Positions 1-64,000 are shown, counted from the first letter of the stretch. The stretch: 64,000 nucleotides of DNA from an uncultured Planctomycetaceae bacterium (GCA_963813715.1 CAWFAK010000005.1:416001-480000), one strand, 5' to 3'. Translations and numbers: made by a program. The notes: generated by a model from the sequence alone, not told the origin.

Positions 1-29
1 GAATACTCCTCTAATGTGACAACACGAGG

Positions 30-1053
30 ATGTCTCACATGAACCTTCGACTAGGGTCGATGTCCGTCGCCTGCTGCGTGTTACTGAGCGGCCCGGTTTG
101 CGCCGTGGCTGGTGTGTCGGGACCGCTTGCCAGCAAGCTCGACGGTACGCCTCCGGCAATTCCCATCGGCGGCGAGTCGGCAAATGAGATCAAATCCAAG
201 ATGCGTTCTGGCGAAATCAAACAGATCACCCGCATCCCGCCGTTGCCGGACAAAGTCGAGGCCCAGCTCAACGTCAAATACGGCGAAGCGGGCAAGCCGC
301 TGCTCTTGGATCTCTACAAGCCCAAGGAGATGCAAAAGCCGGCCCCCGGCTTGATCTTCGTCCACGGCGGATCCTGGAGCCGCGGGAGTCGGAAGATCTA
401 CGGCTACTACTGCCAGCACTTTGCCGAAAAGGGATACGTCGCCGCGACGATCGAATACCGTCTGAGCGGCGAGGCTCCCGTTCCCGGCCGCCATTCAGGA
501 CGTGAATTGCGCGATCCGCTGGATGCGGGCAAACGCCGAGCGGCTGCACGTCGATCCGAACAAGATCGGCATTGTCGGCGGGTCAGCCGGCGGGCACCTG
601 GTTCTGCTGGCCGCCTATTCCCACACCGACGATCCGGAGCTCGAGGGCACGGGCGGGAACCCGGGCATCTCCAGCCGCGTGCAGGCGGTCATCGACTTTT
701 ATGGACCCATCGAGTTGAAGGCGAGCAAGTCCAACCCGAAGAGCGCCGTGTTGAAGTTCATGGGAGGCAAGTCGATCGACGAAGCCCCTGAGCAATACGC
801 CAAGGCGTCGCCCATCAACCACCTCACGAAAGGCGCGCCGCCCACCCTGATCATGCATGGCACCGTCGACGAGCTGGTGTCGATCGGGCAATCCGACCGC
901 TTAGCTGCCAAGCTGACGGAGCTGGGAGTGCCCTATCTCTACGACCGACAAGAAGGCTGGCATCACGCGATGGACGCCGTCGCGGTGGTCAACGCGCGAT
1001 GCGTCTGGCTGATGGACCAGTTCCTCGCGCAAGTGCTGCCCGTCACTAAGTAG
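30..1053 (+). CDS. Secreted alpha/beta hydrolase (esterase/lipase, BD-FAE-like), split by an apparent +1 frameshift near 478
   Basis: HGGSW oxyanion motif in ORF 30..791; GGSAGG nucleophile elbow, HGTVD and catalytic His in ORF 502..1053; removing one C at ~478 gives EAPFPAAIQDVNCAIRW. Confidence 0.85.
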
Positions 1054-1095
1054 CGCAGGACCGAAAGTCGTCCATCACCGAAAACGCGCAGCTCA

Positions 1096-1176
1096 CCCGA
1101 GCCGGGGGCGTCAGCCCCCCGAGCACAGCCGCTAAACCTTGGGAAGACCTCGGGGGGCTCATGGCCCCCGCTCGGA
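1096..1176. repeat. REP-like inverted doublet between convergent genes
   Basis: ccgagccgggggcgtcagccccccgag (~1097-1123) and an imperfect inverted partner ctcggggggctcatggcccccgctcggg (1149-1176). Confidence 0.6.
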
Positions 1177-1210
1177 GTCTGTTCGCACTGCGAGTCGCGC
1201 CGACTGCGCA

Positions 1211-3305
1211 TCAACCCGTCTGTGGCAGGTCGAGGGCCTTGCCGAATCGTTCGAGCACGCGAACCTTGAGCGGCGCCAGCTCGGGCTGGTCGAACTCGCC
1301 CGAGCGGACCAGGTCGAATGCCGCGCTGCGGGTCTCTTTGAGGATCGACTCGTCCCGCGTCAGATCGGCGACTCGCAGCGGCAGCTCGCCGTGTTGTCGC
1401 GTGCCTAGCACGTCGCCCGGGCCGCGGATGGCAAAATCGGCCTCGGCGATGGCGAAGCCGTCGGACGTCGTTTCGAGCGCCTCCAACCTCCGCTGCGCTT
1501 CGGGCGACTCGGCATCCGAAAACAGAAAACAATAACCCTGGAACTTCCCGCGACTGACGCGGCCCCGCAGTTGGTGCAGTTGCGACAGTCCGAAACGGTG
1601 GGCCTCGTCGATCACCATGATCGTCGCGTTGGGGACGTCGATGCCCACTTCGACGACGGTCGTCGACACAAGCACGTCGATCTTGCCGTTGCTGAACGCG
1701 GCCATCCCCGCCGCCTTCAGGTCCGAGTCGAGTCGGCCGTGAATCAGCCCCACGCGGAACTCCCGAAACGTTCCAGCGCTCAGCAGTTTGAAAACCTCTT
1801 CGGCACTGGCCGCCGGCCGCTTCGAGAGGTCGTCCGCCGTGGCTTCGATTCGCGGGCAAACCACGTAGGCCTGCCGGCCCTTCTGCAGCTGCTCCTTGAT
1901 GAACTGCCAGGCGCGGTCCCGCGTCGGCGCGTCGCTCACGCGGCTGGTGACGACTTTCTGTCGACCGGGGGGCGTGTCGACGATCGTCAGTCAGGTCCAG
2001 GTCGCCGAACTGGGTCAGGCACAGGCTGCGGGGGATCGGCGTGGCCGTCATCACCAGCACGTGCGGCGCCAGGTCGTTCGAGCCTTTGGAAAAGACGGCT
2101 CGCTGCATCACCCCGAACTTGTGCTGCTCGTCGATCACCACCAGGCCCAGCTTGGCGAACGTCACGTCTTTTTGAATCACGGCCTGCGTGCCGACGACCA
2201 GCGACACCGATCCGTCGGCAATGCCGGCCAGCGCGTCGCGCCGCTCGCGGGGGTTCAAGGCGCCGGTGAGCAAGAGTCGATTGACTCGGCTGTGAGCGAG
2301 CGCTTTGTCGATCGTCTGCCAATGCTGGTTGGCGAGCACCTCGGTCGGCGCCATGAAGACGGCCTGATGACCGGCGGCGACCGCCACCAAAATCGCGTAG
2401 AGAGCGACGGCCGTTTTGCCCGCGCCGACCTCGGCCTGCAGCAGGCGATGCATGGCTTCGCCCGACTCCAGGTCGCGCGAGATCTCCGCGACGGCTCGAC
2501 TCTGTCCCTCGGTGAAGGTGAACGGGAACAGCCGGCGGATCCGCGCGTCGATCTTGGCCGTCGTCGGCAGCACGGGGGCGGCGCCGCGGGTCTTCCAGCT
2601 CCGCCGCCGCATCGCCAGCCCGAGCTGAAACTCGAACAAGTCGTCGAAGATCAAGCGGCGACGGCCCGATTCGAACTCGGCCACCGACTTTGGCAGATGC
2701 AGCTCGCGGATCGCCTGTTTCAGTCCGCACACTCCCAGCCGCTCGCGCAGCTCGGCCGGCAGCGGATCGGGAACGAATTCGACGAACTGCTCGACGGCCG
2801 ACCGCACGATCTTTCGCAACAGGTCCTGCGACAGTCCCTCGGTCAACCGGTAGAGGGGCAACACCTCGCCGCGGGTCTCTGCGTCGGCGTCGCCGATCAA
2901 CTGGGCTCGCGGATGCGAAAATTCCCAGCGGCCCGCGTTCCGCTTGGGCTTGCCGGAAAAGAGGACCGACTCGCCGACCTGGAACTTGTGCATCATCCAG
3001 GGCTGATTGAACCAGAGCCCGCGGACGTAGAGGCCGTCGCTGTCGATCAGCACGCCGACCAGGTTGCGGCCGTTGCTCGTCATGCGACCGTCGCGATCGA
3101 CGACGGTCCCCCGCACGGTTTGCAACTCGCCCGCGCGGAGCTCGCTGGCCCGACAGACATTCGTCAGGTCGAGCACGTCGCGCGGCAGGTTCCAGAGCAG
3201 GTCTTCGACTGTGACCAGGTCCAGGTTGGCCAGCAGCCGTGCCCGATCGGGCCCTACGCCTTTGAGGAACTGTACCGGTGTTTGGAGAGGCGAATCTGCG
3301 TTCAT
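1211..3305 (-). CDS. recG: ATP-dependent DNA helicase RecG (frameshift near 1990)
   Basis: LKGVGP N-terminus, MHRLLQAEVGAGKT, DEQHKFG, MTATPIPRSL, then FGLSQLHQLRGRV and RGPGDVLGTRQHG in ORF 1211..1939. Confidence 0.95.
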
Positions 3306-3451
3306 GGGTCCGATGGTGGCGCAATTATAGTCGGGCGGTCCGTCCGGAGAGCTTTTTGGAAGCCTCCGCATTATGCTGCAGGAAGCCGTTTTTGCATCCA
3401 CTGTTTGACCGCCAACCGCAACCAATCGCGCTTGGTTCCGGAGAATTGCTG

Positions 3452-5609
3452 ATGCGTTCGCTCGTTTATGCTGCGGTTTTCGCGATCGGTGCCATTCTGC
3501 CTCTCGCGGGCGCTCGAGGCGATGATCCGCCCGCCGATCGTCCGCTGCTGAAGGGCTCCGTCACTATTTATCGCGACACCTGGGGCGTGCCGCACATCTT
3601 CGCCAAGACGCCGGGCGAGGGAGCCTACGGACTGGGTTACGTCCAGGCCCAGGACCGGCTCGACGATATCTACAAGAACCTGCGCACGGGCCTGGGCCGC
3701 ATGGCGGAAGCCTTCGGCGGGAAGAAGCTGGCCGACCAGGACTACATCATGAAGCTCTGCCGCAACGAGGAGCTGGCCAAGGAATATTGGACGAAGGCAC
3801 CTCCGCACGTGAAGGACGTCTGCAGCGGCTTCGTCGCGGGCGTCGAGCGGTATATCGGCGAGCATCCCGAAAAGGTGCCGACGTTTGCCATCAAGCTCGA
3901 GCCGTGGCAGGTGCTGACGGTCGGCCGTGCGATGACCCTCAATTGGCCGCTGGGGACGATCAAGGACGACCTCGAGCGCGGGCAGAAAAAACAGCACGCC
4001 GGCAAGAACGTGCCCATGCGGTCCAACCAGTGGTGCGTGTCTCCGTCGCGCTCGGCCGACAAAGTTCCCATTCTCCTGGCCGACCCGCACCTCGACTGGG
4101 AGGGGATGGCCGTGATGTACGAGGCTCGCGTGCACGCGGGCGATCTGCAGATGAACGGCTTTTTCCTCGTTGGCGGACCGACGCTGGGGATTGGACACAA
4201 TCAGCACGTCGGTTGGGCGCTGACCACCGGCGGGCCCGACACGTCCGACGTTTACCAGATGAAGTTTCGCATGTCGCCCAAGCCGCAGTACGAGTACGAC
4301 GGCCAATGGCGCGACGCCAAGATCACGTTCATCCAGGTCCTCGTCAAAGACTCGACGCCCGATGTTTCGCCCGGCGATGTACACGCATCTTGGGCCGGTG
4401 ATCTCGGCGCCTGATCGTAAGACGGGCATCGCCTTCGTGGGGGCGTCTCCTTACTTCGACGCGATGGGACTCTCGGAACAGTTCTACAAGATGGCGATGG
4501 CCAAGAACGTGCACGACGTTTACAACGCCCTTGGCATGAATCAGTACAACGAACAGAACGTGATGTTCGCCGACGACAGCGGTTCGATCGCCTACGTGCG
4601 CAACGGCGCCACGCCGATTCGTCCCGAGGGCTACGACTGGAGCATGCCCGTGCCGGGCACGACTTCCGCCACGGCCTGGAAAGGCATCCATCCGATCGAC
4701 GACCTGGTGCACATCTTCAATCCGGCCGCCGGCTACATGCAGAACTGCAACATCAGCCCGCAGAACATGATGGTCGGCTCGCCGCTGACTCCCGACAAGT
4801 ATCCGCGTTACATCTACAACGTGTCGTGGGATGACAACAATCCGCGCGGCAAGCGGATCACCCACTTGCTCAATGCCGATCACTGCGTCACGCAGGAGGA
4901 CGCGAAGCGGTTCACGACCGACGTGAAAGACATCCTCGCCGAGATGTGGAAAGCGACGCTGCAGACGGCCGTTTCGACCGTCGGCGCCGAGCACATGAAA
5001 GACCCGGAGTTCGCCGCCGCCGTCAAAGCGATCGAGGCCTGGGACGGTTTTTATCTTCCCGAGTACAAAGCGACGGCACTCTACAAATTCTGGCGGCTCA
5101 AGTGCGGCGACAAGCTCAACCTCACTCCGCTGGGCCAGGGCAAGCCGCTCGACGAGGCGACGAACAAGCAGCTGCTCGACTTGCTCGCGACAACCATCGC
5201 CGAGATGAAGACCCGTTACGGCAAATGGGACGTGGCCTGGGGCGACGTCCACAAGGTGGGCCGTGGCGGCGTCTACTTCCCGGTGGGCGGCTGCGATTAC
5301 GAATCAGGCGACAAGGCGGCGAACTTCACCGAAACGTTATTCGACGTCAAATCGAAAGAAGATCCGAAGCAGCCGGGCCGTTACATCGCCATGAACGGCT
5401 CGATGGCCACGATCCTGATGTTCTTTCACAAGGACGGCGTGCGGTCGTTCACGGTCACGCCCTGGGGGGAGAGCTCCGATCCCAAGTCGCCGCACTATAT
5501 GGATCAGGGTGAAAAGCTCTACTCGAAGCGGCAGATGAAGCCGACGTGGTGGAACGAAGCGGAGCTGAAAGAGCACGTCGAATCGAAGACCGTGCTCGAG
5601 ATTCGTTGA
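3452..5609 (+). CDS. Penicillin acylase family (Ntn hydrolase) with signal peptide (frameshift near 4360)
   Basis: IYRDTWGVPHI, YGLGYVQAQDRL, SNQW beta-chain nucleophile, LLADPHL, GESSDPKSPHYMDQ. Confidence 0.9.
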
Positions 5610-5624
5610 CGACCAGTGCACCCC

Positions 5625-7058
5625 ATGACTGAAGCAGTGCCGGCAGAGCTGAAATCGCGTCTGGAGCCCCACGGGCAAACGCACGTCCTGCGCTGGTGGG
5701 GTGAGTTGTCGAGCGGCGAGCGGCAGCGACTGGCACGGCAGATCGAATCGCTCGATCTGCCGCGGGTCGCCGCGCTCTGGGCCTCGCGACAGCAGGCGGG
5801 CCAAAAATCGCCGGCGGAAGATCTCGCCGAGATTGCGCGGCGGGCCGTGCCGCCGGCGTCGATCGTGCGACTGCCGCAGACGCCGGCCGCGCGTGCCGAA
5901 TGGCAGCGGGCGCACGAAATCGGCGAGGGGCTGCTCAAAGCCGGTCAGGTCGGCGCGATTCTGGTGGCGGGAGGGCAGGGGACGCGGCTCGGGTTCGACA
6001 AGCCCAAAGGCATGTTCCCGATCGGCCCGGTGAGTCACGCCACTCTCTTCCAGATTCTCGCCGAGCAACTGCTGGCGCGCTCGCGGCGGGCGGGGAAACC
6101 GATCCCCTACTTCGTCATGACCAGCGACGCCACGCATGAAGAGACGGTCGCGTTTTTCAACGAGCACAAGTTCTTCGGCCTGCCAGCCGGCGACGTCTTT
6201 TTCTTCGAGCAGGGCAATATGCCTGCCGTCGACGCGGCCACCGGCCAGCTGCTGCTGTCCGAGAAAGGCTCGCTGAGCACGAGTCCCGACGGACACGGCG
6301 GAATGCTTGCGGCGCTCGCCAAAGCCGGCTTGCTCGACGAGATGCGGCGGCGGGGCATCGAGTTTCTGCACTATCACCAGGTCGACAATCCGACGGCCAT
6401 CGTCTGCGATCCGGTCTTCCTCGGCTTTCATGCCGAGCGGGGCGCGGAAATGTCGATCAAGGTCGTCGCCAAGCGGTCGGCCGGCGAGCGGATGGGCGTG
6501 GCGGTCGACGTCGACGGCCGCACGCAGATCATCGAGTACAGCGACCTGCCCGCCGACGTCGCCGCGCAGACCGACGAGCGGGGCGAGCTGCTCTTGTGGG
6601 CGGGCAGCACGGCCATCCACGTCTTCAGTCGCTCGTTTCTCGATCGCGTGGCCCACAGCGACGCGGCTCTTCCGTTTCATATCGCTCACAAGAAAGTTCC
6701 CTACTGCGACGAGCAGGGGACAGCCGTCGCACCCCAGCGGGAGAACGCCTACAAGTTCGAGCGATTCATTTTCGACGCCCTGCCGGCCGCCCAGCGGTCG
6801 CTGGTGCTGGAGACCGATCGCGCGCGTGAGTTCAATCCGGTCAAGAACGCCGGCGGCGACGATTCGCCCGACACGGCTCGCGCGGCGCTCGTGCGACTGC
6901 ATCAGGGTTGGTTGCGCGAGGCGGGCGCGGTCGTCGACGATCAGACGCCTGTCGAGATCAGCCCGCTCTTTGCCCTCGACGCGGAGGACGTGCGAACGAA
7001 GGTCGCAGGCGGCACCCGCGTGGCCCAACCGACGTTTTTCGGTCCGCCGAAATCCTGA
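5625..7058 (+). CDS. UDPGP type 1 family nucleotidyltransferase (UAP1-like UDP-GlcNAc pyrophosphorylase)
   Basis: AGGQGTRLG..PKG, SPDGHGG, QVDN, IIEYSD, KFERFIFD, EFNPVKN. Confidence 0.9.
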   Translation: MTEAVPAELKSRLEPHGQTHVLRWWGELSSGERQRLARQIESLDLPRVAALWASRQQAGQKSPAEDLAEIARRAVPPASIVRLPQTPAARAEWQRAHEIGEGLLKAGQVGAILVAGGQGTRLGFDKPKGMFPIGPVSHATLFQILAEQLLARSRRAGKPIPYFVMTSDATHEETVAFFNEHKFFGLPAGDVFFFEQGNMPAVDAATGQLLLSEKGSLSTSPDGHGGMLAALAKAGLLDEMRRRGIEFLHYHQVDNPTAIVCDPVFLGFHAERGAEMSIKVVAKRSAGERMGVAVDVDGRTQIIEYSDLPADVAAQTDERGELLLWAGSTAIHVFSRSFLDRVAHSDAALPFHIAHKKVPYCDEQGTAVAPQRENAYKFERFIFDALPAAQRSLVLETDRAREFNPVKNAGGDDSPDTARAALVRLHQGWLREAGAVVDDQTPVEISPLFALDAEDVRTKVAGGTRVAQPTFFGPPKS

Positions 7059-7109
7059 CTGCCAGAATCCTAATATCGCAAAACCTGAGAACCGTTCGAG
7101 CCCTTTGAA

Positions 7110-8186
7110 ATGTTGCACGCAGTGATTATGGCCGGAGGCAGTGGAACGCGGTTCTGGCCGGCGAGCCGCGCCAACCGGCCCAAGCAGTTCTTGCCGCTCT
7201 TTGGCGACGAAACGTTGCTGCAGGCGACCGTGCGGCGGATTGCCGACTGGATCGGCGGCGACCGCACGCTGATCGTGACGAACCAGGCCCACGCGGCCGA
7301 GACGGCCCGCGAGCTGCCCGCGGTTCCCGCCGCGAACATCGTCCGCGAGCCGTGCGGACGAAACACGGCACCCTGCATCGGCCTGGCCGCCATGCTGATC
7401 GCCCAGCGCGACCCCAACGGCGTGATGCTGGTGATGCCGGCCGACCATCGCATCGAACGGGCCGAGTGGTTTCACGAAGCCGTCGAGCGAGCGGTGGCCA
7501 TCGTCGAGCGAGAGCCGGCGCTCGTGCTCTTCGGCATCCGCCCGAGTTATCCGTCGGTCAGTTTTGGCTACCTGGAGCGGGGCGCGGCGCTCGGCGGCCG
7601 CGAAGGCGCGTTCCGCGTGGCCTCGTTTCGCGAAAAGCCCGACCGCGCCAAGGCGGAGGAATTCCTCGCCGCGGGAAGCTTTTTCTGGAACAGCGGCATC
7701 TTCGTCTGGAAGGCAGCGACGATTCTCGAGGCCCTGCGGCGCTTCGAGCCGTCGATCTACGATCGGCTGGCCGGCTTGCGGCCGCATCTGAACACGGAGA
7801 ACTGGGACCGCGTGTTGGCCGCTGAGTTTCCCAGCGTCAAAGCGATCTCCATCGATTACGGGGTGCTCGAGCGGGCCGACAACGTGCTGATGATCGAAGC
7901 CCCGTTCGACTGGGACGACGTCGGCAGCTGGCAGGCGTTGGGGCGACAAGCGGCACAAACGGGAGACGCCGACGACAACCGCGCGCAGGGGTTGTTTTGC
8001 AGCGTCGACAGCCACGGCTGCATCGTGCGGACGACCGGCGATCACCTGGTGGCGACGATCGGCATGACCGATTGCATCGTTGTCCACACACCCGACGCGA
8101 CGCTGGTCGCGCGCAAGGATGACGAAGAGAGCATTCGCCGCCTCGTTCAGGCCCTCAGAGAACGCGGGTATGAGCGATTCCTCTAA
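7110..8186 (+). CDS. manC: Mannose-1-phosphate guanylyltransferase
   Basis: IMAGGSGTRFWP.SR..PKQF, EPCGRNTAP, PADH, FREKP, WNSG, SIDYGVLE, WDDVGSW. Confidence 0.92.
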   Translation: MLHAVIMAGGSGTRFWPASRANRPKQFLPLFGDETLLQATVRRIADWIGGDRTLIVTNQAHAAETARELPAVPAANIVREPCGRNTAPCIGLAAMLIAQRDPNGVMLVMPADHRIERAEWFHEAVERAVAIVEREPALVLFGIRPSYPSVSFGYLERGAALGGREGAFRVASFREKPDRAKAEEFLAAGSFFWNSGIFVWKAATILEALRRFEPSIYDRLAGLRPHLNTENWDRVLAAEFPSVKAISIDYGVLERADNVLMIEAPFDWDDVGSWQALGRQAAQTGDADDNRAQGLFCSVDSHGCIVRTTGDHLVATIGMTDCIVVHTPDATLVARKDDEESIRRLVQALRERGYERFL

Positions 8187-8712
8187 CGGTCCGGCCGAGT
8201 TTGGTGCGCCCGAGCCCGGTGCGCCTGACGGGAGTTCCACGGCCGCAAGTCGGGACCCGCACGCTGCGCCACTGACGGTGCCGCGCCGGGGCCGATTGCT
8301 CGGGCTCGACTATGGCACGGTGCGGGTCGGCCTGGCCGTGACGGAAGAGGAGCAGCGGGTGGCAGTCCCGCTCGAGACTTATACCCGCCGCAACCGGGAG
8401 CAGGACGCCCGGCATCTGGCCGCCGTGATCCGCGATCATCGCATCGTCGGACTGGTCATCGGTTTGCCGCTGCACATGGGGGGCGAAGAGGGCCAAAAAG
8501 CCGGAGAAGCCCGGCGTTTTGGGGCGTGGGCCGGAGACGTCGCCGGCTTGCCGATCACCTTTTGGGACGAGCGGCTGAGCACCTCGCAGGCGGACGAGCA
8601 TTTGGCGGCGGCCAACTTGAAGCCGAAAAAGCGCAAGTTGCTGCGGGACAAAATCGCCGCCCAGATCATGCTGCAGTCGTATCTCGATTCGCAGCAACAC
8701 TCGTCCCGGTAA
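8170..8712 (+). CDS. ruvX: Holliday junction resolvase RuvX / YqgF
   Basis: LGLDYGTVRVGLA, VIGLP, WDERLST, DKIAAQIMLQSYL. Confidence 0.92.
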   Translation: MSDSSNGPAEFGAPEPGAPDGSSTAASRDPHAAPLTVPRRGRLLGLDYGTVRVGLAVTEEEQRVAVPLETYTRRNREQDARHLAAVIRDHRIVGLVIGLPLHMGGEEGQKAGEARRFGAWAGDVAGLPITFWDERLSTSQADEHLAAANLKPKKRKLLRDKIAAQIMLQSYLDSQQHSSR

Positions 8713-8814
8713 GCGTTTTCACCGTGCTTTGTTCCCGGCCGAAGGCTTGCGAAATGCTGAAGTCGGCTGGTTGCACCTTTCGCCGGCGCAAAAAAGAGAT
8801 ACTTTGGAATTGGG

Positions 8815-9483
8815 GTGGGGTTCAATTCATTGGACGATGGGCCGGGGGTAGAGGCCTTGAGTTCGGCGGCTCCGAGCGGCACGCAGCGCACGGTTTTTCT
8901 CCGTGATCCGGACGTTCAGCTGATGCTGCGCGCCAAGGCCGGAGACGACAACGCGTTTGGGCAGCTCGTCACCGGGTATCAGGATCGTTTGCTCAGCATT
9001 TTCTACCATCTGCTGCGGGACCAGGCGGCCGCGGAAGATTTGGTGCAAGAAGTCTTTCTGCGAATTTACCGCGCCCGCAACGGTTACCAGCCGACGGCGA
9101 AGTTTTCGACCTGGTTGTTCCGCATCGCCAACAACGTGGCCAGCAACGCCCGGCGAACCATCGGCCGGCGTAAAGAGGTGCCGCTCGTTCAGGAATCGGG
9201 ATCGGTGCCGTCGGTCGGCACGAAGAAAAAAGTCATCAGCGACCGTTCGTCGCTGATTCCGACGCGGCAGCTCGTGAAACGGGAGACGTGCGAGATCGTG
9301 CAGACGGCGCTCGACACCCTCAACGAGCGCCAACGCCTGGCGGTGCTGTTGCACAAATTCGAGGGGATGAGTTACGAGGACATCGGTGAGGCGATGTCGC
9401 TTTCCACCGAGGCAGTCAAGTCGCTCTTGGCACGGGCCCGCGAGAACCTGCGGACCCAGTTGGAACCCCACTTGAAATCGTAG
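8815..9483 (+). CDS. ECF RNA polymerase sigma factor
   Basis: AEDLVQEVFL, FSTWLFRIANN (region 2); GMSYEDIGEAM..S..AVKSLLARAR (region 4). Confidence 0.92.
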   Translation: MGFNSLDDGPGVEALSSAAPSGTQRTVFLRDPDVQLMLRAKAGDDNAFGQLVTGYQDRLLSIFYHLLRDQAAAEDLVQEVFLRIYRARNGYQPTAKFSTWLFRIANNVASNARRTIGRRKEVPLVQESGSVPSVGTKKKVISDRSSLIPTRQLVKRETCEIVQTALDTLNERQRLAVLLHKFEGMSYEDIGEAMSLSTEAVKSLLARARENLRTQLEPHLKS

Positions 9484-9552
9484 CGGCTCTGGTGCGTCAG
9501 CCGACGCGCCCCGTGGATCGAAGCCGCGAAGGCCGCTCGTTTCTGCCGAACG

Positions 9553-10068
9553 ATGCAGAAGATCCCCCGACTAACTCAAGACCAGCGATCAAACCTGGTC
9601 GCCTATCTCGACGGCGAATTGCCCGAGCCGGCGGTCAAGGAGATCGACCAGGTGCTCTCCAAGAGCCCGGCGGTCCGTCACGACGTCGAGATGCTCGCCC
9701 GCACGTGGGACCTGCTCGATCAGTTGCCCCGCCTGGCGACCGAAGAAGACTTCACCGCCCGCACGCTGTCGGTCGCCCAACAGGAAGAGGCGCCCCGCCC
9801 CCTTTTGCCCTCGAGCGTGAGCGAGCGGCTGCAAAGCCGTCAGTTGCGCCGCGGCGGCATTCTGTTGATCTGGCTGGCGGTGCTGGCAGCGAGCGCCTTC
9901 CTCGGTTACTCCGCCACGGCCCATTGGGTCCCCGATCAATCGGAGGACCTGTTGCGCAACTTGGAGGTCGTCGAGAAGCTGGACTTGTACCGCAACGTCG
10001 AATCGCTCGATTTCCTCAAACAGCTCGACGAAAAGATCGGAACCTTTGATGCCCAGCCCAAGCGGTAG
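9553..10068 (+). CDS. Putative membrane anti-sigma factor
   Basis: Follows the ECF gene; LVAYLDGEL anti-sigma-type N-terminus and one TM helix. Confidence 0.75.
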   Translation: MQKIPRLTQDQRSNLVAYLDGELPEPAVKEIDQVLSKSPAVRHDVEMLARTWDLLDQLPRLATEEDFTARTLSVAQQEEAPRPLLPSSVSERLQSRQLRRGGILLIWLAVLAASAFLGYSATAHWVPDQSEDLLRNLEVVEKLDLYRNVESLDFLKQLDEKIGTFDAQPKR

Positions 10069-11059
10069 CCGCACGGCGGGGATCATCGGTCCCCTGGCTG
10101 CAATTTTCGCAGTGACGTTCCTCTGCGGGACGACGCCCGACGAGTCGCGGCTGCTCGCCGAGCGGCGGACGCGCATCGCCGGGATGACGCATGCCGAAGT
10201 TGAACAGTTGCGGCGGAATTACGACGAGTTCCGCAAGTTGTCACCCGAACGGCGCAAGGCTCTGCAAGAGTTGGATGACGAGGTTAAGCAGGACACGGCC
10301 AACGGCGGCCACCTGCTCAAGCTGATGACCGATTACAACCGCTGGCTGTCGACCCTGTCGCCGTTCGACCAGGAGCGGATCCTCAGCAAGACCGACCCGG
10401 TCGAACGGGCCCAACTCGTCCACGAGATTCGCGAGGAGCAGCAGAAACGCCTGGCGACGACGGGAATCGACGCGGGCGGACGGCCGGCGCTCGCACTGGA
10501 CCCGGCGGAATTCGAAACGATGTTGAAAGCCGTCGAGGACAATTTCCTCACCCCCGAAGTGCGCAAGAAGATCCCTGAACAGCTGACGGGCCGCGAACGC
10601 CATCTCCGGATTCTCAAGGCGGCCCAGCAGCAGGCCCACAGCGCGGCCGCCAGTCAGACGCTCGTGCAAACGCTGCTGGAGGCCATTCCCAACGACAGCC
10701 TCAAAGCCCGGATCATGAAGCAAGCGCCGCGAACGCCCCGGCGTCTCTTGGGGCAGGTGATGAGCCGCTCGCTCGCCGGCGAGTGGTGGGACGAAATTCG
10801 GGCCGTTTACCCAAAGCCGGCCGCCATCGAGGAAGAGATCAATCGTCGGTTGGCGATCGCTCCCGCCGGGAAACGCGATCAGCAGAAGCCGCAGTTCAGC
10901 TCCAGGCAGGGAAAACGCATGATCGGCGTGCAGCTCGCGCTGGCTAACGACGATCAATTCAAAGAGCTGCGGCTCGGTCTTTATGTGGCTTTCGGGCGGG
11001 CTGCAACATCGGAATGGCCGCGGCCAGTCGGCCCCAGGATCGGCCACAGTGCCCGATGA
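10049..11059 (+). CDS. Hypothetical exported helical protein, third gene of the ECF cluster (3' end may extend to ~11105 via a frameshift)
   Basis: Overlaps the anti-sigma stop; N-terminal hydrophobic segment; helical FRKLSPERRKAL-type segments. Confidence 0.65.
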   Translation: MPSPSGSRTAGIIGPLAAIFAVTFLCGTTPDESRLLAERRTRIAGMTHAEVEQLRRNYDEFRKLSPERRKALQELDDEVKQDTANGGHLLKLMTDYNRWLSTLSPFDQERILSKTDPVERAQLVHEIREEQQKRLATTGIDAGGRPALALDPAEFETMLKAVEDNFLTPEVRKKIPEQLTGRERHLRILKAAQQQAHSAAASQTLVQTLLEAIPNDSLKARIMKQAPRTPRRLLGQVMSRSLAGEWWDEIRAVYPKPAAIEEEINRRLAIAPAGKRDQQKPQFSSRQGKRMIGVQLALANDDQFKELRLGLYVAFGRAATSEWPRPVGPRIGHSAR

Positions 11060-11131
11060 ATCGCGGACGGACGAAGCTGAGGGCAAGGCGAAGTCGGCCG
11101 AGTGACCGGCGCCTGCCGTGCTACGCAGTGC

Positions 11132-11401
11132 TCAGCGAGCGGCAGAGCCGTCGGAATGCGTCGGCCCGCGACCGTTCAGCGCGTCTCCCGCTGCCGCAGG
11201 GCCCAGATTGAGCGTGACCAAAGGTTTGGCGGGTGAAGCCGTCGAGCCTTCGTGAACCGGGCACGAGGCACAGCCGCTCCCCGCGCGCGCGGAGCCCGTC
11301 CATAATCGCCAGCTGCGGCGGCCCAGGACGAACAGTGCGGCCGCGACGAAAATCAGGGCGACCAGTTGTTGCCAATCCCAAGTCAAGGTTACGTCCCGCA
11401 A
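11132..11401 (-). CDS. FeoB-associated Cys-rich small membrane protein
   Basis: WQQLVALIFVAAA TM helix followed by GSGCASC, directly downstream of feoB. Confidence 0.75.
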   Translation of the reverse strand: MRDVTLTWDWQQLVALIFVAAALFVLGRRSWRLWTGSARAGSGCASCPVHEGSTASPAKPLVTLNLGPAAAGDALNGRGPTHSDGSAAR

Positions 11402-11408
11402 ATCGTTG

Positions 11409-13640
11409 TCAAAACAGTCGGGCGACCTGGTAGGTGATCAGCGCGCCCACGTACGCCAGACTCGTCATGTAGACAAAAGTGAAGACCGGCCAGATCCAGC
11501 GGTTGGTCTCCCGTTTGATCGTCATCAAGGTGCCGGCGCACTCGAGCGCAGAGCGCGAAAAAGACCATGATCGAAAGGGCCACGGGCAGGCTGTAGACCT
11601 TGCGGCCTTCGGAGTCGGTGGCGTTTTGCAGCGACGTGATCAACCCCTGGTTGTTGTCCTTGTCGACCTCGTTCCCCAGGCTATAGATCGTGCCGAGCGT
11701 CGCAATGATCACTTCGCGGGCCGGGAACGAGGCGATCGCGCCGACGCCGATCCGCCAATCCCAACCGAGCGGCCGCACGGCTGGTTCAATCGCGTGCCCC
11801 AGGTGCCCCAAAAAGCTCTTCTCGATCAATTGGCTGCCGAGCTTGTCGCGGCGTTCCCTCAGCTTGTCGAGTTCGGCCTGTTGCGCGGCGTCTCCCTGCG
11901 GCGACCGCGGGCATCGCCTCGATCTGCCGTATGATCGTGTCGCGTTCGCTGTGATTGGCGGGGAAATAACCGGCCGCCCAAACCACGATCGACGTGGCGA
12001 AGATCAGCGTGCCGGCCCGCGTCACGAAGGCCTTGCCCCGATCGTAGGCCCGGTGCAACACCACTCGCGGGGATGGCAACTTGTACGACGGCAGCTCCAT
12101 CACGAAGGGGGGCGTCTCGCCGCGGAAGAATGTCTTCTTGAGCAGCCACGCGCAGGGAACGGCGACGATCGCTCCCAACGAGGACATCGCGAACAGCACG
12201 AGCCCTTGCAGCGAGACCCAGCCGCCCAGATAGGTCACCGCGGGCACAAAGGCCCAGATCAACAGCAGATACACCGGCAAGCGGGCGGAGCAACTCATCA
12301 ATGGGGCAATCAGAATCGTCACCATCCGGTCGCGGCGATTTTCGATCACGCGGGTCGCCATCACGCCGGGAATCGCGCAGCGCGAACGATGACATCAGCG
12401 GAATGAACGACTTGCCGCTCAGTCCCAGCCGGCTCATCAGGCGATCCATCAGGAAGGCCGCCCGGGCCATGTAGCCGCAGTCCTCGAGCACGGCGATGAA
12501 CAAGAACAGGAACACAATCTGGGGCAGGAAGACGAGCACGCCGCCGACGCCCGCCACCACGCCGTCGACCACCAGGCTGCGAAGCGCTCCCGGGCCGATC
12601 AGCGATTCGACGCCGCCTTTGATCAGCCCCTCGGTCCACTCGATCGAGCGCATGAACGGCTCGGCCCAGTAATAGATCGACTGGAAGACGACGAACATGA
12701 TGCCCGCGAAGACCAAAAGTCCCGACACGCGATGCGTCAGCACGCGATCGATGCGGTCGCTGGTGGTCGTGGCCGGCTGGGCCGCATGCGTCAGCACGCC
12801 GGACACGACCTCGCGGATGGCCGCGTAGCGCGTTCTCGCTTCGGCAGCCGGCAGGCGAAAGCCGTCTTTTGCCAGCCGATCGCGGATTTGAGCGACCCGC
12901 TCTGTGAAGCCGGCCGGCTGCGTCGGCGTGAGCCACTTCTCGATCTGGCCGTTCGGATCGAGCAGCAGCCGCTCCACCAGGTAACGGGGCAACGCCTCGC
13001 CGTTCACTGGACGAAGATCGCGGGCCACTTCGTCGACGGCTGCGTAAAACGCTGCCGGAAAGACGGGCTTGGGCGCCGGGCGTTTCGATTCGGCCGCGTC
13101 CAGCAAGGCTTGCCGCACCGCTTCGATGCCGACCCGCCGATGGGCCTCCGTCGTGACGATGGGAATCCCCAACCGCTGGGAGAGGGCCGGCACGTCGATT
13201 GAGGTGCCCCGCTGTCGTGCCACGTCCGACATGTTGAGGATCAGCACAGTCGGCAGCCCGACGTCGAGCACCTGGCTGACAAGAAACAGATTGCGTTCGA
13301 GGTTCGAGGCGTCGACGATGCAGGCCACCGCGTCGAGCCGGCCGACATCCGCCTGACGTCCCAAAAGCACTTCGACCGAAACCATCTCATCCAGCGAGCG
13401 CGGGGCCAGGCTGTATGTGCCGGGCAGATCGACGACCTTGAGCGTCGTGTCGCCCACGCGCACGCGGCCGATTTTTTTCTCGACGGTGACCCCCGGATAG
13501 TTGCCCACGCGAGCGTGCATTCCGGCCAGTGCATTGAAGAGCGTGCTTTTGCCGGTGTTGGGGTTGCCGATGAAGGCCACGGTGAGCGTGCGCGGGGGAT
13601 GCGATGTCTGACCGGTCAGGCTCGGCGTGGTGGCGGTCAT
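11409..13640 (-). CDS. feoB: Ferrous iron transporter FeoB (about 3 frameshifts near 12380, 11900 and 11545)
   Basis: GNPNTGKST, VGNYPGVTVE, DLPGTYSL, LEDCGYMARAAF, MSCSARLPVY, PFVMELPSY, FPAREV. Confidence 0.95.
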
Positions 13641-13676
13641 GCTGTGTGGTTTTCGGGCACGGCGGGCGTCCTCGAT

Positions 13677-13910
13677 CTAAGTGCCGAGCCGCTCGACTTG
13701 CAGCCGGCGCGCCTCGTTGGCCCGCAGCGAGATGCGGTAACCGCGCACGCGAAACTCGATCGGGTCGCCAAACGGGGCGAAGCCGACGACTTCGATCTCC
13801 TCCCCCTCGGTCAGCCCCATTTCCAGCAAGCGCACGGCCACGCCGTCGTCGCCGTGAATTTCGCGAATGACGGCTCGCGATCCGGCCTTCAATTGATCGA
13901 GGGTTTCCAT
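13677..13910 (-). CDS. feoA: FeoA family protein
   Basis: RLLEMGLTEG, APFGDPIE..VRGY.ISLR..EA. Confidence 0.92.
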   Translation of the reverse strand: METLDQLKAGSRAVIREIHGDDGVAVRLLEMGLTEGEEIEVVGFAPFGDPIEFRVRGYRISLRANEARRLQVERLGT

Positions 13911-13968
13911 AGAAACACCGGCATGATCATGAAGGGCCAGCAGGGCGGGAGCTCGTCGAAATCGGGAC

Positions 13969-14253
13969 TTAGTGCCGCGCGGCCGCCGGCTTGCCCACCT
14001 GGACGAGGATCAAGGCCGCGTCGGAGCCGCGAAACCCGAACCGATGGTTTCCGACCGCCACGATGCAGTCACCGCCGGAGCGGACCATTCGCACGGGACG
14101 GCCCGGACGCAGACCCATTTCTCCCAGGCGATGCACGTGCTCCGGCTGTCCATCGACTTCCACGATCGTCCCCGAATCCCCGGGTGCAAGGTGGTCCAGC
14201 GGCATGACTTGGCAGACGGCTGTATCAGCAGGCGACATCGGGGAGCGCTTCAT
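13969..14253 (-). CDS. feoA: FeoA family protein (second copy)
   Basis: MPLDHLAPG...HRLGEMGLRPG; upstream of feoA-feoB. Confidence 0.85.
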   Translation of the reverse strand: MKRSPMSPADTAVCQVMPLDHLAPGDSGTIVEVDGQPEHVHRLGEMGLRPGRPVRMVRSGGDCIVAVGNHRFGFRGSDAALILVQVGKPAAARH

Positions 14254-14284
14254 GTCAGGGCCTAAAACGCGCGGTCCGTTGAAT

Positions 14285-14299
14285 TGAGACTGAGTCTCA
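14285..14299. promoter_or_regulatory. 7-1-7 inverted-repeat operator, putative Fur-family iron box
   Basis: TGAGACT-G-AGTCTCA perfect inverted repeat about 30 bp upstream of feoA. Confidence 0.7.
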
Positions 14300-14481
14300 G
14301 GTCCAACTTCACTCCTATAATACACCTTCGGCACGCTGACGGCAACAGTCGTTATCAAAGGTTCGTCCGAGCAGAGCAATTAAGACGTATCCTATGACGA
14401 TGTCGCGACTTGACGCTGTTTTCGGACCCTCCTATACTCGCGCCGAAGTTCCCATGCGCCCTTCCGAATGAGCCGTTTCGA

Positions 14482-15370
14482 ATGAAAAGTGAACATCGCC
14501 ACGAGCTGAAAACCAACGAGCTGGAGCGGATTGCTTCCGAGTTGGGCCACACCGCCGAGCACTACGTCCACGACAATTGGATGCTACTCGCGGCGGCCGT
14601 CGTTGCGATTCTGATCGGCGCAGGTGGCGTGGTGTACTGGCGCAGCTCGTCTGGTTCGGCAGGCCAGCAAGGTTGGCGAGAGTTTGCCAGCGCGTCGAAG
14701 GCGGCCGACTACGGCAACGTCGCCGACAAATACTCAGGCAGCGTCGCCGCGGCATGGTCCCGGCTTCTCGAAGGCGAAATGGAGCTCAACAGCGGCATTC
14801 GCTCGAGCTTCACCGATCGATCGGCCGGACGTTCCGACCTGCAGAAAGCCCAGGAGAATTTCGAGAAACTGATCGCCGACAAAGCCACGCCGAGCGACGT
14901 CATCGAGCGCGCCCTGTTCGGGCTGGCTCGGGCGAAAGAGGCGTTGCCGCCGAAAGATCTCAGTCCGTCGAAAATCAACGACGGGGCGATCGAGACCTAT
15001 CAGCGTCTCGTCACCGAGTTCCCGATCAGCGTCTATAAGGACTATGCCGAGGCGCGAATCGCCGCCCTCAAGACGGGCACCGCCCAGGATTTCTACGCCT
15101 GGTTCGAGCAACAAAATCCCAAGCCGGCCGACCGCGAGATGCCCAAGGATTCTGATCCCGCCATCGCCTGACGAAACGAAGACGGCCACCGGCACGCCGA
15201 TCAAGACCGTGCCGCCTCCCGCCACGAGCAAGCCCGCGTCCGGCAAAGCCACCGAAACGAAACCAGCCGCGGGCAGCCCGGCCAAGTCCACTGTGCCCGC
15301 GCCCGCGAGCAAATCGCCGGCGACCGAAGAGGGCCCGGCGATGCCGGCTCCCGCGTCTCCAACCAAGTGA
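14482..15370 (+). CDS. Membrane-anchored TPR-like (YfgM-like) protein; the Pro/Ala/Lys-rich tail (to 15370) is probably joined by a frameshift near 15150
   Basis: MKSEHRHELKTNEL N-terminus, one TM helix, RALFGLARAKE and YQRLVTEFP TPR-like helices. Confidence 0.7.
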
Positions 15371-15446
15371 GGCCGGCACGCCGTCTGGAGTGACGGGGCC
15401 CAGAGCGCTGGGCCCGAAGTGACCAGGCCGGAATGACCAGTCCGGA

Positions 15447-16502
15447 ATGAGTGACGGCCTTTCCTCCGACCAGCCGATCCTGATCACGGTGGAGGCCCGC
15501 GCTCAAGGCTGGCGCGTCGATCACTATCTCAGCCGGCTCTTCCCTAATTTCAGCCGCGCCCTGTTTCAAAGGGCCATCGAGCAGCAGACGATCCTCGTCA
15601 ACGGCATACCTGCCAAGCCGTCGCGCAAGCTGCGGATGAACGATCGACTCTCGGTTCGCCTGCCCCAGCTGCCGGACCGCACGCTGCCTCCCGAAGACAT
15701 TCCGCTCAACATCATTTACGAGGACGACTACCTGATCGTCCTCAACAAACAGGCCGGACTGATCGTCCATCCGGGTAAGGGGAACTATCGCGGAACGTTG
15801 GCCGGCGCCCTGCAATTTCATTTCAACCGGCTGAGCGACGTGGCCGGCCAGCTCCGGCCGGGAATCGTCCATCGACTCGATCGCGATACGAGCGGCGTGC
15901 TGGTGATCGCCAAAGACAACCAGGTCCATCACCGCTTAAGCGGCCAGTTCGAGCGCCGCGAAGTGACCAAAGAGTATCTGGCAATCGCCCGCGGCACGCT
16001 TGATCTCGACGAAGACGAAATCGCCACGCACGTCTGCATCAATCCCCGGCACCGTGAAAAGATGATGGTCTGTGAGCCGCAAGGCAACTCGCGGCCGGCG
16101 GTGACACGTTATGCGGTCGCCAATCGCTACACCGGTTTCACGGTGGTGCGGCTCTTTCCCAAAACGGGTCGCACGCATCAGCTGCGCGTGCACTTGCAAC
16201 ACCTGGGCCATCCGATCGTCGCGGATCGTCTGTATGGCGGCGGTGCTCGGCTGTCGTTGGCGGATCTGAATCCTTCCGCAAAGCATGCCGACGAACAGAG
16301 CGAGCCTACGGAAGAGGCCGAGACGGACGCCGATGCGTCGCCCGATCTAATCGCCCGCCAGGCTTTGCACGCCCGTCGGCTCGCCTTTCGCCATCCCCAC
16401 AGTGGCAAGGAACTGGAATTTGAGGCACCATTACCCGACGACATCACGCGGACCCTCGCAGCCCTCGCCCGCCACTGTCCCCTGCCGGATAGGAAATCAT
16501 GA
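15447..16502 (+). CDS. rluD: RluA/RluD family pseudouridine synthase
   Basis: S4-like N-terminus, LNKQAGLIVHP, HRLDRDTSG, TGRTHQLRVH, QALHA. Confidence 0.88.
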   Translation: MSDGLSSDQPILITVEARAQGWRVDHYLSRLFPNFSRALFQRAIEQQTILVNGIPAKPSRKLRMNDRLSVRLPQLPDRTLPPEDIPLNIIYEDDYLIVLNKQAGLIVHPGKGNYRGTLAGALQFHFNRLSDVAGQLRPGIVHRLDRDTSGVLVIAKDNQVHHRLSGQFERREVTKEYLAIARGTLDLDEDEIATHVCINPRHREKMMVCEPQGNSRPAVTRYAVANRYTGFTVVRLFPKTGRTHQLRVHLQHLGHPIVADRLYGGGARLSLADLNPSAKHADEQSEPTEEAETDADASPDLIARQALHARRLAFRHPHSGKELEFEAPLPDDITRTLAALARHCPLPDRKS

Positions 16503-17380
16503 AGCTCGCTAAGATCCGACTGACCGATGGGACACCGCAATTGGCGGCCGTCGAGGACAATGACCGCCGGCTGCGTCTGCTCGATCTGGCCCAAGTCGAA
16601 AAGATCAAAAGCCTGGCGGACATCCTGCACTCGCCCGATCCACTGGGGCTGGCGCGATTTCTCATCGATCCGAAGTCGCCGCCGATCGACGTCGACAAAG
16701 CGGCCCTGCTGGCACCCATCGACGATCAGGAAGTGTGGGCGGCCGGCGTGACCTACAAGCGCAGCCAGGTCGCCCGCATGGACGAATCGGCGTCCGGCGC
16801 AGTCCACTACGACAAGGTTTACACGGCCGACCGTCCGGAGTTGTTCTTCAAGGCGACCGCGAACCGCGTCTCGGGACCGGGTGAGCCGGTGCGCGTGCGG
16901 TTCGATAGCCGCTGGACTGTCCCCGAGCCCGAATGGACGCTCGTCGTCTCCGACAAAGCGAAGCTGGTTGGCTTCACGCTCGGCAACGACATGTCGGCCC
17001 GGGACATCGAAGGTGAAAACCCGCTCTATTTGCCGCAGGCCAAGCTTTATCTGCAGTCGTGTGCCCTCGGCCCGTGGGTTTTCCTGCCGGAGACGCCGCT
17101 CGATCGCGAGAAGACCAAGATCGGCGTGACGATCGTCCGCAAAGGGAAAACGGTCTTCGAGGGAGCGACCGATCTCGGCCAGATGGTGCGTTCGTTCGAG
17201 GAACTCATCGGCTGGCTGGCCCGCGAGAACAGCTTTCCCAATGGCGCGTTTTTATTGACCGGCACGGGCGTCGTGCCTCCGGACGATTTCGGACTCGAAG
17301 ACGGTGACAAGGTGTCGATTGCAGCCCCAATCATCGGCACACTGACGAACCCCGTCGTCAAAGAATCGCGCACGAAATAA
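16499..17380 (+). CDS. Fumarylacetoacetate hydrolase family protein
   Basis: EVWAAGVTY, RPELFFK, VPEPE, GNDMSARDIEGENPLYLPQAK, LLTGTG. Confidence 0.9.
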   Translation: MKLAKIRLTDGTPQLAAVEDNDRRLRLLDLAQVEKIKSLADILHSPDPLGLARFLIDPKSPPIDVDKAALLAPIDDQEVWAAGVTYKRSQVARMDESASGAVHYDKVYTADRPELFFKATANRVSGPGEPVRVRFDSRWTVPEPEWTLVVSDKAKLVGFTLGNDMSARDIEGENPLYLPQAKLYLQSCALGPWVFLPETPLDREKTKIGVTIVRKGKTVFEGATDLGQMVRSFEELIGWLARENSFPNGAFLLTGTGVVPPDDFGLEDGDKVSIAAPIIGTLTNPVVKESRTK

Positions 17381-17411
17381 GCGGTGCTCAGCAGCAATGA
17401 TTGAGAGCTGG

Positions 17412-19056
17412 TCAACCGGGGTTCGACGAACCCTTGCCGGCGAGGCTGGAATTCGCGCCCCGCTCTTTTGGCGCTACGCTGGAAGTTGAAGACCTCGGCG
17501 CCATCGCTCCCTGTGAATTTCGTTTCAGCATCTCCTCGATCCGCTCCAAGATGTCCTTGCCGCTGACCTTCGCGAGCGGATGGCCGTGCCAGAGAATGCG
17601 GCCGTCTGCGCCAATAAGGAACGTCTTCGGAGCGAAGTCGAGACCAAAGGCCACAGCGGGCGCCGTGTCGAGAGGATAGGACTTCCAGGGTCCGGCCCAA
17701 TAGTGTTCCAGGTGCTTCCAGCCGCGCTCCTTCAAGTGCCGCGCAACGCTGTCGGGCTCTTCGTCGATGCTGATTGGCACGACGGTGACACGGTCGTTCC
17801 AATGGTCGCGATTCTGCGCTGGCACGATCGAGCTTCTCAATTGTCTCCTGACAGTACGGACACCAACTGAGCCAGAAGTCGAGACAGACGAGTTCCCCAC
17901 GCAGGTTGCTGAGCTTTGTATGCTTGCCGGTGGTCACGCTCACCAGGTCGATGTCGGGCGCCATGTCCCCCACTTCCGGAGGCAGCAGGAACGTGAACGT
18001 TTCGGGGGCCGAACGGGTCTGGAATTGGAAGGTTCCAAGATCGCGCGGGTGCTCTCCGATCTTGACCGTGTAACCTCGGTGGAACCAAAGGCATTGCGAG
18101 ACACGGTCCGTGATTCCCTTGAGAACAATTTCCCCCGATTCGGGGACTGGGGCGGCAAAGACGGGAATCGTGCCGTAGTGGCCGTCACGATAGCCGATCG
18201 AAACTTTGACGCCCTTCGCGGGCTGGCCGTCGCGCTTGCGCAGACGCACGACGGCCGTGCGCTGCCCGCGAAAAGCCTGTGGATCGGGGGGCGCGTAGTG
18301 AAAATCGATCCGACGCGTCTGGTCGGGGGCCAGATGGAGTTCCACGTTTTCGTGGTACCAGCCCGGATTGACTGGTTGCTCTACCGTCCCCGAAATGGTT
18401 TTGACTTCCGCCTTGGGGTGCGTAGAGGCCGTGATCCAGTAATGGCCCGCGTCCAGATCGGCAATTCGCAGTGGAGCCCCCAGTGGCAGGTCCATGCGAT
18501 AGGCGGCCCATAAATACTTGTTCCGTGTTGTCATTCGCATGACCGTCAACATCTGGCGGTCAAATGGCAGGTTCTTCCCGCTGGTCTTTCCCGCATCGAA
18601 GCGAATTTCGAGAAGTCCCGGCTTCTCGAGCGCGATTTCAAGTGGGCCCTCCTTGACCTCCGACCACTTGAATGGTCCGCGCTCGAAAAACCGCAGGAAA
18701 CCCGGTGCGAAGACGGCCACGTAGAACGGCTGTCCGGGAGTGGAAAGCCGCGCGGCAAACTCCGCCGGCCCGATCGAGCGAACACCGGCCGAGTACACGT
18801 CGGGCTCGCCGTCGTGACGGTTCATCGGTTGCCACGACAACTGCGCTTTGTCGCGTAAGTCTTCCCCATAAACCTCTGGCACGACGCCGGCCGGCCAGAT
18901 CATCCCAGCGGGCAGGCGAAAACGCAGCCTCAACTCGCCCGCTTGAACTGGCTCGCCTCGCACAGCAACGGCTCGACCTCCATCAGGTGGGGCCGTGCGA
19001 CTCGCCGAGTGGCAAACCGCCATGATCAAACCGAGGGCGACAGCGAATCGTCGCAT
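17412..19056 (-). CDS. Exported protein with C-terminal TlpA-like redoxin domain (frameshift near 17820)
   Basis: Signal peptide; GDMAPDI, LDFWLSWCPYC (CxxC); ISID and PKTFLIGADGRI in the next frame. Confidence 0.75.
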
Positions 19057-19208
19057 GAGGACCTCCTTGTCTCACCACGCTGGGGGGGCGTGCCAAAGTT
19101 CGCGGCACGATGCCTCGCTTGTTTACCCGGCCGGCGGGGTTCTACCATCGCAGGAAATTGCTGTCTATCCATCGACCCTGCCCGGCACCTTCTCTGCGAG
19201 GTTCTCCC

Positions 19209-20491
19209 GTGACGCATGAACCCGACTTTTCGCGTCGACAATTTGTTCGGACTTCCGTGGCGGCGGCCGGAGCCGTGACGATGGCCAGTCTGGCGCCGGC
19301 GGCGGCAATCGGCGCCAATGATCGCATTCGCATGGGAGTGATCGGCGTTGGCGGGCAGGGGACCGGTCACGTTGCCGGGCTGGTGAAGCGGGCCAAGGCC
19401 GACAACGTCGAGGTCGTCGCCGTCTGCGACGTTTATCGGCGGCGAATCACGCGGGCCCAGTCGATCTCGAAGGCGGAAGGTTACAGCGACTATCGCAAAG
19501 TCCTCGAGCGTCCCGATATCGACGCCGTGCTGATCGCCACGCCCGACCACTGGCACGCCAAGATTGCCGGCGATGCGCTCGAAGCGGGCAAGCATGTTTA
19601 TTGCGAAAAGCCGATGACGCACACGGTCGAGCAGGCGATCGAGCTGCGCGACAAGGTCCGCCGTCACAAAAAGGTGCTGCAGGTCGGCCCCAACGCCACC
19701 GCCAACGACGGCTATTGGCAGGCCCAGCGGGCGATCCGCGACGGCCGCATCGGCAAGGTGACCTGGCGCAGGGCTGCTACAACCGCAACGAGCGCGTCTG
19801 CCTTTTCAACGTTCATCAAAAGATCGATCCGACCGCCGGCCCCGACAAGTCGGGCGAGGATCACATCGATTGGGACATGTGGCTCGGTTACAAATGGGAT
19901 CTCGCCCCCCAGATCGCTTGGAACCCCGAGCACTTCTTCCGCTTCCGCAAGTACTGGCCCTATAACGGCGGTGTCGCCACCGACCTCTTGTATCACAAGC
20001 TCGCTCCGCTGCTGCTCGCGATCGCCGGCCCGGACGGCGAATATCCGTCGCGCGTCAACGCGTGCGGCGGGCTCTACATCGAGAAGGACGGCCGCGACAT
20101 CCCCGACACCTTCTTGATGACGGCCGACTATCCGAGCGAGTTCTCAATTTTCCTCGTCAGCACGCTGACCAACGACGCCGGCATTCCCGACCGAGTCTAC
20201 GGCAAATGGGGCACGATGGAACTCGGCGGCGAGCCCGCGTTGAAGGTGAACGGCCCCTTCACGCCGGAGTTCAAAGCCAAGAACGACGGCAAAGCCGAGG
20301 TCCACCTGCCACTCGAGCCGCGCCGCGATCTGGTCGGCAATTTCCTCGACGTAATCCGCGGCAACGGCAAGCTCTGCTGCAACGCCGAACTGGGAGCGGC
20401 GACGATGGTGGCCATCAAGCTGGCCGTCGAATCGTACCGGCAGAAGAAGACGATGCTCTGGGACGCGAAGGCCGAGCGGGTCCTAGCGTAG
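19209..20491 (+). CDS. Tat-exported Gfo/Idh/MocA oxidoreductase (frameshift near 19765)
   Basis: SRRQFV Tat motif, IGVGGQG, IATPDHWH, KHVYCEKP, IDWDMWLG. Confidence 0.9.
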
Positions 20492-20550
20492 GCGTGGGAC
20501 CAGTCCGCCGAACGGGAACCGACCGGTTGCGCTTTAAGAGTTGCTCTCCG

Positions 20551-21651
20551 TCATTTCGGTGCCGCTCTCGCGCGTCGCGTTCCTGACGGGGCCCGCAGGC
20601 CCGCCAGTTCCTTGTACTCGGCCGTGATCGCGCGTTGGGATCCGTCCGGTTCGACGACGTAGTTACGAATGCCGTCAGGCGTGTTCATACCTCGTTGATC
20701 CTGCACGGCGGTGCCGGGTGGAAACTGCTGAGAAAAGACGAAGGGATCGATCTTCTCGTTGATGGCGTAGCTGATCACCCGGCACTCCTGGTGAAAGTCT
20801 TTCGCTTCGGAAGTCCACTCCGAGGGGACCCAGCCGAATTTGGGGTCCTTTTTGTATCGGATCGCGCCTTCCCGGTGCAAAATCGGCCCTTCGACTGTCC
20901 AGTGTGCGACGACGTCGTCGCGGACCGGACTGACCCATAAGCTTTCGATGCGCTTCCTCCTCGCGCACCGTTACCGCTCTTCTGCACGATGACCCTCTGA
21001 ATTTTGACGCAACGACCGTTGTCCATGCTCGCATTCTCGTCGACGAGGCGGCACTGATCTCGCAGCCAGGAGACGCCGGGGAATTGGGGGCGAAACGTCA
21101 GCCAGAGCCTGCAGTGTCGGGTCGGCCATCTGCTGCTCGACCCGCATCGTGCGATATAAGACACCGTACGCCTTCCGGGACTGCTCAGCCGGCGAGCCCG
21201 TTTCGTAACGCGAACCGGCCGAGTATTGCGAGCTCGTGTCGCCGTCGATGATCCATCGCCCGACCACCCGCCGAGCGTCGGCCGGCTTCGCCTGGGGAAC
21301 TTTGAAAATCGGCGTTTCGATCTTGCAAAAACGCTGGTCGCCCTCAAAAAAACCCTGCACGCCGAATTGCTCGAAGGCCTGATCATGTTCGAAACGCTGC
21401 AAAGGAACGGTGCCGCTTGTACGGTCGCGCGATCCTTTCGGGTACGTCGTGCGGCAGTCCCAGGTGATATGAACCGATCGGACCCGATCGCTCCGCGCCT
21501 TCCAGTTGGCGAAAATCCGATCGAGCACGGCCGTCTCGTGCGGCGACGGCGGCGGATCGGCGGCTCGCGCCAGCAGAGTGAAACGCGACGCCGACACGAA
21601 GAAAAACAACGTGGCGACCATGGCGGACCGCGGTCGGATTCGGCCAGGCAT
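20551..21651 (-). CDS. Hypothetical exported protein, paralog A (frameshifted)
   Basis: GGAG RBS and signal peptide; AVLDRIFANWKAR..WDCRTT shared with paralog B; C-terminus SYAINEKIDP..FSQQFPPGT in ORF 20551..20880. Confidence 0.65.
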
Positions 21652-21674
21652 GGCAACTCCCGGTCTCGGCATTG

Positions 21675-22792
21675 TCATTTCGCTTGGGCCTTCGCGGCGG
21701 CCTGCTTTATCCGGCGGGAAGGTGCTCCGATTAAGCGTCCGTACTCTTCGAGGGAAACCGTGCGCTTGGAGCCGTCTTTCTGGACAATGTAGTAACGAAC
21801 GTCCTTCGCCGAGCTGCCGTTCATTTGATCCGAGACCGGAGTACCGGCGGGAAACTCCTGGGAGAAGATCGTGGGATCGATGCTGTTGTTGATCGCGTAG
21901 CTGGTCACCCTAAACTCGAAGAGTTCCGCACCGACGTAGTCGCAACTCCACTCCCAGGGGATCCAACCGATCGTTTTGTCCTTTTTGTAGTTGATCGTCC
22001 CCAAGCAAGTGTGTAGCGACGGGCTTTCCGTTTTCCAGCGGACGACAAGATCGTCGCGAGCGGGACTGACCCAGACGGTCTCGACATAGCCCGCCTGCTG
22101 ACCACCGCCGAAAGGCCTCGGCTCGACCAAGCGCTGAAGCTGGACGTAATGTCCTTTATCGCGATCGACGGTTTCCTGGACGAAACGGCACTGTTCCCGG
22201 AGCCATGAGAGCGACGAGTACGCTGGCCGAAACGGGAGCAACACCGTTTGCCAGCCCCCGATCGGAAATGATCCGTCGGTGGGAGTTCGATAAAGTTGGC
22301 CACAGCGCGGAAAATCGCGGCCAGGTCCCGTCACATTCTCCCAGCCGGATCCCGAGTTAAGAACCGAAGTCACGTTGCCGACGACCACCCACCGTTCGAC
22401 CACCCGCCTCCGGTCTGTTGATTGAGTCAGCGGCGCCTTGAAAGTAGGAGTGTTGACAAGGCACATCCGATCGTCGCCTTCGACCCAGAGCTGGACGCCT
22501 GATTGCTCGAACACCGTGTCGCGGTCCAAGAGACTGCGAGGTCTGCCGGTGCTCGAGAAATCCTCGGTTCCTTTTTTGCACGTCGTTCGGCAATCCCACG
22601 TGAAGTGCAGCGTGTGCACGCGATCGTGCCGCGCCTTCCAGTTGGCGAAAATCCGATCCGGCACGGCCGCTTCGTGGGCCGCCTTGCGCCGGATCATCGG
22701 CTTGCGCCGGTCGTCGGAAATCTGTAGCGGCCGCAAGGACGAAGAATGCCATCGCGAACTCGGGCCAATCGTTGCAGGCAACCAAATGGCAT
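21675..22792 (-). CDS. Hypothetical exported protein, paralog B (5' end frameshifted)
   Basis: DRIFANWKARHDRVHTLHFTWDCRTT ... SYAINNSIDPTIFSQEFPAGT; GGAGG RBS before ATG 22792. Confidence 0.65.
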
Positions 22793-22929
22793 GGCGGCCT
22801 CCCGAACTGGGAGAATCGGGACAGCGGCGGCACTAGGCATTGAGCGTATCGCCCGCAACAAGCGAGAGCCACAACAAAAGCCGAATCACGGCTGAACTTC
22901 GTGCGGGGCTGTTAGCCGGCTATTTGAGG

Positions 22930-24222
22930 CTATTCGTCCGTCGCGGCGTGTTGTGATTTGATCCACTTCTTGTAGTCGTCGGACTTCACGAACTCGGCGT
23001 ACGCAGGAACGGTGGTCAGGTCTTTGAATTTCATCTTGAATTTCGACTCGAGCGTCGAGAGCAGCTCGGCCGTTTTGGCGAATTTCCGCTCTTTGAGGGC
23101 CTGGCCGAGCAGAGAGAAGTAGGCGACCCTCAGCGTCGGCTCCGCGGCGATGGCGGCTTCGGTTGTTTTCCAGGCTTCATCGGACTTGCCTTGGGACAAC
23201 AGCAGGTTGGCCCGCAGCACATTCAGATACGGGTCGCCCCCCACGGCCTTGTCGACGTGATCGACGCCCAACTGGGCCTGACTGTAGGCCTTTCGCATCG
23301 CGAAGGCGTCGAGGGCGATCAGGTCGATCGACGCATCCTTCGGATAGAACTTCCGATAGTCGTCGATCGCCTGCAGGTATTCCTCGTTGCTGATCGATTG
23401 GGCCGAACCGAGCCGAATGGCCAGGATCGTTTTCATCTTCTTCAGCGATTCGGGCAGGCGCTTGTAGGTTTCGAGCACCTGCCGATGCTCTTTCTCGTGG
23501 AACGAGTCGACCATCGCGGTGAACTCGGAGAAATTGGCGAGGAAGTCCCGCTCGGCAGGTGAGAGCTGGCCCAGCCCTCCTTTCACCCAGTTGCGGGCGA
23601 AGGGCAGGAACGATTCGCGGACGGCCTCCGACAGCGTCTGCCCGGTGAGGAAGACGTAGCAGTCGACGGCCCGTACCAATCCGCCGTCGTCTGAGGCGAG
23701 CACAAAGTCGTGATAGTTGAGGCCCCCCTCCTTGGTGATCATGCGAAACTCGGCCCGCCGCTGGCCGTCGACCAGCCGACTGTGCAGGAACTTGTAGTTG
23801 CCCCCGCGGAGCACGCCCTGGCAAACTTGCCCCGTGAAACCGGTCGCCGAACGCGACGTCGATTTGGCCCCCTTGACGAAGTCGCCCCGTTGCTTGTTCA
23901 GCTCGGGCGGTGCGTTGGGGTAGGCGGTCGCCTTGTCGAGCAGCGCGTCCCAGTCGATCAATTCGTTGCAGGCGCTTAAGTCTCCCTTTCGCACGGCTTT
24001 CTCGAACAGAGCCGCCCACTGCCGGCCCTCCTCTTCGGTCGGCGCGGCCGGCTTAGTGGCGGCAGCCTTCGCCGATGGCGGCGCGGTGTTGTCTGCTCGC
24101 GCCGATGGCGGCGCGGTGTCGGCAGCCCGCGCGCAGGCGGCCATCGGCATCAGCGAAAAGACAACGAACGCAGCTGCGGCAAGACAAGCAGTCAAGCAAA
24201 CACCACGCGAAATCCGGCGCAT
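22930..24222 (-). CDS. Exported protein with C-terminal TPR-like helices
   Basis: Signal peptide, 430-aa open frame, GLNYHDF motif, DPYLNVLRA and TPR-like C-terminus. Confidence 0.7.
   Translation of the reverse strand: MRRISRGVCLTACLAAAAFVVFSLMPMAACARAADTAPPSARADNTAPPSAKAAATKPAAPTEEEGRQWAALFEKAVRKGDLSACNELIDWDALLDKATAYPNAPPELNKQRGDFVKGAKSTSRSATGFTGQVCQGVLRGGNYKFLHSRLVDGQRRAEFRMITKEGGLNYHDFVLASDDGGLVRAVDCYVFLTGQTLSEAVRESFLPFARNWVKGGLGQLSPAERDFLANFSEFTAMVDSFHEKEHRQVLETYKRLPESLKKMKTILAIRLGSAQSISNEEYLQAIDDYRKFYPKDASIDLIALDAFAMRKAYSQAQLGVDHVDKAVGGDPYLNVLRANLLLSQGKSDEAWKTTEAAIAAEPTLRVAYFSLLGQALKERKFAKTAELLSTLESKFKMKFKDLTTVPAYAEFVKSDDYKKWIKSQHAATDE
24070..24119. repeat. 30-bp-period tandem duplication in a linker-coding region
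   Basis: cgccgatggcggcgcggtgt at 24070-24089 and 24100-24119, encoding TAPPSA twice. Confidence 0.85.
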
Positions 24223-24428
24223 GAGTCCTGTTCCCCTGAGATGGCATCCCTCGGACGAAGCTCGAAGAGCCAACGATCTTACCGCCGCATCGCGACGGTT
24301 GCGACCAGATTTATCCTGCGAATTTGAGCACGCTAGGCGACGAAAGCAGCGTGCCGGTCAAATTATGTCGGCCAGGGTCCCGAGCGAGTCTTTACGCGCC
24401 GACGCCGACCCGGTGCTACAATGCGGAC

Positions 24429-24737
24429 GTGAAGGACGTGGCGACGCGAATCGTGGAGTCACCCATGGACAATGCAAAACTTGTCGAACTCTGTCGGGTG
24501 AAAGACGGCATTGAAGCTGCCTTGATTCGGGCGGCGCTCGAGGATGCGGGCATCCGCGTTCGTGTCGAGGGCGACATGCTCCAGGGAGCCATGGGGGGCC
24601 GCCTGCGGATGGGATGGACGACCTTGCCCCGCATCATCGTGTTCGACAGTGACGCGGAACGGGCTCTCGCCATCCTCAATCAACTCCCCGGCAAAGCTCA
24701 CGACCCAGGCGCCGCGTGTGAAGCTCCTGAACAGTAG
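24429..24737 (+). CDS. DUF2007-like small protein (start at GTG 24429 or ATG ~24465)
   Basis: EAALIRAALEDAGI.V.V ... RIIVFDSDAERA. Confidence 0.75.
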   Translation: MKDVATRIVESPMDNAKLVELCRVKDGIEAALIRAALEDAGIRVRVEGDMLQGAMGGRLRMGWTTLPRIIVFDSDAERALAILNQLPGKAHDPGAACEAPEQ

Positions 24738-24857
24738 CGTCGCAACCACGAAGCCAATCCTGGTCCTGGTGCTCATTTCCTGAATCTTAAGACTTCGGCG
24801 AATCGTGTACGAATTTCAACGACAGAGGCCCGAGACCTGCCAGCCTACAATCTCGGG

Positions 24858-25061
24858 ATGGGATTCGTCGTCAAGGTAGACTTCGCGACCGGGGATCGAC
24901 GGTGGCTCACCAGCCCGCGCCGGGGCGGTGTCCCCGCGTTTGGCCCCCGCGAGATCGCGCAGGTCTTCCGGACGGAGAGCGAATCGCAGGCCGCAATTGA
25001 CACCGTGCGGCAAAGCAGCCCGGGTGACGGCGTCACGTTCCGGGTCGAAGCGGCCGAGTGA
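24858..25061 (+). CDS. Small hypothetical protein, probably leaderless
   Basis: TACAAT (24846-24851), 6 nt, then ATG; 67 aa. Confidence 0.55.
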   Translation: MGFVVKVDFATGDRRWLTSPRRGGVPAFGPREIAQVFRTESESQAAIDTVRQSSPGDGVTFRVEAAE

Positions 25062-25086
25062 GCGGCTGCAGCGGGACTCATTGAAG

Positions 25087-25263
25087 ATGAGGCGACGACC
25101 CGTCCTCGAATGGACGCTCCTGGGGGCAATCCTCGGATCGGGCCTCGCCTTCGGCGATCGGTTCGACTGGATCGGGCTGTTCGTCGGAGTTGCTCTCGGG
25201 GGCACGATCGGCGCGATCATTGGCGTCTCGGCCGGTTTGCTCAGAAGACGCGGCGGTGCATGA
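25087..25263 (+). CDS. Small two-TM Gly-rich membrane protein
   Basis: MRRRPVLEWTLLGAILGSGLAF..WIGLFVGVALGGTIGAIIGV, 58 aa. Confidence 0.55.
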   Translation: MRRRPVLEWTLLGAILGSGLAFGDRFDWIGLFVGVALGGTIGAIIGVSAGLLRRRGGA

Positions 25264-25379
25264 ACGGATGGGGTCGCATCGCGATTGTATTCAGTACCCC
25301 GCTGCTCAAATTCGGGCGTTACTCAAGATCGGGGTTGTGCCCGTGTTGAATCACGGTTGTGAACGTTGGGCGCCGGAGG

Positions 25380-25646
25380 TCAGCGAGTTTCGATCGCCTG
25401 CCGCAGTCGCCATCGCCGACACGCGATCCAAATCGCGACCGAAACAACTGCCCAACAACAAAAGACCAGCACAGCCGTGCGTAGGCCCCAGTAAGCAGCG
25501 GCGACGCAAACGCCGCCCGCGCCGATTTCTCCGACAAGAGCGCCCAAGGACCATGCCGGCTTGCGTTTCTTGGTGCTCAGGCTGACAACCGCAACGGGTT
25601 GCTGTCCGGTTTCGATTGGATCGAGTTTCTTCGGTTCGTCGCTCAT
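25380..25646 (-). CDS. Array micro-ORF, MSDEPK... membrane protein (88 aa)
   Basis: Shared ATGAGCGACGAACCG start; two hydrophobic segments. Confidence 0.6.
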   Translation of the reverse strand: MSDEPKKLDPIETGQQPVAVVSLSTKKRKPAWSLGALVGEIGAGGVCVAAAYWGLRTAVLVFCCWAVVSVAIWIACRRWRLRQAIETR

Positions 25647-25674
25647 CGTCACATTTCGCGATTGGTAACAGGAC

Positions 25675-25782
25675 CTAGCGTATCGCCGCCCTGAAGGCGA
25701 CGAGCAAAAGCGCGCCAACTAGGGACACGATGATGACGACGATGAGGGTAAGAAAAACCAAGCGGCCCGGCTTGTCGCTCAT
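25675..25782 (-). CDS. Array micro-ORF, 35-aa single-TM peptide MSDKPGRLVFLTLIVVIIVSLVGALLLVAFRAAIR
   Basis: Translated by hand; preceded by gagaataacggc, a variant of the shared leader. Confidence 0.6.
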   Translation of the reverse strand: MSDKPGRLVFLTLIVVIIVSLVGALLLVAFRAAIR

Positions 25783-25786
25783 GCCG

Positions 25787-25969
25787 TTATTCTCGCCTCA
25801 GTCGCTTTCGCGCAGCGGCGATAGCGCGCACAAACTCCGCACGATCTTGCCCCGTCTTAATCCGCTCAGCCTCTTCGCGGCTCAAGTGACGTCCTGGTCC
25901 GCATCGTGCCCGGATGCGATCAATTTCGTCCGGTTCAGACTGGTCGTTTTTGGAGGATTCGTCGCTCAT
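25787..25969 (-). CDS. Array micro-ORF, 60-aa soluble charged peptide MSDESSK...
   Basis: Preceded by caaggtgacggc; its TAA stop lies inside the leader of the next ORF. Confidence 0.55.
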   Translation of the reverse strand: MSDESSKNDQSEPDEIDRIRARCGPGRHLSREEAERIKTGQDRAEFVRAIAAARKRLRRE

Positions 25970-26009
25970 GCCGTCACCTTGGCGTTGGCTCGAGAGTTCA
26001 GTGAGACGG

Positions 26010-26219
26010 TCACGACTTGGGCGACCGAAGCCTGAGCAGCAAAAGAAGCAAGAGTCCAGTCGTGCTGGCGATGGCGTAGACCTTCGACAGAACCAGAATG
26101 AAGTTCCGCGGAGCCGACGTCCCCTCAAGTGCGCCGGAGAGCACAATCAGCCAGGCGATTAGCGACGTGATCAGCGTGATGATCAGGATGGTCCACGGTT
26201 GCTTTGGCCGTTCGCTCAT
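26010..26219 (-). CDS. Array micro-ORF, 69-aa two-TM protein MSERPK...
   Basis: Preceded by ccgctaagagtgacagc; two clear hydrophobic helices. Confidence 0.6.
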   Translation of the reverse strand: MSERPKQPWTILIITLITSLIAWLIVLSGALEGTSAPRNFILVLSKVYAIASTTGLLLLLLLRLRSPKS

Positions 26220-26237
26220 GCTGTCACTCTTAGCGGC

Positions 26238-26540
26238 TTACGTGGCCGGGTGCCGCCGGGCGAACCGATTGATGCCCAGGCCGGCGCAGTATCGTACACA
26301 AACTGGAATTCCGACGATTCCGAGAAACACGAACGCCAGCAGAAGAAATGGCACCAGCGCCAGAAGCATACGGCTCGCGACCAGCGGATGCTCCCGTGCC
26401 CATTTCGGAGGGCAAGGTGGGCCGTATCGCTCCGGCCTTCGTGCGGTCGGAAAATAGCGATCACGATGGATCAACAAGACTGCCGCGATCCAGGTGGGGG
26501 CGACGATAGTTGCGACCACGATAGCCACTGTTTCGACCAT
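26238..26540 (-). CDS. Array micro-ORF, 100-aa two-TM protein MVETV...
   Basis: Preceded by the exact leader ccgccgctagaatgacggc. Confidence 0.6.
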   Translation of the reverse strand: MVETVAIVVATIVAPTWIAAVLLIHRDRYFPTARRPERYGPPCPPKWAREHPLVASRMLLALVPFLLLAFVFLGIVGIPVCVRYCAGLGINRFARRHPAT

Positions 26541-26559
26541 GCCGTCATTCTAGCGGCGG
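26538..26559 (-). repeat. Shared leader module (-10 TAGAAT, 6 nt, ATG), exact copy 1
   Basis: 22-bp identity with 27523-27544 (catgccgtcattctagcggcgg on the + strand). Confidence 0.9.
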
Positions 26560-26668
26560 ATTCGGCGCAAAGAAAAAGCCGCCAGTTAGCGGGTTTGAAC
26601 TCGGCTCTAACGTGGTGGGATCGTTTCAGGATATTTCTGCCTGGTATGGCCCTTCAGACAAAAACTGC

Positions 26669-27034
26669 TCACGGTAGCTTGTCGAAAAAGAGATAAAGGG
26701 CAGCAATCCGGCCGTCCCGGGCAATGATGAAATCGGTCCCGGCGTATTCGGGTGCCTCGCCAGGGCGGCCCGAGACCCATTTGATCCGCCCGCCATCGCC
26801 CAATTCCTCTGGCGCGGCAATTGGCTGGTAGCGAAACTCGGGGTGAGTCGCCTTGATCGCGCCTGCGATGCGATCGATCTCATCGCGGCCACGGTAGACG
26901 CCTTTGTTGGGATCGTAGAACACGCAATCTTCGGTATAGAGCTCGCCGAGTGCTGCGCGACGCCGCGCGGGGTCGTTTTCACCGAAGACGTCGCTGAGAT
27001 TGCGCGTCAGCAAAGTCGAGATGCTGTTGGACAT
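26669..27034 (-). CDS. SnoaL/NTF2-like family protein
   Basis: LLTRNL.DVFGE.DPARRRAA..ELYTEDC ... YAGTDFIIARDGRIAALY; GAGGGGAG RBS. Confidence 0.85.
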   Translation of the reverse strand: MSNSISTLLTRNLSDVFGENDPARRRAALGELYTEDCVFYDPNKGVYRGRDEIDRIAGAIKATHPEFRYQPIAAPEELGDGGRIKWVSGRPGEAPEYAGTDFIIARDGRIAALYLFFDKLP

Positions 27035-27096
27035 CGCTTATCTCCCCTCGGCAATACGTCTCGCAATCAGCGTGGCGAAAAATCAACCGATGGCCA

Positions 27097-27375
27097 TCAG
27101 GGCGACGAAATGATCCAGCCGCCACTGTGCCACGCATCTGGCGGGCCGAATCGGCCGCGGTACCAATGCAAGGCTCGGCCGGCCGGTCCGCCAGCCCGCT
27201 GGATCGTAATCATCGGACGATAGGCGACGAGAAACGTCCCAGGGGAAATCCAACCACGCCAGCACAGCCCCCATGCGGGGCCGAACGACGCGGCATAGAG
27301 CGCCGCCGACAGACCCACGCTCCATCCGGCTCGGACGATCCAGCGATACAAGGATGGTTTCGGTTCGTCGCTCAT
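27097..27375 (-). CDS. Array micro-ORF, MSDEPKP... membrane protein (92 aa)
   Basis: Shared ATGAGCGACGAACCG start; hydrophobic LYAASFGPA..AYRP segment. Confidence 0.6.
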   Translation of the reverse strand: MSDEPKPSLYRWIVRAGWSVGLSAALYAASFGPAWGLCWRGWISPGTFLVAYRPMITIQRAGGPAGRALHWYRGRFGPPDAWHSGGWIISSP

Positions 27376-27399
27376 TGCCACCATGAGTTGCGCGGAAGT

Positions 27400-27525
27400 T
27401 CACGGGTACATGGTAAGCCAAAAGACGATGGCGAAGATTGCGAACGCCGCGACCCCGACAACGTGCCAGCGCGCGATCCGCTCTGATAGCTGGTCAAGCT
27501 TCTGCTCGCGAAGATCGTCGCTCAT
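27400..27525 (-). CDS. Array micro-ORF, 41-aa single-TM peptide MSDDLREQKLDQLSERIARWHVVGVAAFAIFAIVFWLTMYP
   Basis: Translated by hand; preceded by the exact leader ccgccgctagaatgacggc. Confidence 0.65.
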   Translation of the reverse strand: MSDDLREQKLDQLSERIARWHVVGVAAFAIFAIVFWLTMYP

Positions 27526-27544
27526 GCCGTCATTCTAGCGGCGG
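27523..27544 (-). repeat. Shared leader module, exact copy 2
   Basis: Identical to 26538-26559; 27515-27535 is also identical to 30924-30944. Confidence 0.9.
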
Positions 27545-27967
27545 TTTCGCGCGGCAGTGCCCGCCGAGTCGAATCCGGTCCAACGTCCCGTCGGTCTCGT
27601 GTCCCGTCCCCACCGATCCCGTCCCGACCGCGGCCCCACCCCGCTTTAGCGTCCCGATCCCCGCCCATCCCGTTTCGTGCAATTCACTCCCGTCCCGCGG
27701 CCCTCCCCGACGACCTCTGACGGGTCGGTGCAATCGCCAAATTGGCCGGGATTTTCTCGGTGAAACAATGTTGTCCCGTCCCGGTGTTGGTCCAAGGTCC
27801 CGCGGTCCAAAGTCAGGATTGCGAGCCTCTGAATTCTCGACCTTGGACTCGATCGAAGGCGTCCCGTCCCATTCTTTCCCCCTCGCCCGTCCCCTTCGGA
27901 TGGGAGAGGGTCGGGGTGAGGGCGGATTTCTCCGGGCGTTTCCCGATAAAACAACGTGTCCCGTCCC

Positions 27968-29479
27968 GAATGGCACTAACTCAAGCCGGAAGGAGTTGGC
28001 AGTTGGAAGTTTATGTCGGGTGAGGAGCGTGACGGAATGCGTCTCTGAGGAATCCCGGCCTCCTGCGAGAATGAGGTTGCTAAACGACCCATTTCCACAG
28101 GAGGCCAAGGATGGCGCCATTTATCGAGTCTGTTTTGGAGCAGGTCAAGGGGGATGTGACCGAGGCGCTTTCGCCCGAGCGGATCGAGCAGATCTGTCGC
28201 GAACTCAATCACGTGTGGCGCGACTGCACACTCAATCCGATCACCACCGTCTATGCGTTCCTGCGGCAGGTCTTGGCGGGCAACATCGCCTGTGATCACG
28301 TGCCCCATCTCCTGGATCTGGATGTCACCGGCGAGGCCTACTGCAAGGCCCGCGCGCGATTGCCGCTGGAACTCTTCCAACGGCTGATGGAGGGGGTGGC
28401 GCGTGCTGTTGGTGCGCAAGTGCCTAACTGCTGGCGAGGTCATCGTCTTTGGCACGTGGATGGTTCTGCCTGTTCGATGCCCGACACACCCTCGCTGCAG
28501 GAGGCCTTCGGGCAATCGGGGGCTCAGCGGCCCGGCTGTGGATTTCCGGTGGCCCGTCTCCTGACACTGTTTGATGCCAGCACTGGCTTTCTCTTGCGGG
28601 TGCTGCCAGCTCCTTTGCGGTCGCATGACCTGTCGCGGGTTCAGCGCGTGCACGAGGCCTTTCAGCCGAACGACGTGGTCGTCGGCGATCGGGGATTCTG
28701 CTCCTACGCACATCTGGCACTGCTCAATTTAGCCGGCGTTTTTGCTGTGTTTCGCATCCATCAAGCGACGATCGTCAACTTCCAAAAAAGGCGGCCTTAC
28801 TCGCCGCAGAAGCGTGCGAAGAATGTCCCACGCGTGAAGGGACAACCGACGTCCCGCTGGGTCCAGTCGCTGGGCCGACACGATCAAATCGTCGAGGCGT
28901 TCAAACCGACCCAACGGCCATCGTGGATCACCCCGGAAGACTTCGCGCGGCTGCCCGAATCCCTGCTCCTACGGGAGCTGCGCTATCGCATCACTCAACG
29001 GGGGTTTCGAGTCCGCCAGGTGACCCTCGTGACGACGCTCTTGGATCAACGACGTTACCCGGCCGTCGAACTGGCCAACCTCTATCTGAATCGCTGGCAG
29101 ATCGAGACGAATCTCAGGCATCTGAAACAAACGCTCCGCATGGACGTGCTGCGCACCAAGACAGTCGACGGGATTCACAAAGAGCTGGCCATGTTCGCCA
29201 TCGTTTACAATCTGGTGCGCTGCGTGATGCTGCGTTCGGCAAAACGCCAGCGCGTGCCGGTGACTCGGACCAGCTTCATCGACGCCCAACGACGACTCTG
29301 CCATGCCCCGCTCAACGCGGCCCCCAGAAATCTGATCGTTGTTCCCCACCGCCCAGGTCGTTGCGAGCCACGCGCCTCTAAGCGACGACCAAAACAATAC
29401 GATCTCATGAACAAACCACGTCGCCAACTTCAACAAGCCCTGATCCACAAACAAGTAACGCCTTAAGTTAGTGCCATTC
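27968..29479 (+). mobile_element. Complete IS4-family insertion sequence (1512 bp)
   Basis: Terminal IRs GAATGGCACTAACT(C/T)AAG; flanking 11-bp direct repeat TGTCCCGTCCC at 27957-27967 and 29480-29490. Confidence 0.95.
28111..29466 (+). CDS. IS4 family DDE transposase
   Basis: AYCKARARL, VDGS, GCGFP, VGDRGFCSY, Y..RWQIETNLR.LK (YREK-type signature); intact 451-aa frame. Confidence 0.95.
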   Translation: MAPFIESVLEQVKGDVTEALSPERIEQICRELNHVWRDCTLNPITTVYAFLRQVLAGNIACDHVPHLLDLDVTGEAYCKARARLPLELFQRLMEGVARAVGAQVPNCWRGHRLWHVDGSACSMPDTPSLQEAFGQSGAQRPGCGFPVARLLTLFDASTGFLLRVLPAPLRSHDLSRVQRVHEAFQPNDVVVGDRGFCSYAHLALLNLAGVFAVFRIHQATIVNFQKRRPYSPQKRAKNVPRVKGQPTSRWVQSLGRHDQIVEAFKPTQRPSWITPEDFARLPESLLLRELRYRITQRGFRVRQVTLVTTLLDQRRYPAVELANLYLNRWQIETNLRHLKQTLRMDVLRTKTVDGIHKELAMFAIVYNLVRCVMLRSAKRQRVPVTRTSFIDAQRRLCHAPLNAAPRNLIVVPHRPGRCEPRASKRRPKQYDLMNKPRRQLQQALIHKQVTP

Positions 29480-30181
29480 TGTCCCGTCCCAATGTTCCCG
29501 TCGCTGGGTCAACTGCTTTGCTGGGTCAATTCGCTAGTGAAACGAAGTGTCCCGACCCACCGGCCAATCTCTTTCCGGCTCGACTTCCCGGGCCCGACCC
29601 CGCGCAGTCATCTCCAGTGAGGGGCCGGTTTCTCCGCGGTTTTCTCGGTGAAACAACGTGTCCCGTCCCGGCGTCCGCGTGCCGGCAAGGGGCTCCGAAA
29701 TGTTGCCGGAGCTGCCTTCCCGAGGTCTGTCCTCCCGCCGCAGGCTGCCGGGGATCTTTTCTCCCCTATGTGAAAATGGATCCCCATCACCGCCGGGGAT
29801 CCTTTATTTGTCCCCGGCGGGGATCTTTTCACCAGCGGTCGAGACTCTGCAGGCCACGGACGCCGCGCAACCGCACCGAGAGAAGCCGAGCACAATCCGC
29901 GCGCAAGCGACCGCTCGCGTGCCAAAGCCGCTATCTCCATTGAGCCACAAAAACCCGATTCGGCCAAGATCAGTTTCGCGAAATTCGGGCTTGGCCGGCC
30001 GCGCGAGTTTGGCCGCTGGTCGCGGACAGGGAGGCGACCCTCTTTGCGCAGACCTTCGTACTGATCCTCAAGCTGGTTGACCTGGGTCTCGAGTTGCTGG
30101 CTCTGCGACTGGATCTCCCGAAGTCGCTCGACCAAGTGGTGTCCGTGTTGAAACACGGTTTTTCGCGATTGGCACGCGGGT

Positions 30182-30295
30182 TCAGGGAATCCCCGGCAAT
30201 TGAATCGCGTACAGCGCCCAGCCGACAAGAGCAATTGCGACGAACAGGACTGTCCACGTAATCCATGCTCGTGGCTTGTGAGTTGCTTCGATCAT
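30182..30295 (-). CDS. Array micro-ORF, 37-aa single-TM peptide MIEATHKPRAWITWTVLFVAIALVGWALYAIQLPGIP (may extend via a frameshift into the coiled-coil frame at 30156-29970)
   Basis: Translated by hand; preceded by ccgcTACAATggcgcc. Confidence 0.55.
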   Translation of the reverse strand: MIEATHKPRAWITWTVLFVAIALVGWALYAIQLPGIP

Positions 30296-30408
30296 GGCGC
30301 CATTGTAGCGGGGCGCGTCGATCAGCCGGTTTGCGTCGACCGGAGTGGGCGTTTGAAAAGCGAATCCGAGCGATTGGCACGGGAATTATCGGTCGGCGAT
30401 AATTTGGC

Positions 30409-30717
30409 ATGCTTCGCTTTCGGTCTGTCCGAACGAGATCGCTGCTCTTCGCTCTCGCCACTCTTGTCGTCATTGCGCTCAGCGTCCTACTGGCCTGGGG
30501 ATGGAGCCACTATCAGGACGGTCTGCAGAGCAAGAGGGCGACGGTCGTGGAGATCAACAACCGCATTAAGACGCTTGGGAAAAAGGCGAGCGTCTCGACC
30601 GATCAAGCGCAGCGCCAAAAGTCGCTTGCGGAGGCACACCGCCTGTTAGTGGAGCGGCGAGAATTGGAAAAAGAGCTGCGACCGCTCTTTCAAAGGCTCT
30701 TGGATGCCTTCCGATAG
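30409..30717 (+). CDS. Small TM plus coiled-coil protein, opposite orientation to the array
   Basis: N-terminal TM helix, helical C-terminus; GATAAT 5 nt before ATG. Confidence 0.6.
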   Translation: MLRFRSVRTRSLLFALATLVVIALSVLLAWGWSHYQDGLQSKRATVVEINNRIKTLGKKASVSTDQAQRQKSLAEAHRLLVERRELEKELRPLFQRLLDAFR

Positions 30718-30754
30718 TCGCTCACGCCGTCACCTCAGCGATTAGTACGGGAGT

Positions 30755-30934
30755 TCAAAGCAGACAGAGTTCGGCACAGATGATGGCGAACAGAACGGCC
30801 ACGCCAACCCCCAGATTGTGGGTGCCGCATGTCGACGGCCAATCCAGCCCTCTCGAGGCAAGCACGATCAAGGCCGGAGGCGCGGCAAATCGCGCTGCCC
30901 ATTTTAGAGTTGGCGCTCTCGGTTCGTCGCTCAT
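30755..30934 (-). CDS. Array micro-ORF, 59-aa MSDEPRAP... hydrophobic peptide
   Basis: Translated by hand; preceded by tggaatgacggc. Confidence 0.55.
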   Translation of the reverse strand: MSDEPRAPTLKWAARFAAPPALIVLASRGLDWPSTCGTHNLGVGVAVLFAIICAELCLL

Positions 30935-30960
30935 GCCGTCATTCCACGTTCACTCGCGGG

Positions 30961-31155
30961 CTACCGGTCCGAACCACTGGATCCATGCCAATTGAAGCGC
31001 CACGATCGTGATGTAGATAAAGAGCGGCGCGACAACCAAAGATTTGGAACCATTTCCAGAAGTTTCGCCAGCCTTTGTCCCTCGTCGCGGATGAGCTGGG
31101 CATTCAGGGCGCCCAGAGTCTTCGCATCGTCGGTCGTCGCAAAGCGACTCTGCAT
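30961..31155 (-). pseudogene. Probable truncated GNAT acetyltransferase remnant
   Basis: MQSRFATTDDAKTLGALNAQLIRDEG resembles a GNAT N-terminus; similarity is lost after ~28 aa. Confidence 0.45.
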
Positions 31156-31277
31156 TTGCCACCCCGCTCTTTTTTCTCTCGGTCGCAAAGCGGAGCGCCT
31201 CGGGGCACCCTGCCGCAGTATGATGGGACAGGCAGATCATAATCCGGGCCACGATCTTGGCTGACCGAGTTCGCGAA

Positions 31278-31757
31278 ATGTCCGAACCACCGCTGCCAAC
31301 GAAACAAGGGAACTTCGGGCTATCGATCTTCGACCCCGGTTTCCAGTTTCTGGTTCGGTGTCCGCACTGCGACGCTTGCGCCGAGGTCACAGTGGTCACG
31401 GGCCGCCCCGGGTGGTCCATCCGCTTGACGTGTTCCACTTGCGGAAAGTCCAAACAATCCGGCGTTCGTGTAATCTACGAGGGAAGGCCAATCGATCCGT
31501 CTTTTCAGTTGCCCTTGTGGTTGCAGCGTCCTTGCTGCGGCAAAACACTTTGGGCGTATAATCTTGGGCACGTCGCCTTCCTCGAGGCGTATCTCGGCGC
31601 ATCCCAGCGTTCGCGCCGCCTGGCCTGGAACCTATGAATACGAGCCGGCGGCATGCGCCCCGGCCATCTGCCGCAGTGGATGAAGGCCGCCAAGAATCGC
31701 GAGCAAGTCCTTCGCGGGATCGCGTCACTGCGTGAGATGGCACTCGCATCCGACTAG
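31278..31757 (+). CDS. Zinc-ribbon protein with an in-frame TGA at 31635-31637
   Basis: CPHC, CSTCG, LPLWLQ.PCCG..LWAYN..H; the frame continues after TGA as LPQWMKAAKNREQVL. Confidence 0.7.
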
Positions 31758-31768
31758 CGCACGGCGTG

Positions 31769-33459
31769 CTACTCGTCCGTCACGCAGCCTTCCGACGCGC
31801 TCTTCACGTTCTTGATGTACTTGTAGAGCGTGCCGCGGGTGAATTTGTACGGCGGCGCTTGCCAGGCGGCGCGGCGTTTCGCCAGTTCGCTATCGGAGAG
31901 GGCGACGTCGATGCGGTTCTTGTCTGCGTCGATGGTGATGGCGTCGCCGTCGTGAACGAGGGCGATCGGCCCGCCTTCCTGGGCTTCCGGGGTGATGTGA
32001 CCGACGATGAAGCCGTGCGAGCCGCCGGAGAAGCGGCCGTCGGTCATGAGCGCGACCTCGTGGCCGAGGCCGGCTCCGACGATGGCGGACGTCGGAGTCA
32101 GCATTTCGGGCATGCCGGGGCCGCCTTTCGGACCTTCGAAGCGGATGATCACGACGTCACCCTTCTTGATGCCGCCTTTCTCCAGCGAGTGCAGCATGTC
32201 TTCTTCGGAGTCGAAGCAACGGGCTGGGCCGCTGAATTTGAGGCCCTCTTTGCCGGTGATCTTGGCCACGGCGCCGTCGGGAGCCAGGTTGCCGCGCAGA
32301 ATACGCAGGTGGCCGCTCGACTTAATTGGCTTTTCGAGCGAATGGATCACGTCCTGACCCGACTCGAAGCCTGGCAGCGCGGCGAGATTTTCCGCCAGCG
32401 TCTTGCCGGTCACGGTGATGCAATCGCCGTCGAGGAATTTGTTTTCGAGCAGATATTTCAGGACAGCCGGCGTTCCGCCGACGCGATGCAGGTCCGCCAT
32501 CACGTACTTGCCACTCGGCTTGAGGTCGGCGAGATAGGGGACACGTTCGCTGACTTTTTCGAAGTCGTCGATCGTCAGCTCGACGCCGACCGAGCGGGCG
32601 ATCGCAATCAAATGCAGCACGGCGTTGGTCGAGCCGCCCAAGGCCATTACCAGCACGATCGAATTCTCGAGGGCCTGGCGCGTGATGATGTCACGGGGCT
32701 TGAGGTCGAGTTCGAGCAGGTGGCGAATGGCAACGCCGGCTTGCTGGCACTCTTCGAGCTTTTTCGGATCCTCGGCTGGTGTCGACGAACTGTAGGGGAG
32801 TGTCATGCCCATTGCCTCGATGGCCGAGGCCATGGTGTTGGCCGTGTACATGCCGCCACAGGCTCCCGCGCCGGGCAGCTCCGCCGCACGATCGCCTGGC
32901 GCTTCTCATCCGAGATCTTGCCCGTCAGAAATTCGCCGTAGCATTGAAAGGCGGAAATGATGTCGAGCGGCTCATTGTCGAGGCTGCCCGGCTTAATCGT
33001 GCCGCCGTAAATCATCAAGCCGGGACGGTTGAGCCGTCCGAGAGCCATGATGCAGCCGGGCATGTTCTTGTCGCAGCCGGGGAGCGTGACGCAGCCGTCG
33101 TACCACTGGGCGCCCATCACGGTTTCGATCGAGTCGGCAATCAGGTCGCGCGACTGCAGGGAATACGACATGCCGTCGGTCCCCATCGACAGTCCGTCGC
33201 TCACACCGATGGTGTTGAACCGCATGCCGACGAGCCCCGCCGCCTGCACGCCCTCTTTGACGCGATCGGACAGCACGTTGAGATGCATGTTGCAGGGATT
33301 GCCCTCGTACCAGACGCTGGCAATGCCGACCTGCGCCTTGTTCATGTCGGCTTCGGTGAGGCCGGTGGCGTAGAGCATGGCCTGCGACGCGCCCTGCGAT
33401 TTGGGCTGCGTGACGTGCGCACTGTATTTGTTGAGCGAGTTCGATTTGGTGGCGGGCAT
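31769..33459 (-). CDS. ilvD: Dihydroxy-acid dehydratase (frameshift near 32870)
   Basis: [55 protein letters not shown]. Confidence 0.96.
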
Positions 33460-33561
33460 GGAATCACTTCACAGATTGCGACAGAGAGACAGACTGCAAC
33501 AAAGAGACGGAAGGAGCGGCGGCGTTCGTCGGCGGCGCCGCTTTTTCAGTTTTCGGGCCGA

Positions 33562-33849
33562 CTATTCGACGAGCTGCGACGGATGCGGCGAGCGCGTCAC
33601 GCGGGGCAGGACGTTCGGCTTGTAGATCTCGGTGTAGGCCTTAGCCGTGCGATGCACGTCGAGCGCTTCGGACGTTTCCCACCGCTCGACGAGCAGAAAA
33701 ACCTTGGGATCGGAGGTCGAATGGTAGACCTCGAACCGCAGGCAGCCCGGCTCCATCCGCGAGAGACGGCCCTGCTCTTTGAGCCATTCGCGGAGCTGTG
33801 GAACGTCCTTTTCGTCGTTGGCGGTCAAAACCACGTTGGCATAGATCAT
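33562..33849 (-). CDS. ABM / putative quinol monooxygenase
   Basis: SRMEPGCLRFEVY..FLLVERWE..ALDVH. Confidence 0.85.
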   Translation of the reverse strand: MIYANVVLTANDEKDVPQLREWLKEQGRLSRMEPGCLRFEVYHSTSDPKVFLLVERWETSEALDVHRTAKAYTEIYKPNVLPRVTRSPHPSQLVE

Positions 33850-34078
33850 GGTGTGTCTCGGGAATGGGGACAGTCAGGCGGGCAGGATTCAGCCCGCCGC
33901 TGGTTTCCGGCGCGGGCGATTTTGTCAGGCTGCCGCTTTCCGCAAAGATACAGCCTCCCGTCAAGATACATCGTCACCAACAAAAATGCCCGCGGGCGGG
34001 CAATCCCCGGCCGCGGGCATGAGAGTTTTGCTTCGTCGACCGGCGCTGCGCGTGGAGCGCGAGAGCCGTCACCCCCGA

Positions 34079-37000
34079 TCAGGACGGCGACTTCACTTCC
34101 TCTGGCTCTTCGCCCGCGTTGTCGTCCGTCGTTTTCTCGACGAGGCGGGCCATCGTTCGGCTGCGGAACGTGGCATTCTTGATACGGCTGAGACCGACCT
34201 TGCCCGAGGCCCGCGCCAGGTCGACGCCCAGCGCGAGACTGGCGGCCGCCGCCAGCCAACCCATCGCCGCGTAGCTGCCGTCGCCCCAAAGGCTCGAGCT
34301 GAGGAGCACGACCGTGATCAACAGCGAGAGCGTGGCGAGCAGACTGCGATAGAGCAACTTTTCGCGGACGGCACGCGACGAGTACCGGGCAATAGCGGTG
34401 CGGGCTGCCGTGTTCGCCACGTTGCGGAGGCTGTCCAAGTCGGCACGGACGCTGGCCTTGTCCTGCCGATGCGAAGGTTCGGGCAGCGCCAGCGAAGCGG
34501 CGTGGGCCGGAGCGGCAAGCTCCGGCGCGTCAGTCATCGGGAGTGCGCCACGCGATTCGAGCGTCTTCGGTTGTGGCGCCGCCGAGGTCCAAGGAGCGTC
34601 CGGCGTAGCCGAGCGTCGCGAGCGGGCCAACAGCTTCTGCATATAAGCCTCGACCGATTCGCCTTCATGCCCGTGTGGCGCGGCCGGCGTCGGCGGAGAC
34701 CCGCTGCTGGCAGTCGCGGGTTGCGATTGGGTGGTGTGGCTAGCCACTGGCGCAGGGCTCGCGGCCGATTCGTGGCTGGCCGAGCCTTGTGTGGCCGTGG
34801 CGTCCCCGGCCGCGACCTCGGTCGATTCGTGATTGGCCGCCCGCTCGCGGGGACGGCGCGTGAACAAGCTCGATTCGAATTGGGAAATGACACGCTGCAA
34901 CGACCGCTCGGCCGGAAGTGCGGTGCCCGCGCTCTGGGCCTCGGGCTTGCTGCTGGCGTCGGCCGTGCTGCCGGCCGAAGCCTTTGTGGAAGCATCGTCA
35001 GCAACCAGCTCCGGCCCATTCGCATCGACGGGGGGCGACTTGAGGGCGGCCTGCAACCGTCGCCGCAGGACCTCGCACTCGCGCTGCAAATCCTTGTGTC
35101 GTTGCTCAAGGCTGCGAACGTTGGCTTCGAGCGACTTCACCTTGCGGTCGGACTCGGCCCGCAGCTCGGCGACGCTCGATTGCTCGGCAGTGGCCTGCTG
35201 CGCCGACTGGCTCTGAGCGGCGAGGTCGGCCTCCAGCTTGCCGCAGGCTTCCGTCAGCTCGGCGATGGTTGTCGACTGGGCGGCCAGTTGCTCGCGAAGA
35301 CCGGCCAACTCGCCCTGCGCGGTGGATTCTTCTTGCTCGCGTGCCTGGGCCGACTGTTCGCGCGCCTCGACCGACTGCTGCCGCTCGGTCAATGACTGCT
35401 CCAGCACGGCGATCTGTGCAGCCCGTTCCTCGATCTCTCGTCCTTGGACCTCGAGCGACTTCTCGCGGGTTTCGGTCGCCGCTTCGCGCGCCGCAACAGT
35501 CGTCTCCCGTTGGGCGAGTCGCGCCACTTGCGTGGCCAGCTCGACTTCTCGCCGTTCCAACCCGGCTTCGCGCTGGCTCAGCGTCTGTTCGCGCTCGGTC
35601 AGCGTCTCTGCGTGGCGGGCCAACTCGGTTTCGCGAGCCTGGAGGCCCTGCTCCCGAGCGGCCAGCTTGCGTTCGCTGTCTTGCCGCAGCTGGGCGGCGG
35701 TTGCCAGCCCGGCCTCACGCTCCTCGAGCGAGTGTTCGCGGCCGGCAAAAGTGGCTTCCCGCGTGTCCAGCGTCTTCTGGCGTCCGCGGAGCGACTCTTC
35801 GCGCGAGGCGACTTCCCGCGCCGCCTCGGCGTGCGCCCCTTCGCGGCCGCGATCGCTTTCTCGCGATCGGCCAGGGCCCGTTCGCGGGCGGCGTGCTTCT
35901 GCGTTCGCTCGACGAGTTGGGCATCGCGTTCGGCCAGGTCGCGCTCGAGTGAATGGACAGCCTGCTCGCGGCCAGCAAACTCCCGCTCGCGCTGCTGGAG
36001 CGATTGGGTTCGCGTTTCGACGTCGGCCTTGAGCGCATCCTGCGCAGCGGACTGTTGGGTCAGCTCGGCCGCCCGTTGCGTCAGCGTGGCCTCGCGTTGG
36101 GACAGCAGCTCCTCGCGCTGTTCGCTGGCCGCATCGCGTTCTTGCGCCGACGATTCGCGCGTCCGCAGCGTGGTCTCACGCCGCAGCAGGGCGGCGTCCC
36201 GTTCGTTCAGGGCTGGCGGACCGCTCGGCCAGTCCTATTTCTTGTTGCTCGAGGGCGGCCTGCTGCCGTTTGAGGGCCGCCTCGCGCTGGATGGCGCTGG
36301 CATCACGCTCGGCGAAGTCGGACTCCTGCTGCCGCAGAGCCGTCTCGCGCTCGACGAGTGATGACTCGCGATCAGTGAGCAAGGCTTCGCGCTGGACGAA
36401 CGCCTCGTCGACGGTGTCGGACGATCGCGTGCGGGTGGACGACGATCGCGACTGCTGTTTCATCCGCTCTTCGAATTGCCGTTGCCGCGAGTCGAAGTCG
36501 GCCTGCCGCTGTTTGAGATCCAATTCGCGACCATCGAGCAGGCTGCCGCGGCGCGTGAGCACCAGCTCTTGTTCGTGAGCCTGGGCTTGCCGACGACGCT
36601 GCTCTTCTTCCGTCGCGCTGATCGACTTGGCGCGGGCTTCCAGCTCGCCGCCCCGCTGCCCCAATTTGGATTCGGTCTGTTCGAGTCGAGCTTCCCACTG
36701 GCCGAGACGGGCCTCTTCGGCCGCCTGACGTTCGGCGGCCTGAGCGACGAACTCGGGAACCGCGACCGACGGCGCAGCAGAGGCGACGGCACTCGCCTGA
36801 GCGGTCACCGGTGCCGTCGTCAGCGCCTCGGCCTGAGCCTCGAGCACTGCGCTGCGGCGGGCGACGGCCAGTTCCTGCTCGTGAATTTGAGCCAGTTTCT
36901 GCGCGAGGCCGGCCTCCGAAGCCGTCACCGCCTTTTCGCGTGACTGCAGTTCGTCGGTTCGTTGAGTCAGCTGCGCTTCGCGCTGGGCTAGCCGTGCGGC

Positions 37001-38023
37001 CTCCTCGACCTGCTTCCGCGTGGCCTGGGCCACAAAGTCGGGAACGGCCGGCGCGACGTTCGTCTGCGCCTGCGGAGCGACGCGGGCAGACGCGGCCTGG
37101 GCGTCGAAGAGCGCGCTGCGTCGGACCAGGGCCAGCTCCTGCTCGTGGATTTGCGACAGCCGCTGGGCGAGCTGTTCTTCGCCGGCCGCCAGGGCGCTCA
37201 CCCGCGACTGCACCTCGGCCGTGTCGCGCTGCAATTGCGCTTCGCGCTGGGCCAGCCGCACCTCTTCCTCGGCCTGCCGCCGAGTGGCCTGGACGACGAA
37301 GTCGGGAACGACACTTGCCACGGGAATTGAATTAAGCGGAGAGATGGGTGCGACGGGCAAAGTCGGTGCGACGCGGGCGACGGCCGACTGCACCTCGAGC
37401 GTGGCGCTGCGTCGGGCCAGGGCCAATTCCTGCTCGTGAATGCGGGCCAGTTTCTCGGCCACTCCTTCTTCCGACGCCATCAGCGATCGTAAACGCGACT
37501 GGATTTCGTCGGCTTGTCGCAGCAGGCGGCTCTCGGTTTCGGCCAGGCGACTTTCGGCTTCTCGTTGCCGCTCGCTCGCTGCCGTCACGTGACCCGCCAC
37601 GACGGGCGGCGTGTGCGAAACCGGCGACGATTGCGTCGGCACCGTTGCGACTGATGACGGAGGCGCCTCTTCAACCTGAGTGTGAGCCGTCACGCGGAAT
37701 TCGAGCGGGCCAACCGTGAGGCGGTCGCCCACATGAATTTCGACCTGGCGGACCGGTCCGTTGTTGAGCCACGTGCGGAAGTCGAGAGCGCGGAGCATCG
37801 CCCGACCGGCGTCGATGCGAATCTCGCAGTGCCGCGGCTGGATGCCGTTGGCCCGCAGCACGTGCGAACACTCGGACGCCGAGCCGATGACGTGCTGTCC
37901 CGGCCCCAGCCAGAGTGTTTCGACGCCGTGCCCGCTGCGGACGGGCTCCAGGGCCAACCCCGAGATTCCGTGCGCGGGCGTTTTCGACGCGACCTTTTGT
38001 TCAGCAAGCGCGACCATGGCCAT
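34079..38023 (-). CDS. Large FHA-domain coiled-coil protein with C-terminal TM hairpin (several frameshifts at 36250-35650)
   Basis: IGS..C......I.PRHC.I..TWLN FHA-like domain, long heptad-rich region, ESVEAYMQKLLARSR, two C-terminal TM helices. Confidence 0.75.
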
Positions 38024-38434
38024 CCCTAAGCGAGTTGCCGGTTGGGTTTTGACCGCGGCGAGCAGGAGACGCATCGACCCGCATGATGCAAAACCGCAAC
38101 ACTTCGCTAGGGATATACCTCGCAGCAAAGTCCGGTCAAAAAGGAAACGTGCGCAAACTTCAAGATGTGCGGCGTCCGTGCACGATCCACCGCCCCTGCC
38201 GAATTCGCTGGCTAATCGCTGTCGCGCGAGCTGCCGTCACTCGCGATAATCAGCACAATCGAGCGGGACGGCGCGTACGGCAACTCCGCTCCGGCAATGG
38301 ACAACCGCTTAAAGATCCGGAATAATGAAAGTGCGGGAAACGCACTCCTGGGCGTCGCAATCTCCCCCCTTTTGCAGCCCGCCAGGCCGCATCGACGCCC
38401 GTCCAAAACCTACCCCGAAATTGAGGCCCCGTGC

Positions 38435-41047
38435 ATGCCGGTTGGCCGTCCCCTTTTCGCTACTCGCCCGAAGTGCTCACGCGTGGCGCTGGCATCGGCC
38501 TTCGGCTTCGCGCTCGTGCTGAGCGGCTCGTTGGCGAGCACCGCGCCTCCCAAGCATGTGAACTACAGCCGCGACATTCGGCCGATCCTCTCCAACACCT
38601 GCTACAAGTGTCACGGCCCCGACGAGAAGCAGCGAAAAGCCGGCCTGCGTTTGGATACCAAGGAGGGAGCCTGCGCGAAACTCGAATCGGGTGAGGTCGC
38701 CGTCGTCCCCGGGTCGAGCGCAAGAGCGCGATCATTCAACGGCTGATCGCGCACGATCCCGACGTGCGCATGCCGCCGGCCGACTCGGGTAAGACCGTCA
38801 CGCCGGAACAAATCGACCTCATCAAACGGTGGATCGACCAAGGGGCCGAGTTCCACGGTCACTGGGCCTTCCTCCAGCCGAAGCATTCGCCCGCGCCTCC
38901 CGTGCAACGTCCGGAGCTGGCCCGTAACCCGATCGACCGCTTCATCCTGGCCCGGCTCGACGAAGAAGGGCTGAACCCCTCGCCCGAAGCCGACAAACCC
39001 TCGCTCATTCGCCGCGTGAGCCTCGACCTGACCGGCCTGCCCCCCACGCTGGCCGAGGTCGATCGCTTCGTCGCCGACAAATCGCCCGAGGCGTACGACA
39101 AGCTCGTCAACCGCCTGATCGATTCGCCGCAATATGGCGAGCAGATGACGCGGTACTGGCTCGACGCGGCCCGCTACGGCGACTCGCACGGCATGCACCT
39201 GGACAACGAGCGCTCGATCTGGCCGTACCGCGACTGGCTGATCCGCGCGTTCAACTCGAACAAGCCGTTCGATCGCTTCGCCGTCGAGCAGTTGGCCGGC
39301 GACCTGCTACCTGACGCCACGATCGATCAGCGCGTGGCCACCGGCTTCAGCCGCTGCAACGTGACGACGGGCGAAGGCGGAGCGATCGACGAGGAATTCT
39401 ATTGCCGCTACGCCATCGATCGCGTCGCCACGACGGGGACCGTGTTCCTCGGACTGACGCTCGGCTGCTGCGTCTGCCACGATCACAAGTTCGACCCGGT
39501 CACGCAGCGCGAGTTTTATCAGCTGTTCGGCTACTTCGGCAGCCTGAGCGAGCGGGCCATGGACGGCAACGCCCTCCTGCCGCCGCCGACGCTCAGCCTC
39601 GGTCCGCCCAAGGACGAGCAAAAGGTTGCCAAGCTCAAAGCGGACATCGCCGCGCTCGAAGCCACGGTGAAACAAAAGCTCGCGACCTTCGACGATCCGA
39701 AGACCGTCGCCGCGCTCGACGCTCCGCAGCGGGCCTGGGAACGCGAAGCCGCCAAAGAGGGTCGCGGCCTGTCCCGCCCGATCCGTCGCCTGCTGGCCAT
39801 CGCGCCGGCCAAGCGACAGGCACGACAGAAGCGAGCACTGCGTGAGTACTACGTCCGCTACATCTACAGCGTCAGCCGGACCGTCTTCGATCCGCTCAAC
39901 GCGCAGTTGGCCGCCGACCGCAAGGAATTGATCGCGGCCGAGGCGACGGCTCCCAGCACGCTGGTGATGCAGAGACATGCCCAAGCCGCGCGACATCTAC
40001 GTCCTGATCCGCGGCGCGTACGATCGCAAAGGAGCCAAGGTTCTGCCCGATGTGCCGGCCGCCATCGGGCCCCGCTTGCCCAAGGACGCGCCCCCCAATC
40101 GTTTGTCGCTGGCCAATTGGATCGTCGACCCGCGGAATCCCCTCACCGCGCGGGTCACGGTCAATCGTTTCTGGCAGCAGTATTTCGGCACGGGCCTCGT
40201 GAAGACGGCCGAGGACTTCGGCTCGCAGGGCGAATGGCCCAGCCATCCCGAGCTGCTCGATTGGCTGGCGACCGAGTTCGTTCAAAGCGGTTGGGACGTC
40301 AAGCACATCCAGCGGCTGATCGTCACGTCGGCCACGTATCGCCAATCGTCGCACGTGAGCGAAGAACTCGCGCAGCGCGACCCCGAGAATCGCCTGCTCG
40401 CTCGCGGCCCGCGATTCCGTCTCGACGCTGAGGGCGTCCGCGATATGGCTCTGGCCGTCAGCGGCTTGCTGGTCGACACGATCGGCGGCAAGAGCGTCAA
40501 ACCGTATCAGCCGCCCGGCCTGTGGGAAGCCATTAGCTACACGAGCAGCAACACGGCCCACTTCGTGAAGGGCAAGGGGGACGCCCTTTATCGCCGCACG
40601 ATGTACACGTTCTGGAAGCGGACGTCGCCCCCGCCGGCCCTGACCACGTTCGACGCCCCCTCGCGCGAGGAATGCACCGTCCGCCGCGGCCGCACCAACA
40701 CGCCCTTGCAGGCCCTCGTGCTGATGAACGACGATCAGTACGTCGAGGCGGCCCGCCACCTGGCGTCGCGGATGATTCACGAAGGGGGCGCGACGCCCAC
40801 CGAGCGGATCGTGTTTGCGTTCCGCCTCGCGACCTCGCGACGGCCGACCGCCGACGAAATCGCCGTCTTCACCCGGCTCTTCGATGAGCAGAAGGCAGCC
40901 TACGCCAACAATGCCGATGCGGCCGAACGCCTGATCCATGTCGGCGATTCGCCCGCCGACACCACCGTCGATGCCCGCGAGCTGGCTGCCTGGTCGATCG
41001 TGGCCAACGTGATCCTGAATCTCGACGAGACGATTACCAAAGGCTGA
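38435..41047 (+). CDS. Planctomycete cytochrome c / DUF1549 / DUF1553 (PSD1) protein (frameshifts near 38720 and 39970)
   Basis: [74 protein letters not shown]. Confidence 0.92.
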
Positions 41048-41053
41048 CGTGCC

Positions 41054-42544
<1,491 letters not shown>

Positions 42545-42611
42545 GACCGCGAGCGCCGCTTGGCGTGCGCGATCGCTGTCAGTGCTTCGTCTCGCACAAA
42601 ACGGTGGAGTG

Positions 42612-42722
42612 GGGTGGCACTGGCGGCTTGTCCGCCAGTGTCTTAAGCCGCTCGCCGCGGACGGTGGTAATAAGCTTGCGTCGTGGACGAAGACACTGGC
42701 GGACGAGCCGCCAGTGCCACCC
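42612..42722. repeat. REP doublet (REPIN-like)
   Basis: gggtggcactggcggcttgtccgccagtg and inverted cactggcggacgagccgccagtgccaccc; same family at 48401-48478. Confidence 0.85.
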
Positions 42723-42757
42723 GACTCACGACACTTCGCGTTGGACAGACCACCGCG

Positions 42758-43563
42758 TCAGGCGGCCGGGGCCAGCACCGGCGGCGCGCCCCGCCCCGTC
42801 GCGCGGGGCACCACGGCGTTGCGCCCAAGAGCTGGAGCACGAGTAGGCCTCGCCCCCAGGTCAGCGAACCCGTGATTGAACCGGGCTCGGCCGTGCGGGC
42901 GTCCGCCAGCACGCGGTATTGGTTGCGGCTTGCCGCTACGAAATCGAGCGTGAGCTGTCGCGTCCGCTCGCAGTTGCAGTTATCGACCAGCAGGTAGGCG
43001 TTTTCCGCCAGGTGCGGCTCGCATTGGGCCAGTCGCTCGGCAATCGGCTCGTGCGACAGCGCGCTCACGAAGCAGACGCCGATCGTCCGCTCGTCCAGCC
43101 GCGCGAGGCAGCGGGAAAAGCCCGGCTCGATGAAGTGCCTCTCGCCGTCAGCCAGTTCGTCGAACCGCCGCAGAAATTCGTCGCGAGCCGGCCCGGCCGC
43201 GGCAACTTGCGGAGCGTCGTGTTCGTGCACGCCGATGCATAGCTTGTCGGCATTGCCGGCAATCGCCGCCAAGAGCGCGCCGCCGTCGCCCAGGCCAAAT
43301 GCCACGAAGGCTTCGCGCTCGGCGAGATGGGTGACGCCGCGGTTCACGAGGGCGCAGGGCCAGCGGTCGGCCCGCCGATCCCAGGCGCGTGCGTCGCAAT
43401 TTGCGGCGGGTGTCCGCACGGTCAAAGGGCAGCCGCGTGTTCCAGGAATCGAGCGGCAAGCGCAACCGCGCGAGGGCAGCTACCGCCCGAGCGCCAGCGT
43501 GCGCTCTTGTTCCGGTTGAATGAACCGAAACGAAAGCCCCTGCAAATACTGTGGGAGATCCAT
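42758..43563 (-). CDS. Divergent class I SAM methyltransferase-like protein (frameshifted)
   Basis: MDLPQYLQGLSFRF start; ALVNRGV..AFVAFG.GDG; YLLVDNCN..R..TLDF..WGRGLLVLQ. Confidence 0.5.
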
Positions 43564-43818
43564 GGCCCTAAACAATCGACGGCAAGCGCTCGCCCCAGGT
43601 TCGGGACGCGCCGCAAAAAAACGTCGAAACGTGGAGAATGTGCTAACGGAGTTGGAGCCGGCCGCGCGGGCCGACGAAGAGGGCGGGGATGATGCCGGAA
43701 TCGCCAGGAGGGGTCAAGGGCAATCACCGCCCCCGCCGCAGCTTTGCGTTTCTTAATTTGACGGACGACCTCGGTGTGGCGCGGCAATTAAGAATCGCCG
43801 CGATGTGATGCGACTCAA

Positions 43819-44087
43819 TCAGTCGCGCGTAAACCACTTTGCAAAAACGACGATCGCAAAAACCACCCAGAGCAGCACGACCAATCCACCGCGCCATCCG
43901 TGCCTGTAGGCGACAGTCGTCGTTGCCCACACTCCAAGAGGTACGCCCATGAGTATGCCGAGGAGGGCCCATTCGTCGTAAGCGGAGGTTGCTAGAGCGA
44001 CTGCAACCAAATCCCAGGGACGGCCCCCGCAACAGCGTATGCGGCAAATGCCGCCTTCGACGGGTTGCCGCTGGGCCCATTGCTCAT
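43819..44087 (-). CDS. Small membrane protein (MSNGPS..., probable frameshift near 44010)
   Basis: Hydrophobic helices in ORF 43819..44010; ATGAGC start at 44087. Confidence 0.4.
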
Positions 44088-44114
44088 CACCACTACCGCT
44101 ATTTGAGGCGGTCG

Positions 44115-44714
44115 CTACTTCACCGGGATCAATTTAACGCTGCGGAGCGTCATCACCGTCTCGTGCGCGATCTCGGTCGCGACGAACCGCATGTTGTACC
44201 AGTGGGCCTCGGGCAGATTCACCTCGCCGGCCTGCACGGTTTTGTAGGCGGTCGCACCGCCCGTGTCGGCGACATTGAGGATCAGCGTCGAATCGGCCAA
44301 TTGAATCTGCACCGTGCTGCCGGCGTTGTCGGGGTTGCACGCATAGCAGAGCTCGACGGCATACTTACCCGGCTTGTCGACCGGAAAATGAAAGAGCACG
44401 AAGTCTTGCAGGTGACGCCAATTGGTGATGGCCGAACCGTGGCGCGTAATCTGTCCCGTGACCACGGCCAGGTTCATCGTCAAGGTGATCGAGCCGTCGT
44501 CCGCCACCTTCGTCGGGCGCACGTCGGGTTTGTCGCTGGCCGCTTGCTTCCGCTCGGCCACGCGGGCCAATCCGTAGCCGATGCCCATCACGATGGCCAC
44601 GACCACCGGGATGACGAGCACCGACTTAATCAGTTCGAACGCCGAGTTCGTGGCGGTCGAGTGGTGGGCGGAGACCCCGGGACCTGAATGCGGGATGAAA
44701 GCCGGTTTGCTCAC
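44115..44714 (-). CDS. Membrane-anchored carbohydrate-binding-like beta-sandwich protein
   Basis: One TM helix, then ITNW....D...F.VDKPGKY.VE..YAC....GS...TGG. Confidence 0.6.
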   Translation of the reverse strand: MSKPAFIPHSGPGVSAHHSTATNSAFELIKSVLVIPVVVAIVMGIGYGLARVAERKQAASDKPDVRPTKVADDGSITLTMNLAVVTGQITRHGSAITNWRHLQDFVLFHFPVDKPGKYAVELCYACNPDNAGSTVQIQLADSTLILNVADTGGATAYKTVQAGEVNLPEAHWYNMRFVATEIAHETVMTLRSVKLIPVK

Positions 44715-44716
44715 GG

Positions 44717-45906
44717 TCAAACTCGCAGGAAGATGCGCATTTTGTAAAGGACGAACAACACGATCCATTTCAACATCAGCGGCCCTGCCTCGAGCAGGAT
44801 GCCGTGCATGTGATGTGAGAAGACGAGCTTCGACAGCTCGTCGAAATTGATGACCTTCTGGCCGACGTAGACCGTGATGGCATTCATGCCGATCACCACG
44901 AAGAAAAACGACCAGGCTTGGAACTGCAAGACGTCGATCACGAGGTAAAAGAGCGACAGCAGGAACAGGCTGATGCCGCTGGTCATCAGCACGAACGAGC
45001 TGCTCCACAAGTTCTTGTTGATGGGAAAGCTCTTGTCCCACGTGAGCGCGGCCGCCACGAAGAGCACCCCGGCAACGGCCAGGCCGGCCGCTTTCACCAG
45101 GCCGTTGAAGTCGGTCCGCCTGAGCCAATGGCCGGCCATCACGCCGAAGAGCACGGTGGCGATCGACGGGATGGCGGAGAACAGCCCTTCCGGATCGCGA
45201 ATGGTTCGGTAGAGGTGCCCGGGCAGCAGGTGGCGATCGATGAAGTCGCCCAGGTTCTGACCCGGAAGCAAGCCGCCCGTATCGAATCCCGGAACTGGGA
45301 TGAACCTGAGCGCGGCCCAATATCCGATCAATAAGCCGATGGCCGTTAACAACTGGTTCCGCGGCCGGGTATGCAGGACGATCAGGGCGGCGAACGTATA
45401 CCCGATGCCGATGCGTCCCAGCACACTGGGAAAACGCACGTGCGAGAAGTCGGTGACCAGATGCTTGATGCCGCTGACATCCTGGTCGAAGTGGATCGAG
45501 AAATTGAAGGCCAGGATGCCGTTGATCACCAGCCCCAGCAGAATCAGCAGGATGCCGCGGCGGATCACTCGCAGATGCAAAGCGGCCGATCCCTGTCCCG
45601 CGCCAAGTGCGAGGCGAACGAATAGGGAATCGCCACGCCGGCGATGAACATGAACAGCGGGAAGATGCAGTCGTAGAGGCTGAAGCCGTGCCACTCGGGG
45701 TGGTCGGTGTGCTTGTAGGCCAGCTCGCGGAAGGTGGGGTTGCCGCTGAGGTTCGCGAGCGCCCGGATCAGCTCCTCGCCGCCGATGATCCAGAACATGT
45801 CGAAGCCGCGAAGCGCGTCGAGCGACAGAAGTCTCGGGGGGGCCGAACTTTGCGGATTGGACAAAATGGGGACGTCGTTCCGGCTCTTGGCAACGCCGCG
45901 AGACAT
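44717..45906 (-). CDS. HGSNAT/DUF5009-like membrane acyltransferase (frameshifts near 45600)
   Basis: RLLSLDALRGFDM, H.EWHG...D.IFPLF.F, VLGRIG, DPEG, PINKNLWSSSF, GMNAI. Confidence 0.85.
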
Positions 45907-46030
45907 GATCGTTCCTCAGCGGATCAAAGGCTGGGTCATTCGCTATTTGACACGCCAAGATACACGGACTACAAGGGAGAGCGATCACTTCCTGCCCGCT
46001 CTTCGTGGATTCCAGTCTCGGGGGAATAGC

Positions 46031-48380
46031 ATGGCTGCCCGGCCCATGGCGTCCGTCTGCGTCACGGTTCTCGTCCTCGTCGCGCTCGTCTGCCTGCTGT
46101 CGGTCACGCCCGATCGGGCCGATCTCAGCCCTCGAGGCGATCGCACCGCGCCGGCTGCCTCCACGGTGTACACGATCAAGCCCGGCCCCAATGCGCAGAG
46201 CGAATTTCTGTCGAGCCTGATCCAGTCGAGCCCGGGCGACGTGATCGAGCTGGCGGCGGGCACCTTCAACTTCGACATGGATCTCGAAGTCACCACGAAC
46301 AACATCACCATCCGCGGGGCCGGCATCGACAAGACGATCCTCTCCTTCAAGAACCAGCAGATGGGCTCGAAGGGGATCGAAGCCACGCGGCGACAACTTC
46401 GTCATCGAGAATCTGTCGGTCGAAGACACGCGGGGCAACGCGATCAAGGTCGTCGGCTCGAAGAACGTCACCTTCCGCAACGTCCGCACAGCCTGGACGG
46501 GCGAGCCCAAAACGTCCAACGGCGCCTACGGCATCTACCCCGTGTCGTGCGAGAACGTGCTGATCGACGGCTGCATCGTCCGCGGGGCGGCCGACGCCGG
46601 CGTGTACGTCGGCCAGTCGAAGCAAATCGTCGTCAAGAATTGCCGCGTGTTCGAGAACGTGGCCGGCATCGAGATCGAAAACTCGTTCGACGCCGACGTC
46701 TTCGACAACTACGCCACCAACAACAGCGGCGGCATCCTGGTCTTCGACCTGCCGGGGCTCGCGCTGCACAACGGCGGCCGCGTCCGCGTGTTCCACAACC
46801 AGGTTCCCAAGAACAATCACGCGAACTTCGGGGCGCCGGGCTCCAGCGTCTCCAACGTGGCGCCAGGCACGGGCATGCTGCTCTTGGCGATGGACAACGT
46901 CGAGATTTTCGAGAACCAGATCACCGACAACCAAACCTGCGGCCTGCAGGTGATCAGCTACATCCTCACCGGCAACCCGATCAACGACAAAGAGTACGAT
47001 CCGTATCCCGAACACGCCTACATCCACGACAACCACTTTTCCGGCGGCGGCAAGCACCCGGGCGGCCGCTACGGCAAGATTTTGGCGGAAATCGTCGGTA
47101 TCCCCTTCCCCGAGATCTTCTACGACGGCGTGCTCAATCCCAAGCACACGGTCGATGGGAAAGTGAAGCCGGAATACGGCATCCGCTTCGAGCGGAACGG
47201 CAACGTCGGCTTCGCCAACATTCATTTCGACGAGCTCAGTCCGGAGAAAATCGCCGCCGGCAAAGCCCGCATCGATCGCGACATTGCCGCTTACACCGGC
47301 AGCTATCCGCGGCTGCCCGGTATTCAGCTCAAGCCGCACGGCCCCGCCGACCCCAGCAGCGACCAGTCGGCGGCCGTCTATCGCTCGGCCCCGAAAAAGC
47401 TCTCCGAATACGGATTCTTCAAAGGGAACGGCGTGACCCAGGAGCCGGTGGCCGGCGTGACCCCCTACGACGTCAACACGCCCCTCTTCTCCGACTACAC
47501 GTCGAAGCACCGCTTCGTGCGCCTGCCGGGCGGAGCCGCCGCCCAGTACGTCGAGAACGACGCCTTCGACTTCCCCGTCGGATCGTGCGTGGTGAAGAGC
47601 TTCACGTATCCGCACGACGCGGCCGACGCGTCGAAGGGTGAGCAATTGCTCGAAACGCGCGTCCTCGAACGGAAGCCGGCCGGCTGGTACGGCTACTCTT
47701 ACTTGTGGAACAAGGAGCAGACGGAAGCCACGCTCGACCTGGGCGGCAGCACCATCGAGGCCAGCTGGAAAGGCGCCGACGGCAAGACGCACAGCAACAA
47801 TTACATCGTGCCGCACGCCAACCAGTGCAAGAGCTGTCACGTCTCCAACGGCAAGACGTTTCTGCCGCTGGGCATCAAGGCCCGGAACTTGAATAAGGAC
47901 TACGCGTACGCCGACGGCAAGGAGAACCAGCTCGCCCACTGGACGAAGGCCGGCATCCTCAAGGGTTCACCCGAGCCGTCTCACGCTCCGAAAGTCCCCC
48001 GATACGACGACCCCTCGACGGGCAGCGTCGACGCGCGGGCCCGCGCGTGGCTCGACGTTAACTGCGCCCACTGCCACAACCCGGCCGGCCCGGCGCGCAC
48101 CACGGGGCTCGACCTGTCGATCAGCCAGACCGATTTCGCCAAGCTGGGCATCTGGAAGTCGCCGGTGGCCGCCGGTCACGGCTCGGGCGAGCATCGCTAC
48201 GACATCGTCCCCGGCAAACCGGACGACTCAATCGTGATTTACCGACTCGAGTCGACCGAACCGGGCGTGATGATGCCCGAACTGCCCCGCCGCATGGTCC
48301 CCGACGACGCGGTCGCCCTCCTCAAGGAGTGGATCGCGCAGATGAAAGACCCGAGCAAGCAGCAGGCGAGCGCGAAGTAA
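46031..48380 (+). CDS. Parallel beta-helix domain fused to an SO2930-like diheme cytochrome c domain (frameshift near 46385)
   Basis: NGAYGIYPV, GAADAG.YVGQS, NVAGIEIENS; then LSEYGFF, Y.VNTPLFSDY..K.RF, LETR, CKSCH and CAHCH. Confidence 0.85.
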
Positions 48381-48400
48381 GACGCGACGCAGTCCTGTTT

Positions 48401-48478
48401 GGGTGGCACTGGCGGCTCGTCCGCCAATGTGCCTTTTGGGGAGTGAAGTCACTGGCGGACAAGCCGCCAGTGCCACCC
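48401..48478. repeat. REP doublet (REPIN-like)
   Basis: Same family as 42612-42722; lies between convergent genes. Confidence 0.85.
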
Positions 48479-48504
48479 GAGCAACTCACGCAGGCCTTCG
48501 TCGA

Positions 48505-51498
48505 TTACGCCGCTTTGCGCCGTTCGACTTCCACGCGTCGCGTCGTGCTCGCCTCGCTACTCTTGTTGCTCGACGCCCGCGCGGCTTTCGGTGCCGCGGA
48601 GATCACGCTCAAGAGCGACGGCAACAGCACCAGCGCGACGAACAGGCAGCTCGAGATGCCGATCGCGAGCGCCAGCCCCAGGCTGAACAGGCCGCGGTGC
48701 GAAGCGATCATCATGCTGCCAAAGCCCACGATCGAGGTCGCGGACGTCAGCACCAGCGTGCTGAACACGCTGCCGCTCATCTCGTAGGGGCCGCTGCGGT
48801 CGCGATAGTCGTGCATCACCTGCACGCCGTAGTTGACGCCGATGCCGAGCACCAACGGCAGCACCAGCAGGTTCGCCGGGTTGAGATCGATGTGTGCGAA
48901 ACCGAAAATGCCGAACATCATCAGGCCACCGACCAGCGGCGCCAGGTACGCCAGGGCCGCATGGAACAGCCCGCGCCCGTCGAGCACGAGGGCAATCGCT
49001 CCCGTCACGACCACGTAGGCCACGGCGAAGATCATCGGGTCGACCGCGATGTGCCGGGCGTTAAGCATCACCGCCGCCAACACGCCGACACCCAGCGTGG
49101 GCAACAGGGCCAGCCACCGCGCCTCGCGGCTCAGGAAGTCGAACAACAGGATGACCCAGACGACCGCGAAGGCGTAAAGCGCGGCCGTCTCATACGTATG
49201 GCGAATCTGCCGTACCGATTCGTAGTTGTGGATCGGCGTGCCCGTGACGTTGGGATCGACGCTCCGCACGTCGGCCACGAACTTGTGGAGCGTCGCCCCG
49301 TCCCAAGCCTTCTCCTGCGGATAAATCTCCAAGAGCCACTTCCGCTTTCCCTCGGCGTCCACCGGCGTGACGAAGCGGTTCACCAGCTCGTTCGGCAAAT
49401 CGTCGGCCTGAATCGGCTCGTCGCTGGCCGCGTAACGCAGCGTCGCGAACCGCTGGAAGATGTCGGCGGCCAGGCGATACTGGAACTGGTTGAGCAACCG
49501 CGACTGATCTTCGAGCGTGAGCTTTTCAAACCGGTCGAGAAACGTGTCGGTCGCGTGAATCACCCGCTCGGCCGACTCGTCGCCCGGGTACTTCTTGATT
49601 CGCTGATAAAACCCCTCGACCGCCTTGCCGATCACCGCCGGGTCGGAGCGGCGTAACGGCGGCAACTGCGAGGGGAAGTACGAGAGCCGCGAGCGGTATT
49701 CCGCCAGCAGCTGGCGCGTCGAGTCGCTGGCGCCGCCCGCCGGCAACCGCAGGGCCAGGCTTTCGACGTGTCCCACGCTGGGCAGCGCGGCGAACTTGGC
49801 GTGCAGCTCGCGCATCTGCCGTTCGCTGTCCGCCACCGACACGGCATACAAGAGCGGGCTCGACGATTCCTCGTACAGCCGCTTTTCCAAGCGCACGGAC
49901 TCGGAGTTCCGCGCATGCAGGCTGAGCGGATTGGCGTCGAAGCGGATTCGCCAGGCCACGTGCCGGCGTTCGACTTTCACAATCCCCGCCCCGATCACCA
50001 GCACTACCAGCACGGAGACCCCCAGCGTCGCCAGCGGCAAGCGTCCGATTCCCCGCCGCAGCAACTTGCCCTCGAACGGATGCGGCAGTCGCGACGAATC
50101 GGCCCGTTCGTCGGCGAGCGCAATCAGGGCCGGCAGGACAAAATACGTGCCCAAGGCACACAGCATGATGCCGGCGGCGGCGATAATCCCCAGCTCGGCC
50201 ACACCCGAAAAGTCGGCCAAGAGCGTGCACAAAAAGGCGAGCGCCGTCGTCACGGCCGCCGTCAGGCTGGCGGCGCCGGTGGCGGCCGTCGCTTCCATCA
50301 GGGCGGCCCGCAACTGCCAGCCATCGCGCCGCAGCTGCAAGTAGCGTGACACGTAGGCGATGGCAAACTCGAGACCCAATGCGAACAGCACCATCACCAC
50401 GGCCAGCGAGAGCACGCTCAAGTGGCCGATCATCGCCGTCGTGAAGCCGAGGGCCCACGTGAGAGCCACGGCCAGCATCGCGAGCGTCAACAGCGGGTGT
50501 CGCACGCCGCGAAAGCCGACCGACATCACCACCAGGCAGCTGACGGCCGCCACGGCGATCGCCAGCAGCACGTCGAACTGCGACCGCTGCAGCTCCTCGC
50601 GTTCGAGAATCGGAATACCGGTGAGGCCGATCTGGCAGCCGGCATGCGCCTCGGCCACTTCGGTATTAATCGCTTCCAGCCGTGCGAGCGCTGCCGCCTG
50701 GCCCCCTTCTTCGGCATCCGTCCGCGGCTCGACGCGCAGATAGCCCATCGTGCCGCGATCGCTGAGGAAGTAGACCGTCTGATCGCGCAGCGCGTTCGTC
50801 TGCGGATCGGTCGGCACCAGGTTCGGCCAGGGAGTGTGGAAATTGTCCGGATTGGCGATGAAGTCGTTCAGGCTCGTCGTCAGCTGGCCCGCGTGCTTGA
50901 AGAGCTGCGCCGTCTGCGCGGGGGTCAGCGGCTTGTCGGCCGCCTGCTCCATCCGCCCTTCGATCTGCTCGCCCAGCTGGTTGTACAGATAATCGAGTTC
51001 GATCGGCCGGTAGTCGCCCCGCAGGATGGGAGCGTACTGGTTCACCCGCGACAGGCCGACCTGCAGCCGGCGGGGACTCACGTACTGCAGCCATTTGCGC
51101 TGCAGCGCCCCGGCCTCAAACCGCGCGAGGACGTTGTTGAAGTGTTCCGGCTCGCGTCGCAGCCGATCGGCCACGTCGTCGATCGTCCGTTTAATGTCGT
51201 CGAGGTTCTTGCTTTCGACCACGACGATCACGTCGGAGGCGTGGTCGAACGACTTCGAATAGCTGGCCCAATGCTGGCGCAGCTCGGCCTGCCGTTCGAG
51301 CATTCCGGCGCGGTCGCTCTTGAACCGCAGGAAGAAGAAGGCGTAGCCGGCGCAGGCGCACGAGGCAAGGATGACCGTCGCCATCACGAAGCGGGGCCAG
51401 CGGGCGGCAATTCGCGTGAGGGCGCGGAGCGGATAGCCGACCGCCGAACCGCGTGGGGCTGACGCCGACTCCTGCCGCGTGGAGCTGTTGCGCTGCAT
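48505..51498 (-). CDS. MMPL/RND family transporter (HpnN-like)
   Basis: Two TM bundles with large loops; GLTGIPIL..EE, F.GVAELG, DPNVTGTP, LPLVLGIGV.YG, HRGL.SLG. Confidence 0.85.
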   Translation of the reverse strand: MQRNSSTRQESASAPRGSAVGYPLRALTRIAARWPRFVMATVILASCACAGYAFFFLRFKSDRAGMLERQAELRQHWASYSKSFDHASDVIVVVESKNLDDIKRTIDDVADRLRREPEHFNNVLARFEAGALQRKWLQYVSPRRLQVGLSRVNQYAPILRGDYRPIELDYLYNQLGEQIEGRMEQAADKPLTPAQTAQLFKHAGQLTTSLNDFIANPDNFHTPWPNLVPTDPQTNALRDQTVYFLSDRGTMGYLRVEPRTDAEEGGQAAALARLEAINTEVAEAHAGCQIGLTGIPILEREELQRSQFDVLLAIAVAAVSCLVVMSVGFRGVRHPLLTLAMLAVALTWALGFTTAMIGHLSVLSLAVVMVLFALGLEFAIAYVSRYLQLRRDGWQLRAALMEATAATGAASLTAAVTTALAFLCTLLADFSGVAELGIIAAAGIMLCALGTYFVLPALIALADERADSSRLPHPFEGKLLRRGIGRLPLATLGVSVLVVLVIGAGIVKVERRHVAWRIRFDANPLSLHARNSESVRLEKRLYEESSSPLLYAVSVADSERQMRELHAKFAALPSVGHVESLALRLPAGGASDSTRQLLAEYRSRLSYFPSQLPPLRRSDPAVIGKAVEGFYQRIKKYPGDESAERVIHATDTFLDRFEKLTLEDQSRLLNQFQYRLAADIFQRFATLRYAASDEPIQADDLPNELVNRFVTPVDAEGKRKWLLEIYPQEKAWDGATLHKFVADVRSVDPNVTGTPIHNYESVRQIRHTYETAALYAFAVVWVILLFDFLSREARWLALLPTLGVGVLAAVMLNARHIAVDPMIFAVAYVVVTGAIALVLDGRGLFHAALAYLAPLVGGLMMFGIFGFAHIDLNPANLLVLPLVLGIGVNYGVQVMHDYRDRSGPYEMSGSVFSTLVLTSATSIVGFGSMMIASHRGLFSLGLALAIGISSCLFVALVLLPSLLSVISAAPKAARASSNKSSEASTTRRVEVERRKAA

Positions 51499-51995
51499 CC
51501 GTGCGAACGCCTTGGCCGTTCCTGACCCGGCGCGGGGCGAATGATCCCGCCGCCAATCCTGATCACCTGCCGCTGGGGCTGGGCCCGGTCGCCGGCGTAC
51601 AGGCTCCCGGAACAGCCGCATGGACGGCGCATCCCGGTGTCTCCAGCATCGGCATCGGGCGGAAGGCCGCTTGAAAACAAAGCCCGCCGCCGGATTAGTC
51701 GCCGACGGCGCCGCCGATCACGTTCAACCCCTGCCCCGCCGCAGGTTTCGGCAATGCTTCGCGCCCGTGTCGATTGGCGAATAGCCCGTGCCGACTACGA
51801 ATTGACCCGGACGCAGAATGAGGGATGCGCCTGCCAGAGAAACTGTGCGCGCCAGACAAACCTGGTGGACTGTGCGGGCAGTTTCGACGCGTGTTGTCCG
51901 TTCTTGCGGAATGTAGCAACAGGCCCGCGAGAATCTCGAATTGCTTCGGACGCGAAGTCGCTCCGCCCCACAGGGTGAGCGCTACAATTCCGGCC

Positions 51996-52496
51996 ATGAA
52001 ACGTCTCGCCCTCCTGCTGCTGCTCGTCTTCGCGGCCCGCGCCTGCGCTGCGACACCCCACCACACGCTCGTCGGCCAGGTCGTGAAGATCGCCGACGGC
52101 GACACGCTGACCGTGCTCGACAGCGCCCGCAACCAGCACAAGATCCGCCTGGCCGGCATCGACGCCCCCGAAAAGGCCCAAGCCTTCGGCACGCAGGCGC
52201 GAAACGCCCTCGCCGCCGCAGTCTTCCGGCAAACCGTCCGCGTCGACGTCACGGACACCGACCGCTACGGCCGCGAAGTCGGCCGCGTGTATTGCGCGGG
52301 CCACTTCGTCAATGCCGACCTCGTCCGCGCCGGCTTCGCCTGGCGCTACCCCCAATGGGACAAGACAGGCGAATTCGCACCCCTCGAAGCCGACGCCCGC
52401 CGCCACCGCCGCGGCCTCTGGGCCGACAGCCATCCAGTTCCGCCGTGGGAGTTTCGCAAGGCGAAACGCGGCGGGGCGAATGTCGTGCGACGCTAA
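51996..52496 (+). CDS. Thermonuclease (SNase) family protein, probably leaderless
   Basis: DGDT, IRLAGIDAPE, D.YGR, LVRAGFAW, AR..RRGLW; TACAAT 7 nt before ATG. Confidence 0.92.
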   Translation: MKRLALLLLLVFAARACAATPHHTLVGQVVKIADGDTLTVLDSARNQHKIRLAGIDAPEKAQAFGTQARNALAAAVFRQTVRVDVTDTDRYGREVGRVYCAGHFVNADLVRAGFAWRYPQWDKTGEFAPLEADARRHRRGLWADSHPVPPWEFRKAKRGGANVVRR

Positions 52497-52655
52497 ACGC
52501 CGCCTCCCCCAAAATCTCTCCACTTTCGCGGGCCGACACTTCGAGAGATCCGCCAGCGCTGGTGAACCCCTGGTCTACGAGATTTCTCGTCTCGCGCACA
52601 TTCATGCGATCGACGACCTCTCCCCGAAGGGTGGCGAAGCGTTTGATTCGATCGT

Positions 52656-53045
52656 TTATTTGGCCTTGAGCTTTTCAAGTTCCTCTTTGTTGAGCGCGTC
52701 AAGCTCGTCCTTCGACGGGACCTTCGCCAGGGCTTCTTTCGCCGCCGCCGCGACGTCGGGATCCGGATCGTTGGCAAACCGTTCATAGGCCGTCTTCAGC
52801 CCATAAATGCGCGCCGGGGACTCCTCTTCGGCGCTTTTCCTGATGTATTTGGCCCGTTCAGGCGGGGTAAGGCCGGCCAGAAAATTCCCGTACGATGTAT
52901 TCGAACCCATGCCCATCAGGCTCTGGTAATACTGGCTGTCCTTGAAGGTGTCTGATTCGACATTGGGGGGAGCAATTCCGGACTTGCCGCACCCGGCGGC
53001 AAAGAGCACGCCAAACAAAAGTGCGAGGTAACTGGCATTCCTCAC
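52656..53045 (-). CDS. Lipoprotein downstream of the DUF1559 gene
   Basis: Lipobox FAAGC; HEAT-like DPDPDVAAAAKEAL. Confidence 0.7.
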   Translation of the reverse strand: MRNASYLALLFGVLFAAGCGKSGIAPPNVESDTFKDSQYYQSLMGMGSNTSYGNFLAGLTPPERAKYIRKSAEEESPARIYGLKTAYERFANDPDPDVAAAAKEALAKVPSKDELDALNKEELEKLKAK

Positions 53046-53248
53046 GTCAATTGATCCTTCACTTTAGTGCCCAAGAGCGCAGGTGACGCGGCCAGCCGCC
53101 ACGATCCAGCTGGAGCCTCAACGGGACCGGCTGGACTAGGGGCGACGCGTATCACATGCGCGAAGAAGACGCAAAAAGGGGCAGGCTGCCAACACGATCG
53201 TTGGCAGCCCGCCAATCTCACGAGAACTTAAACCGCAAAGCGGAACGC

Positions 53249-54565
53249 TTACGGTTCGCCGACAGAGCCGGACACCGTTTCGCCACCCTGCATGGTGGAG
53301 AGGCCGGTGTAGATCGACATGTCGATGCTGTCGTTGACGAACTGCACCGAGCCATCGCACAACAGGAAGAGGCCCCCGTTCGGATGGTCGCTGCGGAAGT
53401 TCGAGAGACTGCCGATCTCGGGATTCGTAGCCGCCAACGGGGCCGGGTTGGGCTGGCCATTGCTGGCATTCCCCACACCGGTCAGCGACAGGCTGATCGG
53501 CGGGCCGCCGGCTCCCGAAGCCCACGTGCTCGTGCACGTGTTAAAGGCACTGGTCACAAAGGCTGGACCGGTGCCGCCCGGAGGACCGCCCAAATCCGCA
53601 AAGGTGTCGGTCACCGGGTTCTTGTTGAGTTGCTCCATCGTGCAGCCGCCGCTGCCGGCCGTCAGCACAAATTGGGCAGCAACGGAGTTGTTCGTGCTGT
53701 TCACGAACTGGTCGTTGACGAGGACTTGGACCCAAGGGGGCTGGGGCCCGCCCGCCGCCGTCGCCGGGACGCCGAGCGCCGCGATCGCCGGCGGCAGGGG
53801 AGACGGCCACGTGGCGGCCGTGAGGCAGTAGCGGCCACGACAAATCGAGAATTTCGGCGTCAGGATCAGGGGAGACATCGCAGCTTCGCCGATGGCGAAC
53901 GTGCTGCTCGTGCCGTCCGTGATGTCACGGATGCGGGTGTTCCCATTGATGTTGAACACGCCGAGTTCGCGGGCCGGAATCTTTGAGGTCGTCCAGCAAT
54001 ATTGGTCGTTAACGCCGTGGCAGAGGGAGTAGTTGATCGGGACGTCATAAAGTCCTTGCGACGCGACCCCCAGTCCGGGGAACTGATCGGGGAAGGTGTC
54101 GGATGGGCAGCGGTACAGCCCACTGGCGCCGGCCGCTTGCAGCGCGGTTCGCGTCAGCCCAATCCCGTTCGTGGCAGCCGTGACCGTTTGGCTGTCGACC
54201 TGCCGGTTCCACTGATAGGCGCGAGCGAAGGCGGTCTGCTCGTCGTACGGCGTCATCAGGACGAAGGCATTGGCCATCGAGTGACCGTACACGTTGCCCG
54301 GAAACGGGGCGCCTTGGGACGCCCAAGTGTTGCCATACACGGACGCGCCCATGGGGAACATGCGGCAGACGTCGTGGTAGTTGTGCATGGCAATGCCGAA
54401 CTGCTTCAGGTTGTTGCGGCATTGGCTGCGGCGGGCGGCCTCGCGGGCCGCTTGCACGGCCGGAAGCAGCAGGGCGATGAGTGTCGCAATGATTGCGATC
54501 ACCACCAACAGCTCGATCAGGGTGAAGCCAGCGCGCCGAGCACGCTTCGGCACAAGTCGTGACAT
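53249..54565 (-). CDS. DUF1559 prepilin-type N-terminal cleavage / H-X9-DG protein
   Basis: [64 protein letters not shown]. Confidence 0.95.
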
Positions 54566-54614
54566 CGTAGGCTCCTTTGAAACTGGAACGGCCGGAAAAG
54601 CTAGAACACCAAAA

Positions 54615-54662
54615 GGCAAAAACGCTGAGACAAAAACGCCGAGGCAAAACGTTGAGGCGAAA
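54615..54662. repeat. Three ~14-bp tandem direct repeats upstream of the DUF1559 gene
   Basis: caaaaacgctgaga / caaaaacgccgagg / caaaacgttgagg. Confidence 0.7.
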
Positions 54663-54777
54663 GCACTTAAGAGACGGCTGAGGAACTACTGAATTTGCTT
54701 ACACTTGCAGAAAGGATTTACATTGCATACGCGAACCTAAATCTTCAGATTGAACTAAGCAAATAGGGGAAAACCTG

Positions 54778-54805
54778 AAAAAGGCATCGGGGAATCCCCG
54801 ATGCC
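54778..54805 (-). terminator. Candidate intrinsic terminator or palindromic operator
   Basis: Perfect 11-1-11 inverted repeat ggcatcgggga-a-tccccgatgcc (54783-54805), followed by TTTTT on the minus strand. Confidence 0.55.
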
Positions 54806-55514
54806 AGGTCGGACAACACGAAGAAATGCTTGGATTTTGCTGAAAAACTGAACGGCCCCTGCCGCGCTCTTGAGCAGCATAACGAAGAATTTAGGTGGAA
54901 AGCTGAAGACCGCTCACTCAACGGGGGCTTTTCGAGCGCGCCGCACGACCCCCACGACCACCCACGACCGCGAAAGGACCCCACGCGGAAAAGACGCCTC
55001 GCGGGGCTGAGCCCTGGCCCCTCAGTTTCTTTTGCAGGGCAGGCTGTGCCTGCCGTCGGCCCCTGGTGACGCGAGACATGGGGCCTCGGACCGTGCCCTC
55101 ACTGTGCTTTTTGTCAGAGCACTTGCGACGCATTGGACCGTGACTTCGGACGGACGCCAGGGCGTTCAGTTGTTGGCCGCGAGTTCGTTTGGTCGGCATT
55201 GCGGGCGGCAGGCAGAGCCTGCCCAACAAGACTGGCTGCGCGAGTCATCGCTGAAGACGCTCTCAAAAAAGTCGCCGAGTTGTTTCCATGCGCATAGAAA
55301 CGCGGTCTCCGCGCGCGTGGATCGGGCGCGGTAGGCTGCATGAATCCGTCTCGCGCGAGCGGACGACGTTGCGCGTGTCGCTCGCGGTCCGCGCCGCGGG
55401 GCGGCAAGTTGACGTAGCGGAGAATTGGACAGTGAAGGTCAGCGAGACGTAGATGGTTTCACGGGGGGTTGGGTCACAATTTTCAACTCATGAAGTGACC
55501 CACCAAATTGATGA

Positions 55515-56015
55515 CCCGGCCCCACCGGGACGGGACACGAAAGCACGGGACTCGACGGGACGGGACACGCGGAAAGAAAGTTGCCGGTGGGACAAGTGGT
55601 CCCGGCGGGTCCTGTAAAAACCGGTCCCGGCGGGACGGGTCCCTCACATTTAACATAAGGGGGGAATGCCAAACTGGACCCACCGCGCGGGCCGGATGGA
55701 GGTCGGACGCGGGCGCGTGGTCCCAGGTTCTCTGAACGGCCGGCGCGGTCGGGACACGGGACGGGGACTCGAACATTGGGACGGGATTGATCCGACAACC
55801 CGCCTGGAGACGGGAGATTTCACCACGAAGACACAAAGGCACTCAGCAATTCAGGCTGCTGCCTAAGGCGTTACTTGGTGCCTTTGGTGTCTTTGTGGTG
55901 AAAAAATCCTGTCCGATTATGACGGGACTGGACCCGGAGATTGGGACGGGATCGATTCGGCGAAAATGCGCCCTCACCCCGGCCCTCTCCCGGCGGACCG
56001 GGCGAGGGGGGAAAG
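55515..56015. repeat. Second (inverted) copy of the GGGACGGGAC-rich non-coding element, with an embedded REP-like hairpin
   Basis: GGGACGGGACACG at 55527 and 55557; 55771-55786 is the reverse complement of 29482-29497; hairpin 55818-55903; ccctcaccccggccctctccc at 55971. Confidence 0.7.
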
Positions 56016-56042
56016 AGTGTGCCCGTCAGTCCCGCTGGCGGC

Positions 56043-56716
56043 CTACTCGCTAGGTCTTCCGCGTGGTGTCGATTGCGTCGGGTTCGGAGGCGGGCAGCGA
56101 CGAGGGCGGGACCGGGGATAGGTTCCCTCCGGGCGGCGCGGCGCAAGAGCAGGAAGGCGAGGTAGTCGTACACGCCGTGGGCGATCATGGCCGTGACGAG
56201 GTTGGGGGGGTGCGTCGCATCCAGGAGCAGGCCGAAGTAGCCGCCCATCAAGCCGGCCAGGATGGCGTAGGTCGGCGTCAGGAAGTGCAGCAGGCCGAAA
56301 ATGACGTTGCTGGCGATCAGGCCGGCAATGCGGCCCCAGCCGCCGAAGTTGAGCCAGCTCTCCAGGAGCCGTTGCAAGAGACCGCGAAAGAGGAGCTCTT
56401 CCCCGAAGCCGGCGAGCGCGGCGACGAAGATCAGCTCGTACCACCGGCACGTCCGGAGGGCCGGGCCGAGGATGTCCAAGACGACCCGCTTGATTCGTTC
56501 CAAAGCGGAGAACCGGAAGCGATCGGTCGCCAGCACCAACAGAAACGGAGGGAGCGCGGCCGCCAGGCCGAGCGCGACGCCCGTGCCGTCGATGTGGAAG
56601 TCGGCGAAGGGGTCGATGCGAAACACGAGCCCCAACCCGAGGGCCACGAAGGCCAGGCCGCCTTCGAAGATGGCGGCCAGTCGCAAGAATTGGGATCGAT
56701 CGGTCGGCTCGGCCAT
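56043..56716 (-). CDS. CPBP (Abi/CAAX) family intramembrane metalloprotease (3' end uncertain)
   Basis: AG.GEELLFRG, FGLLH, AHGVYD. Confidence 0.88.
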
Positions 56717-56981
56717 GGCCGATCCTATCGCGACGGTGCGCAGACTGTCCACAAAACTGGCAAAACCGCTGCCTTGCGAGCGCGGGGGAAACACTCGAAT
56801 TCCGGGAGCGGGGCGTCCGATACAAGACGTGGAAAGTGCGAACGAGCAGAGTCAAGGAATCGCCGTCATCGTTCTCCCCTCGGAACGGTGACGGCGATTT
56901 CGTTTCGGCGGGGCGCGTTGGTGACTGGGCGCGAGTTTGCGGACGGCGGCCGAATCTCGTCGGCTTGCCGGCGCTGGCCGT

Positions 56982-59840
56982 TCACTGCGAGCGGCGGCGG
57001 GCGCGGTCCTTCGCCTGCTGGAAGACGTCGATGGCCGCCTGGGCCGCCTCAGGCGTGGGCCCGGCGGGCGGAGGCGCGGCAGAGGTCGGCGGTGGCGTCG
57101 AAAGTGCCGCGGCTGGGGCTGACGTCGAACGGCCCGAGCGGTTGGCGGCCGGGCGTTGTCCGGCGCGACGTACCGGCAGATCCCACCACTTGCGCGTGGC
57201 GGCCGGTCGTGCGGGCTCGATTCGTGGAGCCGCGGTCTCCCGTTCGGGAATCAATGCCGACACGCGTTGCCAGAGCGAGAGGCGGCGGCCGGCGATTTCC
57301 GTCAGCAACAGGCCGATCGCCAGGCCCATCAGCCAGGGGATCAGCGAGAGCGAACGGGCGGAGCGCGGCGGATCGGAGAGCACCTCCAGCACGTCGGTGC
57401 GGAGCTTGCCGCCGCTGAGCTCGGCCATGCCCTTGAGCGTTTCGGTACCGCTGGGCAGGCCGATGCGTGGGACGAACTCGGGAGAATAGGGGAGCGTGAC
57501 GGCCGGCCCACGGACGAATTTTCGTTCGCCCGTTTTGACCAGCGTGCGGTACGTGCCGGTGCGGTCCATGCGGAAGCGAGCTTCCAGCGTGTCGGGGCCG
57601 GTCCACGTGAAGTCGGGCGTGAGCGGTTCCTCCCGCTCGGCCCCGGGGGGAACGACGATCAAGGTCGGCGGGCCTTGCCGCGACTTATCCGCGCGATCGG
57701 GATCGAGCTCGACGGTGGCGACGGCATCCTCGCCCGCCCGGTCGATCCGCACGAAGACGTCGTCGGGACTGGGGCTGCCCAACAGCCAGCGGACGTGGGT
57801 GATCAGAAAATCGTTGGCCTTGTCCCAGTGGCCGAACTGCCCGGCGTACTTGCCGTCGACCTCCAGCGTAAGCGCGGCCACGCGGCCCAGTCCGCGATAC
57901 CAAAATGCCGACCACGGAGCCTGGTACTCGTCCTGCGAGACGACGGCCGGCGTGGCCTCCGGCTTGAGATAGCAAAGGTTGTAACCATCGACGTTGGGGA
58001 ACGAGCCGCTGCCCAGCTCGCCCATCAGGCGGGATTGGCCGACGAGCTGTCCGGGAATGCCCTGTGGATGAGTGTCTTCTTTTTTGATGAAGGTGTTGCG
58101 GGCGATGTTCATCGTGTCTTGCGTGAACAGCCGCGGCAGCTCGAGCGGATCGTTGGCGAACATGATTTCGCCGCCGCCCCGCTTGGCGATGTCCTTGAGC
58201 AGCTCGGAGTCGCTGTCGTGATCGGTGCCCAGGCCAATCACGCTGACGGTGATGCCGCCGTCGGCGAGTTTGCGGATCACGGTCTTGTAGTCGTCGGGCT
58301 TTTCGCTGTCGTTGGCGTCGGCGAAGAGGATGATGTGCCGCGTGGAATAATCTTCCGCCTTGGTCAGCTGCTCGCCGGCCGCGACGAGAGCGTCGTAGAT
58401 GTAGATGCCGCCGCCCTGGCTCTCGATCTTGAGCACCTTCGAGCAGATGGCCTCGGTATCTTCGACGGGCCCCATCGGTTGAATGACGTGAGCGACGGTA
58501 TCGACGGCGAGCACCGACACCATGTCGCCCTCCGACAGCAGGCGGACGCACTCGGCCGTCCCCAGGTCGGCAAGGTCCATCTTGGTTTTGCCCCCTCCGA
58601 TGGGTACGGCCATGCTTCCCGAACGATCGAGGGCAATGGTAATGGCCACGCGGTTCTTGCGGTGCTCGTGCCTCAGCTCCATCGAAACCGGCAAGAGCGA
58701 GTCGAGCGGGCTCTTGAAGTAGCCGCCGACGCCGAAGCTGCGTTCGCCCCCGGTCAGCAAAAAGCCGCCCCCCAAGTCCTCGACATACTGGGCCAGGTGC
58801 TCCATCCGCACGCGGCCGAGCGCCGACGCCGGCACGTTCTCGACGACGATGGCCCGGTAGCGATCGAGCACGTCAGGCGACAAGTTCGACTTGCCGGCTG
58901 CCTGGAAATCGACGGGAATGTGGGCCGATTGCAGCGCTCGCCCGAGCGTTCCCTCTTTCCCATCGTTATTGACGACCAGCACCCGCGGGCCGGCATCCAC
59001 GAAGACGACGCCCGCCCCTACGTTGTTTTCCGCGAGTGGATCGCCCGGCACGTCGACCTCGACTTTGTAGGGCTGCATGCCGCCTTGTTCCAGCAGGTCG
59101 CGAAACGTGAGCCGGTTGCGACCGGAGACGAAATCCGCCTCCCGCCGCGCGATCAAATTGGAGCCGCGGAAGACGCGAACCTGCCCGTGAGCCTCGCGGT
59201 CGGCGTAGATGTCGACCGTGAATTGGAACGGCTCGCGGGGAGTGACCGAATCGGGGAGCTGAATCGACTCGACCGCAACGTCGCCCAGCCGTGGTCGCTC
59301 GAAGGGCCGATAATCGATCGGCACACCTTCTTCGCGGGCTCGCCGGGCCGCGGACAGCGGATCGGCCCCGTTGGCTTCGCCGTCGGAAAGCACCAGGAGG
59401 CGGGCCGGACGATTCTTGTCGACCAGGTTGAGGGACGTCGCAATGGCGTCGGACAAATCGCTGCCGTCGGGCTGAATCTCCTTGGTGAAGGCGCCCAGCG
59501 ACGAGTTGTCGGAAAGCGGGTGCTCGATCTGGGCCTTGCCGCCGAACGTCACCACGGCCACGCGGTCGCCCGTTTTGCGATTGCGTTCCAAATCGTGAAT
59601 CAGCGCCAGCACGCTGTCCTGAGCGGAGGCGGGCATCGAGCGGGAGCGATCGGCCACGACGACGATGTCGATCCCTTTGCCGCCCACGTCGATCCGCGGA
59701 CCGGCCAGCGCCGTGATCAGCGCCACCAGGAGCGCGATCCGCAGCCCCGCGGTGACGCCGGTCGCCCGGTTGAGACGCGTGAAGGCAATTCCCGCGGGAA
59801 TCGCCAACAGCAGCACCTCGGGGTATTGGAACCAGATCAT
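56982..59840 (-). CDS. vWA-domain membrane protein with glutamine-amidotransferase-like domain
   Basis: DRSRSM and DRSGSM MIDAS motifs, LSDGE, GG..SFG.GGY..PLD.LLPV, YSPEF. Confidence 0.88.
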   Translation of the reverse strand: MIWFQYPEVLLLAIPAGIAFTRLNRATGVTAGLRIALLVALITALAGPRIDVGGKGIDIVVVADRSRSMPASAQDSVLALIHDLERNRKTGDRVAVVTFGGKAQIEHPLSDNSSLGAFTKEIQPDGSDLSDAIATSLNLVDKNRPARLLVLSDGEANGADPLSAARRAREEGVPIDYRPFERPRLGDVAVESIQLPDSVTPREPFQFTVDIYADREAHGQVRVFRGSNLIARREADFVSGRNRLTFRDLLEQGGMQPYKVEVDVPGDPLAENNVGAGVVFVDAGPRVLVVNNDGKEGTLGRALQSAHIPVDFQAAGKSNLSPDVLDRYRAIVVENVPASALGRVRMEHLAQYVEDLGGGFLLTGGERSFGVGGYFKSPLDSLLPVSMELRHEHRKNRVAITIALDRSGSMAVPIGGGKTKMDLADLGTAECVRLLSEGDMVSVLAVDTVAHVIQPMGPVEDTEAICSKVLKIESQGGGIYIYDALVAAGEQLTKAEDYSTRHIILFADANDSEKPDDYKTVIRKLADGGITVSVIGLGTDHDSDSELLKDIAKRGGGEIMFANDPLELPRLFTQDTMNIARNTFIKKEDTHPQGIPGQLVGQSRLMGELGSGSFPNVDGYNLCYLKPEATPAVVSQDEYQAPWSAFWYRGLGRVAALTLEVDGKYAGQFGHWDKANDFLITHVRWLLGSPSPDDVFVRIDRAGEDAVATVELDPDRADKSRQGPPTLIVVPPGAEREEPLTPDFTWTGPDTLEARFRMDRTGTYRTLVKTGERKFVRGPAVTLPYSPEFVPRIGLPSGTETLKGMAELSGGKLRTDVLEVLSDPPRSARSLSLIPWLMGLAIGLLLTEIAGRRLSLWQRVSALIPERETAAPRIEPARPAATRKWWDLPVRRAGQRPAANRSGRSTSAPAAALSTPPPTSAAPPPAGPTPEAAQAAIDVFQQAKDRARRRSQ

Positions 59841-61681
59841 GGAAGCACCCGTCGGGCGCGGGCCTGCCGATCGAGGACGAACCAATCGGCCAACAGGGCA
59901 ACCAGAATGACGGCGATTCCCGCCGCAATCAGCCAGGAGAACGGATCATCGAGACGATAGCTCAAGGCGGGCGGTTCGCTCACGGCGTCGCGCACGCCCG
60001 GGCCGAGAGTGCTCAGGTTCGACTCGACCGGATCGTGAAAATTGACCGCGAACCGTCCCAGCGATCGATCGCCTTCGCGGACTTCATAAATGCCCGCCTG
60101 CTGCAGCGGAGGGATTTCGACGATCGACCCGCGGGCCAGCGGCACGGTTTTGCTGCCAAAGACCAAGGTCAGCGGATCGCTGCCGCGGTCGCCGGCGTTG
60201 GGGCGGAACGTGATCTCTTCGTTAAGGCGATAATTCCAACGTTTGAGTCCAGGAAGGGCATCGCGGCACATCTCGACGAGGTTTTTGACCAGGATCGGCC
60301 AGTCGGGACTTTCGGCAAGGTTCGAGCGGGCAAAATCGAGATTGAGCAGATAGGCGGCCGTTTGCGTGCCGGTCAGCCGACTCAACAGCAGCTGTTTGCC
60401 GGCACTCACCAGCGGCGTGGCCTCGAGTGGTTTCCCTGCGACAGCAACAGGCTGCACACCGCCGAAGACGACGCCTCCCAAGACGACGCCGTCCAACAGC
60501 GGGTGCCGCTTCTCGAGCAAGTAGGGGCCGACGAGATCCTTCGACTGTTTGCGGGCCGCCTCGGACCCATCGATTGGACCGATTCCCAGCCAGGTCAGGC
60601 CCGTCTGCGACGGCGGCAGCTTGGCGGATTCGCCGATCAGGAGCTGCGCGTCGCCGGGCGAGCCGAACTGCGTCTCCGAGATCCCTGCCAGAGCTCGCTG
60701 CACGGGACGTACGGCCGCGTGATCGGCCGGCAGCGAAATCGCGATCGTCACCGTGCGGACCTTGGGCTCGATCAGTGTGACATGGTTGTCGACTTCCAAT
60801 CCGTCGCCCGGGGAATGCGTGTCGACCGTCAGTTCGCCCAAGCCGCCGCGGACGTCGGTCTCGAGCGAAGCGTCGGCTCCCGCCTGCAGCGACAGCGTTT
60901 TCGCAAAGAGTTCCTGCTCGCCGTGGCGGCCGCGGACCTGCACCTCGGTCGCTTTTTTGCCCGAGTTGGCGATCCGCAGGAAGACGCGGCCCTTGTTGGC
61001 CTTGGGATCAAACGTCCAGCGCGCCGCGGTGATGGCCGTGTTTTCCAATGCCTGCCCGAGCGAAACAATCTCCATCGTTTTCGGGGTCGGCGCCGATTTG
61101 GCCGGCAGATGATTGGTCAGGAAGACGATCCGCCCACTGCTCTCGGAGAGTTGTGCGGCCAGATCCCAGGCCGGCTCGAAGTCGTGCGCCACGGCTTGCG
61201 GGTTCCAACCATCGAGCGCGGCCTGCGCCTTGGCCAGAGGCACCGCAGGCTCGGTGAGCAATTCGGGGCGGCGTCCGGTGACGATCAACGTGGCGACGCT
61301 ACCCGACGGCAGCCTTTGGAAGCGGCGGACAATTTCCTCGACCGCCTCTTCGCGAAACGACCTTCGTCCCGGCGGACGGGCCTGCATCGACGCCGAGTTG
61401 TCCAACACGACGATCACGTGTTCGACCCGGCGCGACTCGGCCCAGCGCGGCTGGGCCAGCACGAGCGACAACACGGCAGCCGCCAGCAACTCCAGCAACA
61501 AAGACGCCGTAATCGGCAGACGCTCGCGGCGCCGGCCGGCCTCGCGGACCTGCGTCTGCACGCCCCACAGGTGCAGCCCGCCGATCAACAAAGGCGGAAA
61601 CCGCCGGTAATACAAATGCAGAATGAGAATCGCCGGGACTGCCAGCAGGCCGAGCAATCCCCAGGGGTTGGCAAAGCTCAT
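59837..61681 (-). CDS. BatA-domain / vWA protein
   Basis: MSFANPWGLLGLLAVP.ILILH, LAQP, LDNSASM, C-terminal TM helix. Confidence 0.88.
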   Translation of the reverse strand: MSFANPWGLLGLLAVPAILILHLYYRRFPPLLIGGLHLWGVQTQVREAGRRRERLPITASLLLELLAAAVLSLVLAQPRWAESRRVEHVIVVLDNSASMQARPPGRRSFREEAVEEIVRRFQRLPSGSVATLIVTGRRPELLTEPAVPLAKAQAALDGWNPQAVAHDFEPAWDLAAQLSESSGRIVFLTNHLPAKSAPTPKTMEIVSLGQALENTAITAARWTFDPKANKGRVFLRIANSGKKATEVQVRGRHGEQELFAKTLSLQAGADASLETDVRGGLGELTVDTHSPGDGLEVDNHVTLIEPKVRTVTIAISLPADHAAVRPVQRALAGISETQFGSPGDAQLLIGESAKLPPSQTGLTWLGIGPIDGSEAARKQSKDLVGPYLLEKRHPLLDGVVLGGVVFGGVQPVAVAGKPLEATPLVSAGKQLLLSRLTGTQTAAYLLNLDFARSNLAESPDWPILVKNLVEMCRDALPGLKRWNYRLNEEITFRPNAGDRGSDPLTLVFGSKTVPLARGSIVEIPPLQQAGIYEVREGDRSLGRFAVNFHDPVESNLSTLGPGVRDAVSEPPALSYRLDDPFSWLIAAGIAVILVALLADWFVLDRQARARRVLP

Positions 61682-61720
61682 CGGTGCATCTCGGCGACGG
61701 CGAACGGTCGCTTTCTGCCT

Positions 61721-62589
61721 TCAGGCGGCCGGGACCAGCAGTCCGGCCTGGGTCAGATCGTTGCGGCACAAGCTCGGCAAACCCCGATCGGCCATCAGCG
61801 TCACGAATCGGCCGTGCGCCGCACGGCAGCTGCGCCGCAGCCCCTCCTGCACCCGGCCGAGCCGTTCGCGGTAGGCGGCGACCGTTTTGCGATCCAGGAG
61901 CAAGTCGACGCTGCCTTGCGTCTCGACGTCGATCAGCCGGCGTCCTTCGCTGGGGGACGGATCGGCTTCCCACTCGTTCAAAAGCTGCACCAGCCACAAG
62001 CGCCCGCCTCGCGCGAGAGCCGGCGGACAAGCGCATCGGGATCGTGAGGGAAGAGGAAATCGGAAACGACGATCCGCACCGCCTGCCGTTTGAGCGGCAC
62101 GACGTTGTCCGCGATCAATTCCTCGAGGGTGGCCGTGCCCGAGAAGGGGAGCGCGGCCAGATTGTCGAGCGCCTCCAGCGACAGGAGCCGCGAAGGACGC
62201 GCGTCGTCGAGCAGCACCACGCTGGGGCGGCCGCCGACCCGCGCGGACAACAGGGCAAACATCGCGGCGAGTTGCCGGGCCACGCGGGGTTTGGCATCGC
62301 CGCCGGTGGTCATCGAACGGCTGGCATCGAGCAGTATTTCAGTACGGGGGCTGATCTCTTCCCGATAGAGACGGACCATCAAGGAGTCACTGCGGGCATA
62401 GGCCGACCAGTCGACGTGCCGAATGTCGTCGCCCGGCAGATACTCGCGATATTCCTGAAATTCAAGCGAGCTGCCCGTGCCGCGGCCGAGCAACTCGCCG
62501 GACGAACCTGCCACGGGCAGCCGAGGCGACGCGAGGCGATAGGCGGCCAGGGCCTGCTGAACTTCGGGATCGTGCCGCACGGATTTCAT
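61721..62589 (-). CDS. DUF58 domain protein (frameshift near 62000)
   Basis: GSSLEFQEYREY.PGDDIR.VDW.AYARSD, LLDASRSM, VVSDFL. Confidence 0.9.
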
Positions 62590-62602
62590 GACTCGATCCG
62601 TT

Positions 62603-64000
62603 TCACGACGTGGCGGCGCCCGGTTCGAGCACCATCCCGGTCAGTGCGGCAGCCTGCGCCTCTTTGCGTCGAGCGACCTCGAGCTCAATCTCACCGCGAA
62701 CGGGATTGCGCAGGACTTCGCGAAACGCGCGGACCATCGCCCGCCCATTGATGGCGATCGCTAACACCGCGCCGATCGCCCCCTCAATAACCGGAAGGGA
62801 GTTATTCGTGTGGTCCTCCATGATGTCGTTGATCGTCACGATGGGAAAGACAATGTCGATCGGCTGGAAGGTGTTGTCGCGAAAGTTCGATAAAAAGTGC
62901 CAGAGGAATTCCAGTAGAACCAGCAGCAGATTGATCAAGAGCAAGAGCGCAATGAGATGTCCCGGCGAGAAATTCGTCATCACGGTGCGGAAGAGCCGGG
63001 TCAGAAAGGCGCCGGCCCCCATGTAAATGACAGCGTACGCGATCGTGACCTCGGCGGCCGACCATTCCCGCGAGGTCGAATGCAGATGCGTGGTGACCGT
63101 TTTGGTTTCCAGATTCATCGCCAATATCGCGAGCACGGTCATGAGGCCAATCGATCCCAATCCGAAGATCAATCCCCGCGTTCCACCCGGCAGGAAGGGA
63201 ACCCAGACCGCCCGCATCCAGCGCGAACGCGGCAGCCCCCGCGCCACGCGGCGCGAAAGCCCGTCGGCCTCGGCAATGACAAACAGCCCGGCGATGGTGA
63301 GGAAAATGCTCGTCAGCGTGACCATCACGTAGATGTTCATGTCGGCGAACGAACTTTTGAACAAGGCGACGTAGCCCAAGATGGCCAGCCAGCCGATCAG
63401 CCACTGAGCGGTCACCGTCAGGCGAATTCCCGAGCTGCGGTTGTCCGATTCGAAGGTCAGCTGGGCAATCGCGACCTGCTGACAGAGATACGAACTGGAG
63501 AGGGCGAAGAACACGGCGATGCCAATGCCCCACCAGGTGGAGGCTTCGCCCAGCGACAGATTGGCTTGGAAGGTGAACGAGGCGAACATGAACAGGCCGA
63601 TGAACGCCAGGACGATCACACCCAACGAGCCGAAGGCTTGGGAGATTCTGTTCTTCGTTTGCGCTCCGATCGCCAGCCCGACAGACGAGAACGCGAACGA
63701 CACAACCAAGAGGATCCCCAGGTTGAACATCGTGCGGACGAAGTCGAAGCCGGGCAGCAGCGACGTAAACGCGATGAACGGCGTAATCGCCGAGAAGTAG
63801 ACCAGTACCTGAACCAGCGCACTGAGCGACTTGCCCCACACGATCTGCCGGGGTGACATCGCGGTGATCTGCACCAGCTCGAGCGTGTTCTCGGCCCGCT
63901 CTTCGACGATGCTGCGAAACGCCGCAAAGGGGACGATCACGAGCGATGCCACACAGAGGATCAAGAAGAACAGGATGAAGAAGCCCTCGGCCGACGAGCC
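62603..64000 (-). CDS. Multi-TM ABC-2-like permease, 5' end outside the window
   Basis: VPF.AF.S...E...TLEL..IT.MSP.QIVWGK; many TM helices. Confidence 0.75.
   Translation of the reverse strand, partial: GSSAEGFFILFFLILCVASLVIVPFAAFRSIVEERAENTLELVQITAMSPRQIVWGKSLSALVQVLVYFSAITPFIAFTSLLPGFDFVRTMFNLGILLVVSFAFSSVGLAIGAQTKNRISQAFGSLGVIVLAFIGLFMFASFTFQANLSLGEASTWWGIGIAVFFALSSSYLCQQVAIAQLTFESDNRSSGIRLTVTAQWLIGWLAILGYVALFKSSFADMNIYVMVTLTSIFLTIAGLFVIAEADGLSRRVARGLPRSRWMRAVWVPFLPGGTRGLIFGLGSIGLMTVLAILAMNLETKTVTTHLHSTSREWSAAEVTIAYAVIYMGAGAFLTRLFRTVMTNFSPGHLIALLLLINLLLVLLEFLWHFLSNFRDNTFQPIDIVFPIVTINDIMEDHTNNSLPVIEGAIGAVLAIAINGRAMVRAFREVLRNPVRGEIELEVARRKEAQAAALTGMVLEPGAATS

Follow-up and report, generated by a model that had tools for sequence, protein, structure and literature searches.

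The genome of an uncultured Planctomycetaceae bacterium carries dozens of small genes in co-oriented arrays, mostly encoding membrane proteins and mostly lineage-restricted, that are headed by a shared module of about 28-45 bases comprising a start signal and the first five to seven codons. Comparison of related genomes indicates that whole cassettes are gained, lost or moved between species, with the junctions inside the module. We consider it slightly better than an even chance (approximately 55%) that the module is a portable expression signal, start and junction in one, which is maintained at the nucleotide level while the cassettes are shuffled by ordinary homologous recombination. The array described here lies at 25334..30952 of the window (the whole 64-kb stretch of DNA that was analysed).

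Structure of the module

The module core, TGACGGC-ATG-AGC-GAC-GAA-CCG(-AAG-AAA), spans roughly -7 to +21; its nucleotide sequence is fixed, and it occurs in two flavours. In the promoter flavour, CCGCCGC-TAGAAT stands exactly 6 nt ahead of the ATG, a geometry suggestive of a -10 box for a leaderless mRNA beginning at the A of the ATG. Genome-wide, TA[GCT]AAT-N6-ATG was found at 77 sites, compared with 3-16 at spacers of 2-12 nt, and GACGGC was the spacer in 27 of the 77. Ordinary long genes with a -10-like box use other 6-nt spacers, which argues against the possibility, raised in the initial annotation, that the motif is the general leaderless consensus of core genes. In the internal flavour, the TGA of the previous gene is followed by ACTCCCGTGCCAATCGC and then TGAGGT. 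As GAGGTGA is complementary to the 3' end of the genome's own 16S rRNA (pairing with positions 1525-1531), this flavour is predicted to provide a ribosome-binding site.

The module carries stops in all three frames (TAG or TGA at -12, TGA at -7, and TGA within ATGA), so that any upstream body terminates within it and the next gene starts with Met-Ser-Asp-Glu(-Pro). The upstream stop was the module's own (-12, -7 or +1) in 10 of 27 consecutive cassette pairs. Among 27 open MSDEP starts, serine was encoded by AGC in 27 (26% in genome usage), aspartate by GAC in 26 (62%), glutamate by GAA in 24 (44%) and proline by CCG in 26 (50%); synonymous variation began at approximately codon 8, the sites being partly ascertained by a 19-mer. 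The parts of the module are separable: the second codon was not AGC in 8 of 26 ORFs headed by TAGAATGACGGC-ATG, and GACGGC was missing from 13 of 36 ATGAGCGACGAA heads. No conserved -35 element was seen upstream of the modules, and fold analysis gave no stable stem-loop within them (z-scores of -0.9, -1.3, +0.3 and +0.3).

An alternative that we regard as unlikely, though the strongest of those considered, is a regulon. In this case a single factor acting in trans would bind the fixed -7 to +21 stretch and switch all the small membrane-protein genes at once, recombination at the site being incidental; the factor could be a repressor that binds DNA, a protein that binds RNA, or a small RNA that pairs with the region of translation initiation. 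In its favour, the conserved span has the start codon at its centre, approximates a ribosome or sRNA target in size, and is fixed at synonymous sites. It is also kept in both promoter and non-promoter flavours; a pure promoter role leaves this conservation of core and head unexplained, which counts against our preferred reading as well. However, no candidate antisense copy stood out among the module occurrences, all of which were read as ORF heads; the modules had no match in Rfam; apart from the ribosome-binding site, they were no more complementary to 16S rRNA than shuffles were; and no regulator gene was common to the array neighbourhoods. Neither the three-frame stops nor the module-to-module swaps described below are explained by a regulon alone.

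The array in the window

The initial annotation had listed ten module starts on the minus strand (30934, 30725, 30295, 27525, 27375, 26540, 26219, 25969, 25782 and 25646), and all ten were present with the upstream letters quoted. Most of the ORFs begin with the start-MSDE module as described, but those at 30295 (MIEAT) and 26540 (MVETV) have only its promoter-like part, and the start at 30725 is a GTG that opens a stub of only 11 codons. A repeat search of the window returned the exact repeats at the expected sites, namely 22 nt at 26538/27523, 21 nt at 27515/30924, and an MSDEP-coding repeat of 16-17 nt at 25630/27359/30918. At two or fewer mismatches, GACGGCATGAGCGA occurred in 10 copies in the window, seven of them on the minus strand at 25775-30940; shuffled sequences contained 1.55 copies on average, and none of 100 reached 10. 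The use of a module-internal TAA as upstream stop was likewise recovered, the ORF at 25787-25969 ending on the TAA of the next module. The bodies are mostly unrelated, as had been claimed, but the ORF at 27097-27375 belongs to a real protein family, and therefore not all are orphans. Genes and elements without a module (a SnoaL-like gene, a plus-strand ORF and an IS4-family insertion) are also part of the array, whose features are as follows.

30755..30952, minus strand: cassette A, module tGGAAT-GACGGC-ATG-AGC-GAC-GAA-CCG with ATG at 30934; ORF of 59 aa (MSDEPRAPTL...) with a hydrophobic segment
30690..30765, minus strand: internal-flavour module TGA-ACTCCCGTACTAATCGC-TGAGGT-GACGGC-GTG-AGC-GAC, followed by only 11 codons and thus a remnant cassette
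30409..30717, plus strand: ORF of 102 aa opposite to the array, not module-headed, with an N-terminal hydrophobic segment and then a charged helix-like stretch; sigma-70-like TTGGCA-18-GATAAT at 30374-30403
30182..30320, minus strand: cassette C, promoter-like variant CCCCGC-TACAAT-GGCGCC-ATG with ATG at 30295; hydrophobic ORF of 37 aa without the MSDE head
30136..30188, minus strand: 53-nt trailer element after the cassette C stop, containing CCAATCGC and the hairpin CCGTG-TTTCAA-CACGG
29480..30135, minus strand: repeat-rich stretch including a degenerate module remnant; it matches the left edge of the largest array (contig 15, 99899-100434) at 94% identity
27968..29479, plus strand: IS4-family insertion sequence of ~1.5 kb with repeat-rich flanks, splitting the array; 21-nt inverted ends at 27968-27988 and 29459-29479; five further copies at 98-100%; the IS-free joint 27956->29480 was found in run X3
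28111-29466, plus strand: IS4-family transposase (DDE_Tnp_1) inside this insertion sequence
27560..27967, strand not given: dispersed GGGACGGGAC-type repeat copies upstream of the cassette D module
27400..27547, minus strand: cassette D, promoter-flavour ACCGCCGC-TAGAAT-GACGGC-ATG-AGC-GAC-GAT with ATG at 27525; ORF of 41 aa with a C-terminal hydrophobic segment
27097..27395, minus strand: cassette E, head ATG-AGC-GAC-GAA-CCG at 27375, upstream of which the sequence differs (GGTGGCA); ORF of 92 aa, a member of the MSDEPKKRxxW...YPLSxGP family
26669..27034, minus strand: SnoaL-like gene (121 aa) that lacks a module but has its own ribosome-binding site; arrays in two sister species include it as well (92% and 89% identity)
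26238..26592, minus strand: cassette G, promoter-flavour AATCCGCCGC-TAGAAT-GACGGC-ATG with ATG at 26540, preceded by a terminator-like hairpin (26579-26592), the one clear case ahead of a module in the whole window; ORF of 100 aa with two hydrophobic segments, without the MSDE head
26010..26240, minus strand: cassette H, module variant GCCGC-TAAGAG-TGACAGC-ATG-AGC-GAA with ATG at 26219; ORF of 69 aa with two hydrophobic segments and orthologues in two sister species
25787..26009, minus strand: cassette I, internal-flavour TGAACTCTCGAGCCAACGCC-AAGGT-GACGGC-ATG with ATG at 25969; hydrophilic protein of 60 aa
25675..25794, minus strand: cassette J, GAGAAT-AACGGC-ATG-AGC-GAC-AAG with ATG at 25782, its TAA being the cassette I stop codon; ORF of 35 aa with a single hydrophobic helix
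25380..25665, minus strand: cassette K, head ATG-AGC-GAC-GAA-CCG-AAG-AAA at 25646, preceded by CCAATCGCGAAATGTGACG; ORF of 88 aa, whose body differs in the closest relative from codon 14 on
25334..25386, minus strand: the 53-nt trailer/hairpin element again (second copy), at which the array ends downstream

Distribution in the genome and the genus

The genome contains 67-78 copies of the module, the larger number being the sites with at most six mismatches to a 24-mer and a start codon in place (three for the reversed control). The matches cluster in arrays, 42 of the 67 stricter sites lying within 3 kb of another (random placement: mean of 3.5 and maximum of 12 in 1000 trials), and 27 of 30 neighbouring pairs are co-oriented. 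The arrays occupy ten or more chromosomal loci between housekeeping genes. Allowing one mismatch, the 19-mer was detected in all 11 other genomes of the genus (2-59 copies each) and in none of 29 genomes from 28 other genera, while its reversed control gave no match in any genome searched. In a scan that took a single genome for each species, 80 rows were inspected; 57 belonged to MAG records named 'Planctomycetaceae bacterium', frequently with more than one match to a record, and the remaining 23 were single matches in unrelated taxa. From these searches, the module appears to be restricted to a single uncultured soil genus within the Planctomycetaceae.

Cassette turnover between species

Breakpoints were located by comparison with the loci of three sister species. 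In the closest relative, whose flanks are ~91% identical, a 680-bp insert lies exactly at the module at 25969 and replaces 26238-27514, module to module. Cassette I is absent from one sister species, also exactly module to module, and two homology blocks there share 14 nt within the module. Upstream of cassette I the present genome has the internal flavour, and another sister species has the promoter flavour before the orthologue. Nine of 16 homology-block ends fell within 21 nt of a module ATG, compared with 13% of positions, the block ends not being independent of one another. Block ends at gene boundaries are expected under any gene-wise gain or loss. Of the ~20 cassettes in the largest array, almost none had a DNA match in two sister species, while the module itself matched at 95-100% over 43-56 nt. 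In one sister species, a single array is a mosaic whose pieces are spread, in the present genome, over at least five loci; one piece is inverted. Genes without a module, namely the SnoaL-like gene and a secreted protein, also move within arrays.

In contigs of another sample (~97-99% identity), cassettes K-J-I and H-G are bridged in the same order. The shuffling is thus seen between species, and turnover among near-strains is not fast; the proposed variability of array content with breakpoints at the module was seen in the former comparison only.

Junctions inside the module, mosaic arrays and synteny breaks at arrays fit with recombination between module copies, every one of which shares 20-45 identical bases. 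Homologous recombination or replication slippage between copies would delete, insert, swap or relocate whole cassettes, and we infer that the general recombination machinery or slippage accounts for the shuffling.

Small proteins encoded behind the module

The 71 module-headed ORFs of at least 30 aa formed 53 BLASTP clusters with the head masked, including one family of 12 members, and 47 ORFs were singletons. Their GC content at codon position 2 (0.505) was coding-like, resembling that of long genes (0.487) and differing from that of random small ORFs (0.609). A membrane-type hydrophobic stretch was present in 38 of 61, compared with 6% of random small ORFs, and none of 49 proteins reached a Pfam threshold. 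Four orthologous cassettes kept frame and length, with dN/dS of 0.17-0.73. Two cassette bodies had 4 and 8 homologues, respectively, among 5.8 billion proteins, and a search of 150 other genomes of the order detected one body in a single genome. As to the role of these proteins, our guess is an accessory repertoire related to the envelope or to defence.

The MSDEPKKRxxW...YPLSxGP family is old and often tandem; of 120 other genomes in the taxonomic family, 70 have it. Its members in other genera start with MSDNKR, MSDEKR or MSEKKR in different codons. The family could be the source of a gene nursery, in which head and signals descend from this family and tandem duplication, followed by frameshifts, truncations and read-through into new DNA, generates the seemingly unrelated bodies; only the strongly selected start region would stay recognisable, with no need for exchange of pre-existing genes. 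The lineage-restricted orphans that make up most other bodies, and the stub and truncated cassettes, agree with this scenario, which we nevertheless consider improbable. Conservation between species is similar for orthologous bodies and flanking genes, and the bodies evolve with dN/dS below 1, making divergence beyond recognition within the genus unlikely. Distant homologues of a soluble 110-aa cassette protein (56-66% identity) start with MVDPR or MKNDP and not MSD(E/G), suggesting that the head was acquired. The presence of one and the same orthologous body under different upstream flavours in different species, and the movement of module-less genes, also argue against a nursery.

Search for dedicated machinery

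None of the 11 Phage_integrase matches in the genome lay within 10 kb of an array, and repeat and fold analysis of arrays and modules revealed no attC-like hairpin or imperfect palindrome, in line with the absence of integrase and attC in the initial annotation. Its proposal of a gene-cassette system was retained insofar as the junctions fall in the module; a dedicated system was not, as no recombinase or other gene among the array neighbours co-occurred with the arrays. No phage context or toxin gene was found beside the arrays, and the flanks, composed of housekeeping genes, had no gene in common. An unrecognised site-specific recombinase or other enzyme encoded elsewhere, which uses the module for the excision and insertion of single cassettes in the manner of integron integrases at attC and attI, would suit the precise junctions within a short conserved core, the different loci of cassettes in different species and the restriction of the module to one genus, but it is very improbable given these negative searches for tyrosine recombinases near the arrays, shared array neighbours and attC-like folds, the promoter-like box that many cassettes own and the sufficiency of 20-45 nt of identity for general recombination or slippage. 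A dedicated recombinase thus seems unnecessary for the recombination between module copies that we favour.

Comparison with known systems

In leaderless genes of Actinobacteria and Deinococcus, the -10 box precedes the start codon by 6-7 nt. The promoter flavour resembles them in its TANNNT, 6-nt spacer and ATG without a ribosome-binding site. Ordinary leaderless genes are not known to share more than the box and spacing, whereas the present module also fixes the spacer and 15-21 nt of coding sequence, which are reused on unrelated genes. The upstream-homology-box (UHB) gene family on Borrelia cp32 plasmids, reportedly described by Marconi et al. in 1996, is said to combine conserved upstream expression signals and first codons with divergent bodies and to be linked to paralogue recombination. 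Its members are reportedly lipoprotein genes on the pathogen's prophage plasmids, the shared coding part being the lipoprotein leader, whereas the genes studied here are chromosomal, with a head of 5-7 codons and mostly unrelated bodies.

As in integrons, the cassettes are co-oriented, small and often orphan genes, whose content varies among relatives by cassette-wise gain and loss. Unlike integrons, they lack intI and attC palindromes at their 3' ends, the conserved element sits 5', extends into coding sequence and in many cases brings its own promoter-like box, and there are many arrays per genome. The rAID-1 orphan-immunity clusters of Bacteroidales, described as reminiscent of integrons, share long arrays of small accessory genes and repetitive intergenic sequences with the present arrays; they have a conserved XerD-family recombinase and homologues of known immunity genes (bioRxiv 10.1101/471110), whereas no recombinase among the array neighbours and no Pfam match among the 49 proteins were found here.

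The initial likening to T4 early-promoter modules was apt. Promoter-early stem-loop (PeSL) cassettes lie in the hyperplastic regions of T4-type phages (Arbiol et al. 2010, PMC2839356; Comeau et al. 2014, PMC4122927). In both cases, small genes, for the most part orphan and non-essential, are flanked by short regulatory repeats in variable regions that separate conserved blocks; where close relatives differ by an insertion, deletion or replacement, the difference terminates in modules; and exchange proceeds by homologous recombination without an integrase, as is inferred for the present arrays. In contrast to the PeSL cassettes, the present system is on a bacterial chromosome at ten or more loci and not in a phage; its module has neither a conserved terminator stem-loop nor a -35 element, enters the gene to fix the start codon and first 5-7 codons, closes all three reading frames and has a second, ribosome-binding-site flavour for operon-internal positions. 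Without a stable stem-loop in the module, and with a single terminator-like hairpin in the window, the PeSL architecture is only partly mirrored, and the best reading is that the arrays may be its bacterial-chromosome counterpart in this partial sense. Selection would probably keep the module as a standard expression signal independent of the gene body, and the shuffling would be a by-product that makes the array loci hyperplastic, as with the PeSL cassettes of T4-type phages.

Array of short genes in the window

Eleven small co-oriented units were identified on the minus strand between positions 25380 and 30952 of the window, 10 of which had been placed at the same coordinates by the initial annotation. 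The repeated start stretch (hereafter, the module) has the core TGACGGC-ATG-AGC-GAC-GAA-CCG, and its first codons form the head MSDE or MSDEP. The sequence proposed to be shared, GACGGCATGAGCGA, matched 10 sites in the window with at most two mismatches, compared with 1.55 expected, and none of 100 shuffles reached 10; seven of the matches fell in the array stretch. The exact repeats of 22, 21, and 16 nt were all re-found, and the observation itself was confirmed. Of the claimed ORFs, the one at 30725 is open for just 11 codons, and the ORFs at 30295 and 26540, described as module-headed, carry the upstream part of the module and lack the MSDE head. The array contains the following features.

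25646, 25782, 25969, 26219, and 26540, minus strand: ATGs of mini-genes (cassettes) K, J, I, H, and G
26669–27034: SnoaL-like gene without a module
27097–27375, minus strand: cassette E
27968–29479: IS4-family element with a DDE_Tnp_1 transposase and 21-nt inverted ends
30409–30717, plus strand: ORF

The array also includes repeat-rich DNA. It is bordered by a DUF2007 gene with hypothetical neighbors on one side and by ilvD on the other; the PSCyt2, PSD1, and DUF1501 genes farther out are planctomycete markers.

Several side observations were made in this region. Five other copies of the IS4-family element are present in the genome (98–100% identity), and its insertion is recent or polymorphic, because contigs from another sample carry an IS-free version of the site. 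The ilvD gene (31769–33459) is split into two overlapping frames by one base missing from a G run (approximately 32875) relative to two sister species, which reflects either an assembly error in the homopolymer or a genuine frameshift. Two cassette stops are followed by a 53-nt element that contains a CCGTG...CACGG hairpin (25334–25386 and 30136–30188); in other arrays and species, cassettes end in related trailers composed of ACTCCCGTGCCAATCGC, a variable stretch resembling a hairpin, and CACTACC, placed after the stop. Thioredoxin or AhpC/TSA-type genes were found in or beside four module arrays (window 17047–19056 and, at other array loci, L020:5097–6623, L022:5990–6400, and L024:2995–3648), which may be due to chance, the genome being rich in such genes.

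Anatomy of the module

The genome (7.49 Mb, 18 contigs, 63% G+C) contained 78 sites within six mismatches of TAGAATGACGGCATGAGCGACGAA that had a start codon in place, compared with three for the reversed control. The core was invariant, and the upstream part occurred in different flavors. In the promoter flavor (25 of 67 strict sites), the ATG follows CCGCCGC-TAGAAT at a distance of exactly 6 nt; comparison of the 67 strict sites revealed no conserved −35 element at these modules. In the internal flavor, the TGA of the preceding gene is followed by ACTCCCGTGCCAATCGC and TGAGGT, and its GAGGTGA is complementary to the 3′ end of the genome's own 16S rRNA. This ribosome-binding site was the only one of the module parts checked that pairs with the 16S 3′ end, and the GACGGC spacer showed no complementarity to it. 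Weaker upstream variants, such as cGGAAT, also occur.

TA[GCT]AAT-N6-ATG was found 77 times in the genome, compared with 3–16 times at every other spacer from 2 to 12, and this spacing is the one seen in leaderless promoters. Judged by sequence, only the promoter flavor is a candidate for leaderless initiation (−10 box 6–7 nt 5′ of the start and no ribosome-binding site). The spacer GACGGC was present in 27 of the 77 sites, and small ORFs lie behind those 27. Ordinary long genes, such as a 676-aa Hsp70-like ORF, share the N6 geometry with other spacers, and thus the module is not simply a genome-wide leaderless consensus. Its promoter part and coding head are separable, as each was found without the other: AGC was not the second codon at 8 of 26 TAGAATGACGGC-ATG sites, and GACGGC was missing from 13 of 36 ATGAGCGACGAA heads.

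The module closes every reading frame (TAG or TGA at −12, TGA at −7, and TGA inside ATGA), and these stops are used, the upstream gene ending on one of them in 10 of 27 consecutive cassette pairs. The gap between the upstream ORF and the module, taken by flavor, is a measure dominated by the module's own stops and by the long open frames of GC-rich DNA. Folding of four module regions was not significant (z = −0.88, −1.25, +0.31, and +0.33), no conserved stem-loop was present in the module logo, only one terminator-like hairpin (26579–26592) lay 5′ of a module in the window, and Rfam gave no match on modules at E ≤ 1 for four array loci. A downstream-box role was rejected, as the head pairs with 16S rRNA over 7 nt only and 270 of 300 shuffles paired at least as well. 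The module was also rejected as a MITE/REP-type repeat because it extends over the start codon into the first codons and lacks inverted ends. The upstream-homology-box family of Borrelia is reportedly an analogous case.

Other start elements were observed beside the module. A second repeated start module, CCCGCTCCCGG-TACAAT-CGCGGC-ATG, is present in nine copies on contigs 4, 5, 8, 9, 15, and 16 (e.g., L022:7902) with small ORFs behind it, and it sometimes adjoins the main arrays. L022:7117–7515 (contig 9) has two in-frame heads, a promoter-flavor MSDK and, 21 codons on, GACGGC-ATG-AGC-GAC-GAA-CCG, and looks as if one module had been placed before another. A dispersed short repeat (27560–27967 and 29480–29700 in the window), built on GGGACGGGAC(A)CGTTGTTTCACCGAGAAAA, gave matches of approximately 100 nt across the whole genus, often directly upstream of promoter-flavor modules; a 10-mer of it occurs 363 times in the genome, compared with 10–12 times for permuted controls.

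Fixation of the first codons

Codon usage was compared in 27 open MSDEP starts selected by translation alone, and the head was found to be fixed at the DNA level.

Codons at MSDEP starts (amino acid and codon, starts using it, genome usage)
Ser AGC, 27 of 27, 26%
Asp GAC, 26 of 27, 62%
Glu GAA, 24 of 27, 44%
Pro CCG, 26 of 27, 50%

Synonymous variation appeared from approximately codon 8 on, in a wider set that was partly gathered via a 19-mer and is biased from −7 to +12. Since the bodies of orthologous cassettes have diverged between species at dS of 0.07–0.47, neutral synonymous sites in the head would be expected to show drift as well, yet they show none. This fixation is due either to selection acting on the nucleic acid or to ongoing homogenization. 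We infer that TAGAAT-N6-ATG serves as a −10 box from which a leaderless mRNA starts; the fixed first codons would be part of the initial transcribed region of the promoter and a standard translation-initiation region. The non-promoter flavors keep the same core, for which a promoter role cannot account, and therefore a shared trans-acting regulator is a serious rival explanation, if an unlikely one.

Genes headed by the module

The 71 module-headed ORFs of at least 30 aa formed 53 BLASTP clusters when the first eight residues were masked: one 12-member family, a few pairs and triplets, and 47 singletons. The claim that the bodies are unrelated holds for most of them and fails for cassette E (27097–27375), which belongs to the true protein family (MSDEPKKRxxW...YPLSxGP). 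The ORFs are coding in character, as their GC content at codon position 2 (0.505) is near that of long genes (0.487; random small ORFs, 0.609). A membrane-type hydrophobic stretch was present in 38 of 61 module ORFs, compared with 6% of random small ORFs, and four cassettes with sister-species orthologues kept frame and length (dN/dS of 0.17–0.73). None of 49 module-headed proteins reached the Pfam gathering threshold. Immunity, toxin, or defense annotation was rejected, the best weak Pfam match among the 49 proteins being Cys_rich_CPCC (E = 0.039).

The 12-member family is old. Of 120 other genomes in the same taxonomic family, 70 contained it by profile search, and tandem copies were frequent. 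At the few loci compared in other genera, its members start with MSDNKR, MSDEKR, MSEKKR, or MTENK in other codons, behind ordinary, non-identical upstream regions. Because of these similar starts, the head is probably native to this family, and probably only in the present genus did it turn into a DNA unit of fixed sequence that now also heads unrelated bodies. None of 120 metagenome homologues had a precomputed Pfam domain, and nearly all were labeled hypothetical (one bore a different, doubtful name); the ESM Atlas neighbors were unnamed Planctomycetota clusters. The AlphaFold model (pLDDT of 83.7) is all-helical, consisting of a long hydrophobic helix plus three short helices, and matched no PDB entry at E ≤ 0.001. 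Of the 120 database homologues, 23 did not start with MSDE, and most of those inspected hold the MSDEP head internally behind an upstream extension, indicating that gene callers often mis-start these genes.

The bodies outside this family are lineage-restricted. Among 5.8 billion proteins, a 60-aa cassette protein had four homologues and a 110-aa one had eight; a search of 150 other genomes of the order detected the latter in one. Close homologues of the 110-aa protein start with MSDG, MSDA, MSDEP, or MSEER, and distant ones (56–66% identity) with MVDPR or MKNDP, which hints, at the protein level only, that this protein acquired its head. An origin of the bodies by divergence of one family or in a gene nursery is less probable than a shared regulator, and we consider it a doubtful explanation.

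Distribution of the module

Module matches clustered in arrays, as proposed: 42 of 67 strict sites lay within 3 kb of another, whereas random placement averaged 3.5 such sites and never exceeded 12 in 1000 trials, and 27 of 30 neighboring pairs were co-oriented. The largest array comprised 12 strict sites, or approximately 20 on a looser criterion. The module was restricted to one genus, as its 19-mer (at most one mismatch) was carried by each of the 11 other genomes of the genus (2–59 copies) and was absent from 29 genomes representing 28 other genera of the family and class. Among 80 of the matches listed for one genome per species of bacteria and archaea, 57 were soil MAG records named Planctomycetaceae bacterium, often with several per contig, and the other 23 were single matches in unrelated GC-rich taxa. 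Variants were found at three loci in more distant species of the genus (TAGAAT-AACGGC-ATG-AGC-GAT and TAGAAT-CACAAC-CTG-AGC-GAC-GAA). A phage origin was rejected, as nine viral-contig matches lacked the TAGAAT and trailer parts and headed portal-like or other phage genes; given these missing upstream parts and the genes headed, we regard the matches as chance.

Differences between species

Array content differed between species by whole cassettes, with junctions in the module. The closest relative (flanks and ilvD approximately 91% identical) retains the left flank and cassettes K (head only), J, I, and H. A species-specific 680-bp insert lies exactly at its module of cassette I (6315–6994 of the sister-species locus L013), between two cassettes, and encodes a secreted-type protein of approximately 170 aa whose start resembles a signal peptide. 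Module junctions therefore take up ordinary genes as well. The head of cassette I is of the promoter flavor in this relative and of the internal flavor here, and a different 277-bp body replaces the block 26238–27514, module to module. Synteny breaks at the array, because the ilvD side of the relative is on another contig even though the array contig runs 40 kb further.

Cassettes I and G are absent from a second species (ilvD 88% identical). Where cassette I is missing, the homology blocks on the two sides overlap within the module by 14 nt, the signature of exchange between two module copies. Nine of 16 homology-block ends, which are not independent, were within 21 nt of a module ATG, compared with 13% of positions; four of the remaining seven were borders of the module-less SnoaL-like gene. 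Almost no cassette of the largest array had a DNA match in either species, where the internal-flavor module alone matched (95–100% over 43–56 nt). In the second species, one 6.7-kb array combines, as a mosaic, pieces that lie in at least five places of the present genome, one of them inverted, and a third-species array maps to five other places. Arrays were stable at shorter range, as contigs of approximately 97–99% identity from another sample's library bridged K-J-I and H-G in the same order; at module-to-module joints in contigs, the sides of 20–22 nt are the repeat itself. The variability expected of cassettes was thus seen between species and not at this shorter distance.

Recombination machinery and known systems

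The absence of an integrase and attC sites had been noted previously and was borne out. None of the 11 PF00589 tyrosine-recombinase matches in the genome lay within 10 kb of any module cluster, the nearest being a fragment approximately 13 kb from the contig-16 sites, and no attC-like inverted repeat was found at the window cassette junctions. The array flanks are housekeeping genes (ilvD, enolase, pdxJ, class II tRNA synthetase, and ksgA-like), and no neighbor gene common to them was found; IS1-, IS4-, and IS200-type transposases and one PIN/RHH pair occur at some arrays. Exchange of cassettes would probably use the general recombination machinery. A dedicated recombinase acting on the module is very unlikely, and less likely than the shared regulator. 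The cassette interpretation of the initial annotation was thus partly supported: the differences at module junctions stand, while the exchange machinery and the promoter role are what we infer.

Among described systems, the closest is the PeSL cassette of T4-type phages, to which the array had been likened, and in which the module is both expression signal and recombination joint (PMC2839356, PMC4122927). In both systems, regulatory modules recur within hyperplastic regions that hold small orphan genes, and the modules mediate indels with no integrase involved; here, too, the indels that distinguish relatives have their ends in modules. PeSL exchange between neighboring modules is also reported to form mini-circles. 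Unlike PeSL, the present module resides on a bacterial chromosome between housekeeping flanks, lacks a conserved terminator stem-loop, reaches into the coding sequence, and has a ribosome-binding-site flavor and stops in all frames. As a possible counterpart of the repeated strong sigma-70-like promoter of PeSL, it has a candidate −10 element, the conserved TAGAAT at a fixed 6 nt; the lack of a conserved −35 element is a further difference.

Every integron feature tested was absent: no IntI-type recombinase adjoins the array and no attC is present at cassette 3′ ends, and whereas integron cassettes are promoterless and read from one common promoter, 25 of 67 modules have a putative promoter box of their own (TANNNT 6 nt before the ATG). 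The rAID-1 loci combine a conserved recombinase of the XerD family with homologues of known immunity families (bioRxiv 10.1101/471110), unlike the present arrays, with no recombinase nearby and 0 of 49 proteins at the Pfam gathering score. A limited topic search of the literature on leaderless promoters and transcription start sites in Planctomycetes showed no such module among the papers listed.

Biological meaning

The module is read as a portable expression and junction unit. In a much bolder version, which we regard as improbable, the chromosome would run a platform for cassette exchange and gene birth: with a three-frame stop, promoter or ribosome-binding site, start, and first codons, any DNA landing behind the module would immediately be expressed in the form of a small protein and would then be traded among at least 10 arrays and between species, possibly via an unrecognized enzyme. 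Small membrane proteins would in this way form a repertoire with fast turnover, serving, for example, in defense against phages or competitors.

The logic of T4-type phages, an expression signal that is also a recombination joint, appears here in a free-living bacterial genus at many chromosomal loci, and it is distinguished by fixed DNA running through the start codon into the first 5–7 codons and by closure of all three frames. If the module is an expression unit independent of the body, it would explain the appearance, spread, and turnover of small orphan membrane-protein genes in large soil genomes and would be a natural case of a "standardized" translation-initiation region, and its 19–28-mer would be a simple metagenome tag for the accessory small proteome of this lineage.
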